From Octopus vulgaris (lineage: Eukaryota), in NCBI GenBank assembly GCA_951406725.2, contig OX597822.1, positions 47,430,001 through 47,494,000 of the forward strand: a stretch of DNA of 64,000 nt, given 5' to 3'. A program made the translations under genes and the position numbers. Of the stretch, positions 1 through 64,000 are shown piece after piece; within the stretch, counting starts at the first letter, position 1, and the number at the start of each line of letters is the position of its first letter. The notes below the pieces were generated by a model that saw only the letters and a program-made list of their open reading frames with translations, was not told where the DNA came from and did not search any database.

Positions 1-285
1 TCACGTGCCACGGGCATTAGTAACAAACAATTTCCTACTAAAGAATTCTTTCAAAGTTTGGCCCAATGCCAGCAATCTCAAAGGGAGAGGGACAAATGAT
101 GACATCATTCAAGGGCTTGACCAGTATTTTATTCTATCATCCCCGAAAAGGCAAAGTCTACTTTGGGTAGATTTGAACTCAGAATGTAAAGAGCTGAAAT
201 AAATGCAGCTTTGCATTTTGGCCAATAAACTAACAACTCTAGCAGCTCATTACCTTAATTTCCTACTAATATAATAAAAAAATTG

Positions 286-690
286 CGTGTGTGGTAAATA
301 GCTTGCTTACCAATCACATGGTTCCGGGTTCAGTCCCACTGCATGGCATCTTGGGCAAGTGTCTTTCACTATAGCCTCAAGCTGACCAAAGATTTGGTAG
401 ATGGAAACTGAAAGAAGCCTGTCGTATATATGTGTATATATATATATATATATACATGTATGTATGTGTATATGTTTGTGAGTGTGTGTTTGTCGCCCTA
501 ACATCGCTTGACAACCGATGGTGGTGTGTTTACATCCCTGTAACTTAGCAGTTCAGCAAAAGAGACCTATAGAATAAGTACTAGGCTTACAAAGAATAAG
601 TCCTGGGGGTCAATTTGTTCGACTAAAGGCAGTGCTCCAGCATGGCCACAGTTAAATGGTTGAAACAAGTAAAAGAGTAAAAGAGCATAA
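286..690 (+). mobile_element. tRNA-derived SINE of the common octopus type (head, internal microsatellite, tail)
   Basis: Head GTGTGGTAAATAGCTTGCTTACC...GGTTCCGGGTTCAGTCCC (A/B-box-like). Central (TA)/(TG) tract. Tail AACATCGCTTGACAACCGATG...GCTCCAGCATGGCCACAGT...GAAACAAGTAAAAGAG. Recurs at about 13531/15090, 23530(-), 29740(-), 34330-34960(-), 40450-40740(-), 51610, 57120(-), 61830(-) and 62955(-). Confidence 0.85.
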
Positions 691-815
691 TTAACCAAAA
701 GCCAAACATATATAAACAACAGTGTAAAACATGTCAGGCCAAGTGAAATTGCTTGAGAGGACTCGTCCGACCAATTTGAATTGTAGTCATGGACAGTACT
801 GGTCACATGTAAAAG

Positions 816-847
<32 letters not shown>

Positions 848-1612
848 AATGGAACAAAAATGCAATAGAAGACATTAAAACATTTGGACAGATAGATGAT
901 ACAAAGGCGGACAAGAGAAACAACAATTAGAAGGACAGGCAAAAAAGACGGGTCGTTTGTGGCTTTCTTTCTTCAGTCAAGTCCCAAAAGTCACGACCAT
1001 TTCAGACAGTTACATTTGAAATGGTTCGATCTGGTTGCCCCCCAAAAAGTCTAAGCTAAGAGCATTAGGCCCCCTTGTAAGAAAACTAGCGAATGTGTAC
1101 AGTAAGAAAAAAAAAAAATTTTTTTTAAAAACGGAGAGCATGGTACAGAATTACAAATACAAGAAATAACAACAGGCATCTTTCAACTGAGAACAAATCA
1201 AATTGAGCTGGCTTGTACAAAGTGAAAACCTGAAGGCAGGAACATGAGAGGTATATATGCATTTATACCTTGCTACACACACACATATATATGTACACAT
1301 ACATTCACACAAACATATACATACATACATATATGCACATTATCATTACAACACTGTGTTACATTCCAGCATCATCTAGTCTACTCCCCTTTACTCAACA
1401 CACCAAAACTATTCCAACCTGTTCTTAAACAGGCTAGTTTGCCTTCAGTACACCCACCTCTGTTGCTAACTGAGTCTCCATCTCTTGGGTATTAGAAGCT
1501 ACCAACTATTACTTAAGAGCCATTTAGGCATTTGACAGAATCTAGTTTGCACGTGCTTTTGGTGCTTATGCTTCTGTACACACACACACACAAGGCTGTG
1601 GATGGTAAAGAA

Positions 1613-2140
1613 TCATCATCATCATCATCATCATCATTTAATGTCCGTTTTCCATGCTGGCATGGGTTGGACAGTTTGACTGGGGTCTGGGAAACCAGGA
1701 GGTTGCACCAGGGTCTAGTCTGATCTGGCAGTGTTTCTACAGCTGGATGCCCTTCCTATTGCTAACCACTACAAGAGTGTAGTGGGTGCTTTTTACGTGC
1801 CACTGGCACAGAGGCTAGAGGAGGCTGGCAACTACCATGATCGGTTGGTGCTTTTTTTACGTGCCACCAGCACAGAAGCCAGTCAAGGTGGTGCTAGCAT
1901 CGGCCACACTTGGATGGATACCTTTTACGTGCCACCAGCACGGGGATCACAACAACAATTTCCATTTGATTTTGATGTACTTGATTCAATAGGTCTCCTC
2001 AACCACAACATGTTGCCCTAAGATCCAAGGTACTTTTGAGTGGGCTGGGGCTGGTTATGCAACACTGGTGTAGGTACAGCTGTGAACTCACTTTATTTGC
2101 CGGGTCTTCGCAGTCACAGCATATCTCCAGAGGTCTCGGT
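1613..2140 (-). mobile_element. 5'-truncated 3'-UTR copy of the RTE-type LINE, with (GAT)n tail
   Basis: Reverse complement matches 44190-44690: GGTGCTTTTTACGTGCCACC sub-repeats, CCAGCATGGAAAACGGACATTAAA followed by (TGA)n. Further copies at about 18770-19080(+), 46515-46800(-) and 52100-52620(-). Confidence 0.8.
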
Positions 2141-2574
2141 CTTCAACAATCAAGACCTGCACAACCAACTGTAGAAAATCCCTAATCTTTTATATATCAT
2201 CATACGACTAATGTCCTCTTTTACAAACTTGCATAGGTTGGATGGAATTTATTGAGACAGATTTTTTATAACCAGATGCCCTTCACGTCACCAACCCTCA
2301 ATTGTTTCCAAGTAAGGTAGCATATCTTCATGGCTAGGCATGTTTTCACTGAGCATTTGCTATGAATGACATTCATTTACAACAATCGTGCAAAGTCAAG
2401 ACAAGGAGACACAGATGCACACACACACACACACACATGCATACATATATACACAATGGGTTTCTTTTCAGTTTCTGGCTGCCAAATCCACTCACAGTGC
2501 TTTAGTCGGTCTAAGGCTTTAACAGAAGACAATTGCACAAAGTGTTATATACTAGGATTCAACCCAAAACCATA

Positions 2575-2640
<66 letters not shown>

Positions 2641-2744
2641 TCATCATCATCATTATTTAACATGTGCTTTCCATATATATATATATTTCGTTTTTGGATT
2701 TGGTTTGCAAGATTCTTCATGTGAGTTTGTGCATTGTTGAAGCA

Positions 2745-2902
2745 TATTCTGTTGTGTCTGGGGAGAGTCATTGTCTTTTAGTGCCTTATAATTTAACACA
2801 CTCACTGGTTAGTAAAAAAAAAAAAGAAGTGGAAATTTTACCAGTGAGTGTGTTATTATAAGGCACTAAAAGAGAATGACTCTCCCCAGACACAACAGAG
2901 TA
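2745..2902. repeat. Fold-back inverted repeat in a (TA)n context
   Basis: TATTCTGTTGTGTCTGGGGAGAGTCATT...CACACTCACTGGT pairs with ACCAGTGAGTGTG...AATGACTCTCCCCAGACACAACAGAGTA. Arms are about 65 bp. Confidence 0.85.
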
Positions 2903-2926
2903 TATATATATATTTAGATATGTCCC

Positions 2927-3180
2927 AGCTATAACCTTGGAGCTCTGGTAATCCATTACAGCACTTACCCATGGTTCTATAACTCATGTCTCAGCTATAA
3001 CCTTGGAGCCCTATATATCCGCTATATTGGAAATCTACAATGGTTCTATAACTCCTGTCTCAGCTATAACCTTGGAGCCCTATATATCCGCTATATCGGA
3101 AATCTACAATGGTTCCATAACTCCCGTCTTGGCTATAACCTTGGAGCCCTGGTGATCTGTTACAGCACTAATCCAGTGTA
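2927..3180. repeat. Minisatellite, about 4 copies of a 65-69 bp unit
   Basis: GCTATAACCTTGGAGC recurs at about 2928, 2994, 3063 and 3132, with related unit bodies. Confidence 0.85.
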
Positions 3181-3889
3181 CCTAGTTGTTTAGGTCACCT
3201 GTGAACTAAAAGCCCCATAAGAAATAATTAAGATTCAGTTGAATTAGGTACTTAAGTTGAAGCACCAAGTCAGTCTGGTATTATCCGCACAGCTTGAAGT
3301 AAGGTGAATAAAATCAAAATAAGCAACAAAATATCAATTAGTGATGCAGTATGACTGTTTCAAGCGGCTTCATTTAATTGAACAATGCAATTAGTACATT
3401 AATTTAAACGCAGTGCTATCTTCAGCTGCACAAAAAATATTTATATGGGATTTCAACAGGCAGGACACATTAATATAACTTTTCTTAAATATTTTAACAG
3501 AGTAAGAAGATGCAAGAAATTCATGTTGTCACTATTGTAGCAAAAGTGGCTAAGAAAATTTTCTTTGAATAGCATGGAGCATAGTGGGGTCATAGGGTTG
3601 TAATTCATTCCCAATTTATTTATCGGTCATAGGGTTGTAAATTCATTTATTTATCTCTTTATCATCTACTAAAATCTGAGACTAGAAGACAGTGTATATT
3701 TAGAATAAAGAACAAGAGTGAGTTGGCAGCTAGCTATTGGTCATAAATGTTATTATAAGTATCCCTTTCCCATCAAAAGAAAAGAAACAGAACTTTAGAA
3801 TGAGTCAATGAGATAGAAGTAACTGCCTAGTCTCAGATTTTAGTAGATGATAAAGAGATAGATAAACTGGAAATGAATTACAACTCTAT

Positions 3890-4595
3890 TGTGTGCTCTT
3901 CTTTGCTGCCATGTCCCACGAATGAACCTTCTTTGGATCAAATAGTGATGAGAAATGGGTTCTCTATAAAAATGTCAAGCACTGAAGACAGCAGGTACGG
4001 AAAGGAGAAACACTAGCACCCCAGGCTAAAGAAGGTCTTCACCCATGTAAAGTGTTGTTATTTGTTTGGTGGGATACAAAAGGTTTAGTTCATTTTTAAC
4101 TTTTAAACCCAAACCAAACAGTAACAAAGGAGATCTACAGAGAGCAGCTTCAGCGGCTTAAGTCAGCACTACAAGAAAAACAATCATCTTTGGTTTCAAG
4201 ATGAAAGCTGTTCTTCCATCAGGATAATGCTAGGCTACATAGCGAGGAGGACATTCCAAAGGCTGGAGCAATCTGAATGGGAAATGATGCCCCACCCACC
4301 ATATTCACCGGACATTGCCTCATTCCATTATCATTTATTCTGTAGACTTCAAAATCATTTGGATGGAAAAAGTATAAATTCTGTACAAGAGATCAAAACA
4401 GTACTGGAATAGTATTTTTCATCATGGACAGGTAAATTTTGGAAGAGGGGCCTTAAAAGTCTACCAGAGAGATGGAAGAGCATCATAGAAAATGAAGGAG
4501 AGTATATTTTAAATTAAAAACAAACATTGTTTATCTTAATTTTCAGAAATAAAAGAGGTATAAAAAAAACTGCATTATTTATAGGCAGACCAAAT
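3890..4595 (+). mobile_element. Mariner transposase relic (catalytic C-terminal half) with right TIR-like end
   Basis: Broken frames give D..DEKWVLYKN, K..LFVWWD, FFHQDNA and HPPYSPDIASFHYHLF (mariner YSPDLAP motif). Contains stops. Confidence 0.85.
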
Positions 4596-4961
4596 ATATA
4601 TACAGATATACACATATATATTGCATATATATACATACATGTATATACATACACACATACACATATATACATACACACATACACATATACATACACATAC
4701 AAGTATAAATATACACATATATATAAATATATATAAACATATATACATACAATATATATAAACATATACACATATAAATATATATACATATAATACACAT
4801 AAATATATACATACAAATATACATACACATATACACATGTAAATATATACATATACACATATATGCATATAAATGCACATATATAGATACATATATGCAT
4901 CTATATATTTATATGTATATATACATATATAGATATATATATACACATATCTACACACATG

Positions 4962-4997
<36 letters not shown>

Positions 4998-5179
4998 TCT
5001 ATATACACATACATATATACACACATACATATATACTTATATATATATATATACACATACAGACTTATATATATACACACACATACACATTGTTTTATCA
5101 GTTTCAGCTCAAAGTTGTGGCCATGTCCAGGGACTGCCATTTTGCTACACAGTTATTATTGAGAGCCTCCTCTGATACG

Positions 5180-6690
5180 TAAGCATTTGGTGAATAGGGG
5201 AGCTTGATGTTGCTACCCTCATTCACACCTCCTGCCGTGAGGTAGGTTCATCTGGGACTTCAGCAGGAAGAGATCCTGTTATGATTTTAAAACACTTACA
5301 TCCTCGTTGTGTATGTCCCTCAAAATCTTTCGGAGAATATTACAAAACTGTGGGCCCCTGAAACCCAGGCTATTGCAATAACTGGTCCTGAAACAACAGC
5401 ATTGCTGGGATCTTAGGCACTGTGCAACGGCAACCTGTTCTGGCATTTGTTTAACTTTCAATGCCAAAATTTGGCACAATTCCTTCCAGACATATATTAC
5501 TGCATACCTCTCCCACCTTTGCTCCAGGGAGTAGAGTCTTAGCTGTTTTAGCCTTTCCCAATAGCTAAGCTGTTGCAATGAGACAATCTTTTTTGTGAAG
5601 CTTCGCTGGTTGCTTCAAGGTCTGCTATTAATTTTACACTGTGGGGTAACCATAGTTGGGAGCTGTAGTCCAGGCGGCTGAGGATGAATGTACTCCAGAG
5701 GACCATTATGGTTTCTTTCTCTCTGGTTCTGAAGGTTCTCAGGATCCAGCCAGCCAGCTTGGAATTTTCCAGCATTAAACTGCATATTATTGTCCTCAGT
5801 CCATCTGTAAATTGAATTCAACTCCTGCTGCAGGTGTACAACATTGTTAGGCTTTTTTATTTTCTGCAAGACTTTCGTATTGTCCGTGTGGCTATCCATG
5901 CAGTGGAGGGCATGAGAGGGCCACTATGAAAAGCAGTGGTCCCAAGACAGTACCCAGTGGAACACCACTCCTATTTGTGTTTTCTCTAAGGTGGCTCCAT
6001 TAGCCACCACTGCCTGACCTATATCTTTCAGAAAGTCATGTAACCACTCTCCAAGTTTTCCAGCGATGCCGAGATCACACAGTTTGTGGCATATCATACA
6101 ATGATCCATTTTATCAAAAGCTTTTGCAAAGTCAAGGTTTATCATGTCCACATTCAAATTGTTGAGTAACTACCTCAACATCAACCATTCGACTAGGTAG
6201 GGTCAGGCAGTTCCTACCTGGTCGAACAACATGCTGGATATCCCTCAGCAAGTTGTTTTTTTAACCCTTTCATTACTAACCTGGCTGAAATTGGCTCTGA
6301 GTACAAATGTCTTATTTTCATAAGTTTTGAATTAAAATCTTCCACCAAACCTTAGTGACAATTAATATTCCTAACACTGGCTGAATGACAACTAAGTTAT
6401 TTTACTAAATTCTTTGTTATATTTAAAGTAATTGAAAGAAATACAGAGCATCTCAAAATAAATACAGTAACAAAAGGGTTAAAGGAATGTGATTAGTTTC
6501 CCTCTGACTATTCATTTCATGACTTTGCTGATGTGTGAAGTCAGAGAGATAGGCCTATCATTTTTGGCATCTGCTCTGCTTCCTCCTTTATGGATTGGGA
6601 ATATTATTCCTTCCTTCAGTTTGCCTGGCAACTTGTCCCAAGTTCTTCATTGGTATTTTTATATCATTTCAGGCAGTTCAGTACTTAGTG
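5180..6690 (-). mobile_element. CR1/L2-like LINE reverse-transcriptase relic
   Basis: Minus-strand frames give RPISLTSHISKVM, LDFAKAFDKMDH, WLHDFLKD, WTEDNNMQFN and LSYWERLKQLRLYSLE. Frameshifted and interrupted by a MITE. Confidence 0.85.
6265..6478. mobile_element. piggyBac-type MITE inserted in the LINE
   Basis: TTAA|CCCTTT...AAAGGG|TTAA termini with a TTAA target duplication. LINE sequence resumes on both sides. Confidence 0.8.
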
Positions 6691-7792
6691 TATCTGGCTC
6701 ACTATTGTTAGGGTGTGAGTTTGATTCCATTGTGTCCTTGAGCAAGACTCTTTATTTCATGTTGCTCCATTCCACTCAGCTGGCAAAAACGAGCTGTGCC
6801 TGTAATTCATAAAGGCCAGCCTTGTCACATTCTGTGTCATGCTGAATTCCCCTGAGAACTGTTATGGGGTATGTGTGATTGTGAAGTGCTCAGCCACTTG
6901 CATGTCAATTACACAAGAAGGCTTTACTGTTGATTGGATCAATGGGAACCCTCGTTGTTGTAACCAATAATTACTTTTTCTCAAATTACAAAATTTTTTT
7001 TTTTTTTTTTTTTTTCACTATTTTGCAAACTTTTTGAAAAATGTTCAATATTTTTCACCTTTTACAGTTTTAAAGTTTTGTCTTAATGGCAATTACTTTT
7101 TGACAGTAAAAAAAAAATTGTCCATAAAAAGTGTGATTTGGTAAAGAAAATGTGGGTACAGGTGTGAAAGTATTCTGAATTAAGTGAACCTGGAAAACTA
7201 CAAGATGCGGAAGCTTAAAAATGTCGATGAGGTTGGAGCTGAGGTTAAAACAATATGGTGCTTTAAGTTTGATTGAAATATAGCCCCTCTTTAGATTCTG
7301 ATTTCTCCACGAAGAAAATTCTATATGCAATTTCTTTCGTCTTTTTTATATCTATACACACATACACAATCATCATCATTTAACGTCCGCTGTCCATGCT
7401 GGCATGGGTTGGACAAAGTTGGACAATATATGTATGTGTGTGTGAGTATATTGTTTGAAGTGGTGTACAAATTTTATATCAATATTTTTATATATTTTAT
7501 AAGATTCTTAAAAAATATTCTGACTACCTAGTTTTTCTATATATATATATATATATATATATGGTAATCTTTCCATACACACAGAGTTTGAATATACATA
7601 TACGTACACATACACAAACACACATTCTTCATGCAATCAAGACTGGTATATGATGAACAGACTGAAGCTTTGAACAAATGAATGAATGAATGAAAAAAAA
7701 CACTACTGTTACTACATGGACGGGAAACAGTTCCCTGTGTAATTCGAACACATATGCCAGCATGTTTATTTAAATTCTCACAAACCTACTGA

Positions 7793-7839
<47 letters not shown>

Positions 7840-8908
7840 GTGTGTGTGTGTGTGGTTTGAGTGATTTAATTGATACATCCCACATTCACACACATTATCC
7901 CTACAATCAGTGAAACAACTCTTCCAGACTCGAAATATGTTACCAACTCTACACGAAAACAAACAGAAGGAAGATTTCAGTTTACAAATGAAGCGATTGT
8001 TGAGAAAAAGAAAGAAAGAACCAAAAAATGAAACTAAAACACTCGAAGTAATCGATTTTCTACGATTTACAACCGCCCCCGCAATATCTTTTTACTGTCC
8101 GAAGTAATGAGAGAGAGAGAGAGGTGGGGGAAGACTGTATGTATGTACATAACGTAGATGAAACTACGGTCCATCGAGAATGACGAGATATAACCATCAA
8201 ATCTTCCTAAAATCACAACCTACGGCCTTAAAATTAAAAAAATATGAAACAGGAAGGCTACATTGGTTGATGCAGTCCTAGATGAATTATGTATGAAGAA
8301 AAAACAAAAGCTGCATATTAACAGCTGGAATGTCTATGGTTTGCTAAATCAAGACCGACCGGGGCCTTAAACAGCAATTAAAAGCTGTGTGGTCTTTCTT
8401 TGCTACATTTGATGCCGAATCAACATGCGAATCATATGCAGCCACTTGGCCTATTAGAAACAGCAGTCAAACTACATTCAAATACCACCTGTCGTATTAA
8501 AAAATGTAGGAACATATTTGTTACTGGTAATCGCTACATACACTAGACCTGAAAATACAAATAAAATAAAACAAAGACGAGATTATAGTTAGAACATCTG
8601 ATCATTTGTTTACTGGATCAGTGATGACTAAGGGACAAAAACAATAACAATCAATCATAGAGGGTGATAGATAGATCGTCTTGATTTGTATGATACACTA
8701 ACCTAAAGACTTGCTAGTGTCCCTAACCAGTTTTAAGGAGACACACACACACACACATACATACATATAAATAGGCCCATATAAACATGGGTCCTCACAC
8801 CCATTCAAACAATAGATTGATGGCAACGGGTAATATCTATTATAGTTCTTTCACTCCTGATGTCCCTTAATTCTCTATCTTTCACTGTATCTCGCTATCA
8901 ATCTTTAT

Positions 8909-8950
<42 letters not shown>

Positions 8951-8965
8951 CTGTCTGTATGTAGG

Positions 8966-9003
<38 letters not shown>

Positions 9004-9926
9004 GGTTCCGTGAGTTAATGTGAAAGTAAGAGTATATTTATGTGCGCTTCGATCTAGCTCTCCCGGGAGGTCTAAGTTACGTAAACAACGACACAAAATA
9101 CACACACACGAACTTGTAAAGCAAAATAAAATTAAAATGGTTTATAAGAAATATCAAATTACCAGTCTTTCTGTATATTCTTATTTCTGAGTTCACACTT
9201 TCCTTCCGATTCTTCCTACACTCTTTTACCCTCGAACTCTTCTGCCTTCTGTTCGTGTCCACTGATTTCGTCACCTTCGATCAGTGTCGAAAGCTTCAAT
9301 CGAACTGCAACGACAGGAGGCGACGATTTTCTTTATAAAGAGCAGATTTCGTCTTCCCCAATCTTCTCCCTTACATTAACTCTTTCTCGTTCTCATACTC
9401 TGTGCCCTTCTCTATCTCATTCTCATACTCTGTACCTCTCTCTCTATTAGATTCCTTGTTTATTCTATCTATTTCTACGCTACCTCTCTGTCTGTCTCTT
9501 CCTTTTCCTCTGCTACTGTCTCACTCGCTTTCTCCTCCTACTCTCGGTTACCCTGTCTCTTTTCTCTCCTACTGTCTCTCTTACTGTTACTTCAACCCTC
9601 GATATTTCCTTTTCATTCTCTCCTTGTTGAAAGGTTTTTTTTCTGCTATTGTTTTCTGTTTTTTCTTATCTCGCTATACACAAGCTTTTCTTCTTCTATT
9701 TCTCTTCTTTCTTTCTGTCATCCTTTAGTCCTTCATTTCAACCACAACCACACACACTCTCTCTCTCTCTCTCTCCCCTTCCTCCTTAAACCTTCTCTAT
9801 TTCTTCCCCCTTAAACCTTCTCTATTTCTTCATCTTCCGCTTTCTCTCTTTCCTTATCGCAAACACATTGCAATGTATCTGCCCCTTATATTCGAAGTTT
9901 TATTAGGTGGTGAAAGTGTTGATTAC

Positions 9927-10165
9927 GAATAAGTTCACCGCCATCAGTTCATCGCAGGAGAATTCACCACCACCAAGTCACCGCGAGGAAAGTTCACCGC
10001 CAGGAAAGTTTACCGAGAAAACACATCCATAGTATCACACCATTAATAAGTAAAAAGTATTTTATTAAGAAAACAGAAAAATTGAAGTTAAAAAATTATG
10101 TCAAAGAATTCGTACGGTGAACTTCTGCGGACATAGAATGAATTGATGACGGTGAACTTACCGGA
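9927..10165. mobile_element. Non-autonomous DNA element/MITE with AAGTTCACCG sub-repeats
   Basis: TAAGTTCACCG at the left and CGGTGAACTTA at the right. A related copy lies at about 11944-12090. Confidence 0.55.
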
Positions 10166-10411
10166 CATAGAAAGTGTTGGGCACTGAAGAATATCTAAAG
10201 CAAAGAGCTCACGGGGCATTGAAACTGGTTCCAAAATATGGATCCGTTGTCTATATTGAGATATTCGATTAAATTAACCGAAATAGCTTGTCATGCAATT
10301 TAATCCTACTTTCGATCAACTGTTTCTATGATACAAAATATTTTAGGCTCAGATTTCCTTTTCACATTTTTAGTGTGCATGTACACACACACACACATGT
10401 ACAGTCTCTCA

Positions 10412-10548
<137 letters not shown>

Positions 10549-10559
10549 GTGTATGTATA

Positions 10560-11200
10560 AGTAGGTTGTTCTGAAAGTAATGCAAAAGAGAGCATAAGAG
10601 CATAATCTTTTCTTTTGTAATAACTGAGAAATCGTTCAGTTTTCACACGGTCGAGTAACCCTACCTTTATATGCAGCTCTTGTTTTCCCTCATTGTCGAC
10701 AAATAATGGGATCCATAACGAACGAAGTGGGAAAGGCCGTACGGCATCCACAGGAAGCTATAGAGTATTTACTGTGATGGCATCGGAAAATGTGTGAAAA
10801 CTGGGTACCTTGGTAGCTGACATCCGATTTGAAGGTGAGAAGGAAGAAGGGTAGAGATCTACTCTGATCCGCTGCAAGCGTTTGAAGTCAATGTAGACGC
10901 GTCGTCCTTCACCTGCAATCTAATGACAGGGAAGGAACCATGGCCGTATGTTTATAATCCGTAAACAAAGGCTTAGTTCATGGAATGGTGCTGTACTTCT
11001 TCTCCAAACCTTAAGCAGTTCAAGAGCCAGCAATCGGCAGAGAAAGTCACGGTGATTGTTTTAATGGATGACAAGGACGCGTGAACAGCAAGTGGTACAT
11101 TGAGAAACTGAAAAAGCTTAGAGGAACCGTTACAAGGAAAATGCTGGATAAGAACCTGAAAACGATCCACAGTCACTACAACAAAGAATGACCAAACTCA
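10560..11200 (+). mobile_element. Degraded mariner relic
   Basis: TIR-like TAGGTTGTTCTGAAAGTAATGCA start. The frame at about 10975-11080 reads SMEWCCTSSP..KQFKSQQSAEKVTVIV.MD, resembling mariner QSMEW...SAGKVM..VFWD. Confidence 0.6.
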
Positions 11201-11811
11201 TCTTTGGCGATATGTAAGGACATGTATGATGTAGAGGGCAAAAAGACCCCCCCCTCTCTCTCTCTCTTTCTCTCTGTCCTATCATGACTCCCCACAGCGG
11301 TATCAAATAACTCATTTCCATTCTTTTTGAAGAAGAATTAAGGATTTCTTTGCATTCATTACAATAGTTATATCTGCGTTAGTGACAGTTGTATATGCTT
11401 TACGAAAAGCCAATATCTTCTGGAGGAGCTATTTGGAGATCAAGGGGTAAAACTCCATAATGAATTGGCATTTGGGTTTATCTTTAATTTTCTTGAACCA
11501 TTCAAAGGTTGCGTTGCTACATACACATTGAATAAGCGGAGGGTTATACAGGGATGACGGTCTATGAGTAGTACATTTCCACTTGTGTGTGTGAGTGTGT
11601 GTGCACGCGCGTCCTCTTTCTCTTTTTGGCCACCTACTTGGTAGCAAGGTTGTAAAAGAAAGCATCTTGTTTTGTTCATCATTCTTTAAATCTTTTTAAG
11701 GTCTTGCAGATTTTTATAGTCCCTGATATCGTGATCATTTGTAGTGTATGAATTAAGCATTTGCATACATACATATACATACATATGTACGTACGTACGC
11801 ACGTATGTATG

Positions 11812-11843
<32 letters not shown>

Positions 11844-12180
11844 TGTATGTATGTATGTATGTATGTATGTATGTATGTATGTATGTGTGTGTGTGTGTAT
11901 GCATGTGTGTGTGTGTGTATGGATGGATGGATGGATGGATTACAGGTAAGTTCACTGCGGAGAAAATTTACCGAGAAAATATATCCATAGTAGCTCACCT
12001 TTAATAGTTAAAAACTATTTTATCGAAAAGCAAAACTAAACAAGCCAAAACAAAAACAAACAGTGAATTGATGAGGTCAACGTACCGGGCATGGTATGTA
12101 TGTATGTATGTATGTATGTATGTATGTATGTATGTATGTATGTATGTATGTATGTATGCATGTATGTATGTATGTATGTT

Positions 12181-13115
12181 ATGTCAGGTCACTTTCGAGT
12201 GCTACGGGTAACATGTAACCCAGTACAACCTGTTGCATGATCGGGTCGTCGGCGACTAAACCGGCAACCCTCACCAAGCAAGCTTGGTGAGGAGGGTGTT
12301 TATTGGACACCCTACGGGATGAAAAACAAAACCCGTCAAAGGGCGGAGGAACTTTGAGAGTCAACGGCCACCTAATAAATGTCTTAGGGCTGTATCATGC
12401 GCAGGGACACAGAAATAATCGGACTGAATACCCGATCGCACGGTTAAACCATTGGGAGTGAAGGACTCCTAGCCTTTGTTAGGGCATCCTTCTAGGAGAA
12501 GGCAGCTCAGGTAACTGGGATAACTCCGACATAAAACCTGCGGCTCAGTGGTTACCGATGATGTTGACTTGTTCTTCTTTTCGGATTATGGCTGCTGTTG
12601 CTTAGTGAGTGGGACTGACTCAGTGCACAGCCTTTCCTCACTTAAAAAAAATCTTCTTGCACAGGCATTGCACGATAACAACATTGATTAAGCTTCGTGC
12701 AATGGCCATACTCGATAACAAGGGGGCAGCCACCATGTATGTATGTATGTATGTAGAAATACCTGGGCTGGTGTCCAGGCGCGCGGTTGGCCCACGGGGA
12801 GTGGGAGGCCCCTTCTCTTGTTGTCACAACATCTCCCTAGGAAAGGGAAACTCCGAGAGAAAACCTGCAACACTGACGATATTCAATGATGTTGACTTGT
12901 TCTTCTTTTCTAGTTTATGCTGTCCGTGTTCAGAGAGTGGGATTGGATTTAGGCAAATCCTTTCCCCACTAAGAAAAACTATCATGCACAGGCATCGCTT
13001 AAAAAAAAAATTAAGACCAACCACAAAAATGGTTGGTCGTACCCTTCGCATCTGTGGGACTTTCGATCAGGCGATGGCAATACTTGAGCACGAATTTCCG
13101 GTCATCACATCATGT
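12181..13115 (+). mobile_element. Two RTE-like 5'-UTR-derived non-autonomous elements in (TATG)n
   Basis: Both carry a CTAGGAGAAGG/CTAGGAAAGGG...AAAACCTGC motif and share GATGTTGACTTGTTCTTCTTTTC. The same motif occurs at about 21160 and 21778. Assignment to RTE is from recalled 5'-UTR motifs. Confidence 0.5.
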
Positions 13116-13667
13116 AGGCATGTATGTATGTATGTATGTATGTATGTATGTATGTATGTATGTATGTATGTATGTATGTATGCATGCATGTATGTATGCG
13201 TGCGTGCGTGCGTGTGTGTGTGTGTATGTATGTATGTATGTATGTATGTATGTATGTATGTATGCATGCATGCATGTGTATGTATGTATGTATGCGTGCG
13301 TGCGTGCGTGCGTGCGTGCGTGTGTGTGTATGTATGTATGTATGTATGCATGCATGCATGTGTGTGTATGTATGCATGTATGTATGCATGCGTGCGTGCG
13401 TGCGTGTGTGTGTGTGTATGTATGTATGTATGTATGTATGTATGTATGTATGTATGCATGCATGCATGCATGTATGTATGTATGTATGTATGTATGTATG
13501 TGTGTATGTATGTATATATGTATGTATGTATAGGCGTAGGAATGGCTGTGTGGTAAGTAGCTTGCTTACGAAGCACATGGTTCCGGATTCAGTCCCACTG
13601 CGTGGCACCTTGGGCAAGTGTCTTCTACTATAGCCTCAGGCCGACCAAAGTTTTGAAAGAAACCCGT

Positions 13668-13726
<59 letters not shown>

Positions 13727-13928
13727 GCAATAATAATTCTCTAAAAGGAATATAGACAGTAACTGCTCGACAACATAAGGGACTAAAGCCATCTGAATAT
13801 GGCTAGGGACAGGGCAGGGTGGTGGGGGTGTTACTGTTGCATTTAGCCCCAGGCGAACATCGACGTCACCAGAAAGGCTCGACACCGTCACGGTGCCCTA
13901 AACCTGCAAAGGGAGGTAATTCCCCGAT

Positions 13929-14002
13929 GAAGCGGAAACCACACACGGACCATGGTTTCAAGGTGTATTGCCTATCATCGGCGTGTGGTAGGCCTCCGCT
14001 TC
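13929..14002 (-). ncRNA. Type I hammerhead ribozyme, copy 1
   Basis: Reverse complement of the motif at 14750-14823. Confidence 0.8.
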
Positions 14003-14288
14003 CTCGACGAATTCTCTCTCTGCAGGATTTTCTTATATAGATTTTCAAGCAAAATACATTTGCTGATTTCGAAAATCTGTTCGAAAGCAATAATAATTCT
14101 CTAAAAGGAATATAGACAGTAACTGCTCGACAACATAAGGGACTAAAGCCATCTGAATATGGCTAGGGACAGGGCAGGGTGGTGGGGGTGTTACTGTTGC
14201 ATTTAGCCCCAGGCGAACATCGACGTCACCAGAAAGGCTCGACACCGTCACGGTGCCCTAAACCTGCAAAGGGAGGTAATTCCCCGAT

Positions 14289-14362
14289 GAAGCGGAAACC
14301 ACACACGGACCATGGTTTCAAGGTGTATTGCCTATCATCGGCGTGTGGTAGGCCTCCGCTTC
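14289..14362 (-). ncRNA. Type I hammerhead ribozyme, copy 2
   Basis: Same sequence as copy 1, 360 bp away. Confidence 0.8.
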
Positions 14363-14749
14363 CTCGACGAATTCTCTCTCTGCAGGATTTTCTTATATAG
14401 ATTTTCAAGCAAAATACATTTGCTGATTTCGAAAATCTGTTCGAAAGCAATAATAATTCTCTAAAAGGAATATAGACAGTAACTGCTCGACAACATAAGG
14501 GACTAAAGCCATCTGAATATGGCTAGGGACAGGGCAGGGTGGTGGGGGTGTTACTGTTGCATTTAGCCCCAGGCGAACATCGACGTCACCAGAAAGGCTC
14601 GACATTTAGTCCCTTATGTTGTCGAGCAGTTACTGTCTATATTCCTTTTAGAGAATTATTATTGCTTTCGAACAGATTTTCGAAATCAGCAAATGTATTT
14701 TGCTTGAAAATCTATATAAGAAAATCCTGCAGAGAGAGAATTCGTCGAG

Positions 14750-14823
14750 GAAGCGGAGGCCTACCACACGCCGATGATAGGCAATACACCTTGAAACCAT
14801 GGTCCGTGTGTGGTTTCCGCTTC
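14750..14823 (+). ncRNA. Type I hammerhead ribozyme, copy 3 (in the inverted unit)
   Basis: GAAGCGGA-GGCC-UAC-CACACG | CCGAUGA | U-AGG-caauaca-CCU-U | GAAA | C-CAUG-G | UC^ | CGUGUG-U-GGUU-UCCGCUUC. Stem I has 6 bp, an internal loop, then 12 bp. The core has U4>C. Predicted cleavage is after GUC at 14804. Confidence 0.8.
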
Positions 14824-15044
14824 ATCGGGGAATTACCTCCCTTTGCAGGTTTAGGGCACCGTGACGGTGTCGAGCCTTTCTGGTGACGTCGATGTTCGCC
14901 TGGGGCTAAATGCAACAGTAACACCCCCACCACCCTGCCCTGTCCCTAGCCATATTCAGATGGCTTTAGTCCCTTATGTTATATATATATATATTTATAT
15001 ATAAGCAAGCTACTTACCACACAGCCACTCCTACGCCTATACAT

Positions 15045-15098
<54 letters not shown>

Positions 15099-15335
15099 AT
15101 ATGTTTGTGTGTCTGTGTTTGTCCCTCCAACATCGCTTGACAACCGATGCCGGTGTGTTTACATCCCTGTAACTTAACGGTTTGGCACAAGCGACCGATA
15201 GAATAAGTACTAGGCTTACAAAGAATAAGTCCTGGGGTCGATTTGCTCGACTAAAAGCGGTGCTCCAGCATGGCCACAGTCAAATGATTGAAACAAGTAC
15301 TCGTAAAAGAGTATGTATTTATGTATGTATGTATG

Positions 15336-15368
<33 letters not shown>

Positions 15369-15423
15369 GTATGTGTGTGTGAACTTTAGAACAACAAAAA
15401 CATAGAATGAAAAACGAAAAGTA

Positions 15424-16090
15424 TTTCAAGCCAACTCTTCTAGACGGTCTCCTTGTTTAGGTAGGTGAATACTGCCATAATCCTTGCCTTCAGTTCATCT
15501 TTTGTGTTACAAGGAGTTTTGTTGGTCTCTTGCTCAACTGTGCCTCACACATAATGATTAGGTGCCAGATGTTTGTGGGTGATTAGGCCGCAGAAATTGC
15601 CTGACAGCCATGACTGGGATCTCCTGCTTGTATGACATGGTGCAGAGTCCTGCTGCCAGACATAAGGTCTTCCAGCAGTCACACTCTTGACCTAGGGCAG
15701 CCCTACCTCCTGCAGGCACTTGATGTAGACCTCCGTGTTGAGTCTGAGGCCGTGTGGGAAGATGAATGGAGGCATAACCTCGCCATCGCTAGTGATCACT
15801 CCAAACACCATGATGTTCACTGGGTGTTTGATTTTTGTCACTTTCAGATCGCAGTCTTCAGATTGACACTCAAACACTCTGAAATGCTCGTATTGGAGTT
15901 TCCGGTGCGATTGCCAAGCAATACAGCATGTAGTTTCTAAATTTCTGGCATAATTAATTGAGTCATGGTGCTGTTTTTCTCACAAAGGGTGCCCAGCTGG
16001 CCCTACAATACTGTGTAATCGACAAAATGAAAAATAAAAAATGCGCGTACGCGAAATTAAAAATATAAAATGGCGACAATTTACCCATTG
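15424..16090 (-). mobile_element. Tc1/mariner-superfamily (maT/DD37D-like) transposase relic, internally deleted
   Basis: Minus-strand frames give KHPVNIMVFGVITSDGEVMPPFIF, RPYVWQQDSAPCHT and PCNTKDELKARI. Confidence 0.8.
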
Positions 16091-16114
16091 TGTGTGTGTG
16101 TGCGTGTGTGTGTA

Positions 16115-17013
<899 letters not shown>

Positions 17014-17188
17014 TGTATGTATGTATGTATTTTCAAAATCCGATAGAATCAAGATATTAATATAACAAAGGCACCAAAGTAGAGTCGGGGATAGCGCACC
17101 TGTGCACTATCTATCCATCTATCTATCAAATATATATATACATATATATATGTATGTATGTACACACACACACACACGCACACACACG

Positions 17189-17220
<32 letters not shown>

Positions 17221-17237
17221 CATATACACGCATATAT

Positions 17238-18110
17238 GTGGTCTAATTAATAAGTATCTGGAGTATTGTTATAGTAACGAAGCTAAAGCACGCAGAGTAA
17301 AGCTGCTTGGCACAGACTGACCTTAAACTCTGCTATGCATGCACACTAAGTTTTAACATTCTAGCTCACTTTCAATGTTTACAGCAGTGCTTGGAAGGAA
17401 GGTGTGTAGCGTGTGATCGTCGCACTGACCATGACAGAGGAAGCTGAGCAGGGAATCTGCATCAAATTTTGCCAAAAGCTTGGCGATACCTGCTCAGAAG
17501 CCTACGCAAAATTTTCAAAGAGTTTTCATCTTTCTTGACACAATCAAGGAGATTATGTGCAACTGAAACCTGAGCGTCCTTTTGGTCACTTGAAAGCAGT
17601 TTTGACACAAAGTTGGCAGACACACGTTTCATACCCAAATCTTCAGTGATAATGGACTGACCAGAACCGTAACTAATCTGCACACCCTCTGATAACTCAC
17701 GGATGGTGATTCGACGATTTCTCCTCACAGCTGCACGCACATCGGCGATATTTTTCTCAGTTCTGCTGGTTGCGGGTCATCAGAACGTTCGTCATTAACA
17801 ACATTTTTCAGCCATCTTGGAAATGTCTGAACCACTCATACATTTGTGTGCGGCTCACACACTCCTCTTCATACACTTTCTGCTACCTTGCGTGGACCTC
17901 AGAGAAGGTATCCCCATGACAACTTTCTTAGTCGTGGTCAATGCGACGATCACACGCCACATATAAACGGCAGATGTGAACTAGAGCGTTAAAACATAGT
18001 GCGCATGCACAACAGAGTTCAAGGTAAATTTGTGTGAAGTGGTTTCACTTTGCATGCTTTAGCTTTGTTACTATGGCAACAGTCCAGATATTTATTGATC
18101 AAACCTTGTA
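17238..18110. mobile_element. Mariner-derived element made of two facing 5' halves (long inverted arms)
   Basis: 17238-17440 is inversely homologous to about 17920-18110. The + strand starts MTEEAEQGICIKFCQKLG. The - strand gives the HTH segment NRRITIRELSEGVQISYGS..SIITEDLGMKRVSANFV. Confidence 0.8.
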
Positions 18111-18222
18111 CATACATATAAATAAAAATACATCCATATATTGCATATCTATTTATCTATCTATCTATCTCCTCCTCTCTTTCTCTCTCTCTCTCTCTCA
18201 CTCTCTCTCTCTCTCTCTCTCT

Positions 18223-18315
<93 letters not shown>

Positions 18316-18601
18316 GTTTTTACTTTTATTGTTTTTACCGTCTTGCTTTGTTCTTACTGTCCTGTTCTTCTTACCACTTTTACCCCTCCGCAAAATATCC
18401 CAAATTTTATTTAATTTGCTTTGCGGGAAGGACTGTTTCAACGAAGTCGCGTCTTGTACTTACCTTTGAAACGCGGAGTAGACGAAACAGGGATAACTGA
18501 AGAAGGGGAATGTTCCTTGTGTTATCAATCAATCTATCTATCTGTATATATACATACATACATACATACATACATACATACATACATACATACATACATA
18601 C

Positions 18602-18701
<100 letters not shown>

Positions 18702-18735
18702 CTAGTTGAAGGTGACCCGCTCTACGCGCGGGTAA
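18702..18735 (-). mobile_element. Helitron-type 3' terminus (body extends rightwards; 5' end not defined)
   Basis: The minus strand reads ACCCGC-gcgtaga-GCGGGT hairpin, a short spacer, then CTAG|T. Confidence 0.7.
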
Positions 18736-19395
18736 GAGTGTGGTTGTTACTTTCTGTTGCTTCCTTTCAGCACGTAAAAAGCACCATCCGAACGTGACCG
18801 ATTGCAGCGCCGCCTTGACTGGCTTCTGTGCCGGTGGCACGTAAAAAGCACCAACCGATCGTTGCCGCTGCGAGCCCCCCTGGCACCTGTGCCGGCGGCA
18901 CGAAAATAGCACCCACTACGCTCACAGAGTGGTTGGCGTTAGGAAGGTCATCCACCTGTAGAAACACTGCCAGATCAGACTGGAGCCTGGTGCAGCCTCC
19001 TGGCTTCCCAGACCCCGGTCAAACTGTCCAACCCGTGCTAGCACGGAAAACGGACGTTAAACGATGATGATGATGATGATTCGCCCTCTTTGTTTCTCTC
19101 TCCTTTCTCTCTCACTTTCCCACTCTCTTACTTTTCTTTTCTCTCGGACTCTCCCTCGCTTTCTCTTACTCTCTTTATCTATCTTTCTCCCATTTATAAA
19201 CAACAAAAGATCTTGAGTAAGTTGAGAAATAAAATATTTAGAAAGATCAATCATAAATATCAGGCAGTGGCAACGGAAAGGTCTGCTTCAAGGCAGACAG
19301 CAAAACGCTAACATTTAAAAGGGACAGACGAACTTGCGAGCTGAATAAAAATAATAAAATATTGGAAACCAAAGTTTGAAGGGATAGAATCTGAG

Positions 19396-19650
19396 GATAG
19401 TAGAGTCACCATGGCTGGCATTTCTTAACGACGGACAGCAACGTATTGACAGTTTAACGGCTGGCGTAAAATTTTGAACTTGATGTAAAAGAAAATTCGT
19501 ATACACCAAGTTTTGAAGTGATTCTTTCTCACGACAGTAGACTCACCATGGCAAGCATTCAAAACTTCTTCATCATGGACAGCAACACATTGACGATTAA
19601 AAGGCTGGCGCAAATTTTTTAGCTTGATGTAACAGAGAATTCCTAAACAC
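19396..19650. repeat. Diverged tandem duplication with a period of about 135 bp
   Basis: AGTAGA(G/C)TCACCATGGC...GGACAGCAAC...GGCTGGCG...CTTGATGTAA occurs twice. Confidence 0.75.
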
Positions 19651-19923
19651 TCGCTCCTTTAAATTTTAATCCCCTTCTAACCCCATTTAGACCCCTTTTC
19701 ACATTTTGATTAATATAACCCGATTTCATTCGGGTCTACTGGGGCCACATTTTATAAGATGAGGAATTTTGTCCTAGAGGTCACGCCTTTAATTTGAGGA
19801 AAAAAATAGTTGTCATGCAAACTTGCCAGCACTTTTAACATAGGTGTGCATATTTTCAGCTGAACCGACCGACCACATAATGCACACATTATATATGTGT
19901 TGTGTGTGTGTGTATATATATAT

Positions 19924-19994
<71 letters not shown>

Positions 19995-20652
19995 ACGCAT
20001 TATAGATACAAATTATATATATATGTGTATAAATTAAATTAGAGATAAAACCACTAATAGGCAAATGAAACAGTAAAAAACCAAAAACAAAAACATAAAA
20101 AAATATAATATATAAAATATATAAAATATAAAATTGAAAAATTTAAATTATTTGAATTTAAAATAAAAATTATTAAATCATATTTATAATTTGTTTAAAA
20201 ATATATATAACTATCAAAAAGTATGAAAAAGTTTAATATACATAAATACAGATATATACAGATATATACATTATATATACATATTTATATATAGAACACA
20301 CACACACACATATATAAATGAACGCAAGAAATATCTGATTCATAATATTTGTTCTCATGCTCGTGTGTTGGTGGTGGCGATGATAATTCTCTCTACGGAT
20401 GCAGACAGATACATAAAAGAACGTCGTCTGACGAACTTATAAAGGGAAAATGAAAGGGAGTTAGAGGGGAATGGAGGAAATAGTGTGAGTGAGTGAGGAA
20501 GACATATACGTAAAAGAACGGGAGTGGACTTGTCAAAGTGGGTTTTGGGCCCCTAGCAACGACACCTTTTAAGATAGGGATTTCTAAGGTAGCCCACGGG
20601 CATCGTCACCTCATTTTACATGTCCCTGTAAATTTTGGAGTGAATCGGACGG

Positions 20653-20692
<40 letters not shown>

Positions 20693-20974
20693 CTGTTTTG
20701 GTCGAGTCAGTCTCTTACAAATCTGAATTTCACTCCTGTGGGTGCAGAGGATCTTCAGGCAAGTTATGACAGTCATAACTTGTCTAAGGATCCTGTGTAC
20801 CTACAGTTTAAACTCAGTGTAGCAAAGGACTTACTCGACCAATATAAAATATATTATTAATCTCTATAATGGTACAGAGTCCTTTTTTTTTCCGACAATT
20901 AACACTTAACAGGCATGGAGGGTGCGCGCTTGTGTGTATATATGTATGTATGCTTATACACAAACGAATGCATG

Positions 20975-21059
<85 letters not shown>

Positions 21060-21061
<2 letters not shown>

Positions 21062-22028
21062 GGCAATAGCACTGGCCCTCAGAAACTCCGGGACCGTGTT
21101 TAGGATTTGGTAGATCGCTGGGAGTGAGTCACCCATTAGCATTTACTAAAGCATGTCTCTAGGAGAAATTCACTCTGATATAAAGCTAGATATGCAGGAA
21201 ATGGCATCGGACATTTTGAGGACCTTTTGCTTTCGCGTGAGATCATGGTACTCCCACGTTTTTCAGCCTGCAACCCGTATTAACACTGGATATCTTGGCC
21301 TGGCTCGTCTCTGGATCATGTCAGGATGGTGGAGAGGGTCCAAGAGCTGCTGTGCAGGCTCTTTTGGACCCAAGATTTTAGGGAGGCGATTTTCCGATGC
21401 CCGGTCGAGTAGGAGAGCGGCGTTGCGAGCATGGAAGCCACGAATACGAATCCGGGTGAAGCTGACAGCGAGTGCAACACCCTCGTGCACGGGCATTGCT
21501 CGAATTTTGCATGGTGAATGGTCAGTGATGGTCTTCCTCATTCACGAGTGGGTAGTTATCTTCATATGCGTGTGTTTGTGTCCTAGGTATCACTTTAAAC
21601 TACATCCGGTAGTGTGGGGCCTCGGTATGTGAGTTCGATGGTTTTAAGGATTGGGAAACCACTTCATAGCCACTATTGCTCTCTACACTGACCCGAAGTT
21701 TAGGGTTCCAGCTATGGATTAACAAGCATGCGAATCGCTGGGAGTGATGTACCCCTAATTTTCGCTAAAACTTCCTTCTAGGAGAAGGTAAGCTCGTATA
21801 AAAACCCCACGAAGAGCAGTTGGTTTCGGGTCGTCTCAACTGCTGTTGTGCCACTGGTTTTGGAATTAATTGCACTGTAAAGTAGGTTCGGTGTTGTGTA
21901 ACACTTTATCCGCTAAAAGCAAATTCGCGCACAGGAACTTCTCTCGGAATATTTGCAGGGATCTGCTGAGCTTAGAAAATGGTCGTACTCAGTCACGAGA
22001 GGATTTCTCCCATGCACATGTATGTATG

Positions 22029-22062
<34 letters not shown>

Positions 22063-22330
22063 TGTATGTATGTATGTATGTATGTATGTATGTATGTATG
22101 TATGTATGTATGTTCCTTGCTTTGGTTATGTCTTTTCATGAAGACATGAAGGGTAGGGTTAATGTTAGAGGGAAAATGTCGGAGCCCATTTCAATACAAA
22201 ATGGAGTGAAACAGAGGGATATTTGCCATATATTTTGCGATGGTTTTCTGCATTGCATTCAGAAACTGCAGATATGGTGTTTACATCCATTATCGAACCT
22301 CTGGCAGCATATTTAATATATCATATTTAA
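21060..22330 (+). mobile_element. RTE-clade LINE fragments
   Basis: 5'-UTR-like motifs, plus an RT fragment at 22112-22230: LVMSFHEDMKGRVNVRGKMSEPISIQNGVKQ. Confidence 0.6.
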
Positions 22331-23032
22331 TGGAGGGTTGGTGGGGACCGCGAAGTTTTCCACCAGGGGAGTTTTTTTTCGTGGGTCTTTTTTTCTATTC
22401 CAAGTTTTTTTTTTGCATGCTTCCAACGAATGTGACATCGAAATCAGGCATAAATGGCTCCTTTTTCCAGAAAAGGAAAGATTTGGCTGCTATTTCTAGC
22501 ATGCCCTGCTACCACGTAACAGCTATTTGCGTTCACACCGAAATATTTACCAACTTTTGTTCTTCCATTTATTTTTTCCACTTTATGGAAGTCAACATTT
22601 TTCTCTGTTGACATCCACCTTAGCGAGGTCATGGAACAAGTGTAAACACATCAAACACTGTTCTCTTTTGACAGGACAAAGAAATTTCCTGCTGTCTTTG
22701 CAAGCATCGAGCGGGTGGGTTTGGTTTCAAATCTGGGCAAGGCCAAATGAAGTCCTACAAGTCATCTATAATAAAAAGTGGTATTATATCGGGGTTGAAA
22801 GAACGACGCGTACAATATTAAATATGCTAAGACAATCTAAAAACAACAGAAACTTTTAAACGTTTACAGGTTTTTATGAAATTTTGGGGCCAACAGACTT
22901 TAGTTAATGGAAGCTAAATGTAACGGAAGTTAATTAGTCCAATAATGATTTTCAAAGTTAACTTAAAAGTTAAATCGTTAACGAAAATGTTACCTTCGTT
23001 AATTAACGATTAACGGATTAATGGACTTACGC

Positions 23033-23066
<34 letters not shown>

Positions 23067-23376
23067 ATATATAATAATAATAAAGGGTAAAATTAATTAA
23101 TTAATAATTAATAATTTTATCAACTAGTTTGGTATGTCAAAAGAACCATTATCGGTAAACCCATACAAAAATTCTATATTTATGAGTATAATTATAATTA
23201 GGGTTCACCAAAATTTACTTCACCACATACCGAAATTTAGAAATAGCAGTTAAAACTACTATTAGAAATAGCAGTTAAACTACTATTTTACTACCATAAG
23301 ATATCTCACAGACAGCAATACTCAACAACTCACGTAGGCAAAGAGAAAAAAAAATGAATTCACCCGACTCTGATTA

Positions 23377-23459
23377 ACTATATACGCGTTTCGGAGTTAA
23401 AGAGATGTGAAAAATGTAAAATCATATTTCTACTCACTCATTCTCCTCATCAGTACAAT
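23377..23459 (-). ncRNA. Penelope-type Type I hammerhead with canonical core
   Basis: Minus strand: AUUGUA-CUGAUGA-GGAG-(long loop)-CUCC-GAAA-CGCG-UA^-UAUAGU. Stem III is the palindrome ACGCGU. Confidence 0.7.
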
Positions 23460-23657
23460 ATTTCAAGATTTTAAATTTGAGAGCACTTATAATTAACATA
23501 CCTATTTGACTAAGCGTCATCAAACAGAATATATCCAAAGACTAGTACTTTTGCCGAATCGCTAAGTTACGGGGACGTAAACACACCAGCATCGGTTGTC
23601 AAGCGGTGTTTGGGGGGGACAAACACAGTCACACAAACATATACACACACAGCCATA

Positions 23658-23717
<60 letters not shown>

Positions 23718-24849
23718 ACAAACAAGTTGGTCATAGGCATGAGGACGCTAATCAAAATATTTAATGCACAACGCCAAAAGTGAAAGTGTGCAAGGCCGAT
23801 AGCTTTATCATATCTTGTCAAAAAAAGTGAGAAATCTCATAGAATCGATGTAAATGTATTCAAGAAGCACCTGAATACATTATCATCTGCGATTCCGGAC
23901 AAACCAGCATCACAATAAGAAACGCAACTGGGGGGGGGGGGGGGCAGCGGCATCACTAAAAGTTAAAACCGAATCGCTGGATAGCACAATGAGATCACCG
24001 TCGTTGATTAACCGATAAATCAGTGTCAAGCCATCATATGATTCGACTTTCTAATGAGCCCTATAAAAAGAAATGTTTTTTGCAGCAACTTCACAATGTT
24101 GAGGCGGCCACTTTAACATCTCCATTCTCGTTTCATTCACCAGCCGTGCAGACAGAAGGCACAGGTTTTGCTGCCATGAATATAACACGATTATTTTCCG
24201 AGTTGTGATGGGCTAATCACAGACTGATACGTACTTGCTAGTTTGTCAAACCCCCAGTAGTATGTCTCACCAGCGTGTATAGATTTGTCGCTTTTATTTT
24301 TTATTCAAAGGTCAACACAGAACACACTACATGCAGTAAATAAGCTTCTGTTAACTGTTCGTGGGCGTTGTTGATCATTTTTACATGCAGCCTAGGAAGA
24401 CGTTTTCATTCTCCACCAACTTCACAAGCACAGCAAGACTTCCATGACAATATCAATACAAATATTTCTTTCTTTATTGCCCACATGGGGCTAAACATAG
24501 AGAGGACAAACAAGGACAGACAAAGGGATTAAGTCGATTACATCGACCCCAGTGCGTAACTGGTATTTATTTAATCGACCCCAAAAGGATGAAAGGCAAA
24601 CTTAACCGTTTATCTATAGAATTTGTCTTTGAAGGCGAAGTAGTTATTTTTCCAAGATGAATTGTAGCCTTTCTATCACGAATTCTTTTTTGATGCGATG
24701 CGGGAGTTCGTTGGCGTAATTCTATAGCCAGAATTGAATTACCTCTATTCCTAGGTTGTGAGGGATATTGGAATAGAGGTTGACTTCATCGAAGAATACT
24801 AGCAGGGTGTTTTTGTTTATTGTTTCAGGAAGGTGAAACAATAATTGAG

Positions 24850-25200
24850 GGATCAGAGTTCTTCAAACAGGGACACCGTTTCACAGTGAAAAGCAACTTC
24901 ATATATGTTTCGGAGGACCTGATATACGCACTAACCTGCTCTGGGTGTCAAGAGCAATACATAGGCCAAACAAAAAAAAAACAGTCTACGTAAAAGGATG
25001 GCTCTGCACAGATCCCAGATCAAAATTCCCCAAAACAGAAAAATAGAATTCAGCCAACACATCGACGTTTGCGCCAATAGCAAAAATCCCAAGCTTCAGA
25101 ATTTTTCCCCTCTACCAATTCAGGGACGATACAATCTGTAGCTAACGAATTAGTAAAGAGACTCTCTTTATTACAAAATACGGACCCCTTTTGAACGATA
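24850..25200 (+). mobile_element. Penelope-like element GIY-YIG endonuclease relic
   Basis: FTVKSNFIYVSEDLIYALTCSGCQEQYIGQT, then after a frameshift LRKRMALHRSQI. This is a GIY-YIG motif with the PLE-type CxxC. Confidence 0.8.
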
Positions 25201-25621
25201 CATACACCAAGGCTGCAAAAAACATTTCTTTTTATAGGGCTCATTAGAAAGTCGAATCATATGATGACTTGACACTGATTTATCGGTTAATCAACGACAG
25301 TGATCTCATTGTGCTATCCAGCGATTCGGTTTCGAATCTGCTAGGATAGAAAAAGCAATGTGTAAATGCAAAATTTTGAAAGGTTTGCTAAGAAGTGAAA
25401 GTTTCTCAAATTATGAAATTTACAGCAGCAACAAATGTTTTCAACTAATAAAATTAGTATATAGAGAGAAACTAAAAGTGCCGCGTTTGCATATCTATTT
25501 ATCTATCTATCAATAACACAAACACACACGCAAATATTTAAAATGATACACTCAAGAGATTCCCAAGAATTCATTTAAAAAACAGTCGCAATCACTGCTA
25601 TAATATATATATATAACTGAG

Positions 25622-25691
<70 letters not shown>

Positions 25692-28309
25692 CGTGTGTGC
25701 GTGCGTGCGTGTGTGTGTAAATCCACAGAACTTCTGAAGTTCGCAACTGATTTTCTCCAAACTGGGAACATACATTACTTATGTTCCAAAGATGGTTTTA
25801 CACTCTTAAAATTTTTTACATAATGAGTAATGGGCCCCTTGGGGGCAGAAAACATCCCTTTTCTGGGTTACGTATGACTGCCCGTATAGTTCACGCATTG
25901 CTTCTGTTCAAACCGGAAAAAACAGCTGCTGATATGATATAAGTAGATTGTATTAAATGGATGAACCGATATTGACTTCAAACTGCGTTGTCTAAGTGGT
26001 AGCAATAATAGCCTGTTCCCGTAGTACCATAGGTAGCAATTTGTTGGAATAAAAACCGTTTGGAATGCACTGTTTATTATGAAAAATATGCTAAAATATA
26101 TTAAATTTTGAGCAGCTATTCAACTCTTTTCTTTTAGCTTCAGTATCAAAGTTGACCTCGGCGGAATTTGAACTCAGAATGTAACGGCAGATGAAATACT
26201 GCTAGCCATTTCGCTCGGCGTGCTAACAATTCTACCAGCTCGTTTGAGGCCGCTCCGAAAACGAGTGTTTTGATTTCCTTTTTTTCTTTTCTTTATTCTT
26301 TCTTTGTATTAGGTTAGGGGAAAGGAGTAGCGCCTGTGGCTTTTGCAGACACTCCAAGACTAGTGAGATTGATAGCGTTAATGTTACAAGTCAACACATG
26401 TAGAAAAGACAGGAGCAGGTAGAAAACTAAAAGATCCCCGAGAGCCGATGTGTGATGAATGACTGGGTAATTTGATTAGTGCAGAATAGGAGAAGTTAGG
26501 CACATCGAGGTGACGAGGGGAGGCGAGGAGAAGTGGATAGGAATCATATAAATAGTGGAGACACAATGGCAGCCTATTCTGAAGAACAGAGTCTGTTATA
26601 GCAGCGGTAGAAAAGGCAGAGAAGAGTGATAGTGCACTTGTGGGCCTAATCAATCGAATGACCTTCTTCTGGATGTGGTCTGGGATGTCTATGTGTAGCA
26701 GCACCATTCCATATGTGGGAGCAATGGTTCATCGTGGGCTTCACTTCAACTTTGTAGAGTATCACTTTTGCCGAGTGTCATTCCTTAACATAGCACATTG
26801 TGTCCAGAGTGGGAATTTATCATTTTTGGAAGTTTCCCCTAGACGTTTAAAATGCATATTTTCTTGTTCTCTAAACTCAAGAGATTACAAAGCGATCAAC
26901 CTGAGTTTAAAATAATGTATGGTTCAATTTTTATAGCTTTTTAAAATCGGCCAATTTAACGAAATTTGCGTTTTTTTTTTTTCAGTAACATATGATTGAA
27001 CATATTTTCTTTCACACAAAAAAAAGAAAGACTTTTAACTTCTGTTTGAACTTATTTAGAAGCATTTTTTATTGTCTTTCAGTGAAGCTACAGCCTAGAG
27101 TGCAGAGGTCAACATAACTTTGAGAAATTTGAGAAAATAGGGGATGCATGAAAATTATCCAAATTTTTGGCAAACTTGATAATTTTTTTAAATGACAAAT
27201 TTTGATATATTAAGGACTAATATATTTGACATCCTCAACATTTTATATAAACTGTGGGAAAAAATAAGTTCAAAGGGGTTAAAAGGCCACACAAACAGTA
27301 TAATTCCAGTTTGGTACCAAACATCAAAACCAACCAAAATTGGGTAAAATCAGTAGTTATTGATCCCCAACGTGATTAAACGAGTATAAAAACAGGAAAC
27401 ATAAAATGGACTCAAAACCTAATAAATTTCTTCAAATAATTGTTCTTAAATGCACTTTTATAGAGTAAAAATCTGATTAGGAAGGTTAGATTCCGGCTTG
27501 GGGAATTTTGCCTTGCTTACGCCGAAATTGAAGAAGGGCCAAAACACGAGATAAGAAAAACAACATATTCCCAATAAATGAGCCCTCAACTCGAGATATG
27601 GTTTTTTTCCTGAATTAGCCAATCTAGGCACAGTGTGCATAGTTACGACTGCATCATAAACCTCAACAACTGTTGACACTCTACAAAGCCCAAATAAGGC
27701 CCGTAAATTAACTAATGACTCTTACGTCTAGAATGGTGCTGTTACTACACACAGAAGAGGACCATTCAACAGATTGGCTTTAAATCATTCATTGATATGC
27801 CCTAGTTTCTAAGTCACCACCGTACTGTCTCATCTCCTTGCTTTTACTGTCGCTACAGTAATGGCCTCTGTTCTCAGAATTGGCTGGTGTTATGCCTCCA
27901 CAAATCATACCATTTCGATTCTCCCTCCCTGCCTCTCCTCTTCTCGTTACATTTTTGTGTCCAACACCCACTATCCTGCACTAATCGATACACCCACTCA
28001 TTTCTTCCAAACCATCAGCCCTTCGAAATCTTCTCGGTCCTACATAATTTCCTATCTGTTCATCGTATCTTTTCTGCAAGTGTTTTTGTTTGTTGTTTTT
28101 TTAACGTGCAGAGGATTCGAAACCGAGTCACTGGGGAGCAAAGCAGACTTCACGACGACCAAGCCACAGTAGTTTCAAGTGATCGGCCGGTTAATCGACC
28201 CACCAGCGTCAAGCCATCGTGTGATTCGACTTGCTAGAACTTTCTCATCGAGCCCTATATAAAGGTGGATTTTTGGCAGTAATCCCATAGTGTTGAGACT
28301 GCTGCTCAG

Positions 28310-29199
28310 CGTCTCCATTCTCATTTCATCACCAGCTGTTGGCAGATAGAAGGCACGGATTTTGTCGTCATTAATAAAAGTTGTGCTTCTACACGCATCC
28401 CTAAAAATACATTTTCATTCACCAGCAACTATCACGACTATCACCACAACAACAGCAACAACATATCCACGACAAACGCTATCAATTTTACTGCTCTTGG
28501 AAAACCTGCAAAGACCAGAGGCACGGCTCAGCCTTGCTGACCTAACAAGCAAAAAATAAAAAAAGGAAAATACTCATTTTCTCAGAATGATCACCTGAAA
28601 TGGCTCAATACTTATATGGATACGAAAAGAAATGCGTAAATGTAAAAGAAAGGAAATGTATCTTGCGGTTGCTAAATTGACCTAGGAAGTTGAATACATA
28701 AACGTGTGTGTATGTGTGTGTGTGTGAGCGCTCGCTCCTGCGCACGCATGCGTGGGTATATGGGTCAGTGAAACAACAATAGCAACTACAAAAATGTAAA
28801 CAACACCTACAATACAAAATATTTCTTGCCTAGGACAAACAAGTTGGCCATAGGCATGAGGAAGCTAATCAAAATATTAAATGCGCAACGCTAAAAGTGA
28901 AAGTGTGCAAGGCCGACAGCTTTATCATATCTTGCCAAAAGAAAGTGAGAAATCTCATAGAATCGATGTAAATGTATTCATGAAGCACCTGAATACATTA
29001 TCATCTGCGATTCCGGACAAACCAGCATCACAATAAGAAACGAAACTGGGGGAGAGCATCATCATTAAAAGTTTAAAAAGTTCCTGTAGAAACAGTGCCA
29101 GGTGCACAGCTGGTGCCTCCAGCATGGCCACCACCATACGGCTGGTAGTAGTAAGCAAATATATAACTCTGTGTGGGTGTGGGTATGTGCGTGGGCGCG

Positions 29200-29255
<56 letters not shown>

Positions 29256-29257
29256 AC

Positions 29258-29325
<68 letters not shown>

Positions 29326-29333
29326 ATACATAC

Positions 29334-29388
<55 letters not shown>

Positions 29389-29391
29389 TAC

Positions 29392-29463
<72 letters not shown>

Positions 29464-29877
29464 TCTTCCTTGCCAAGAATTCACAACGACCTCGAACCCA
29501 CAAGTGTAAACAAGAGAGACAGAGACAGGCAGAAACAAGGAAAATACCCCTTGTATTTGAATACCATGCAAATATTCTTTTAAACAACTTTTCTATAAAT
29601 TTTTCCAAAATTTAATTGTTTTCCATACATACGAGTTGAAAAAGTCTTAATGACTGAAACCGGTACTGAAATGTTTTTTATAAAATTATTTTAGCATTTT
29701 CTACCTTGTCTTTTTTCCATATATATATACACATATATACGATGGGCTTCTTTCAGTTTCCGTCTACCAAATCCACTCACAAGGCTTTGGTTTGCCCGAG
29801 GCTGTAGTAGACGACATTTGCCCAAGTGGGACTGACCCCGGAACCATGTTGTTGGTAAGCAAGCTACTTACAGCCAC

Positions 29878-29937
<60 letters not shown>

Positions 29938-30396
29938 CACACAGTTTTATTTGTTTACTACTACCAGCCGTATGGTGATGGCCATGCTGGAGGCACCAGC
30001 TGTGCACCTGGCACTGTTTCTACAGGACCTTTTTTAACTTTTAGTCATGCCGCTGTCCCCCAGTTGCGTTTCTTATTGTGATGCTGGTTTGTCCGGAATC
30101 GCAGATGATAATGTATTCAGGTGCTTCTTGAATACATTTACATCAATTGTATGAAATTTCTTACTTTCTTTTGGCAAGATATAATAAAGCTGTCGGCCTT
30201 GCACACTTTCACTTTTGGCGTTGCGCATTTAATATTTTGATTAGCTTCCTCATGCCTATGGCCAACTTGTTTGTCCTAGGCAAGAAATATTTTGTATTGT
30301 AGGTGTTGTTTACATTTTTGTAGTCGCTATTGTTGTTTCTCCCACCCATTCACCCACGCATGCGCTCACACACACACACATACGCGCGCGCGCGCG

Positions 30397-30461
<65 letters not shown>

Positions 30462-31190
30462 ACACGTTTATGTCTTCAACTTCCTAGGTCAATTTAGCAA
30501 CCGCAAGAAATATTTCCTTTCTTTTATATTTACGCATTTCTTTTCGTATCCATATAGGTATTGAAAGTATTGAGCCATTTGAGGTGATCATTCTGAGAAA
30601 ATGAGTATTTTCCTTTTTTATTTTTTGCTTGTTGGGTCAGCAAGGCTGAGCCGTGCCTCTGGTCTTTGCAGGTTTTCCAAGAGCAGTAAAATTGATAGCG
30701 TTTGTCGTGGATATGTTGTTGCTGTTGTTGTGGTGATAGTCGTGATAGTTGCTGGTGAATGAAAATGTATTTTCAGGGATGCGTGTAGAAGCACTAGCGT
30801 AGCTAGAGTGTGTGCCACCCGGGACGGCCCTTCCGTTTTCCGCCCCCGAACCCCACAAAAACACATATCGTGTACATGAGACTCCAAAATGCCGCCCGAG
30901 GCGGACTGCCCCTACCTTTCCTCCCCCTGCTATGCTAGTGTGTAGAAATAATCAACAACACTCATGAACAGTGAATAGAAGATTCCATTACTGTTCGCAG
31001 TGTTTTCAGGGATGGTCTTTCAAAAATGCTAACAGCAACAATTATCCACTTGAGAGACGTACTACTGGGATCTACGACATTTTAACTGGTATAGTTATAG
31101 GGGCTGGTCCTTCACAACTTTTATTAATGACGACAAAATCCGTGCCTTCTATCTACCAACAGCTGGTGCTGAAATGAGAATGGAGACGTT
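28310..31190. repeat. Large inverted duplication (arms about 28310-29175 and 29940-31190)
   Basis: Near-identical reverse-complement arms. The ORF track gives the same peptides on opposite strands (28362+/30618- and 28605-/30292+). Confidence 0.9.
30792..30940. mobile_element. hAT-type MITE
   Basis: TIRs CACTAGCGTAGC / GCTATGCTAGTG. 8-bp flanks TGTAGAAG / TGTAGAAA. A relative lies at about 54423-54666. Confidence 0.75.
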
Positions 31191-31512
31191 GTAAAATGTG
31201 GTAGCAGCAGTGCCAGCATCCACAAAAGAAGTATTCTTGGATGTAATTATTATTATTGTTATTGTTCAGGTCACTACTTGGAATCGAACTCGGAACCTTG
31301 GGGTTGGTAGCCCGCGCTGTTAACCACTACACCATATGCCCATGGGAAATTACGGGCTGAATTTTAGGGTTTATAAATCTAATATTTTTCTATCCTTCTG
31401 AGTTCGATTTCAAGCAGTGACCTGAACACTAACAACAACAACAATAATAATAATAATAATAACATTGAAAAATACCGTAGGAATGAGAACCCAGGTTTGA
31501 AATTTCCCCCAA

Positions 31513-31558
31513 GACACCTGATGAAGTCTGGAGGGTATATCAGCCGAAACGTTGTGTT
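31513..31558 (+). ncRNA. Minimal Penelope-type hammerhead
   Basis: GACAC-CUGAUGA-A-GUCUG-gaggguauau-CAGCC-GAAA-CG-UU^-GUGUU. Stem III is reduced to the palindrome AACGUU. One mismatch in stem II. Confidence 0.65.
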
Positions 31559-32410
31559 AACAACAAACAAGATGAGGAAAAATATCCGTCGAATGTAAAT
31601 AATGTAAATAAAGTACATAATTCCTCATCTCTTAAATATAGAACTGCAGATGCATGGCATGTTACTTAGTCGAATTAGCACTTCATTTACTCTAGAAATG
31701 TTTTGCCATCAATGCTGCACTTCCCCGTATCACTTGTTTCAACTTAACTGTACCATATATACAAACCATTTAAATCCCAAGCAACGCCGGGTATGTCTTC
31801 TAGTATAACCTCTATCGCAACAACAATATGACTTACATGAATCATCGATTCTAAGAAAGGAAAAAGCAACAGAAATGATTACTTGTTTGTTGAAGAATGC
31901 AGTTAAACTGCTTAGTGTCACAATTACCTCAAAAGGACAATCATTCCCATTTACTCGAATTCAAAATGTGCTGATCCTTCCCTCTATGCCGAATTATACG
32001 TGACACATTCCGTTTTTTACGACTTGAAAACTGGAGCGATTCTCTCACTTGCAAACGGCGATGTTTGTTGTTTTTCGCTATTTTTATGAACAACCAGTGA
32101 CTTCTACTCTGGAAATCCTGTCGCTCTCTGAGAGGTTTACAGTCGAGCCTGTGGCAGTGCAGATCTCCGATGTTTTCGCCCCTCCCCCTGCCACCGGACC
32201 ATTTCCCTACTCACCGCTATCGGGGCGGAGATGAAATCGGTAAGTGCAAGTCCCTTGACTCAGAGCGGTTGTCTTGGCGCACCCACTTTTTCCGTTTTGT
32301 CTGCTGGGACCTTAAGGCGGTCTGAATTACACTGAAAGCTAATTATATTACGATCTTATTTCTTAGGACATTTTCAGTTAAATGAAATAAAGGTACTGTA
32401 AACGGACCAT

Positions 32411-32475
<65 letters not shown>

Positions 32476-32476
<1 letters not shown>

Positions 32477-34143
32477 TAGCAGAGATACCCGGTGTTGCCT
32501 GTGTTACATGCGATTGAAGAATTAGACTTTTCTCTTATATTTTCTGTAATGAACTGGAATACCTATGATTCGAATTTCATCAAAATTGCAGATAAGGGTT
32601 ATTTCCCTCTTTACACACCCTAAAAAAATTGTAATCATGACACATGTATCCCATACTACTGATTTTCATGCGCAGATTCCAAAATTCCAGTCTTATAGAG
32701 CCTGTTAAAAGGATTTTGCTCCCGAAAAATGGAGGTCACGGAGCTCTAAAATGTGGGAGTTAAGGCCTCTATAGGGGGTGGGGATGCTAATGTCAACCAG
32801 AGAAGTTGAATTGTTGAGAATCTTTTCAACTTGGGTCTTATATGTATTGTTTGAATTTCTTTGAAATAGGAAATATATGTTCACTGGGTTTGTAAAAGGG
32901 AGCAAAGCTACAGGAAACTAAAAGACGAATGATTACAATAAGCAGTCAGCTACCCTACCCTAGTCGTTACCACTCTCAATATAGGATTCCTCAACATCCA
33001 GGTGACAGGCACAGCCGTAAGATGCATTACGAATCTATAGCAATTGGAAGGGCGTGACTCAACTGTGTGACGTGAGGGCTAAGGAGAAATGAAAGTGTCA
33101 CCTCTGGAGTTTGCAAATGACCACTATACTGATACGTAGCTGAACAGAATAAATTTACAATCTATAAATGTCTTTGAATAACTAGTCACTCATCTGGGAA
33201 GGCCTTGAAATCAATGTTACCATCTGGGGACTAAGTGTGACCCAGTGATAATAAAAAGACTGAAAAGAGGTCTGTAATCAAATAACTTTACTCAACACTT
33301 TGCAACTGAATCAGTGGAGGCAAAGATACCTCTCATTTACTTGACAATTTATGCACCACATTGCAGAAATCACAATCTAAGTGTATGTCAAAGCAAACTG
33401 TTACACTGTTGTACCATTGAATTACAAATAATGCTCATCTTTTATGCTCGGGTGACCCTACAGCTTCCAAGAATACAACTGCATTCATCTTTGCTTCGAT
33501 AAAATGACTAAATTGTGGGTGTTAAGTTCCCATGAAGGGGTCTTTCTAATTTGTAAGAAGATGAAATTTTATAAATATTACTTCATTTGTGTCTAATATC
33601 TATGGTTATAATTTCATCAACAGCAAAAATATATGAATTGTCATGGGGGTTGTGGCCCTTATGCATAGAATATAATTTCCAAATTTCGTAAAGATCCATT
33701 CAGTACTTTTGACCTAGTTTTGGATCATAAAAGAAATGACTAAAATTTGGGAGTCAAGGCCCCCATTAGGGTGTCTTAGAATCCTCATGAGAAGTGGAAA
33801 CTTTGAGAATACTTCTTGATGTGTGTCAATTACCCATGGTTGAAATTTCATCAACATCGAAAATTTATGAATTTTCATGGGGGTTCTGCCCCCTTTCAGC
33901 CATCTGAAATTCAAACCAAACATATTTCGTTATACCCAGCCTTATGCATTGAATCTAAGTTTCAAATATTATAAGGATCCATTCAATAATTTTGGTCCAT
34001 GAAATTGTATGAAACACACAACATTACCCTTCTTCCTAGGCTTGGATTTTGTGTTCTAAATTTCATTAGGATCGGTGCAGCTGTTTTCGAATGTATAAGT
34101 AACACATGAACAAACATAAAGACATTGACTTTGATATAAGAGA
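32476..34143 (-). mobile_element. Non-autonomous Helitron
   Basis: The minus strand starts TCTCTTATATCAAAG...AAAACAGCTGCACCGATCCTAATGAAATTT and ends CAGGCAACACCGGGTATCTCTGCTAG|T. Inserted between A and T. Confidence 0.75.
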
Positions 34144-34191
34144 TATGAATATGCACATATACATACATGTATATGTGTGTATGCGTGTGTG

Positions 34192-34235
<44 letters not shown>

Positions 34236-34509
34236 ACACACAAAGATAAATTGATAGATACAACTGAGTGGGCAAGCAAAAATATGAGACACAGTCTAGT
34301 GCTTTTTTTTATATTTTGATAAGCCTGGTACTTATTCTATTAGTTTCTTCTTGTGAAACCAGTAAGTTATGGGTATGTAAATAAACGAACAACAGTTGTG
34401 AAACAGTGATGATGGCGAAACACAGAGACAAAGACACACACATACACTTACATATATACATACATATATATATATACGATTGATTTCTTTCAGTTTCTGT
34501 CTACGAAAT

Positions 34510-34571
<62 letters not shown>

Positions 34572-35165
34572 GCACACACACAAAGATAAATTGATAGATA
34601 CAACTGAGTGGGCAAACAAAAATATAAGACACTGCCTAGTGCTTATTTTGATAAGCCTGGTACTTATTCTATCAGTTTCTTCTTGTGAAACCAGTAAGTT
34701 ATGGGTATGTAAATAAACGAACAGCAGTTGTGAAGCAGTGATGAAGGAGAAACACAAAGACACACACATAAACTTACATATATACATACATATATATACA
34801 ATTGATTTCTTTCAGTTTCTGTCGACAAAATCCACTGACAAGGCTTTGGTTGGTTTGAGGCTATAGCAGAAGACACATGCCAAGTCACCACACAGTGGGA
34901 CTGAACCCAGGACCAAGTGTTTTGGAACCAAGTTTGTTACTACACAGCCACACCTGCACCTATGTATATGTGTGTGTATGTATGTGTGTATATATGTATG
35001 CATGCATATATGTGTATATATATCTGTGCATATTAAATGTACATCTATATATATACATCTACACATATTCATGTATACATATACATCTATATCTATAGAA
35101 ATACATCTATACATATACATCTATGCATATACAGCTATACATATACATGTATACAGATACATCTA

Positions 35166-35250
<85 letters not shown>

Positions 35251-35437
35251 ATATATACATCCATATATATACATCTATATATATACATCTATATCTATAT
35301 ACATGTAAATTTAAATTTAAAATAATTAGGGTGAAAAATTGAATATCAATTTGAGTAATATCAATTTAAAACCAGTTATGTAGCATATTGAAAAATCTGA
35401 AGTTTCAGAAAAAAATTATATTACATACATATAGGAG

Positions 35438-35565
35438 GGATGACCTGTAAGTAGACATCCATTATGCTAGAAGAAGATCCGCTATGGTCTTACCATTCCT
35501 TTGTTAGTGGTAAAACCATAGCAGATATTCTTCTAGCATAATGGATGTCCACTTACAGGTCATCC
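35438..35565. repeat. Fold-back hairpin with arms of about 57 bp
   Basis: GGATGACCTGTAAGTAGACATCCATTATGCTAGAAGAA...TTCTTCTAGCATAATGGATGTCCACTTACAGGTCATCC. Confidence 0.9.
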
Positions 35566-35816
35566 GTCTTAAAGTTTAAGTATTAAAGTGAAAATATTAA
35601 AGTGAAAGTATCTGACATTACACTAGAGAGATGTTATTGTTTCAATTTTGACACGTAATACTGAAATATGGAGAAGATATGATATTGCTGTGGGTTCGCA
35701 CTAGGCAAGAAGTTAAAAATTTATATCTCCTTCCCTTCTTTCCTGAGCGTCAAATAATACTTTAATTGTTCCACGTCCTCGCGTTGCTGTTTTTTTCTGT
35801 GTTTTCTTGTTTGGAT

Positions 35817-35848
<32 letters not shown>

Positions 35849-35945
35849 ACGGGAAGGTTTACGAAAATAAACAAAAGACGAAGGCAGGTGGAGTACAAAC
35901 AAACAAATGTATTAGTATAGCGCTCTGGAATAGAAATAGAACAAG

Positions 35946-35983
35946 TCTTTTACGTTTCGAGCCTACGCTCTTCGACAGAAAGA
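35946..35983 (-). ncRNA. Variant minimal hammerhead-like motif in a pLTR-like repeat
   Basis: UCUUU-CUGUCGA-A-GAGC-guag-GCUC-GAAA-CG-UA^-AAAGA. Core A6 is replaced by U. Same family as 46385-46420. Confidence 0.45.
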
Positions 35984-36385
35984 TACACAGAAAAAAAAAA
36001 ACAAGGAGAGAAAAAAATGCGTGTAGGAGCTAACGATATGTATGTATATATATTGTGCGTGTGTATCATGATATATATGATGGACTCTCCCATCGTTAGA
36101 CGACGTATTGAGGGTTCAACAATTTCTTACTGAACAACCACACAGATGATTTATTTATAGTGATCAGATGCTTGTGTACACATAAGCTCAGCCCCTCCAT
36201 CAAATCGACATTACCTGTACAGGTGCAACGGGTGCCACATGTCAGATGACGAAATGATCGCAGAACAACGTGAAATGAAGTGCTTTGCTCAAGAACACAA
36301 TACAACGCCCGGTCTGGGAATCGAACCCCACGATCTTGCAATCGTGAGTGCAACACCTTAACCGCTGAGCTATGCGCTTTCACGA

Positions 36386-36418
<33 letters not shown>

Positions 36419-36767
36419 TGTATGTATGTATGTATGTATGTACGTACGTATTTGTATGTATATATGTATGTATGTATGTATGCAATTTTTGAAGTAATGG
36501 GTATTTGTCAATTAGTGTGATGATGTGTTGAGACAAGCACTGGCACAGTTTGGGCTACCTGGCGTCGTCCACAGGTGGGGTATATTTCTGTTGTATGCAT
36601 GTACTCGACTTCACCTAGACTGCAAAATTGATGCAACCCAATGTGATGCATATCATCCCAGACATAAGGGACAGTCGCAGGATGGGTCTAAACGATCGTC
36701 GTACGGAATAAAGACTAATACCAAACCCATCTTCTGTTTCCTTAATCGATTATTCTGTGTGTGTGTG

Positions 36768-36822
<55 letters not shown>

Positions 36823-37229
36823 AGAAACTCAAGAAAATCTTTTCCTCTTTCACAAAACACCTGGCTGTTTGAGCAGTTACCCGTTATTACTATTTGTTCC
36901 GCAATATTGGGCCAAAAATCATAATTGAAAAGATCGTTTGTCCACTCACATTTTCAGCTTCTTAAATAGCAGGTCACATTTAAAAGAAGCGAGAAAGAAC
37001 AATATGGCCGTATCACTGTCCAACAGGTCATATACGTAAATAACAATGTCTTCTGTCGATCAGAACATTTGATTTTATAAACGTGAAAATATAAATGTTT
37101 TTATGTAAACTTTATTTTTGTTAATATTGTAATTCTAAATTTATTATGTATGTAATATCAATGCTGTACTTTGACCATTTTCGACCTGCATTTTAATACC
37201 TTCGTATAAAGAACACGTTACATAATTCC

Positions 37230-38900
37230 AGAAGGGAAAAGGCGAGAGGTTTTTACTCTGAATGTTGCATCCTTAAAGAACATAAGAGAGAGTAGAGTAT
37301 TTTGTAATTGACAAAACAAAATGTATTGTGTGTGATCTACAATTACACTATTGCATTGTTAAAGAAACGTGTGCAGGCATCACCAAACAAAGCTTATATC
37401 TTACTGTTTTCATATAAAAGGAAATCTAGGTCGCAAGAAATATGAAGACTTGAAATGGAATAGTTTGTCCCAACAATATTCAAGCTAATTTGAGAGTGAC
37501 TTATTTGTTTGTTAAGAAAGGAAAGCCGTTTTCTGGCGGTGAAGTATTTCAATCTTGTATAATATGAATAGTGGAAGAAATATGTTCAGAAAAAAAAAAA
37601 ATTTATTCAGTTATATCATTGTTTGTGCAAAAACCTGTAACTTAGTGACTTAAAACATATGAGATATCATACTTTGCAAATTAAACAATAAACTACAAGA
37701 TTTCCGAGAAGTTTTTCTCTACGTCTTTATGAATCAACAAATTAGTCAGACAATTTAGCATTGTAGTTGTTCATCCGGGGAATTAATGCTAACTTTGAAG
37801 TGATAGAAGAACTATCTTCTGCGAGAAATATGCATGGAACAACAACTACTGAAGACATTTTCAAAGAGGTAGAAAAAACATTGACGAAGTACAATCTAGT
37901 TTGGAAATGTCTAAAGGATACCACAACAGATGGTATAGAAAAAAATTGTATGAGGCGTAGAAAAACGTTTCATTGGACAAGACTACGAACCACGTGAGAG
38001 TTTTGGGTGTACAAAATCTATTGTGTTTCGTGACATCAGTCATTGATAGGGGCTTTGCAGAAAATACATAAATCTGTCATGTCACCCATCGTATGCACTC
38101 AACTATCGTCAGTTTCGATTATTTTTGGAAGAAATGGAAGCTGAATCAAATGATACCATTTTGCTATGAGATGACTTAAATATATCTGAGGACTGTTTCG
38201 AACTTCGAATGGAGATTAACATTTCTTTAATATTTCAATGAGAAATATCATGCTTAGTAGCTATTTGCAACTACCAGTGAATGTTGTTAAAACTGACACT
38301 CTCAGCTGACTTAATGAGGCATCTTAACGAGCTCAATTCTCAGATTATAAAGCGATTCGAAGCTTATGTGCGACAAATACTCTAAAGCGAACGCTTTTAA
38401 ACGCAAATTAATCTCTCATTTTTTTTTTTGTGCCCTCGGCTAACGATAAATAACATGTTTAAAATATAACAAAGGAATACAAGTTAATGAATTCTCTGTC
38501 CTTTGGAAATTGTCCAAAACATCTCGTTAATATGACACTACAGTTTCAACAACGTTTTCCCAAACCTTGATGAAAACAGAAATATAAAAAATCCTTCATG
38601 ATTAACTGCATCAACGAAATACTATTACTGGATCTTCCACTGAAAGTTAACTTACAGTTAAATGACACATTAAAAGACAAGTGCAAAAAGGAAAACCTGA
38701 TTAATCTTTATTCATGGCTTTATTTCCTTAAAATCCTTTACTCGAGAGTGGGCGCCATCATTCGTCATATATCCTATTTATTTGAAAAACCATTTCCAAA
38801 GAAGAAGTAAACCTGTTTATAGGTCGGTGATAACTGATCGAGATTTGCAGATAATTTTGACTGCAAAAACTTAGGGATTTAAATCAAAATTTGACAATAA
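37230..38900 (+). mobile_element. hAT (Buster/Charlie, GTF2IRD2-like) transposase relic
   Basis: LFIRGINANFEVIEELSSARNMHGTTTTEDIFKEVEKTL...TTTDG, plus upstream KKGKPFSGGE. Many stops and frameshifts. Confidence 0.85.
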
Positions 38901-40799
38901 TTTGTCTCCTTAAAAAAGAAATGAATCGCTCTCATCGATTGACAGCACACAAATACCTGAAAGTATTAGCAGTCCTTTTTCCACTCAAATCACATATCAC
39001 CGCCTTAAAAAAAAATAAAGGAAAGCACATACGGGATGTTGTAGTTTCAGACGAAATATGTTTGAAGTGACAGGATGGCCATTACTGGAACGCCTTTCAT
39101 GACAGATCCGCTTGATCAAAACTGACCTGGAGCTAAAACACCAACAGCAATGAGGACGATCTTAATGTAGGCTGAGACATACTCCTAAAACACATCATAC
39201 AAAGTTGATGTGAAGGATAAACGACAACAGCAGCAATAATAATCAAAGGCGTGAGCTTTTATTTGTAGCCATTGATGTTAAATATATCTCCACCTGCAGA
39301 CGCTGGTGACACAACTCGGTGGTTTTCAAACGGTGAGTCTTTTACAATTTAAGTGTGTTGTGGGTGTTATAAAAATTACAATTATATAATGCTTGAACGT
39401 TTCGAAAAAAAAATTGCTATATTTTTTTGATTTTGTTATGCAGGAATAAATAGTCATGTATAAGAATGCGTGTATGTGTAATTTTTCACTTTAGAATATA
39501 TTTTTAATTTTCCATGCGTAGTGAGTCAGTATTTTTTTTTAATTGGCTTCACCTGGTTATTGTTGATCCATGAAGAATAATCGAGTACATAAAGCCACAC
39601 CTTTGTGACAGTTGACATATAGCCACTATAAATTATGCTTACATAATCTGTTTTGATATAATTGGTCTCATAAGGCATTGTTCGTTTTAACTGGTGATCA
39701 TAATTGCATGCGTGGTAGTTGGTGTGCCGTAAAATTGATTGAGACGAATGTCTTAATGTCATACAATTTTCCCAACCATCCAACAATGAAGACACTTTCT
39801 GTAATATCCATCAACTTTGTAACTCTGTAAAATCAGTACAGTCCGTATTAATATGTGCTTTTCATACAGATTACTATACTTAGACTAATAAATCATGTCA
39901 TTCGTTGTGATCCTTTCACATCTCCTTAATAAAATCTAACACCGTAAGATCAATTCCCACCTTTTCTTCCCATGTCTTCCTCGATCTTCTCTCCGGCATG
40001 GCCCTTCGGATCTTTTCCTTTTGAATGGCACTTTGCAACATAATTTCTATGTAACTAAAAAGTTTTAAACTTCGTATACTGGTAGAATGTGTTTATAAAA
40101 CATCATTTTTTCTTGGCTTTCTTGAGAAAATTCTATATGTTGTAAGATATTTCGTCTTTAAATTCGAACATTTCGGCAATTTTAACCAATCGCTGACGTC
40201 CATTTAGGTAAATAACATTCTGTGCATAATGAATATGTCCCTCCTTTAAGAAACAGATTGGGTTTATTTACATTTGTGAAGAAAAAAAGATACCCTCTCC
40301 CACCCCTAACCCTAACTCTAACCCTAAATCTAAAATAGATTAAAATGCAATAGATCGATACTAGGGTTATAATTATGGGTGACAATTTCATACGACACCG
40401 CTACGGAAAATGGGATTTTTTTCTAGCGGTATCAAATGAAAATGGCTTGAGACTCTAGTAGAAGACACTTATCCTATGTGCCACACAGTGGAACTGAACC
40501 TGGAACATGTATTTTAAAAGTAAACTTCTTACCACCCAGCCTTTCCTGCGCCTATATGTATAAATATACGACGGGCTTCTTTCAGTTTCCGCCTACTAAA
40601 TTTAATTACAAGGCTTCTGTTGGCTTGAGACTCTTGTGGAAGACATTTATCCTATTTGCCATACAGTGGAACTGAACCTGGAACATGTATTTTAAAAGTA
40701 AACTTCTTACCTCCCTGCCATACCTGCGCCTATATGTGGAACTTTTGAAAAAAGCCTACTAAAAGCATCTTTAGATACCCAGTATTAGCAAAAAATGGA

Positions 40800-41260
40800 A
40801 CATATCCATTGTCGCAGGAAGACAGTTTCTGGTTTGTGATCAAACCATTTTTCAGAAACTACGAAAACAAACCAGAAATATTTACCAAGAATGATGATAT
40901 TACCATTGTATAGGAAATGCCGGTACAGTCTGAGAGAGAAATCAAAGCAAACAGACCAGACATCATAATTAAATTCCACAAAGATAAAACCAGTATGCTG
41001 ATTGATGTGACAATACTTGCATACCATATCACTACAGTAAAGTTCACTAAAAAAAAGTTCATATAAAGACCTTGAGATTGAAGATCCCAGAATGTGGTAC
41101 GTGACCATCCAAACCATACCAATAGTGATTGGACAACTTGTGTTAATTTAAAATAGACTGGAAAATTCAACAACAAAATCCAAGGAAATATCACATTACA
41201 AGAACCAAGAACGAAAATAAAAAATCTTCCGACGAACAGAATATAATACTTTGGAGAGTT
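40800..41260 (+). mobile_element. RLE-endonuclease domain fragment of an R4/Dong/NeSL-like LINE
   Basis: REIKANRPDIIIK..KDKTSMLIDVTI and YKDLEIE (PD..D restriction-like endonuclease). Confidence 0.7.
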
Positions 41261-41832
41261 CTGTTCTCAAAGAAGCAACATTTACCTTGTATAATCCCAA
41301 GATCACGGTTTAGACCAGGTGATCTGAGATGAAAATAAGGAGCTCAAAGATAGCCATAATAATAATAATCCTTTCTAATGCGGGTACAAGATGTAGAATT
41401 TCAGGGGAGAGGACAAGTCAATTATATCGACTTCACTGCTCAATTGGTACTTACCGAAAAGATGAAAGGCGAAGTCGACCTCAGCGGAATTTGAACTCAG
41501 AATGTAAAGATAGATGAAATACTGCAAAGCAATTTGCTTATCTTAATTTAGTTCTGCATTTAAAGAATCCATAATGTATCTTTCTGTACCTAGCTACCGA
41601 AGTCATTAGAAGTTAATGGGTTACTCGCTTGAATGAAATCGGAGAGAATGGAAAATAGAAATTTTGAATTCAAAAGAAACAGAAAAAAAAAAAGAATAAC
41701 GTAAAGAACAAGGATATAACATCAACAGCAACAACAACAACAACAACGAAAAGACGATAACCACACCTCCCGCCAACGCTTCCAATTGGTGGTTGTTTCA
41801 ATCTGTTTCATATGAGGACTGGCTATATATAA

Positions 41833-41872
<40 letters not shown>

Positions 41873-42235
41873 TGGTGTTAGGAATTAATAGTAGATAGAA
41901 TTTTAAAATCTTGGAATATTCAGTCAGCCAATCTGTGACAAAATTAGGGAAATGACTAATTGACGATGTGACAAAAGTAAATTGATGAATGAATGAGTGA
42001 CAATAGGGTAATCGTGTGAACTTAAGTTTGTTTTTAAGTCGGAAGACGAAAACTATGTTTACAGAACTAAGAGGGGATTATGATCTGCGTTGACATAGGG
42101 GTGTTAGATGTACTGAGTAGAAAAAAAAAAAACAAGATTCCTTATCTGAACAACATCTTCTGGCTGGATTTGTATTCTTTTGGCGGGGTTATTGAAATAT
42201 AGTAGGAATCCGAGGAAGCAAGTTTATATTGAGTG

Positions 42236-44690
42236 GGATAGTGGAGGAGGAGGAAATAGAGGGGGATATAACATCACATGATATGGAAGACAACTGGAGG
42301 TTTCTACAGGACAACCTGCTGAGGGCCACGGACCAGATCTGTGGATAGTGCAAAGTCCCCTTTCGACCCAAGATAACATGGTGGTAGAACAATGTTGTTG
42401 CTAGGGCCATTAGGGAAAAGAAACAGGCTTGGAAGGACTGGAAGAATGGTGATAGCAGGGAATGGTACCAGACAGTCAGAAGGGAAGCTAGGATACAGGT
42501 TTATTTAGCCAGAGGGGAAGCAGATAAGAAAAAATTTGCCAATGTTCCACGCCATGAGGACCAAAGACTTACCAGAAATATAGCATTAGTGGTGCTTTTC
42601 CCTGGCACGAACCCAAACTGCATCTCATCTAAACTGATTCTCTCCCTAGTTAGTTGGGCTATGACCCTCTCCGTGACCTTCATTACAGGTGTAGCAGCAC
42701 CATAATCAACTGCTACAAAGGTAAAGGGCACGCTTTAGATACAAATAATTACAGAGGTATCAAGTTGTTGGATACCAGGAAAAGCACCACTGATGCTATA
42801 TTTCTGGTAAGACAGCTGCAGGAGAAATACCAAGCCAAAGATAATCCCCTGTACCTGGTTTTCGTTGACATGGAGAAAGCCTTTGATAGGGTCCCCCGAT
42901 CCCTTATCTGGTGGTCAATGAGGAAACTAGGTATAGATGAATGGTTAGTGAGAGCTGTGCAAGCCATGTACAGGGACACTGTCAGTAAGTTGAGGATTGG
43001 CAATGAGTACAGTGAAGAATTCCAGGTAGAAGTAGGGGTCCACCAAAGTTCAGTCCTCAGTTCCCTCCTATTTATCATAGTCCTCCAGGCAGTAACAGAG
43101 GAATTCAAGACTGGATGCCCTTGGGAGCTCCTTTACGCGGATGACCTTGCTCTAATTGCTGAGTCATTATCAGAACTAGAGAAGCTTCAGTTGTGGAAGC
43201 AAGGATTAGAATCGAAGGGCCTTCGAGTCAACCTAGCTAAAACCAAAGTCTTAATAAGTAGAAAGGCAGACAAACCACAAATCCCTTCAGGAAGATGGCT
43301 CTGCCCGATCTGTAGAAAAGGTGTAGGTAGAAATTCTATAAGATGTACCCAGTGTAAGCTATGGACACATGCGATGTGCAGCAATATCAAAGGAAGGCTA
43401 ACTAGGAAGATAGATTTTGTATGTGGCAGATGCTCAGGAGCAATAAACACTGAAAATGTGCAGAGAACAATTTCTGCCACATTCCAGGGAGAAAATCTAC
43501 AAGTAGTTGATAGCTTCGGTTACCTAGGTGACCAAGTCAGTAGCGGGGGTGGGTGTGCTGAAAGTGTAACTGCTAGAATAAGAATAGCCTGGGCAAAGTT
43601 CAGAGAGCTCTTACATCTGCTGGTGACAAAGGGCCTCTCACTCAGAGTAAAAGATAGACTGTATGCCGCATATGTATGAACAGCCATGCTACACAGCAGT
43701 GAAACATGAGCTGTGACTGCTGAGGACATGCGTAAGCTCACAAGGAATGAAGCCAGTATGATCCGATGTGTGTGTAACGTCAGTGTGCATACTCAACAGT
43801 GTTAGTACCTTGAGAGAAAAGTTGGACCTAAGAAGCATCAGATGTGGTGTGCAAGAGAGACGTCTGCGTAGTATGGCCATGTGGCGAGAATGGATGAGGA
43901 TAGCTGTGTGAAAAAGTGCCACATCCTACGGTTGAGGGAACCTGTGGAAGAGGTAGATCCAGGAAGACCTGGGATGAGGTGGTGAAGCGGGACCTTCGAA
44001 CATTAGGCCTCACTGAGGCAATGACTAGTGACTGAGACGTGCTGTGCTTGAGAAGACCCGGCAAGCCAAGTGAGACTATAACTCGTGGCCTATGCCAGTG
44101 GTGTAACCAGCCCACTTATGCGTACCTTTTTTTCATTGGACACTAAACTCTGCTTGTGAAGACCTGTTGAGGCAAGTGAAATTGAAATCGAAATCAAATT
44201 CGCTGACGTGGTGGATGACAACACTGGCTGACTGGCATCCGTGCTAGTGGAATGTTAAGAGCACCATCCAAGTGTGATTGTCGCCAGAGCCGTTGACTGG
44301 CTCCCATGCCGGTGGCACGTAAAAAGCACCATTCGAGCTTGATCGTTACCAGCGTCGCCTTACTGGAAGTTGTACGTGTGGCATGTGAAAAACAATATTC
44401 AAGCGAAGTCGTTGGCAGTGCCGCTGGACTGGCTCCTGTGCAGGTAGCACATAAAAAAAAACCTTTTGAGCATGGCCGTTGCCAGTTCCACCTGACTGGC
44501 CCTCGTGCTGGTGACACGTAAAAGCACCAACTACACTCTCGGAGTGGTTGGCGTTAGGAAAGGCATCCAGCTGTAGAAACTCTGTCAGATCAGACTGGAG
44601 CCTGGTGCAGCCATCTGGCTTGCCAGTCCTCAGTCAAACCATCCAACATATGCCAGCATGGAATGCGGACGTTAAAAGATGATGATGATA
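42236..44690 (+). mobile_element. RTE-type LINE, 5'-truncated and rearranged (RT ORF remnant 42654-43679, 3' UTR, (GAT)n tail)
   Basis: NYRGIKLL, FVDMEKAFDRVPR, GVHQSSVLS, LLYADDL, GLRVNLAKTK and FGYLG. Downstream YGHVARM. Stops after 43679. Confidence 0.92.
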
Positions 44691-44709
44691 ATGATGAGAT
44701 ATATATATG

Positions 44710-44832
<123 letters not shown>

Positions 44833-44879
44833 ATGTGTGTGTGTGTATATATATATGTGTGTGTATATATATATATATA

Positions 44880-45310
44880 CTGTAAATCCTCGAGTATAGT
44901 CCGCCCTTGAGTATAATACGCAGGGGATTTTTGGGGGGCTGTACCTCTGAAAAACCTAAACCTTGTGTATAATATGCACCCCTTCTCCAACTTGAGTCAA
45001 GGAGGTCTATATAACGTCCTTTATTATTGCATATATAACATAATGCAAACATGTAGCTTTTTTGTGCATTTTGTTTGCAGAAAGTAAAGAAATAACAATG
45101 ATAACGTTTACAAAATGTTGCTAACTGCAAGTTATGGATGATTTAAGGTATTTTCATACCCGACATCAAAATGCGTCTGAATAAACATTGCCGGACAGCA
45201 AACAGAGACTCAGACATTGCTTAGGAAATAATTTTCATTTTTAACCTTGTGTATAGTATGCATTAGGGATTTTGACCTTTAAATTTTGGGGAAAAAATGC
45301 GGATTTACGG
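44880..45310. mobile_element. Tc1/mariner(pogo)-type MITE
   Basis: TA|CTGTAAATCC ... GGATTTACGG|TA termini. Confidence 0.65.
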
Positions 45311-45322
45311 TATATATATATA

Positions 45323-45393
<71 letters not shown>

Positions 45394-45446
45394 ATATATG
45401 GAATATATATGTGTGTGTGTGTATGTGTGTGTGCGTATATATATAT

Positions 45447-46512
45447 TTCCCCAACCCTACCTTCCAACCTGGCTCATTCCTCTGCTCCCGCCCACGCTGT
45501 CGCACTTGCCCTTACCTCTCCAACACCACCTCCTCACCAGCACCCATCATCGACCCTATCGCATCACCGACTCCTTCACCTACACCTCCAGCAATATCAT
45601 CTATTGCATCTCCTGCTCTCTCTGCCATTCCCTCTACATCGATCAAACGGGACGCCGCTTGGCTGACCCGTTCGCGGAACACCTCCGAGACATCCGTCTT
45701 GGCAATGACATCCCGCTCCACCGGTCACTCTTTGCAACACCTGTCTGTGTTCGGATTGTCCTTGCACAGAGGCCATCCGGACTCCCGTTTGCGCTGTGAA
45801 CAGGGATTAATCTTCTCTCTTCGCTCTTTTACGCCATTTGGGCTCAACTCTCCTCCCCTCTTCATCTAACTTCCTCCCCTTGCCTCTCTCCCCCTCCCTC
45901 CTACTTCCTCCCACCCAACTCTCCTCTCTTGCCCCGACTCCTACTTCTCTTCACCCCTACTCTCTTTCCCTCTTCTCTCTTACTCTCTTTCTCTCTTCTC
46001 CCTCACTCTCCTTCTCTCCTCTATCCCCCTCCCTCCTACCTCGTCCCACCCAACTCTCCTCTCTTATCCCGACTCCTATATCTCTTCACTCCTACTTCTC
46101 TTCGCCCCTACTCTCTTTCCCTCTTCTCTCTTACTCTCTTTCTCTATTCTCTCTTTCTCTCTTCTCTCTTACTCTCTTTCTCTCTTCCCTCTTTCTCTCT
46201 TCTCTCTTACTCTCTTTCTCTCTTCTCTCCTCCTCTCTCTCCTCACATACCCACCTTACCCCCACAAGCCCACCCACCCCTACACATTCCTATTCCACCT
46301 TCCCTATCCTTCACACACCCTCTCCCACATACCCCACCTCTACCCCCACCCTCTGCCTACCCACTCCTTGTTTTTTCTGTGTCCCTTTCTGTAGAAGAGC
46401 GTAGGCTCGAAACGTAAAAGACTTTTTCTATTCCTGAGCGTTATACTAATACATCTGTGTGTTTTGTACACCACCTGTCTTCGTCTTTTGTTTTCTTTTC
46501 GTAAACTCTCCC
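45447..46512 (+). mobile_element. Penelope-like element 3' fragment: GIY-YIG, pyrimidine tract and pLTR-like end
   Basis: YRITDSFTYTSSNIIYCISCSLCHSLYIDQTGRRLADPFAEHLRDIR, then EQGLIFSLRSFTPFGLN. A hammerhead-like motif lies near the 3' end. Confidence 0.85.
46385..46420 (+). ncRNA. Variant minimal hammerhead-like motif at the PLE 3' end
   Basis: CUUU-CUGUAGA-A-GAGC-guag-GCUC-GAAA-CG-UA^-AAAG. Confidence 0.5.
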
Positions 46513-46513
46513 T

Positions 46514-46554
<41 letters not shown>

Positions 46555-46801
46555 TGTTTAGGATTCGCTTTCCATGCTGGCATGGGTTGGACGGTTCAAC
46601 TGGGGTCTGGGAAGCCAGAAGGCTGTACCAGGTCCAGTCTGATCTGGTAATGTTTCTACGGCTGGATGCCCTTCCTAACGCCAACCACTCAATGAGTGTA
46701 GTGGGTGCTTTTTACGTGCCACCAGCACAGAGGCCAGACGAGGCTGGCAAACGGCCACAATCGGATGGTGCTTTTTACGTGCCACCGGCACGGAGGCCAG
46801 T

Positions 46802-46901
<100 letters not shown>

Positions 46902-47244
46902 GTGTGTGTGTGTGTGTGTGTATATACTCTTTTTTTCACTCTTTTTACTTGTATCAGTCATTTGACTGTAGCCATGCTGGAGTACCACCTTTAGTCAAGC
47001 AAATTGACCCCAGGACAGATTTAGTACTATTAAATAGCTATTTCTTCACTTATAAACGAAATGTATTTGTTGAAATTAGTTTTCAATATTTTATCTGAAG
47101 TTTAGTTTAAATTCATATGAGTTTGTCTTGATTTATATCTCAGAAATCTCTATAATCTTCAGGAACTATTTTTTCTCTAATTAGTTTTTTGCCAGGAGTG
47201 TGCTGTATCACACTTTTACTCCATCATCGTTACATTCTGCAGAC

Positions 47245-47833
47245 ATGAGTAACTTGTGACTACAAAAGCGGCTTGCAGCTGATGTTCTTATATTTGGCCA
47301 GAGTAAAGTCCGGCTTGATCCAAATGAAACAAGTGAAATAGCCAATGCCAATTCGAGGCAAAATATCAGGAAGTTAGTCAAAGATGGTTTGATTATCCGC
47401 AAACCCGTGCGTGTCCATTCCCGTGCCCGTGTCAGGAAGAACAAGACTGCATGAAGAAAGGGAAGGCATATGGGTCCTGGTAAAAGGAAGGGTACTGCCA
47501 ATGCTCAAATACCTCAAAAAATTCTTTGGATTCGATGTCAGTGTGTTACGATGACTTTTAAAGAAATACAGAGAATCTAAGAAAATAGACAAGTACTTAT
47601 ACCATGATCTTTATTTGAAGTGCAACGGTAAAATCTTCAAGAACAAGTGTGTGTTAATGGAATACATTCACAAGAAGAAGGCTGAGAAACAGAGAACTAA
47701 ATTGCTCAGTGACCAAGCCAAAGCTTGCAGGACAACGATCAAAGAAGCATGTAAACGCTGTGAAGAGCGTATTGCTATGAAGAAGGCAGATTTGATTAAG
47801 GCTTATCATGAAGAAGATGCCTTGAAGAAATAA
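47245..47833 (+). pseudogene. RPL19: Processed pseudogene of 60S ribosomal protein L19 (eL19)
   Basis: [83 protein letters not shown]...[37 protein letters not shown]. Intronless, with in-frame TGA stops at Arg (CGA) positions. Pyrimidine-rich leader from about 47210. Confidence 0.95.
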
Positions 47834-48440
47834 ATATATATATATATGTATATACAAATTGAGATAGGGGTTATAAATGCAACCCTCCATGTGATAACAT
47901 ATATCCAATATACTGCTAGTGAAGTACCCAGCAAAGTTAATACATAAATGTTAAGGATTGCGATGCAATCAATTCATTTACTGTATTATATGGGCAAAGG
48001 TAAAATGATTTACCACAAATTACTAATACAAGATAAGAAAATGGAGAAATACATCTAAATCAAATATCAATTACCAGATAATACTCAATCACATACTTTA
48101 TTAAACCACCACATAAGAGACTGTAGGGTTAAACATAAAAATGCAGAACAAATCAGTGTACATAAAGGAATGTACATAAAAAAGTATACATAAAAGAGTG
48201 ATGTTATGTAATAAGTAGAATATATATAAAAAAGAGAATATACATATAAGTAAATATAAATATAAGTATATATATTGCATATATATATGCATGCATATAT
48301 ATGTATATGCATATATGTATATATATATATATATATATGCATACATACATATATGTGTATGTATATATAATATATATATATGTATGTATATATGTATATA
48401 TATATATGCATACATATATATATATATGTATGTATATAAA

Positions 48441-48531
<91 letters not shown>

Positions 48532-48895
48532 AAGTAAGATAGGGGTTATGGGTGTAACCCACTATGGGATAGTATTTATCCAATATACTGTTGGTAAAGT
48601 ACTCAGATTCTTAATACATAAATGTTTTTAATTGCAATGCAATTAACTCATTTATTGTATTAAATGGCTGAAGATAAAGAAATATTTTTACCGTAAATTT
48701 ATAATACAAATAAGAAAATGGAGAAATAAATTAAGTTTGTTCATCAACTTTCAGATATTAGAATGTTGGATTATTTATTCATTCAACAAAATGAGAACCT
48801 CAATATCATACATATATCTTATAATTCAATGCATATAAGATAAGAATACAAATTATAAAAATCATAATATAAATTATTGAAATCATTAAAATCAC

Positions 48896-49030
48896 TTCTT
48901 ACAGCTGTTTCAGCCTATGGCTAAAAATAGTTATTTTTATTTCTATTGCCTATAGTTGTCAACATAATGAGGTGGTAGGCATTTAAAAATATGGTACTAA
49001 TATATATAACCATAGGCCTCATTAGAGGTT
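48896..49030 (-). ncRNA. Degenerate Penelope-type hammerhead
   Basis: Minus strand: CUAAUGA-GGCCUAUGGUUA-(long loop)-UAGCCAUAGGCU-GAAA-CAGCUG-UA^. Stem II has 12 bp and stem III is the palindrome ACAGCUGU. G5>A and a weak stem I suggest it is inactive. Confidence 0.55.
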
Positions 49031-49336
49031 ATAAGAACTTTAAAAATATTAATATTAATACATTAAACATGATACACATATTATTTAATATATATGAATA
49101 TATATAAAAAATATGAACAAATATTCATATAGACATATACATATATACTCATATACATACATAAGCAAAGTGTATGTACTTTTACATGTGCAAAATAATA
49201 AATAAACACAATTAAACAATAGGTCCAAGTAGATATACCATACGTCATATACATATCTATACATATATTGGAACATATAAACATGGCTATGCTTATGACC
49301 AAATAAATAATAATCAATTATTGATATTATTATTAT

Positions 49337-49852
49337 TATTCAGTAGTTTTATTTTTATAGCGTGCTTTCACTTCACTACCGAGCGCAGCTCTGTGTGCCT
49401 TGGGTATGTGCTGTGATTTGTTGTGATGCTCTGATGGTTATTGTATGGAAAGTGTTCTGCGTAGGATGTGTGCAGTGCCTAGTAGTGCAATTTTCTGTAT
49501 GTTATATGTGTTTGTAAGTCCTGGTGTTTTTGTTATGTATTTATCTGAATATGATAGGAATTGTTTCTGTTTTCAGGTTCCACATTCTAGTTACCTCTAT
49601 TTCCAGGTCTTTGTATTTTGAGAGTTTCTCCATTTCTTTTAGAGACACGTTGTCATCTGCCGGTATTGATACATCAATTAGAAAGCATTTTTTTCTTCAT
49701 GATCTCTGACAACTATATCTGGTCTGTTGGCCTTAATTTCTCTATCTGTGTGTATCGGCATATCCCAGAGTATGGTTGCTTTCTCATTTTCTGTGACCTT
49801 TTCTGGTGTGTGCCTATACCATCTTTTTTCTGTTGTTATTCCATAATGTTGG

Positions 49853-49855
<3 letters not shown>
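49337..49855 (-). mobile_element. R4/Dong-like LINE 3' fragment (RLE domain) within (TAA)n
   Basis: Minus strand gives PIHTDREIKANRPDIVVRDHEEKKCFLIDVSIPADDNVSLKEMEKLSKYKDLEIEVTRMWNLKTETIPII. (TAA)n lies on both flanks. Confidence 0.8.
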
Positions 49856-49885
<30 letters not shown>

Positions 49886-50113
49886 CCAACATTCTAATAT
49901 CTGAAAGTTGATGAACAAACTAAATTTGTTTCTCCATTTTCTTATTTGTATTATATATGTATATATATATATAGGTTATGAGAAGTAATGGTGTCATTGA
50001 GACTCAAAGGTGCCAGGTAATGCTAAATAAGTGCTATAGATAGACCATAGTTAAGTTCCAGGTTTGGTGATTATGTGAATAACGGGTTCAATGTTGGTCA
50101 TATGTCAGCGTAT

Positions 50114-50268
50114 GTATATAAATTTTTTTTTTTAATGAGATAAAAAACCAAGGCTGTGTAGATTTTAGAACATTTATAGATAGAAGCTGTAAGACTTTCT
50201 ATCCATAAATGTTCTAAAATCTACACAGCCTTGGTTTTTTATCTCATTATGAAAAAAAATTTATATAT
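50114..50268. repeat. Fold-back hairpin
   Basis: AATGAGATAAAAAACCAAGGCTGTGTAGATTTTAGAACATTTAT pairs with ATAAATGTTCTAAAATCTACACAGCCTTGGTTTTTTATCTCATT. Confidence 0.9.
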
Positions 50269-52707
50269 ATATATGCATATATGGGTGCAGGACGTCACTA
50301 ACTGTAAGCAACATGGAATACAAAAACAAATGAGTCCAATACGCAAACAACGAGAGAAACAAATGGAACACAGGACAAGTAACATAAAGAATGACCCTTC
50401 ATCAGTTGTCAACAGCCTATCTACTCCTCATTTCGAGCATTGAATGACAATATGAGTCTTTGAAGGCAGTTGCTGCCAGAAATACCAAAATAAAATTTTG
50501 GATTTATGGAGAGTAAAAGTTGGGAACAAAAACAGGACAGTGGAGACGTACAAGGAAACCGAACAAAAACAAACATGGAGGGTCATTAGGCTAGAATGAG
50601 GGTAAAATAACGAATGCTGAAGAAATATTTTCTTTGACAAGAGAAAAGATAGAAGAGGGAGATAGATAGGATGTGTGTGTGTGTATGATGTGTTAAATGG
50701 AGAAGCAGTGACAAGTGAAAGTTCTGAAAATAATAATAATCAATAAACAATAGCTTAAAGCCCATAAGTGATAACCATGTATTGGCCCAAGAAAATAGTC
50801 TCATTTTGGGGCATATAAGCCCTCAACAGAAAAAAGTGGGTATTAATACCCATGGAAATCGATATGTGTGTGAATGTGTGTGGAGGAGGGGTGTATGTAT
50901 GTGCGTGCGTCTGTATGTATTTGTGTGTGGGAGGTATTGTTGTGTGAGTACATATAGTGAGTACATAGTGTGAGTACATATGCATATACACATATATTTA
51001 TATACATATATGTATATAAGTGCACATGGGACAAGGATACTTGAAACATGTGGGGTTTGATATCTCTGTTCATATTTTTCATTATTTTTTGAATATTTTT
51101 CTTGTCTTGCTGCCAGTTCAAGAGTTTCAGACACTTAAAAACCAGAACCCTATTAAAATTTCTTCTTTCAACACGTTGAGTTCCATTAGATTTATCCTTT
51201 TTCTGTTAGTTTACTTCAACGCATGAGTCAAAGTTCTTGGAACCACAAAACATTGAACAGACTTTTCGGTTTGGCAATCGAAGTACCACATGTTGGCTCA
51301 CCTTTCACAATGTAAAACCTTCATTTCTGTATTTTTCTCGCTTGGGTGGGTACACAGAAAGTGGCGGACCTTTAGGAGTAGTTGTGAACTTCCGGTCACC
51401 CATACAACTGTATCCTCCTTTGAAGAGCTTTAATGTAAAGGAGGAAGAGGAACCTTGGTCTTGCCACACTTATGTATGTGTTTATCATGCAAGTGGGATC
51501 CAGGGCAGGGAGGAATTACATCTTAAGAGGAAAGATGACAAAAGTGCAAAAGTTCGTCATACATTATAATGAGTCGTCATGAATGTATATATATATATAT
51601 ATATATATAGGCGCAGGAGTGGCTGTGTAGTAGTCCCACTGTGTGGCATCTTGGTCAAGTGTCTTTTATTATAGCCTCGGGCCGACCAAAGCCTTGTGAG
51701 TGGATTTGGTAGATGGAAACTGTAAGAAGCCTGTCGTATATATGTATATATATATATGTGTATTTGTGTGTGTGCGTGCATGTGTTTGTGTTTGTGTGTC
51801 TGTGTTTGTCCCCCCAACATCGCTTGACAACTGATGCTGGTATGTTTACATCCCTGTAACTTAGCGGTTTGGAAAAACAGGCCGATAGAATAAGTACTAG
51901 GCTTACAAAGAATAAGTTCTGGGGTTGATTTGCTCGACTAAAGGCGGTGCTTCAGCATGGCTGCAGTCGAATGACTGAAACAAGTAAAAGAGTAAAAAGA
52001 TATATTCTTGTATTCGTTTCAGCCATGTAGCTGTGGTCATGCTGGAGCACCAATGTGGAGTATATTATGCATGAGTATATGTGTAAGTGTATGTGTGTAT
52101 CATCATCATCATCATTGTTTAACGTCTGCTTTCCATGCTAGGTTGGAAGGTTTTTGACTGCGGACTGGTGCGTCAGAGGCTGCACCAGGCTCAATCTGAT
52201 CTGGCAGAGTTTCTACAGCTGGTTGCCCTTCCTAACACCAACCACTCCGAGAGTGTAGTGGGTGCTTTTATGTGCCACCAGCATGAGGGCCAGTCAGGTG
52301 GTTCTGGCAACGAGCACACTCAAAAGGTGTTTTTACATAATACTTGCACGGGAGCCAGTCTGGCAACAACCACACTTGAATATTGTTTTTCACATGCCAC
52401 CGGCACATGTGCCGGTAAGGCGACACTGGCAATGATCACACTCGAATGGTGCTTTTCACGTGTCACAAGCATAGGAGCCAATCTGTGACCCTGGCAACGA
52501 CCACACTCAGATGTGGTTTTATCGTTCCACTGGCACAGGCGGTACTGTTATCGGCCACGTCAACGATTTTGATTTCACTTGCCTCAATAGGTCTTCACAA
52601 GCAAAGTTTATTGTCCAATGAATGTGTATATATACATATACATATATGTGTGTGTGTGTATTTATATACAAGTATATATCTGTATTATGTGTCTATATAT
52701 GTATGTA

Positions 52708-52753
<46 letters not shown>

Positions 52754-52757
<4 letters not shown>

Positions 52758-53315
52758 GTTGTCTGGAAAGTACGTGCTGATTTATAATAGCTTACCTTTC
52801 AACTTATTTTAGGACATGGTTGAGTCCATAAAATAGGATTTGACTACACCTCCATTTAGAGCACAGTTTAAGCTATATTTTTGTGGAAGAAGGTTTATGT
52901 TCCTATAACCTGTGTTAATTCTGTAACCCTTTAAAATGGAAGATAAGAAAGTTCATTTTCGGTACTTGATGCTTTGGGAACCAGACAAAAATTGCTGCAG
53001 CTCGGCTGGGATATGCTACCCCACCCTCCATATTCACCAGATATTGCTCCTTCAGATTTCCACTTATTCAGGTTTCTGCAGAATAGTCTTAATGGTAAAA
53101 ATTTCAATTCCTTGGATGATGTAAAAAGATACCTTGATGAATTATTTGCCATGAAACCACCTCACTTCTGGGAAGAGGATATTTTCAAGTTAAAGGAAAG
53201 ATGGAGATGCATTGTGCAACAAAATGGTTCATATTTGGTTGGTTAAAAATGTAATGCCAAGTATTTATTGACCTTTATTTTTCCTTTAAAAATCGGCATG
53301 AACTTTCCGGACAAG

Positions 53316-53319
<4 letters not shown>
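52754..53319 (+). mobile_element. Internally deleted mariner with both TIRs
   Basis: TA|TTGGGTTGTCTGGAAAGT...ACTTTCCGGACAAGCCAA|TA. The N-terminal MEDKKVHFRYLML is joined to LGWDMLPHPPYSPDIAPSDFHLFRFLQNSL. Confidence 0.92.
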
Positions 53320-53368
<49 letters not shown>

Positions 53369-53605
53369 ACATGTGTGTGTGCATACATATACATATATAT
53401 ATACAACACACATACACACATATATATATATACATACATATACATACACACATATGTATAGAAAGTGATATAAATGTGGGTGTGTCTAATTTTGTATGTA
53501 TGTGTTTATATATATGTGTGTGTGTGTGTAAACATTCATTGTGTGTGTGTTTTGTATGTAAAACGTTTCCTCTGAATCATTTTCCCACAGCCTTATTGTT
53601 CATAG

Positions 53606-53663
<58 letters not shown>

Positions 53664-55724
53664 GTCTCACTCTCTATCTCTCTCTTCACCCCACCCCACC
53701 ACACATACACCCACACATACAAACACAGCTTTATATTTTCTTGCATTCAGTTTTATGGATAAATTTTGTTATGCCCATTAGGTAATAACTTCATGTGAAG
53801 TAAACAGCTCTTTTTTAAAATTTAAATTCTTTACATTAAGCCTTTATTTTGAAATTTTGTTGTTGTTGATGTTGTTGATATTATTTAGCATTGATTTAAT
53901 CATTTTTGTAAATTATTTTGGAATTCAATTGGTTATCGTGGATATGCAGTACAAAGAAACGACATAAAAAGACACGAGGAAACTTTCCAGGGAAACCTTC
54001 TGCATGATGAACATATAGTTAAGTGTATGCTAATTTACTGGATATAATGAGTGGAAAAATGCTAATCAATATTTGATTACTCATTTGTTCGTCTTTACGT
54101 TCTGAATTCAAATTCCACCGAGGTCGACTTTGCCTTTCATCCTTTCGGGATCGATAAAATAAGTACCAGTTGAATTCTTGGGTCAATGTAATCATCAAGC
54201 TCCCTCTTTCAAAATATCAGGTTTTGACTAAAGGATTTATAAAATAGCAACAGTAATAGTGGTGGTGGTGGTTGTGGTGGAGGTGGTTGTGGTGGTGGTG
54301 GTTGTGGTGGTCGTAGTAGTAGTAGTGGTAGTAGTTGCTGGTGTTGATGTTGTTAGTAATGATGTTAATAGTTGTTGTTTGTTATTTTGGTGTTGTTACT
54401 GTTGTTGGTGGTGGTGCCACTGTAGTGGCATAGCTAGAGTGTGTGCCGCTCATGGCAACCCTCGAGTTTTCTGCCACCACCTCCAGCCCCTGTCCCTCAA
54501 CAAGCCGATACAGAATTATACAGCGGTGGTGCCCCAGCATGGCCGCGGCCTTCAGGCTAAAACATTTTTAAGGATTTTAAGGATTTAAGTAGACTCAAAA
54601 GCGCTTTCTCCATAAAAGTATTACCTGGATGGATGGCCCCTCTTGCCCACCCCCAGCCATGTTAGTCTGCCTTTGTCCTTCATGTTGTAGTTGTCTTCTT
54701 CTTCTTCTTCCAATCAGGATTCACGCTATTAGCCACAAAGAATAATCTCGAATTTGAGCCTACTCTAAGCTACTAAGAATGCGTGATAGACTGGCGGTTG
54801 CACGGGCATGAAAGCGATGTTGTTATCCTCATTCCGTGAATGATGGCTTTTAACGGGTGGAGAGCTGAACCATCCTGGGGGTACTGAGGATTTGCAATTT
54901 AGACTAGGGTTTGAAAGTTTACCACACCATAGTGGCTTACACCATAGTTCCTCTGCTTTGTGGCAGAAGTAGGAAGAAAGAGTGAGAGAAAGTTGTGGTG
55001 AAAGAGCACAGCGGGCACCCCCGACAAAGCCTTGTGGAGCTTAGGTGTTTTTGCTCAATAAACACTCATAATGCCCGGTCTGGGAGTCAAAACCGCGTTT
55101 TTACGACCACGAGTCTGCTGCATTAACCTCTGGGCCATTGCGCCTCCACTGTTGTAGTTGTTGTCATCGTTGTCAGTTGTCATTAAGAATAATAGTAATG
55201 TAAGTGTGGTCTTTGGCCTCGACTGAGCGTATCTATGAACACAGGAATTCCAACGATGACACTTCGTTTTCTTTTTCCTGATGATATAATGTATCTTAGA
55301 CTACCTTATTGATTGGTGTGTGCTTCCATTTATTTTTAAGACATTAGATAATGGTTTCAGGGAGATTAGCAAGCTTTTCCTAGTATGCTCAGTGAGTGCA
55401 TACAAAATCCCTTGTTGCAAATAAGAAAGCAGTTTCACTAACGAGAGCCAATGAAATGTCACTTTTGGGTTTGAACTGTACCTCCTTCCGCTTTACAGTA
55501 TTTTGAAAAGTACATGGTGAGGTATGGTTGTAATGAAATGTTCCTTTTAAGTAAATTTACTGGATACAACCAACTCGGAAGCCCCTACATTGTCACTACA
55601 CCGACTACAAACAGTAGCCAAATCTCCCTCAAATACACCATGATGTTTTTTGTTTAAAAAGGACTCTTTAGATAATTTAGTTCTACATGACCACAAAAGA
55701 AGAAAACTTGAAAACTTAGCCATA

Positions 55725-55960
55725 TTTGATCAGGCCTGGAGTAACTTTGATCATAAATCCATGTGATCAGGTTAGGAATAACTTTAATCATAGGTTTGTT
55801 TGATCTCAGCTTAAGTAACTTTGATCCCACATATATTCGATTGGGCCTTGAATAACTTTGATTATTGCTTCTGTTTGATCAGATTGGAATAACCTTGATC
55901 ATGCGTCTGTTTGGCCTAATCTGGAATAACTTTGACCACAGGTCTGTTTGATCGGGCCTA
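55725..55960. repeat. Degenerate tandem repeat of about 33-35 bp (about 7 copies)
   Basis: Consensus is approximately GATCAGGCCTGGAATAACTTTGATCATAGGTCTGTTT. Confidence 0.75.
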
Positions 55961-56271
55961 GGATACGATTTCTCTGTTTGTCTGTCTGCCTGTGGCTCTC
56001 CCTCCCCACAAACAAACAAGTGCATACATTTTACAGTGCCACACACACACACATCTGAGATGGTGGTGATGGAGGAGAATGTGGTTGGTAGTGCTGAAAA
56101 GCGAAAACTTCATTGGACGTACCAGTTTATCCAAACAAAGGGACGTTTGAATGCATGGCAAAGATTCACTCATGAATACATAATTGTCACCTTAAAGTAA
56201 ATCAGCTTATTCACTGCAATAAAGGACAGTTTCACCTTCACTGCACTAACAAGGTGCACCACATCACTACA

Positions 56272-56316
<45 letters not shown>

Positions 56317-56753
56317 CACACACACATTTACACACTCCCCCTCATACACATTATATAACAATCTTATGTGCTTTGTTTGGTTTTCTACATACACTCAGTG
56401 TAACCCTCCAACCAGGATTTCAGAACAAAGGAGACAATGGCAACACATGAACCGGTACATGGAGTTTCTAAATGCTGAATATTTGTTACACATCTTAATT
56501 ATATTGTGCTGCATGAGCAGGTTGTCGTTATATAACTACATTAGGCGATGAGGTTGCTGAATCGTTAGAATGTCGGGCAAAATGCATAGTGACATTTCGT
56601 CCGTCTTTACGTTCTGGGTTCAAATTCCGCCGAGGTCGACTTTGCCTTTCATCGTTTTGGTGTCAATAAAATAACAACCAGTCGAACACAAAATTTGAAA
56701 CTGATATTTTGTGTGTGTGTGTATCTGTCTGTCTGTCTGTCTGTCTGTGTGTC

Positions 56754-56828
<75 letters not shown>

Positions 56829-57471
56829 AAGCTGGGCTAATGATCAAGCAGGTCGTTGGGCCAGTGATCAACAGAAGGTCATTGGTTTAATTATTAGCAG
56901 TGGCACATAATGTCCTTGTATAAAACAATTCGTTTCAAGTTGCTCACCATCTGCGATGTGCTTGTGTCCTGTTAGGAGAGAGGCTTTTACTTTCAGTTGC
57001 ATAAACAACCAGCACAAACACCATCTAATGGAGGCTATGGCCTCCAGATAGACTTCAATGCACGTGTGTACATGTAGTTACGCTTGTATATGTATATACA
57101 TGTGAGTATGTATATATGTATACTCTTTTACTCTTTTACTTGTTTCAGTCATTTGACTGTGGCCATGCTGGAGCACCGCCTTTAGTCAAACAAATCGACC
57201 CCAGGACTTATTCTTTGTAAGCCTAGTACTTACTCCATTGGGATCTTTTGCCGAACCGCTAAGTTACAGGGGCGTAAACACAACAACATTGGTTGTCAAG
57301 CGATGTTGGGGGGACAAACACAGACACACAAACATATACACACACTCATGCTTATATATATATATATATATACTACTAATATAGGATGAAGTTTTTTTTT
57401 TTTACAGAAACAAAATTCCATCAAAAAATGTGGCAGCATATTAAAATACCTTTAAGGTTAAAATTATAAAC

Positions 57472-57679
57472 AACTTATAAATAAGGGCTAAAGAAAATTA
57501 TTTCTATGCCAATATAGAAATAACGAACTTTTAAAAAAAATTCTATTGGCTGGCTTTCCTCGATTTCAGCTCTTTTGTATTTTCTGTAGCAAGTAAATAA
57601 TATATGGAAATTGACAATTTAAAAGTCTGTTATCAGCATATTGGCATGGAAATAATTTTCTTTAGCCCTTATTTATAAG

Positions 57680-57681
<2 letters not shown>
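57472..57681. repeat. Inverted repeat with arms of about 45 bp, in (TA)n
   Basis: AACTTATAAATAAGGGCTAAAGAAAATTATTTC pairs with GAAATAATTTTCTTTAGCCCTTATTTATAAGTT. Confidence 0.85.
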
Positions 57682-57727
<46 letters not shown>

Positions 57728-58179
57728 TATTATAAAAGGCAGATTTTATCTGCCTCCCTTTGGGAGTTATACAAATCTACAATATAGGATTTCTTCAATT
57801 ACAATTTACCTACCATTTTTGAGAGTACAAGGCATCGCGTCATGCCAGGTCCAGTTTTTAAAATTTAAACTCCAATTAAGCAAAATTTACAGAAAACTCA
57901 CATTCTGGTGTGTGTGTCAAATGCTTTTCTTAGTCTGGTTTACACCACACGCAAACGCACACACACAGTGGGCAACGAATAAAATGAAAGTAAATAGCGA
58001 CAGTGATTTGAGGAAGACTAAAGTGAAAGTATTCTGTCTATGACGCTGATAGATATATGAGTAAAATGTATGGGAAGCTAAGAGCTAAGAGTGAGTGAAA
58101 ATGTTCTTGGAAGAGAGTAATTAGTAATAAAGTAAACATACACTCATAGATACATACATACATACATACATACATACAT

Positions 58180-58210
<31 letters not shown>

Positions 58211-58441
58211 TACACACACACATACACACACATACATACATACACACATACATACATACATACATATACATACATACATACATATACATACATATACATA
58301 CATACATACACACACACACATACACACACACACAGTATTGAAGCTTGAGAACAATCAGATACATTTGCAACACATCTGTTGAAAATATTATTGTTCACAC
58401 ACATACATATACATATATACACACAGACAGACAGACAGATA

Positions 58442-58483
<42 letters not shown>

Positions 58484-58519
58484 ATCCAGCATGGCCACAA
58501 CCTCAAGGCTGAAACATAT

Positions 58520-58900
58520 AAAAGAATAACAGAATATAAATGTGTGCAAAGTACAAGAAATATTAATGCAGTATATGGGGATTGGACAATAAGCGTAAGG
58601 CAGTGTCAATGGTGGTTCCAGAAATCCCGAGCCATAAACTACAGCCTAGAAGACGAGCCTCATCCTGAAAGATCTGTAGAACTCGACAAGGACATCCTGA
58701 AAACCCTGGTGGAACAAAATATCATTGTAACTGTTGAGGAACTAGCAGAGAAGCTTGGATTTGGTCATTCAACCATTCATTGACACCTGTGTGCTATCGG
58801 AAAAGTCAGCAAATTGGGTCAATGGGTTCCTCACGAACTTTCCGAGTCTAATTGCATGCAGAGAGTGAATGTATGCTTTTCTTTGCTGTCATATCTCACC
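58520..58900 (+). mobile_element. Mariner N-terminal (HTH) fragment inside the Helitron unit; duplicated at about 60350-60730
   Basis: RNINAVYGDWTISVRQCQWWFQK...SLEDEP...VTVEELAEKLGFGHSTIH*HL..IGKVSKLGQWVPHEL (WVPHEL motif). Confidence 0.9.
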
Positions 58901-60020
58901 ACTACTGCGCTATGTATATCTATATATATAAAACTGTAGTTGTGTGAGTGTCTGTCCCCTTCGATTTAGATTCCTAACTACTCCCACATTTTGCGGTACA
59001 GTTTAACCAAATTCGGGTAGCTTATTGTCGTGATTCATATCGAGCCCGTCTGAATATTAGCGCGCGTCTACGATGAGTCTACGATTTTTAAAATAATTTA
59101 ACATCATTTTTTATTCCATTTTAATGCATAATTTTTCGTGTGTCGATGGCGGTGGAGTTGGCATCCACGCTCACACCTGCACCTGTGGAGAAGGGAGTGT
59201 AAGGAAATCAACGTCGTAATGCGTTGTCAAGGAGACCAGTGTTCTTTTAGAACAACGACTTCATGGCTTGAAGACACCAAAACAGAAATGGCTAAGAAAG
59301 CGTCTACATGAGTCTACGATTTAAAAAAAAATTTACCATCGTTTTTTTTCCATTTTAATGCATTTTTTCGCTATTATATAAGGGAAGTAACTCTCTAAAA
59401 ATGTCTACGATGAGTCAACGATTTAAAAAAAAATTTACCATCATATTTTTTCCATTTTTAATGCATTTTTTGCTATTTTTTGGCTATAACTCTCTAAAAA
59501 TGCTTATATAGTTATTTCCCTTACAAACCCGAGCAACGCCGGGCGATACTGCTAGTCTCTTATTATAAAAGGCAGATTTTATCTGCCTCCCTTTGGGAGT
59601 TATACAAATCTACAATATAGGATTTCTTCAATTACAATTTACCTGGCATTTTTGAGAGTACAATGCATCGCGTCATGCCAGGTCCAGTTTTTAAAATTTA
59701 AACTCCAATTAAGCAAAATTTACAGAAAACTCACATTCTGGTGTGTGTGTCAAATGCTTTTCTTAGTCTGGTTTACACCACACGCAAACGCACACACACA
59801 GTGGGCAACGAATAAAATGAAAGTAAATAGCGACAGTGATTTGAGGAAGACTAAAGTGAAAGTATTCTGTCTATGACGCTGATAGATATATGAGTAAAAT
59901 GTATGGGAAGCTAAGAGCTAAGAGTGAGTGAAAATGTTCTTGGAAGAGAGTAATTAGTAATAAAGTAAACATACACTCATAGATACATACATACATACAT
60001 ACATACATACATACATACAT

Positions 60021-60055
<35 letters not shown>

Positions 60056-60103
60056 TACACACACACATACATACACACACACATACATACATACACACAT
60101 ACA

Positions 60104-60135
<32 letters not shown>

Positions 60136-60280
60136 CATACATACATACACACACACACAAACACACACACACAGTATTGAAGCTTGAGAACAATCAGATA
60201 CATTTGCAACACATCTGTTGAAAATATTATTGTTCACACACATACATATACATATATACATACATACAGACAGACAGATA

Positions 60281-60314
<34 letters not shown>

Positions 60315-61763
60315 ATCCAGCATGGCCACAACCTCAAGGCTGAAACATATAAAAGAATAACAGAATATAAATGTGTGCAAAGTACAAGAAATATTAATGC
60401 AGTATATGGGGATTGGACAATAAGCGTAAGGCAGTGTCAATGGTGGTTCCAGAAATCCCGAGCCATAAACTACAGCCTAGAAGACGAGCCTCATCCTGAA
60501 AGATCTGTAGAACTCGACAAGGACATCCTGAAAACCCTGGTGGAACAAAATATCATCGTAACTGTTGAGGAACTAGCAGAGAAGCTTGGATTTGGTCATT
60601 CAACCATTCATTGAGACCTGTGTGCTATCGGAAAAGTCAGCAAATTGGGTCAATGGGTTCCTCACGAACTTTCCGAGTCTAATTGCATGCAGAGAGTGAA
60701 TGTATGCTTTTCTTTGCTGTCATATCTCACCACTACTGCGCTATGTATATCTATATATATAAAACTGTAGTTGTGTGAGTGTCTGTCCCCTTCGATTTAG
60801 ATTCCTAACTACTCCCACATTTTGCGGTACAGTTTAACCAAATTCGGGTAGCTTATAGTCGTGATTCATATCGAGCCCGTCTGAATATTAGCGCGCGTCT
60901 ACGATGAGTCTACGATTTTAAAAATAATTTAACATCATTTTTTATTCCATTTTAATGCATAATTTTTCGTGTGTCGATGGCGGCGGAGTTGGCGTCCACG
61001 CTCACACCTGCACCTGTGGGGAAGGGAGTGTAAGGAAATCAACGTCGTAATGCATTGTCAAGGAGACCAGTGTTCTTTTAGAACAACGACTTCATGGCTT
61101 GAAGACACCAAAACAGAAATGGCTAAGAAAGCGTCTACATGAGTCTACGATTTAAAAAAAAATTACCATCGTTTTTTTTCCATTTTAATGCATTTTTTCG
61201 CTATTATATAAGGGAAGTAACTCTCTAAAAATGTCTACGATGAGTCAACGATTTAAAAAAAAATTTACCATCATATTTTTTCCATTTTTAATGCATTTTT
61301 TGCTATTTTTTTGCTATAACTCTCTAAAAATGCTTATATAGTTATTTCCCTTACAAACCCGAGCAACGCCGGGCGATACTGCTAGTCTTATTATAAAAGG
61401 CAGATTTTATCTGCCTCCCTTTGGGAGTTATACAAATCTACAATATAGGATTTCTTCAATTACAATTTACCTAGCAGTTTTAAGAGTACAATGCATCGCG
61501 TCATACCAGGTCCAGTTTTTAAAATTTAAACTCCAATTAAGCAAAATTTACAGAAAACTCACATTCTGGTGTGTGTGTCAAATGCTTTTCTTAGTCTGGT
61601 TTACTCCACACGCAAACGCACACACACAGTGGGCAACGAATAAAACGAAAGTAATTCACTTACTGTAGTGAGTGATTCTTTCACTCTGCCTCCCACTTCC
61701 TCTTTCCACACATACACACGCAAATATATAAATAAAATTGTAAGCTAACGTGCGTGTATGTGA

Positions 61764-61794
<31 letters not shown>

Positions 61795-62124
61795 TGTGAG
61801 GGTGAACATAAGACCAAAGCAGAGAATGTATTCTTTTATTCTTCTGCTTTTTCCAGCCATTGGTCTGTGGCCATGCTGGGGCAATGCCTTGAAGAATTGT
61901 AGTTTAATGAATCAACTCCAGTTTTATTTTTGTAAGCATTGTACTTATTCTATCTGTTTCCTTTGTCAAACCACTAGGTGACAGGGGTGTAAACAAACCA
62001 ACACTCGTTGTCAAGCAGTGGTGGAGGACAATCACAAGCACAGACACGCACACACACACACATACATGCATACACATATACACACATACATACATACATA
62101 TATATATATGTGTGTATATATATA

Positions 62125-62383
62125 TTGCAGCGTGGAAGGTGTTTGTAAGCCATTTAAGAAACACACAAAAACCGTTACATTCACTTCAACATTTAAATTT
62201 AATTTGCCAAAATATTTTCGTCGCTTTGAGACCGCGACCTGTTCACTGACAAAAATATCGTGCTAACAGGTCGCGGTCTCAAAGCGACGAAAATATTTTG
62301 ACAAATTAAATTTAAATGTTGAAGTGAATGTAACGGTTTTTGTGTGTTTCTTAAATGGCTTATAAACACCTTCAACGCTGCAA
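62125..62383. repeat. Fold-back inverted repeat with near-perfect arms of about 118 bp
   Basis: TTGCAGCGTGGAAGGTGTTT...GAGACCGCGACCTGTT pairs with AACAGGTCGCGGTCTC...AAACACCTTCAACGCTGCAA. Loop about 21 nt. Confidence 0.92.
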
Positions 62384-63447
62384 CTGTTTTCGTTCCAGCA
62401 CACGATCTCAGATCAAGTCACTTGCTATGCAAGTACATCTCTGTAACTATATATATATTTATATATATATATATATGTATATTGGTAAAAACAGTAAGAT
62501 AACAAAAGAAAGAAAGAGACCTCAATATTATGTAAATAGAGGAAATCTTTATATATAAAAGTGAGGTTGTGTGTCTGTCTCCTACGATTTAGATTCCTAA
62601 CTACTCCTACATTTTGCGGTGCAGTTTAACCAAAAGCGGGTATCTTATAGTCGTGATTCATATCGAGACCGTCTGGGTATTAGCGCGCGTCTACGATGAG
62701 TCTACGATTTAAAAAAAAATTTACCATCAATTTTTCCCATTTTTAATCCATTTTTGACATATATAAGGGAAGTAACTTTCTAAAATTTATTATTAAATCT
62801 CAGAACGTAAAAAGCTACAGTAACACCCCTCCCCCTTTGTGGTTAGCCATATTGAGATGGCTATTATACTTTACATCTCTAAAAATGCTTATATAATTAT
62901 TTCCCTTACAAACCCGAGCAACGCCGGGCGATACTGCTAGTATATATATATTTACAACGGGCTTCTTTCAGTTTCCATCTACCAAATCCACTCACAAGGC
63001 TTCGGTCAGCCCAAGACTATTGTGGAAGACACTTGCCCAAGGTGGCATGTATATATGTGTTGAGTGTGTATAAATGTTTTCTTTTGATTGGATGATATTC
63101 AGATAACATGGAGCATTATTGCTAAAGCTAGAAAGTACAGTGGGTGGGGTACAAGTAAGCTTTGCATTACTGGAAAGCTAAACGCCATCTAATAAAAAAG
63201 ATAACATCTTAAACATTAGGGATGACACCTTCTCCCCCTGCATGCAGAAGCAATATTTTACATTCTGATATTTCAAAGAGAAACCACCACCCACTCCGCC
63301 GATCCTACTAGGATAGGTTTTTTTTGTCTCTGAACATGAACATTAAATATATACATCATACGAACTCTGCATCTAGAAGACACATGCCCTCATGATTAAC
63401 TCCCTCAATACACAAACATACGAACATTAAACATACCTAGGACATAA

Positions 63448-64000
63448 TCTCTATATATATAAACGGCAAAATGTCTGCGTGTGTGTCCTTTATACAAATC
63501 CACAATTTTTCAGTTAGAGGGCTCGCACTTTCTATAGTCATTCAAAACCGTCCAAGGGTGGTCGTGCACATCTTTACCTTTCCCCAGTCACCCCGCAAAG
63601 CCATTAAAAAATCAATAGAAGTGACTTTTTTGTGAATTTTCTATCCAAAACCCAATCAAAATGCCCGAAACTTGATACACCAATAGAATGCCAGCTAGCT
63701 GTATGTGATTGGTCGGAGATTTGGACAGTACTTGCGTGTATGTGGGCACGCACGCAGCTGTATATGCATGCACTAGCACTATGATATTTACATGTGTGCA
63801 TGTGTGTATATGAGTGTGTGTGTGTGTGCATGTATATGCACACACACATCAAGACATTACAAGTCCAACAGCCATATTCATTGCATGTATGAAAATATCA
63901 ATATTTTGACAATATTTTGTAAATCGTAAGTCGTTGTTTATAATTTCCATACCACATGTGCAGGAATGGTTGTTAAGAGACTTGTGAGTGATTCCTCAAG
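63448..64000 (+). mobile_element. Probable Helitron 5' end running off the window
   Basis: A|TCTCTATATATATAAACGGCAAAATGTCTGCGTGTGTGTCC resembles the other Helitron 5' ends here. The 3' end is not visible. Confidence 0.5.

Follow-up and report, generated by a model that had tools for sequence, protein, structure and literature searches.

A young, putative hammerhead retrozyme of Octopus vulgaris with the insertion footprint of Penelope-like elements

What kind of element is a non-coding unit of 360 nt that stands in the octopus genome in both head-to-tail and inverted copies, each full copy with a hammerhead fold, and how did it get there? The locus lies in a 64,000-nt stretch of Octopus vulgaris DNA (assembly GCA_951406725.2, contig OX597822.1, positions 47,430,001 to 47,494,000, forward strand), which we call the window. 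Positions are those of the window unless monomer positions are given; in the monomer, position 1 is the first base after the GUC triplet.

The array is enclosed by the two parts of a (TA)n target microsatellite (13701–13725 on the left, 14981–15001 on the right) and is built from two arms. Arm 1 (13726–14604, hammerhead sense on the minus strand) has an exact 360-bp period over 879 nt, or 2.44 head-to-tail units. Arm 2 (14605–14980, plus strand; 376 nt, 1.04 units) is inverted with respect to arm 1 and matches the unit's reverse complement without a mismatch. On the outside, arm 1 ends at 13726, or monomer 222, and arm 2 at 14980, or monomer 176; a 46-nt tail (13726–13771, minus strand; monomer 177–222) is present only at the outer end of arm 1, which we call the tail end, and is the best-conserved block in common with an older sister family. 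The arms meet at 14604/14605 (junction region 14597–14627), where monomer 64 is joined to 161 inside an 8-bp inverted repeat with a 15-nt loop. The copies of the unit in the window are identical, with zero differences. Their GC content, 46.9%, exceeds that of the 2-kb flanks (41.8% and 38.9%) and of the window as a whole (37.6%), a real but modest contrast. Six-frame translation of the circularised unit gave stops in all six frames.

The sequence-only reading of this DNA had described an exact 360-bp repeat of identical, comparatively GC-rich copies, 2.4 direct and one inverted, with a type I hammerhead in each full unit, and each of these points was confirmed. Its inverted copy is indeed present; it is, however, not an oddity but the second arm of what we show below to be a standard insertion of the Penelope-like element (PLE) type.

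Other repeats in the window were recorded as well. The array is flanked by two inward-facing heads of a common short repeat (13533–13660, plus strand; 15003–15041, minus strand), which are 85% similar to each other and from which read-through transcription could start; we take this repeat to be a tRNA-derived SINE. Broken PLE fragments occur at 24650–25196 and 45459–45697. The 341-aa stop-to-stop frame at 42654–43679 (plus strand) is presumably a fragment of a LINE reverse transcriptase.

The hammerheads are found at 13929–14002 and 14289–14362 on the minus strand and at 14750–14823 on the plus strand, with predicted cuts 3' of C13948, C14308, and C14804, respectively. In the plus-strand copy, stem I is CACACG/CGUGUG, the core is CCGAUGA...GAAA, the GUC triplet lies at 14802–14804, and stem II (AGG/CCU) is closed below a U.U mismatch. 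Stem III has just 2 bp within the palindrome ACCAUGGU, through which two molecules are predicted to pair over 8 bp (−12.6 kcal/mol) and which would make the ribozyme capable of dimerization; a dimer arrangement through helix III is known for metazoan hammerheads (PMC4209133). The minus-strand cuts at C14308 and C13948 span exactly one 360-nt monomer, so that the release of such a monomer proposed from the sequence holds as a matter of geometry. The circular monomer folds with z = −4.5 relative to 100 dinucleotide shuffles; the MFE structure of the single sequence differs from the active hammerhead fold by 7.4 kcal/mol.

Genome-wide, the unit belongs to a family (family A) with at least 298 matches at 99–100% identity in the animal's own 2.8 Gb genome (40 of 816 candidates scored), and we estimate roughly 500–800 insertions. 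The longest arms among the 28 top-scoring arrays reach 14.7 units. The unit is thus not single-copy, and the many tandem copies that a genome-wide BLAST had been expected to return were found. The unit or a part of it was also present in 20 of 24 listed sequencing runs under several organism labels. The older sister, family B (L108–L137; 2,621 candidates, about 90% identity, mostly sub-dimer), has the tail, stem I, and layout in common with family A, together with the palindrome ACUCGAGU and the canonical core CUGAUGA. A common fold of the 3' domain is poorly supported, with covariation at only 1 of 13 pairs in 6 sequences. Contigs of further related families appear in runs X1, X5, and X6, where the 3' domain of the unit or the stem adjacent to the hammerhead matches and the sequence then diverges. 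Together, the data support the view that family A is a young, dispersed, non-coding tandem family that would work like a non-LTR retrozyme.

The way in which the family enters the genome can be read from the ends of its arrays. We mapped 28 top-scoring arrays and 60 loci found by end patterns (55 on contig C1 and 5 on contig C2). Two arms joined head to head make up 21 of the 28 top arrays, and in 20 of these 21 one outer end lies at 218–223 and the other at 174–178; the exception, L037, has ends at 221/158 and a non-TA site. Thirty-two contig-C1 loci had been picked by one end only; 23 of them are two-armed, and the free end is of the other type in 22 of the 23 (at 210–222 or 166–176, read by eye through subfamily mismatches; exception L141). 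The remaining 28 end-pattern loci, chosen by known end positions, were excluded from this count. Combining both sets, 42 of 44 two-armed loci end at about 222 on one arm and about 176 on the other, and none of the 44 has the same end type on both arms. The inner ends of the arms are variable, the outer ends fixed. Pattern searches of the genome returned 439 junctions of the tail end with TA and, on the forward strand, 275 junctions of the no-tail end with TA, with 0 matches for the reversed-pattern controls in either case; the 540 reverse-strand no-tail matches list most places twice and were not used as a count. Flanking duplications of 12–15 bp are seen at the non-microsatellite sites L033, L037, and the family-B locus L120. 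Family B obeys the same two-end rule, and its second arm ended at a single fixed position in all 4 cases.

A tail at one end, an inverted truncated second arm, and an AT-rich or (TA)n target form the insertion footprint of PLEs, and all three are observed here. In PLE insertions, one end bears a tail of 30–40 nt and the element is accompanied by an inverted copy that lacks its 5' part (10.1101/2021.04.23.441226), and the tail is the interval between two internal RT start sites on the RNA (PMC11167929). The PLE protein of Anolis nicks AT-rich DNA and extends both target strands (PMC11167929). Hundreds of young family-A insertions resolve this signature of two start sites to the base, which allows the RNA positions 176 and 222 and the (TA)n target to be named.

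The genome also contains autonomous elements with similar ends. A young, often intact, Neptune-like PLE family (L088–L104, L107) encodes a 781-aa protein with RT and GIY-YIG domains, preceded by an overlapping 479-aa ORF with no convincing Pfam match. Its copies end in (TA)n, with or without a tail of about 38 nt; two clear inverted pairs (L093, L095) have one end of each type, and in a third pair (L107) one end has the tail and the other lacks both the tail and a directly adjoining TA run. Scans of the 3' end of this family found no hammerhead. Because the two-armed footprint of the retrozyme matches the PLE tail, and because the autonomous 781-aa family is alike in this respect, PLE double priming is the likely origin of the arrays.

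We also looked for a direct partner. None of 100 PLE loci (the 781-aa Neptune-like family, L105, smaller GIY-YIG families, and one Penelope/Poseidon-type family; scored from the top 150 of 6,136 and 130 of 28,890 candidates) contains the unit or its tail domain according to blastn and a tail-domain profile; the matches at these loci are separate retrozyme copies only. One of them, a 47-nt match beside the L105 PLE, was rejected as a partner link, being an independent family-B insertion. No PLE protein match is attached to any of 87 arrays. For comparison, pLTR homology to a resident PLE is described for 24 of 57 retrozyme families in Xenopus (10.64898/2026.07.22.740005).

Several features of the PLEs themselves were noted during this search. 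The element at L105:3012–6192, a Neptune-like PLE truncated at its 5' end, stands in (TA)n and has an inverted arm of 775 nt; its terminal repeat has a hammerhead-like motif, found with a regular expression, with the core CCGAAGA (also U4C), other copies having CUGAAGA (L061). The broken fragments in the window match the 781-aa and L105 proteins by tblastn. At L149 (about 330–355), a family-A insertion in (TA)n directly follows the tail of an L105-family PLE, which points to shared target use. The Penelope/Poseidon-type family (L194:2476–3414; L198–L227) is very abundant (28,890 candidates); its 3' UTR runs into long TA/TG-rich low-complexity sequence, and in one subgroup two in-frame TAG stops are common to many copies.

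Three other origins of the two-armed arrays can be weighed against double priming. Perfect inverted repeats can be artefacts of assembly, and insertions of this kind are hard to assemble (10.1101/2021.04.23.441226), so that a collapsed or chimeric inverted repeat comes to mind; yet the same asymmetric design recurs at dozens of loci with different subfamily variants, and the unit is present in other runs and under other organism labels. The chance of an artefact is therefore negligible, which also settles the corresponding doubt raised with the sequence-only reading. Solitary pLTR-like insertions might also have expanded into arrays on the spot through unequal crossover, with palindromes formed later, a route suggested for retrozymes in 10.64898/2026.07.22.740005. 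This would account for the homogeneity within arrays as concerted evolution and for the mostly sub-dimer state of the older family B. We regard it as very unlikely for family A, whose arrays are dispersed over many contigs at 99–100% identity, have fixed outer ends with random inner ends, and carry the same private variant on both inverted arms.

An inverted arm could also arise from one priming at the tail end, after which the cDNA folds back and is copied. Arm lengths are correlated (rho = 0.58, 40 loci), the arms of 11 of 43 two-armed C1 loci stop within 15 nt of each other, L033 fits such a course, and the junction in the window lies inside its 8-bp inverted repeat. A fold-back copy, however, cannot outrun its template, and in 20 of the 43 loci the no-tail arm extends past the tail arm by over 15 nt (the tail arm is ahead in 12), which contradicts fold-back for these 20; arm lengths were entered by hand, with ten two-junction or single-end loci simplified or omitted. 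Single-armed insertions with only the no-tail end also occur, and the Anolis protein extends both strands (PMC11167929). Two primings thus fit best, fold-back being improbable as a general explanation, and the correlation of arm lengths would also fit two RTs acting as one complex. For PLEs at large, family A suggests that inverted insertions form by two primings.

Which RNA was copied is a separate question. We lean slightly towards a single monomer circle as the template of the long arrays, the alternative being an uncleaved linear multimer, and both likely occur. A circle is favoured by the 57 of 95 arms that cross the predicted cut site and by arm lengths of up to 14.7 units. The ends of the arms show no pile-up at the cut site, which counts against the model; the cut site as an RT barrier was rejected, since there is no sharp peak and truncation is broadly raised over positions 1–120. 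Also in favour of a circle, eleven variants each occur in every unit of a single array, most of them on both arms, and are absent from the other 87 loci. A>G changes in the hammerhead sense account for 5 of these 11 array-wide variants versus 4 of 72 singletons (Fisher p = 0.0015), an excess that would fit A-to-I editing of one template molecule, although the numbers are small. Because "private" was judged on 88 of several hundred loci, unsampled homogeneous source arrays would mimic such variants; recurrent editing on different backgrounds was not seen among the variants compared.

The competing reading keeps the PLE double priming and assumes that the template is always an uncleaved linear multimer read from existing arrays, with a nearly inert hammerhead and no circles. 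This is a serious possibility, though on balance we doubt it. The core of family A is never canonical, and uncleaved RNA is the main in vitro substrate of the Anolis PLE (PMC11167929). At L033, the same mosaic order of variants is repeated in register in both arms, which counters a circle there because a monomer circle cannot give a mosaic order; a "mirrored" unit at L193 was rejected as a second mosaic template, its variant recurring at an unmirrored register. The unit assembles as one closed 390-nt contig in 3 of 4 sequencing runs guessed to be RNA, but such contigs arise equally from tandem DNA or RNA, and among the listed runs with the unit none is recorded as RNA, the 14 RNA labels being guesses, so that we do not take these contigs as a sign of transcription. 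Against an exclusively linear template, variants fixed across both arms need a one-unit bottleneck (L050, 9 of 9; L045, 6 of 6), the A>G excess is concentrated in array-wide variants, a daughter array could never become longer than its source, variants within an array mostly lack a mirrored counterpart in the other arm (61 lack it, 7 have it), and the hammerhead stems and palindrome are maintained. Of the original proposal of a recent integrant of a 360-nt ribozyme circRNA, the young, dispersed, retrozyme-like insertion with Penelope-type marks stands, and the circular template is retained with only slight preference.

The ribozyme itself departs from the canonical form. Family A does not have the canonical core CUGANGA...GAAA...UH: its majority sequence CCGAUGA carries U4C relative to CUGAUGA. 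A check against hammerhead models went against the original expectation, as Rfam gave no hammerhead match for the unit at gathering score, nor at E ≤ 10. Exact 31-nt patterns count 1,184 CCGANGA and 142 UUGANGA cores genome-wide (1,326 in total), with 0 UCGANGA and 0 CUGANGA in family A, the latter also with a 19-nt pattern. The second state, UUGANGA, is C3U with G8 kept. Within the family, variation of the hammerhead is seen at the free N7, the centre of the palindrome (AT to TA together), and core positions 3–4. Each of the states CCGA and UUGA is one step from the canonical core of family B, from which we infer two independent losses.

The stems remain paired. Across 11 sequences drawn from the two families, pairing holds in 97% of cells. 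Both partners have changed in 3 of the 13 pairs, of which one lies in stem II and two in the palindrome; none of 500 shuffles reaches this score, and slid controls drop to 10–57%. The covariation that had been named as a test is thus present between the families, and it represents few independent events because the 11 sequences are related and come from two families.

Two ideas about the core were discarded. U4C does not appear to trap an inactive hairpin, as the gap between the active fold and the MFE is similar across core types (CC 7.4, UU 7.1–7.9, canonical 4.9–6.9 kcal/mol). The missing stray CUGANGA revertants do not prove selection either: 1.4–2.7 would be expected among 1,184 young units, with a probability of 0.07–0.26 for zero. 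This absence being non-significant, only the missing amplified canonical lineage is informative.

The core change has a precedent in viroids, where the identical U4C "considerably decreases activity in vitro" yet permits infectivity in vivo (PMC3088659); in contrast to that variant, U4C is here the majority state of a genomic retroelement family and stands beside C3U. Eight of nine predicted Xenopus retrozymes showed no in vitro cleavage (10.64898/2026.07.22.740005). As a speculation that we consider rather unlikely, the lineage may have been selected for a throttled ribozyme: a slow cutter would persist as a closed circle for so long that a Penelope-type dimer, primed by both cut DNA strands, could travel round it, U4C and C3U would each have spread while the canonical core left no copy, and each array would preserve in DNA a single RNA molecule together with its A-to-I edits. 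Family A offers a natural test of whether selection tunes the cleavage rate, and a family that amplifies only with non-canonical cores would escape strict hammerhead descriptors.

Overall, we conclude with good confidence that the locus in the window is a recent insertion of a non-coding 360-nt non-LTR retrozyme, likely pasted into (TA)n by a borrowed Penelope-like RT/endonuclease with one priming per cut DNA strand. The unit would be transcribed as multimers; no promoter was identified for it. The hammerheads would cleave slowly, likely as dimers via the palindromic helix III, and a host ligase would close the monomers into circles. A PLE protein, probably dimeric, may then bind the 3' domain (about 85–222) and nick both strands of an AT-rich target, one cDNA starting at 222 and the other at 176. 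Both cDNAs would read across intact cleavage junctions, each for a different distance, before their ends are joined in the middle.

Non-LTR retrozymes are a known kind of element in metazoans (Cervera & de la Pena 2020, PMC7229834) and have been proposed to derive from PLEs as non-autonomous elements (Li, Clavereau & Pollet 2026, 10.64898/2026.07.22.740005). PLEs are called "a strong candidate" for their return to DNA (PMC7229834), and the mechanisms are said to "remain to be elucidated" (10.64898/2026.07.22.740005). Our literature search, which covered main texts and few subscription papers, found neither a description of a retrozyme from an octopus or other cephalopod nor one of retrozyme insertions with two arms, and the main text of the 2026 O. 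vulgaris repeat annotation has no mention of ribozyme or retrozyme (PMC13282606).

Compared with the EN+ PLEs (Anolis Poseidon PAc, Frangieh et al. 2024, PMC11167929; Penelope/Neptune/Naiad, Craig et al., 10.1101/2021.04.23.441226), family A likewise has a tail at a single end, a second copy that is inverted and truncated at its 5' end, copies in tandem, targets that are AT-rich or (TA)n, and a hammerhead upstream of the RT start region. It differs from them as described in having no ORF (neither RT nor GIY-YIG), a tail of 46 nt rather than 30–40, arms that can both be long multimers, and a hammerhead of canonical architecture rather than a minimal one. The non-autonomous MRC1-type elements of Chlamys have 3' ends resembling those of their autonomous partners and lack canonical hammerheads (10.1101/2021.04.23.441226), whereas family A has a hammerhead and no partner similarity was found at the 100 PLE loci.

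Set beside the metazoan retrozymes as described, family A is distinguished by its CCGANGA or UUGANGA core, never CUGANGA, and by two-armed insertions with PLE tail ends, the word "inverted" occurring 0 times in the main text of PMC7229834. Its GC content of 46.9% versus less than 45% (PMC7229834) is a marginal difference, descriptive rather than mechanistic; no pLTR homologue was found among the 100 PLE loci searched, and self-cleavage and RNA circles are here predictions. The likenesses are a non-coding tandem unit within 170–400 nt (350–390 in mussel; PMC7229834), one type I hammerhead per unit, a highly paired monomer, and PLEs in the same genome. The axolotl HHR_Amex2, by its description, has the very layout of family A, with a 2-bp helix III with tetraloop and a U.U mismatch at the base of helix II. 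Taken together, the sequence features mark family A as a genuine and young retrozyme, of a kind already known, whose insertions bear the footprint of PLE double priming and whose cores are without exception non-canonical.
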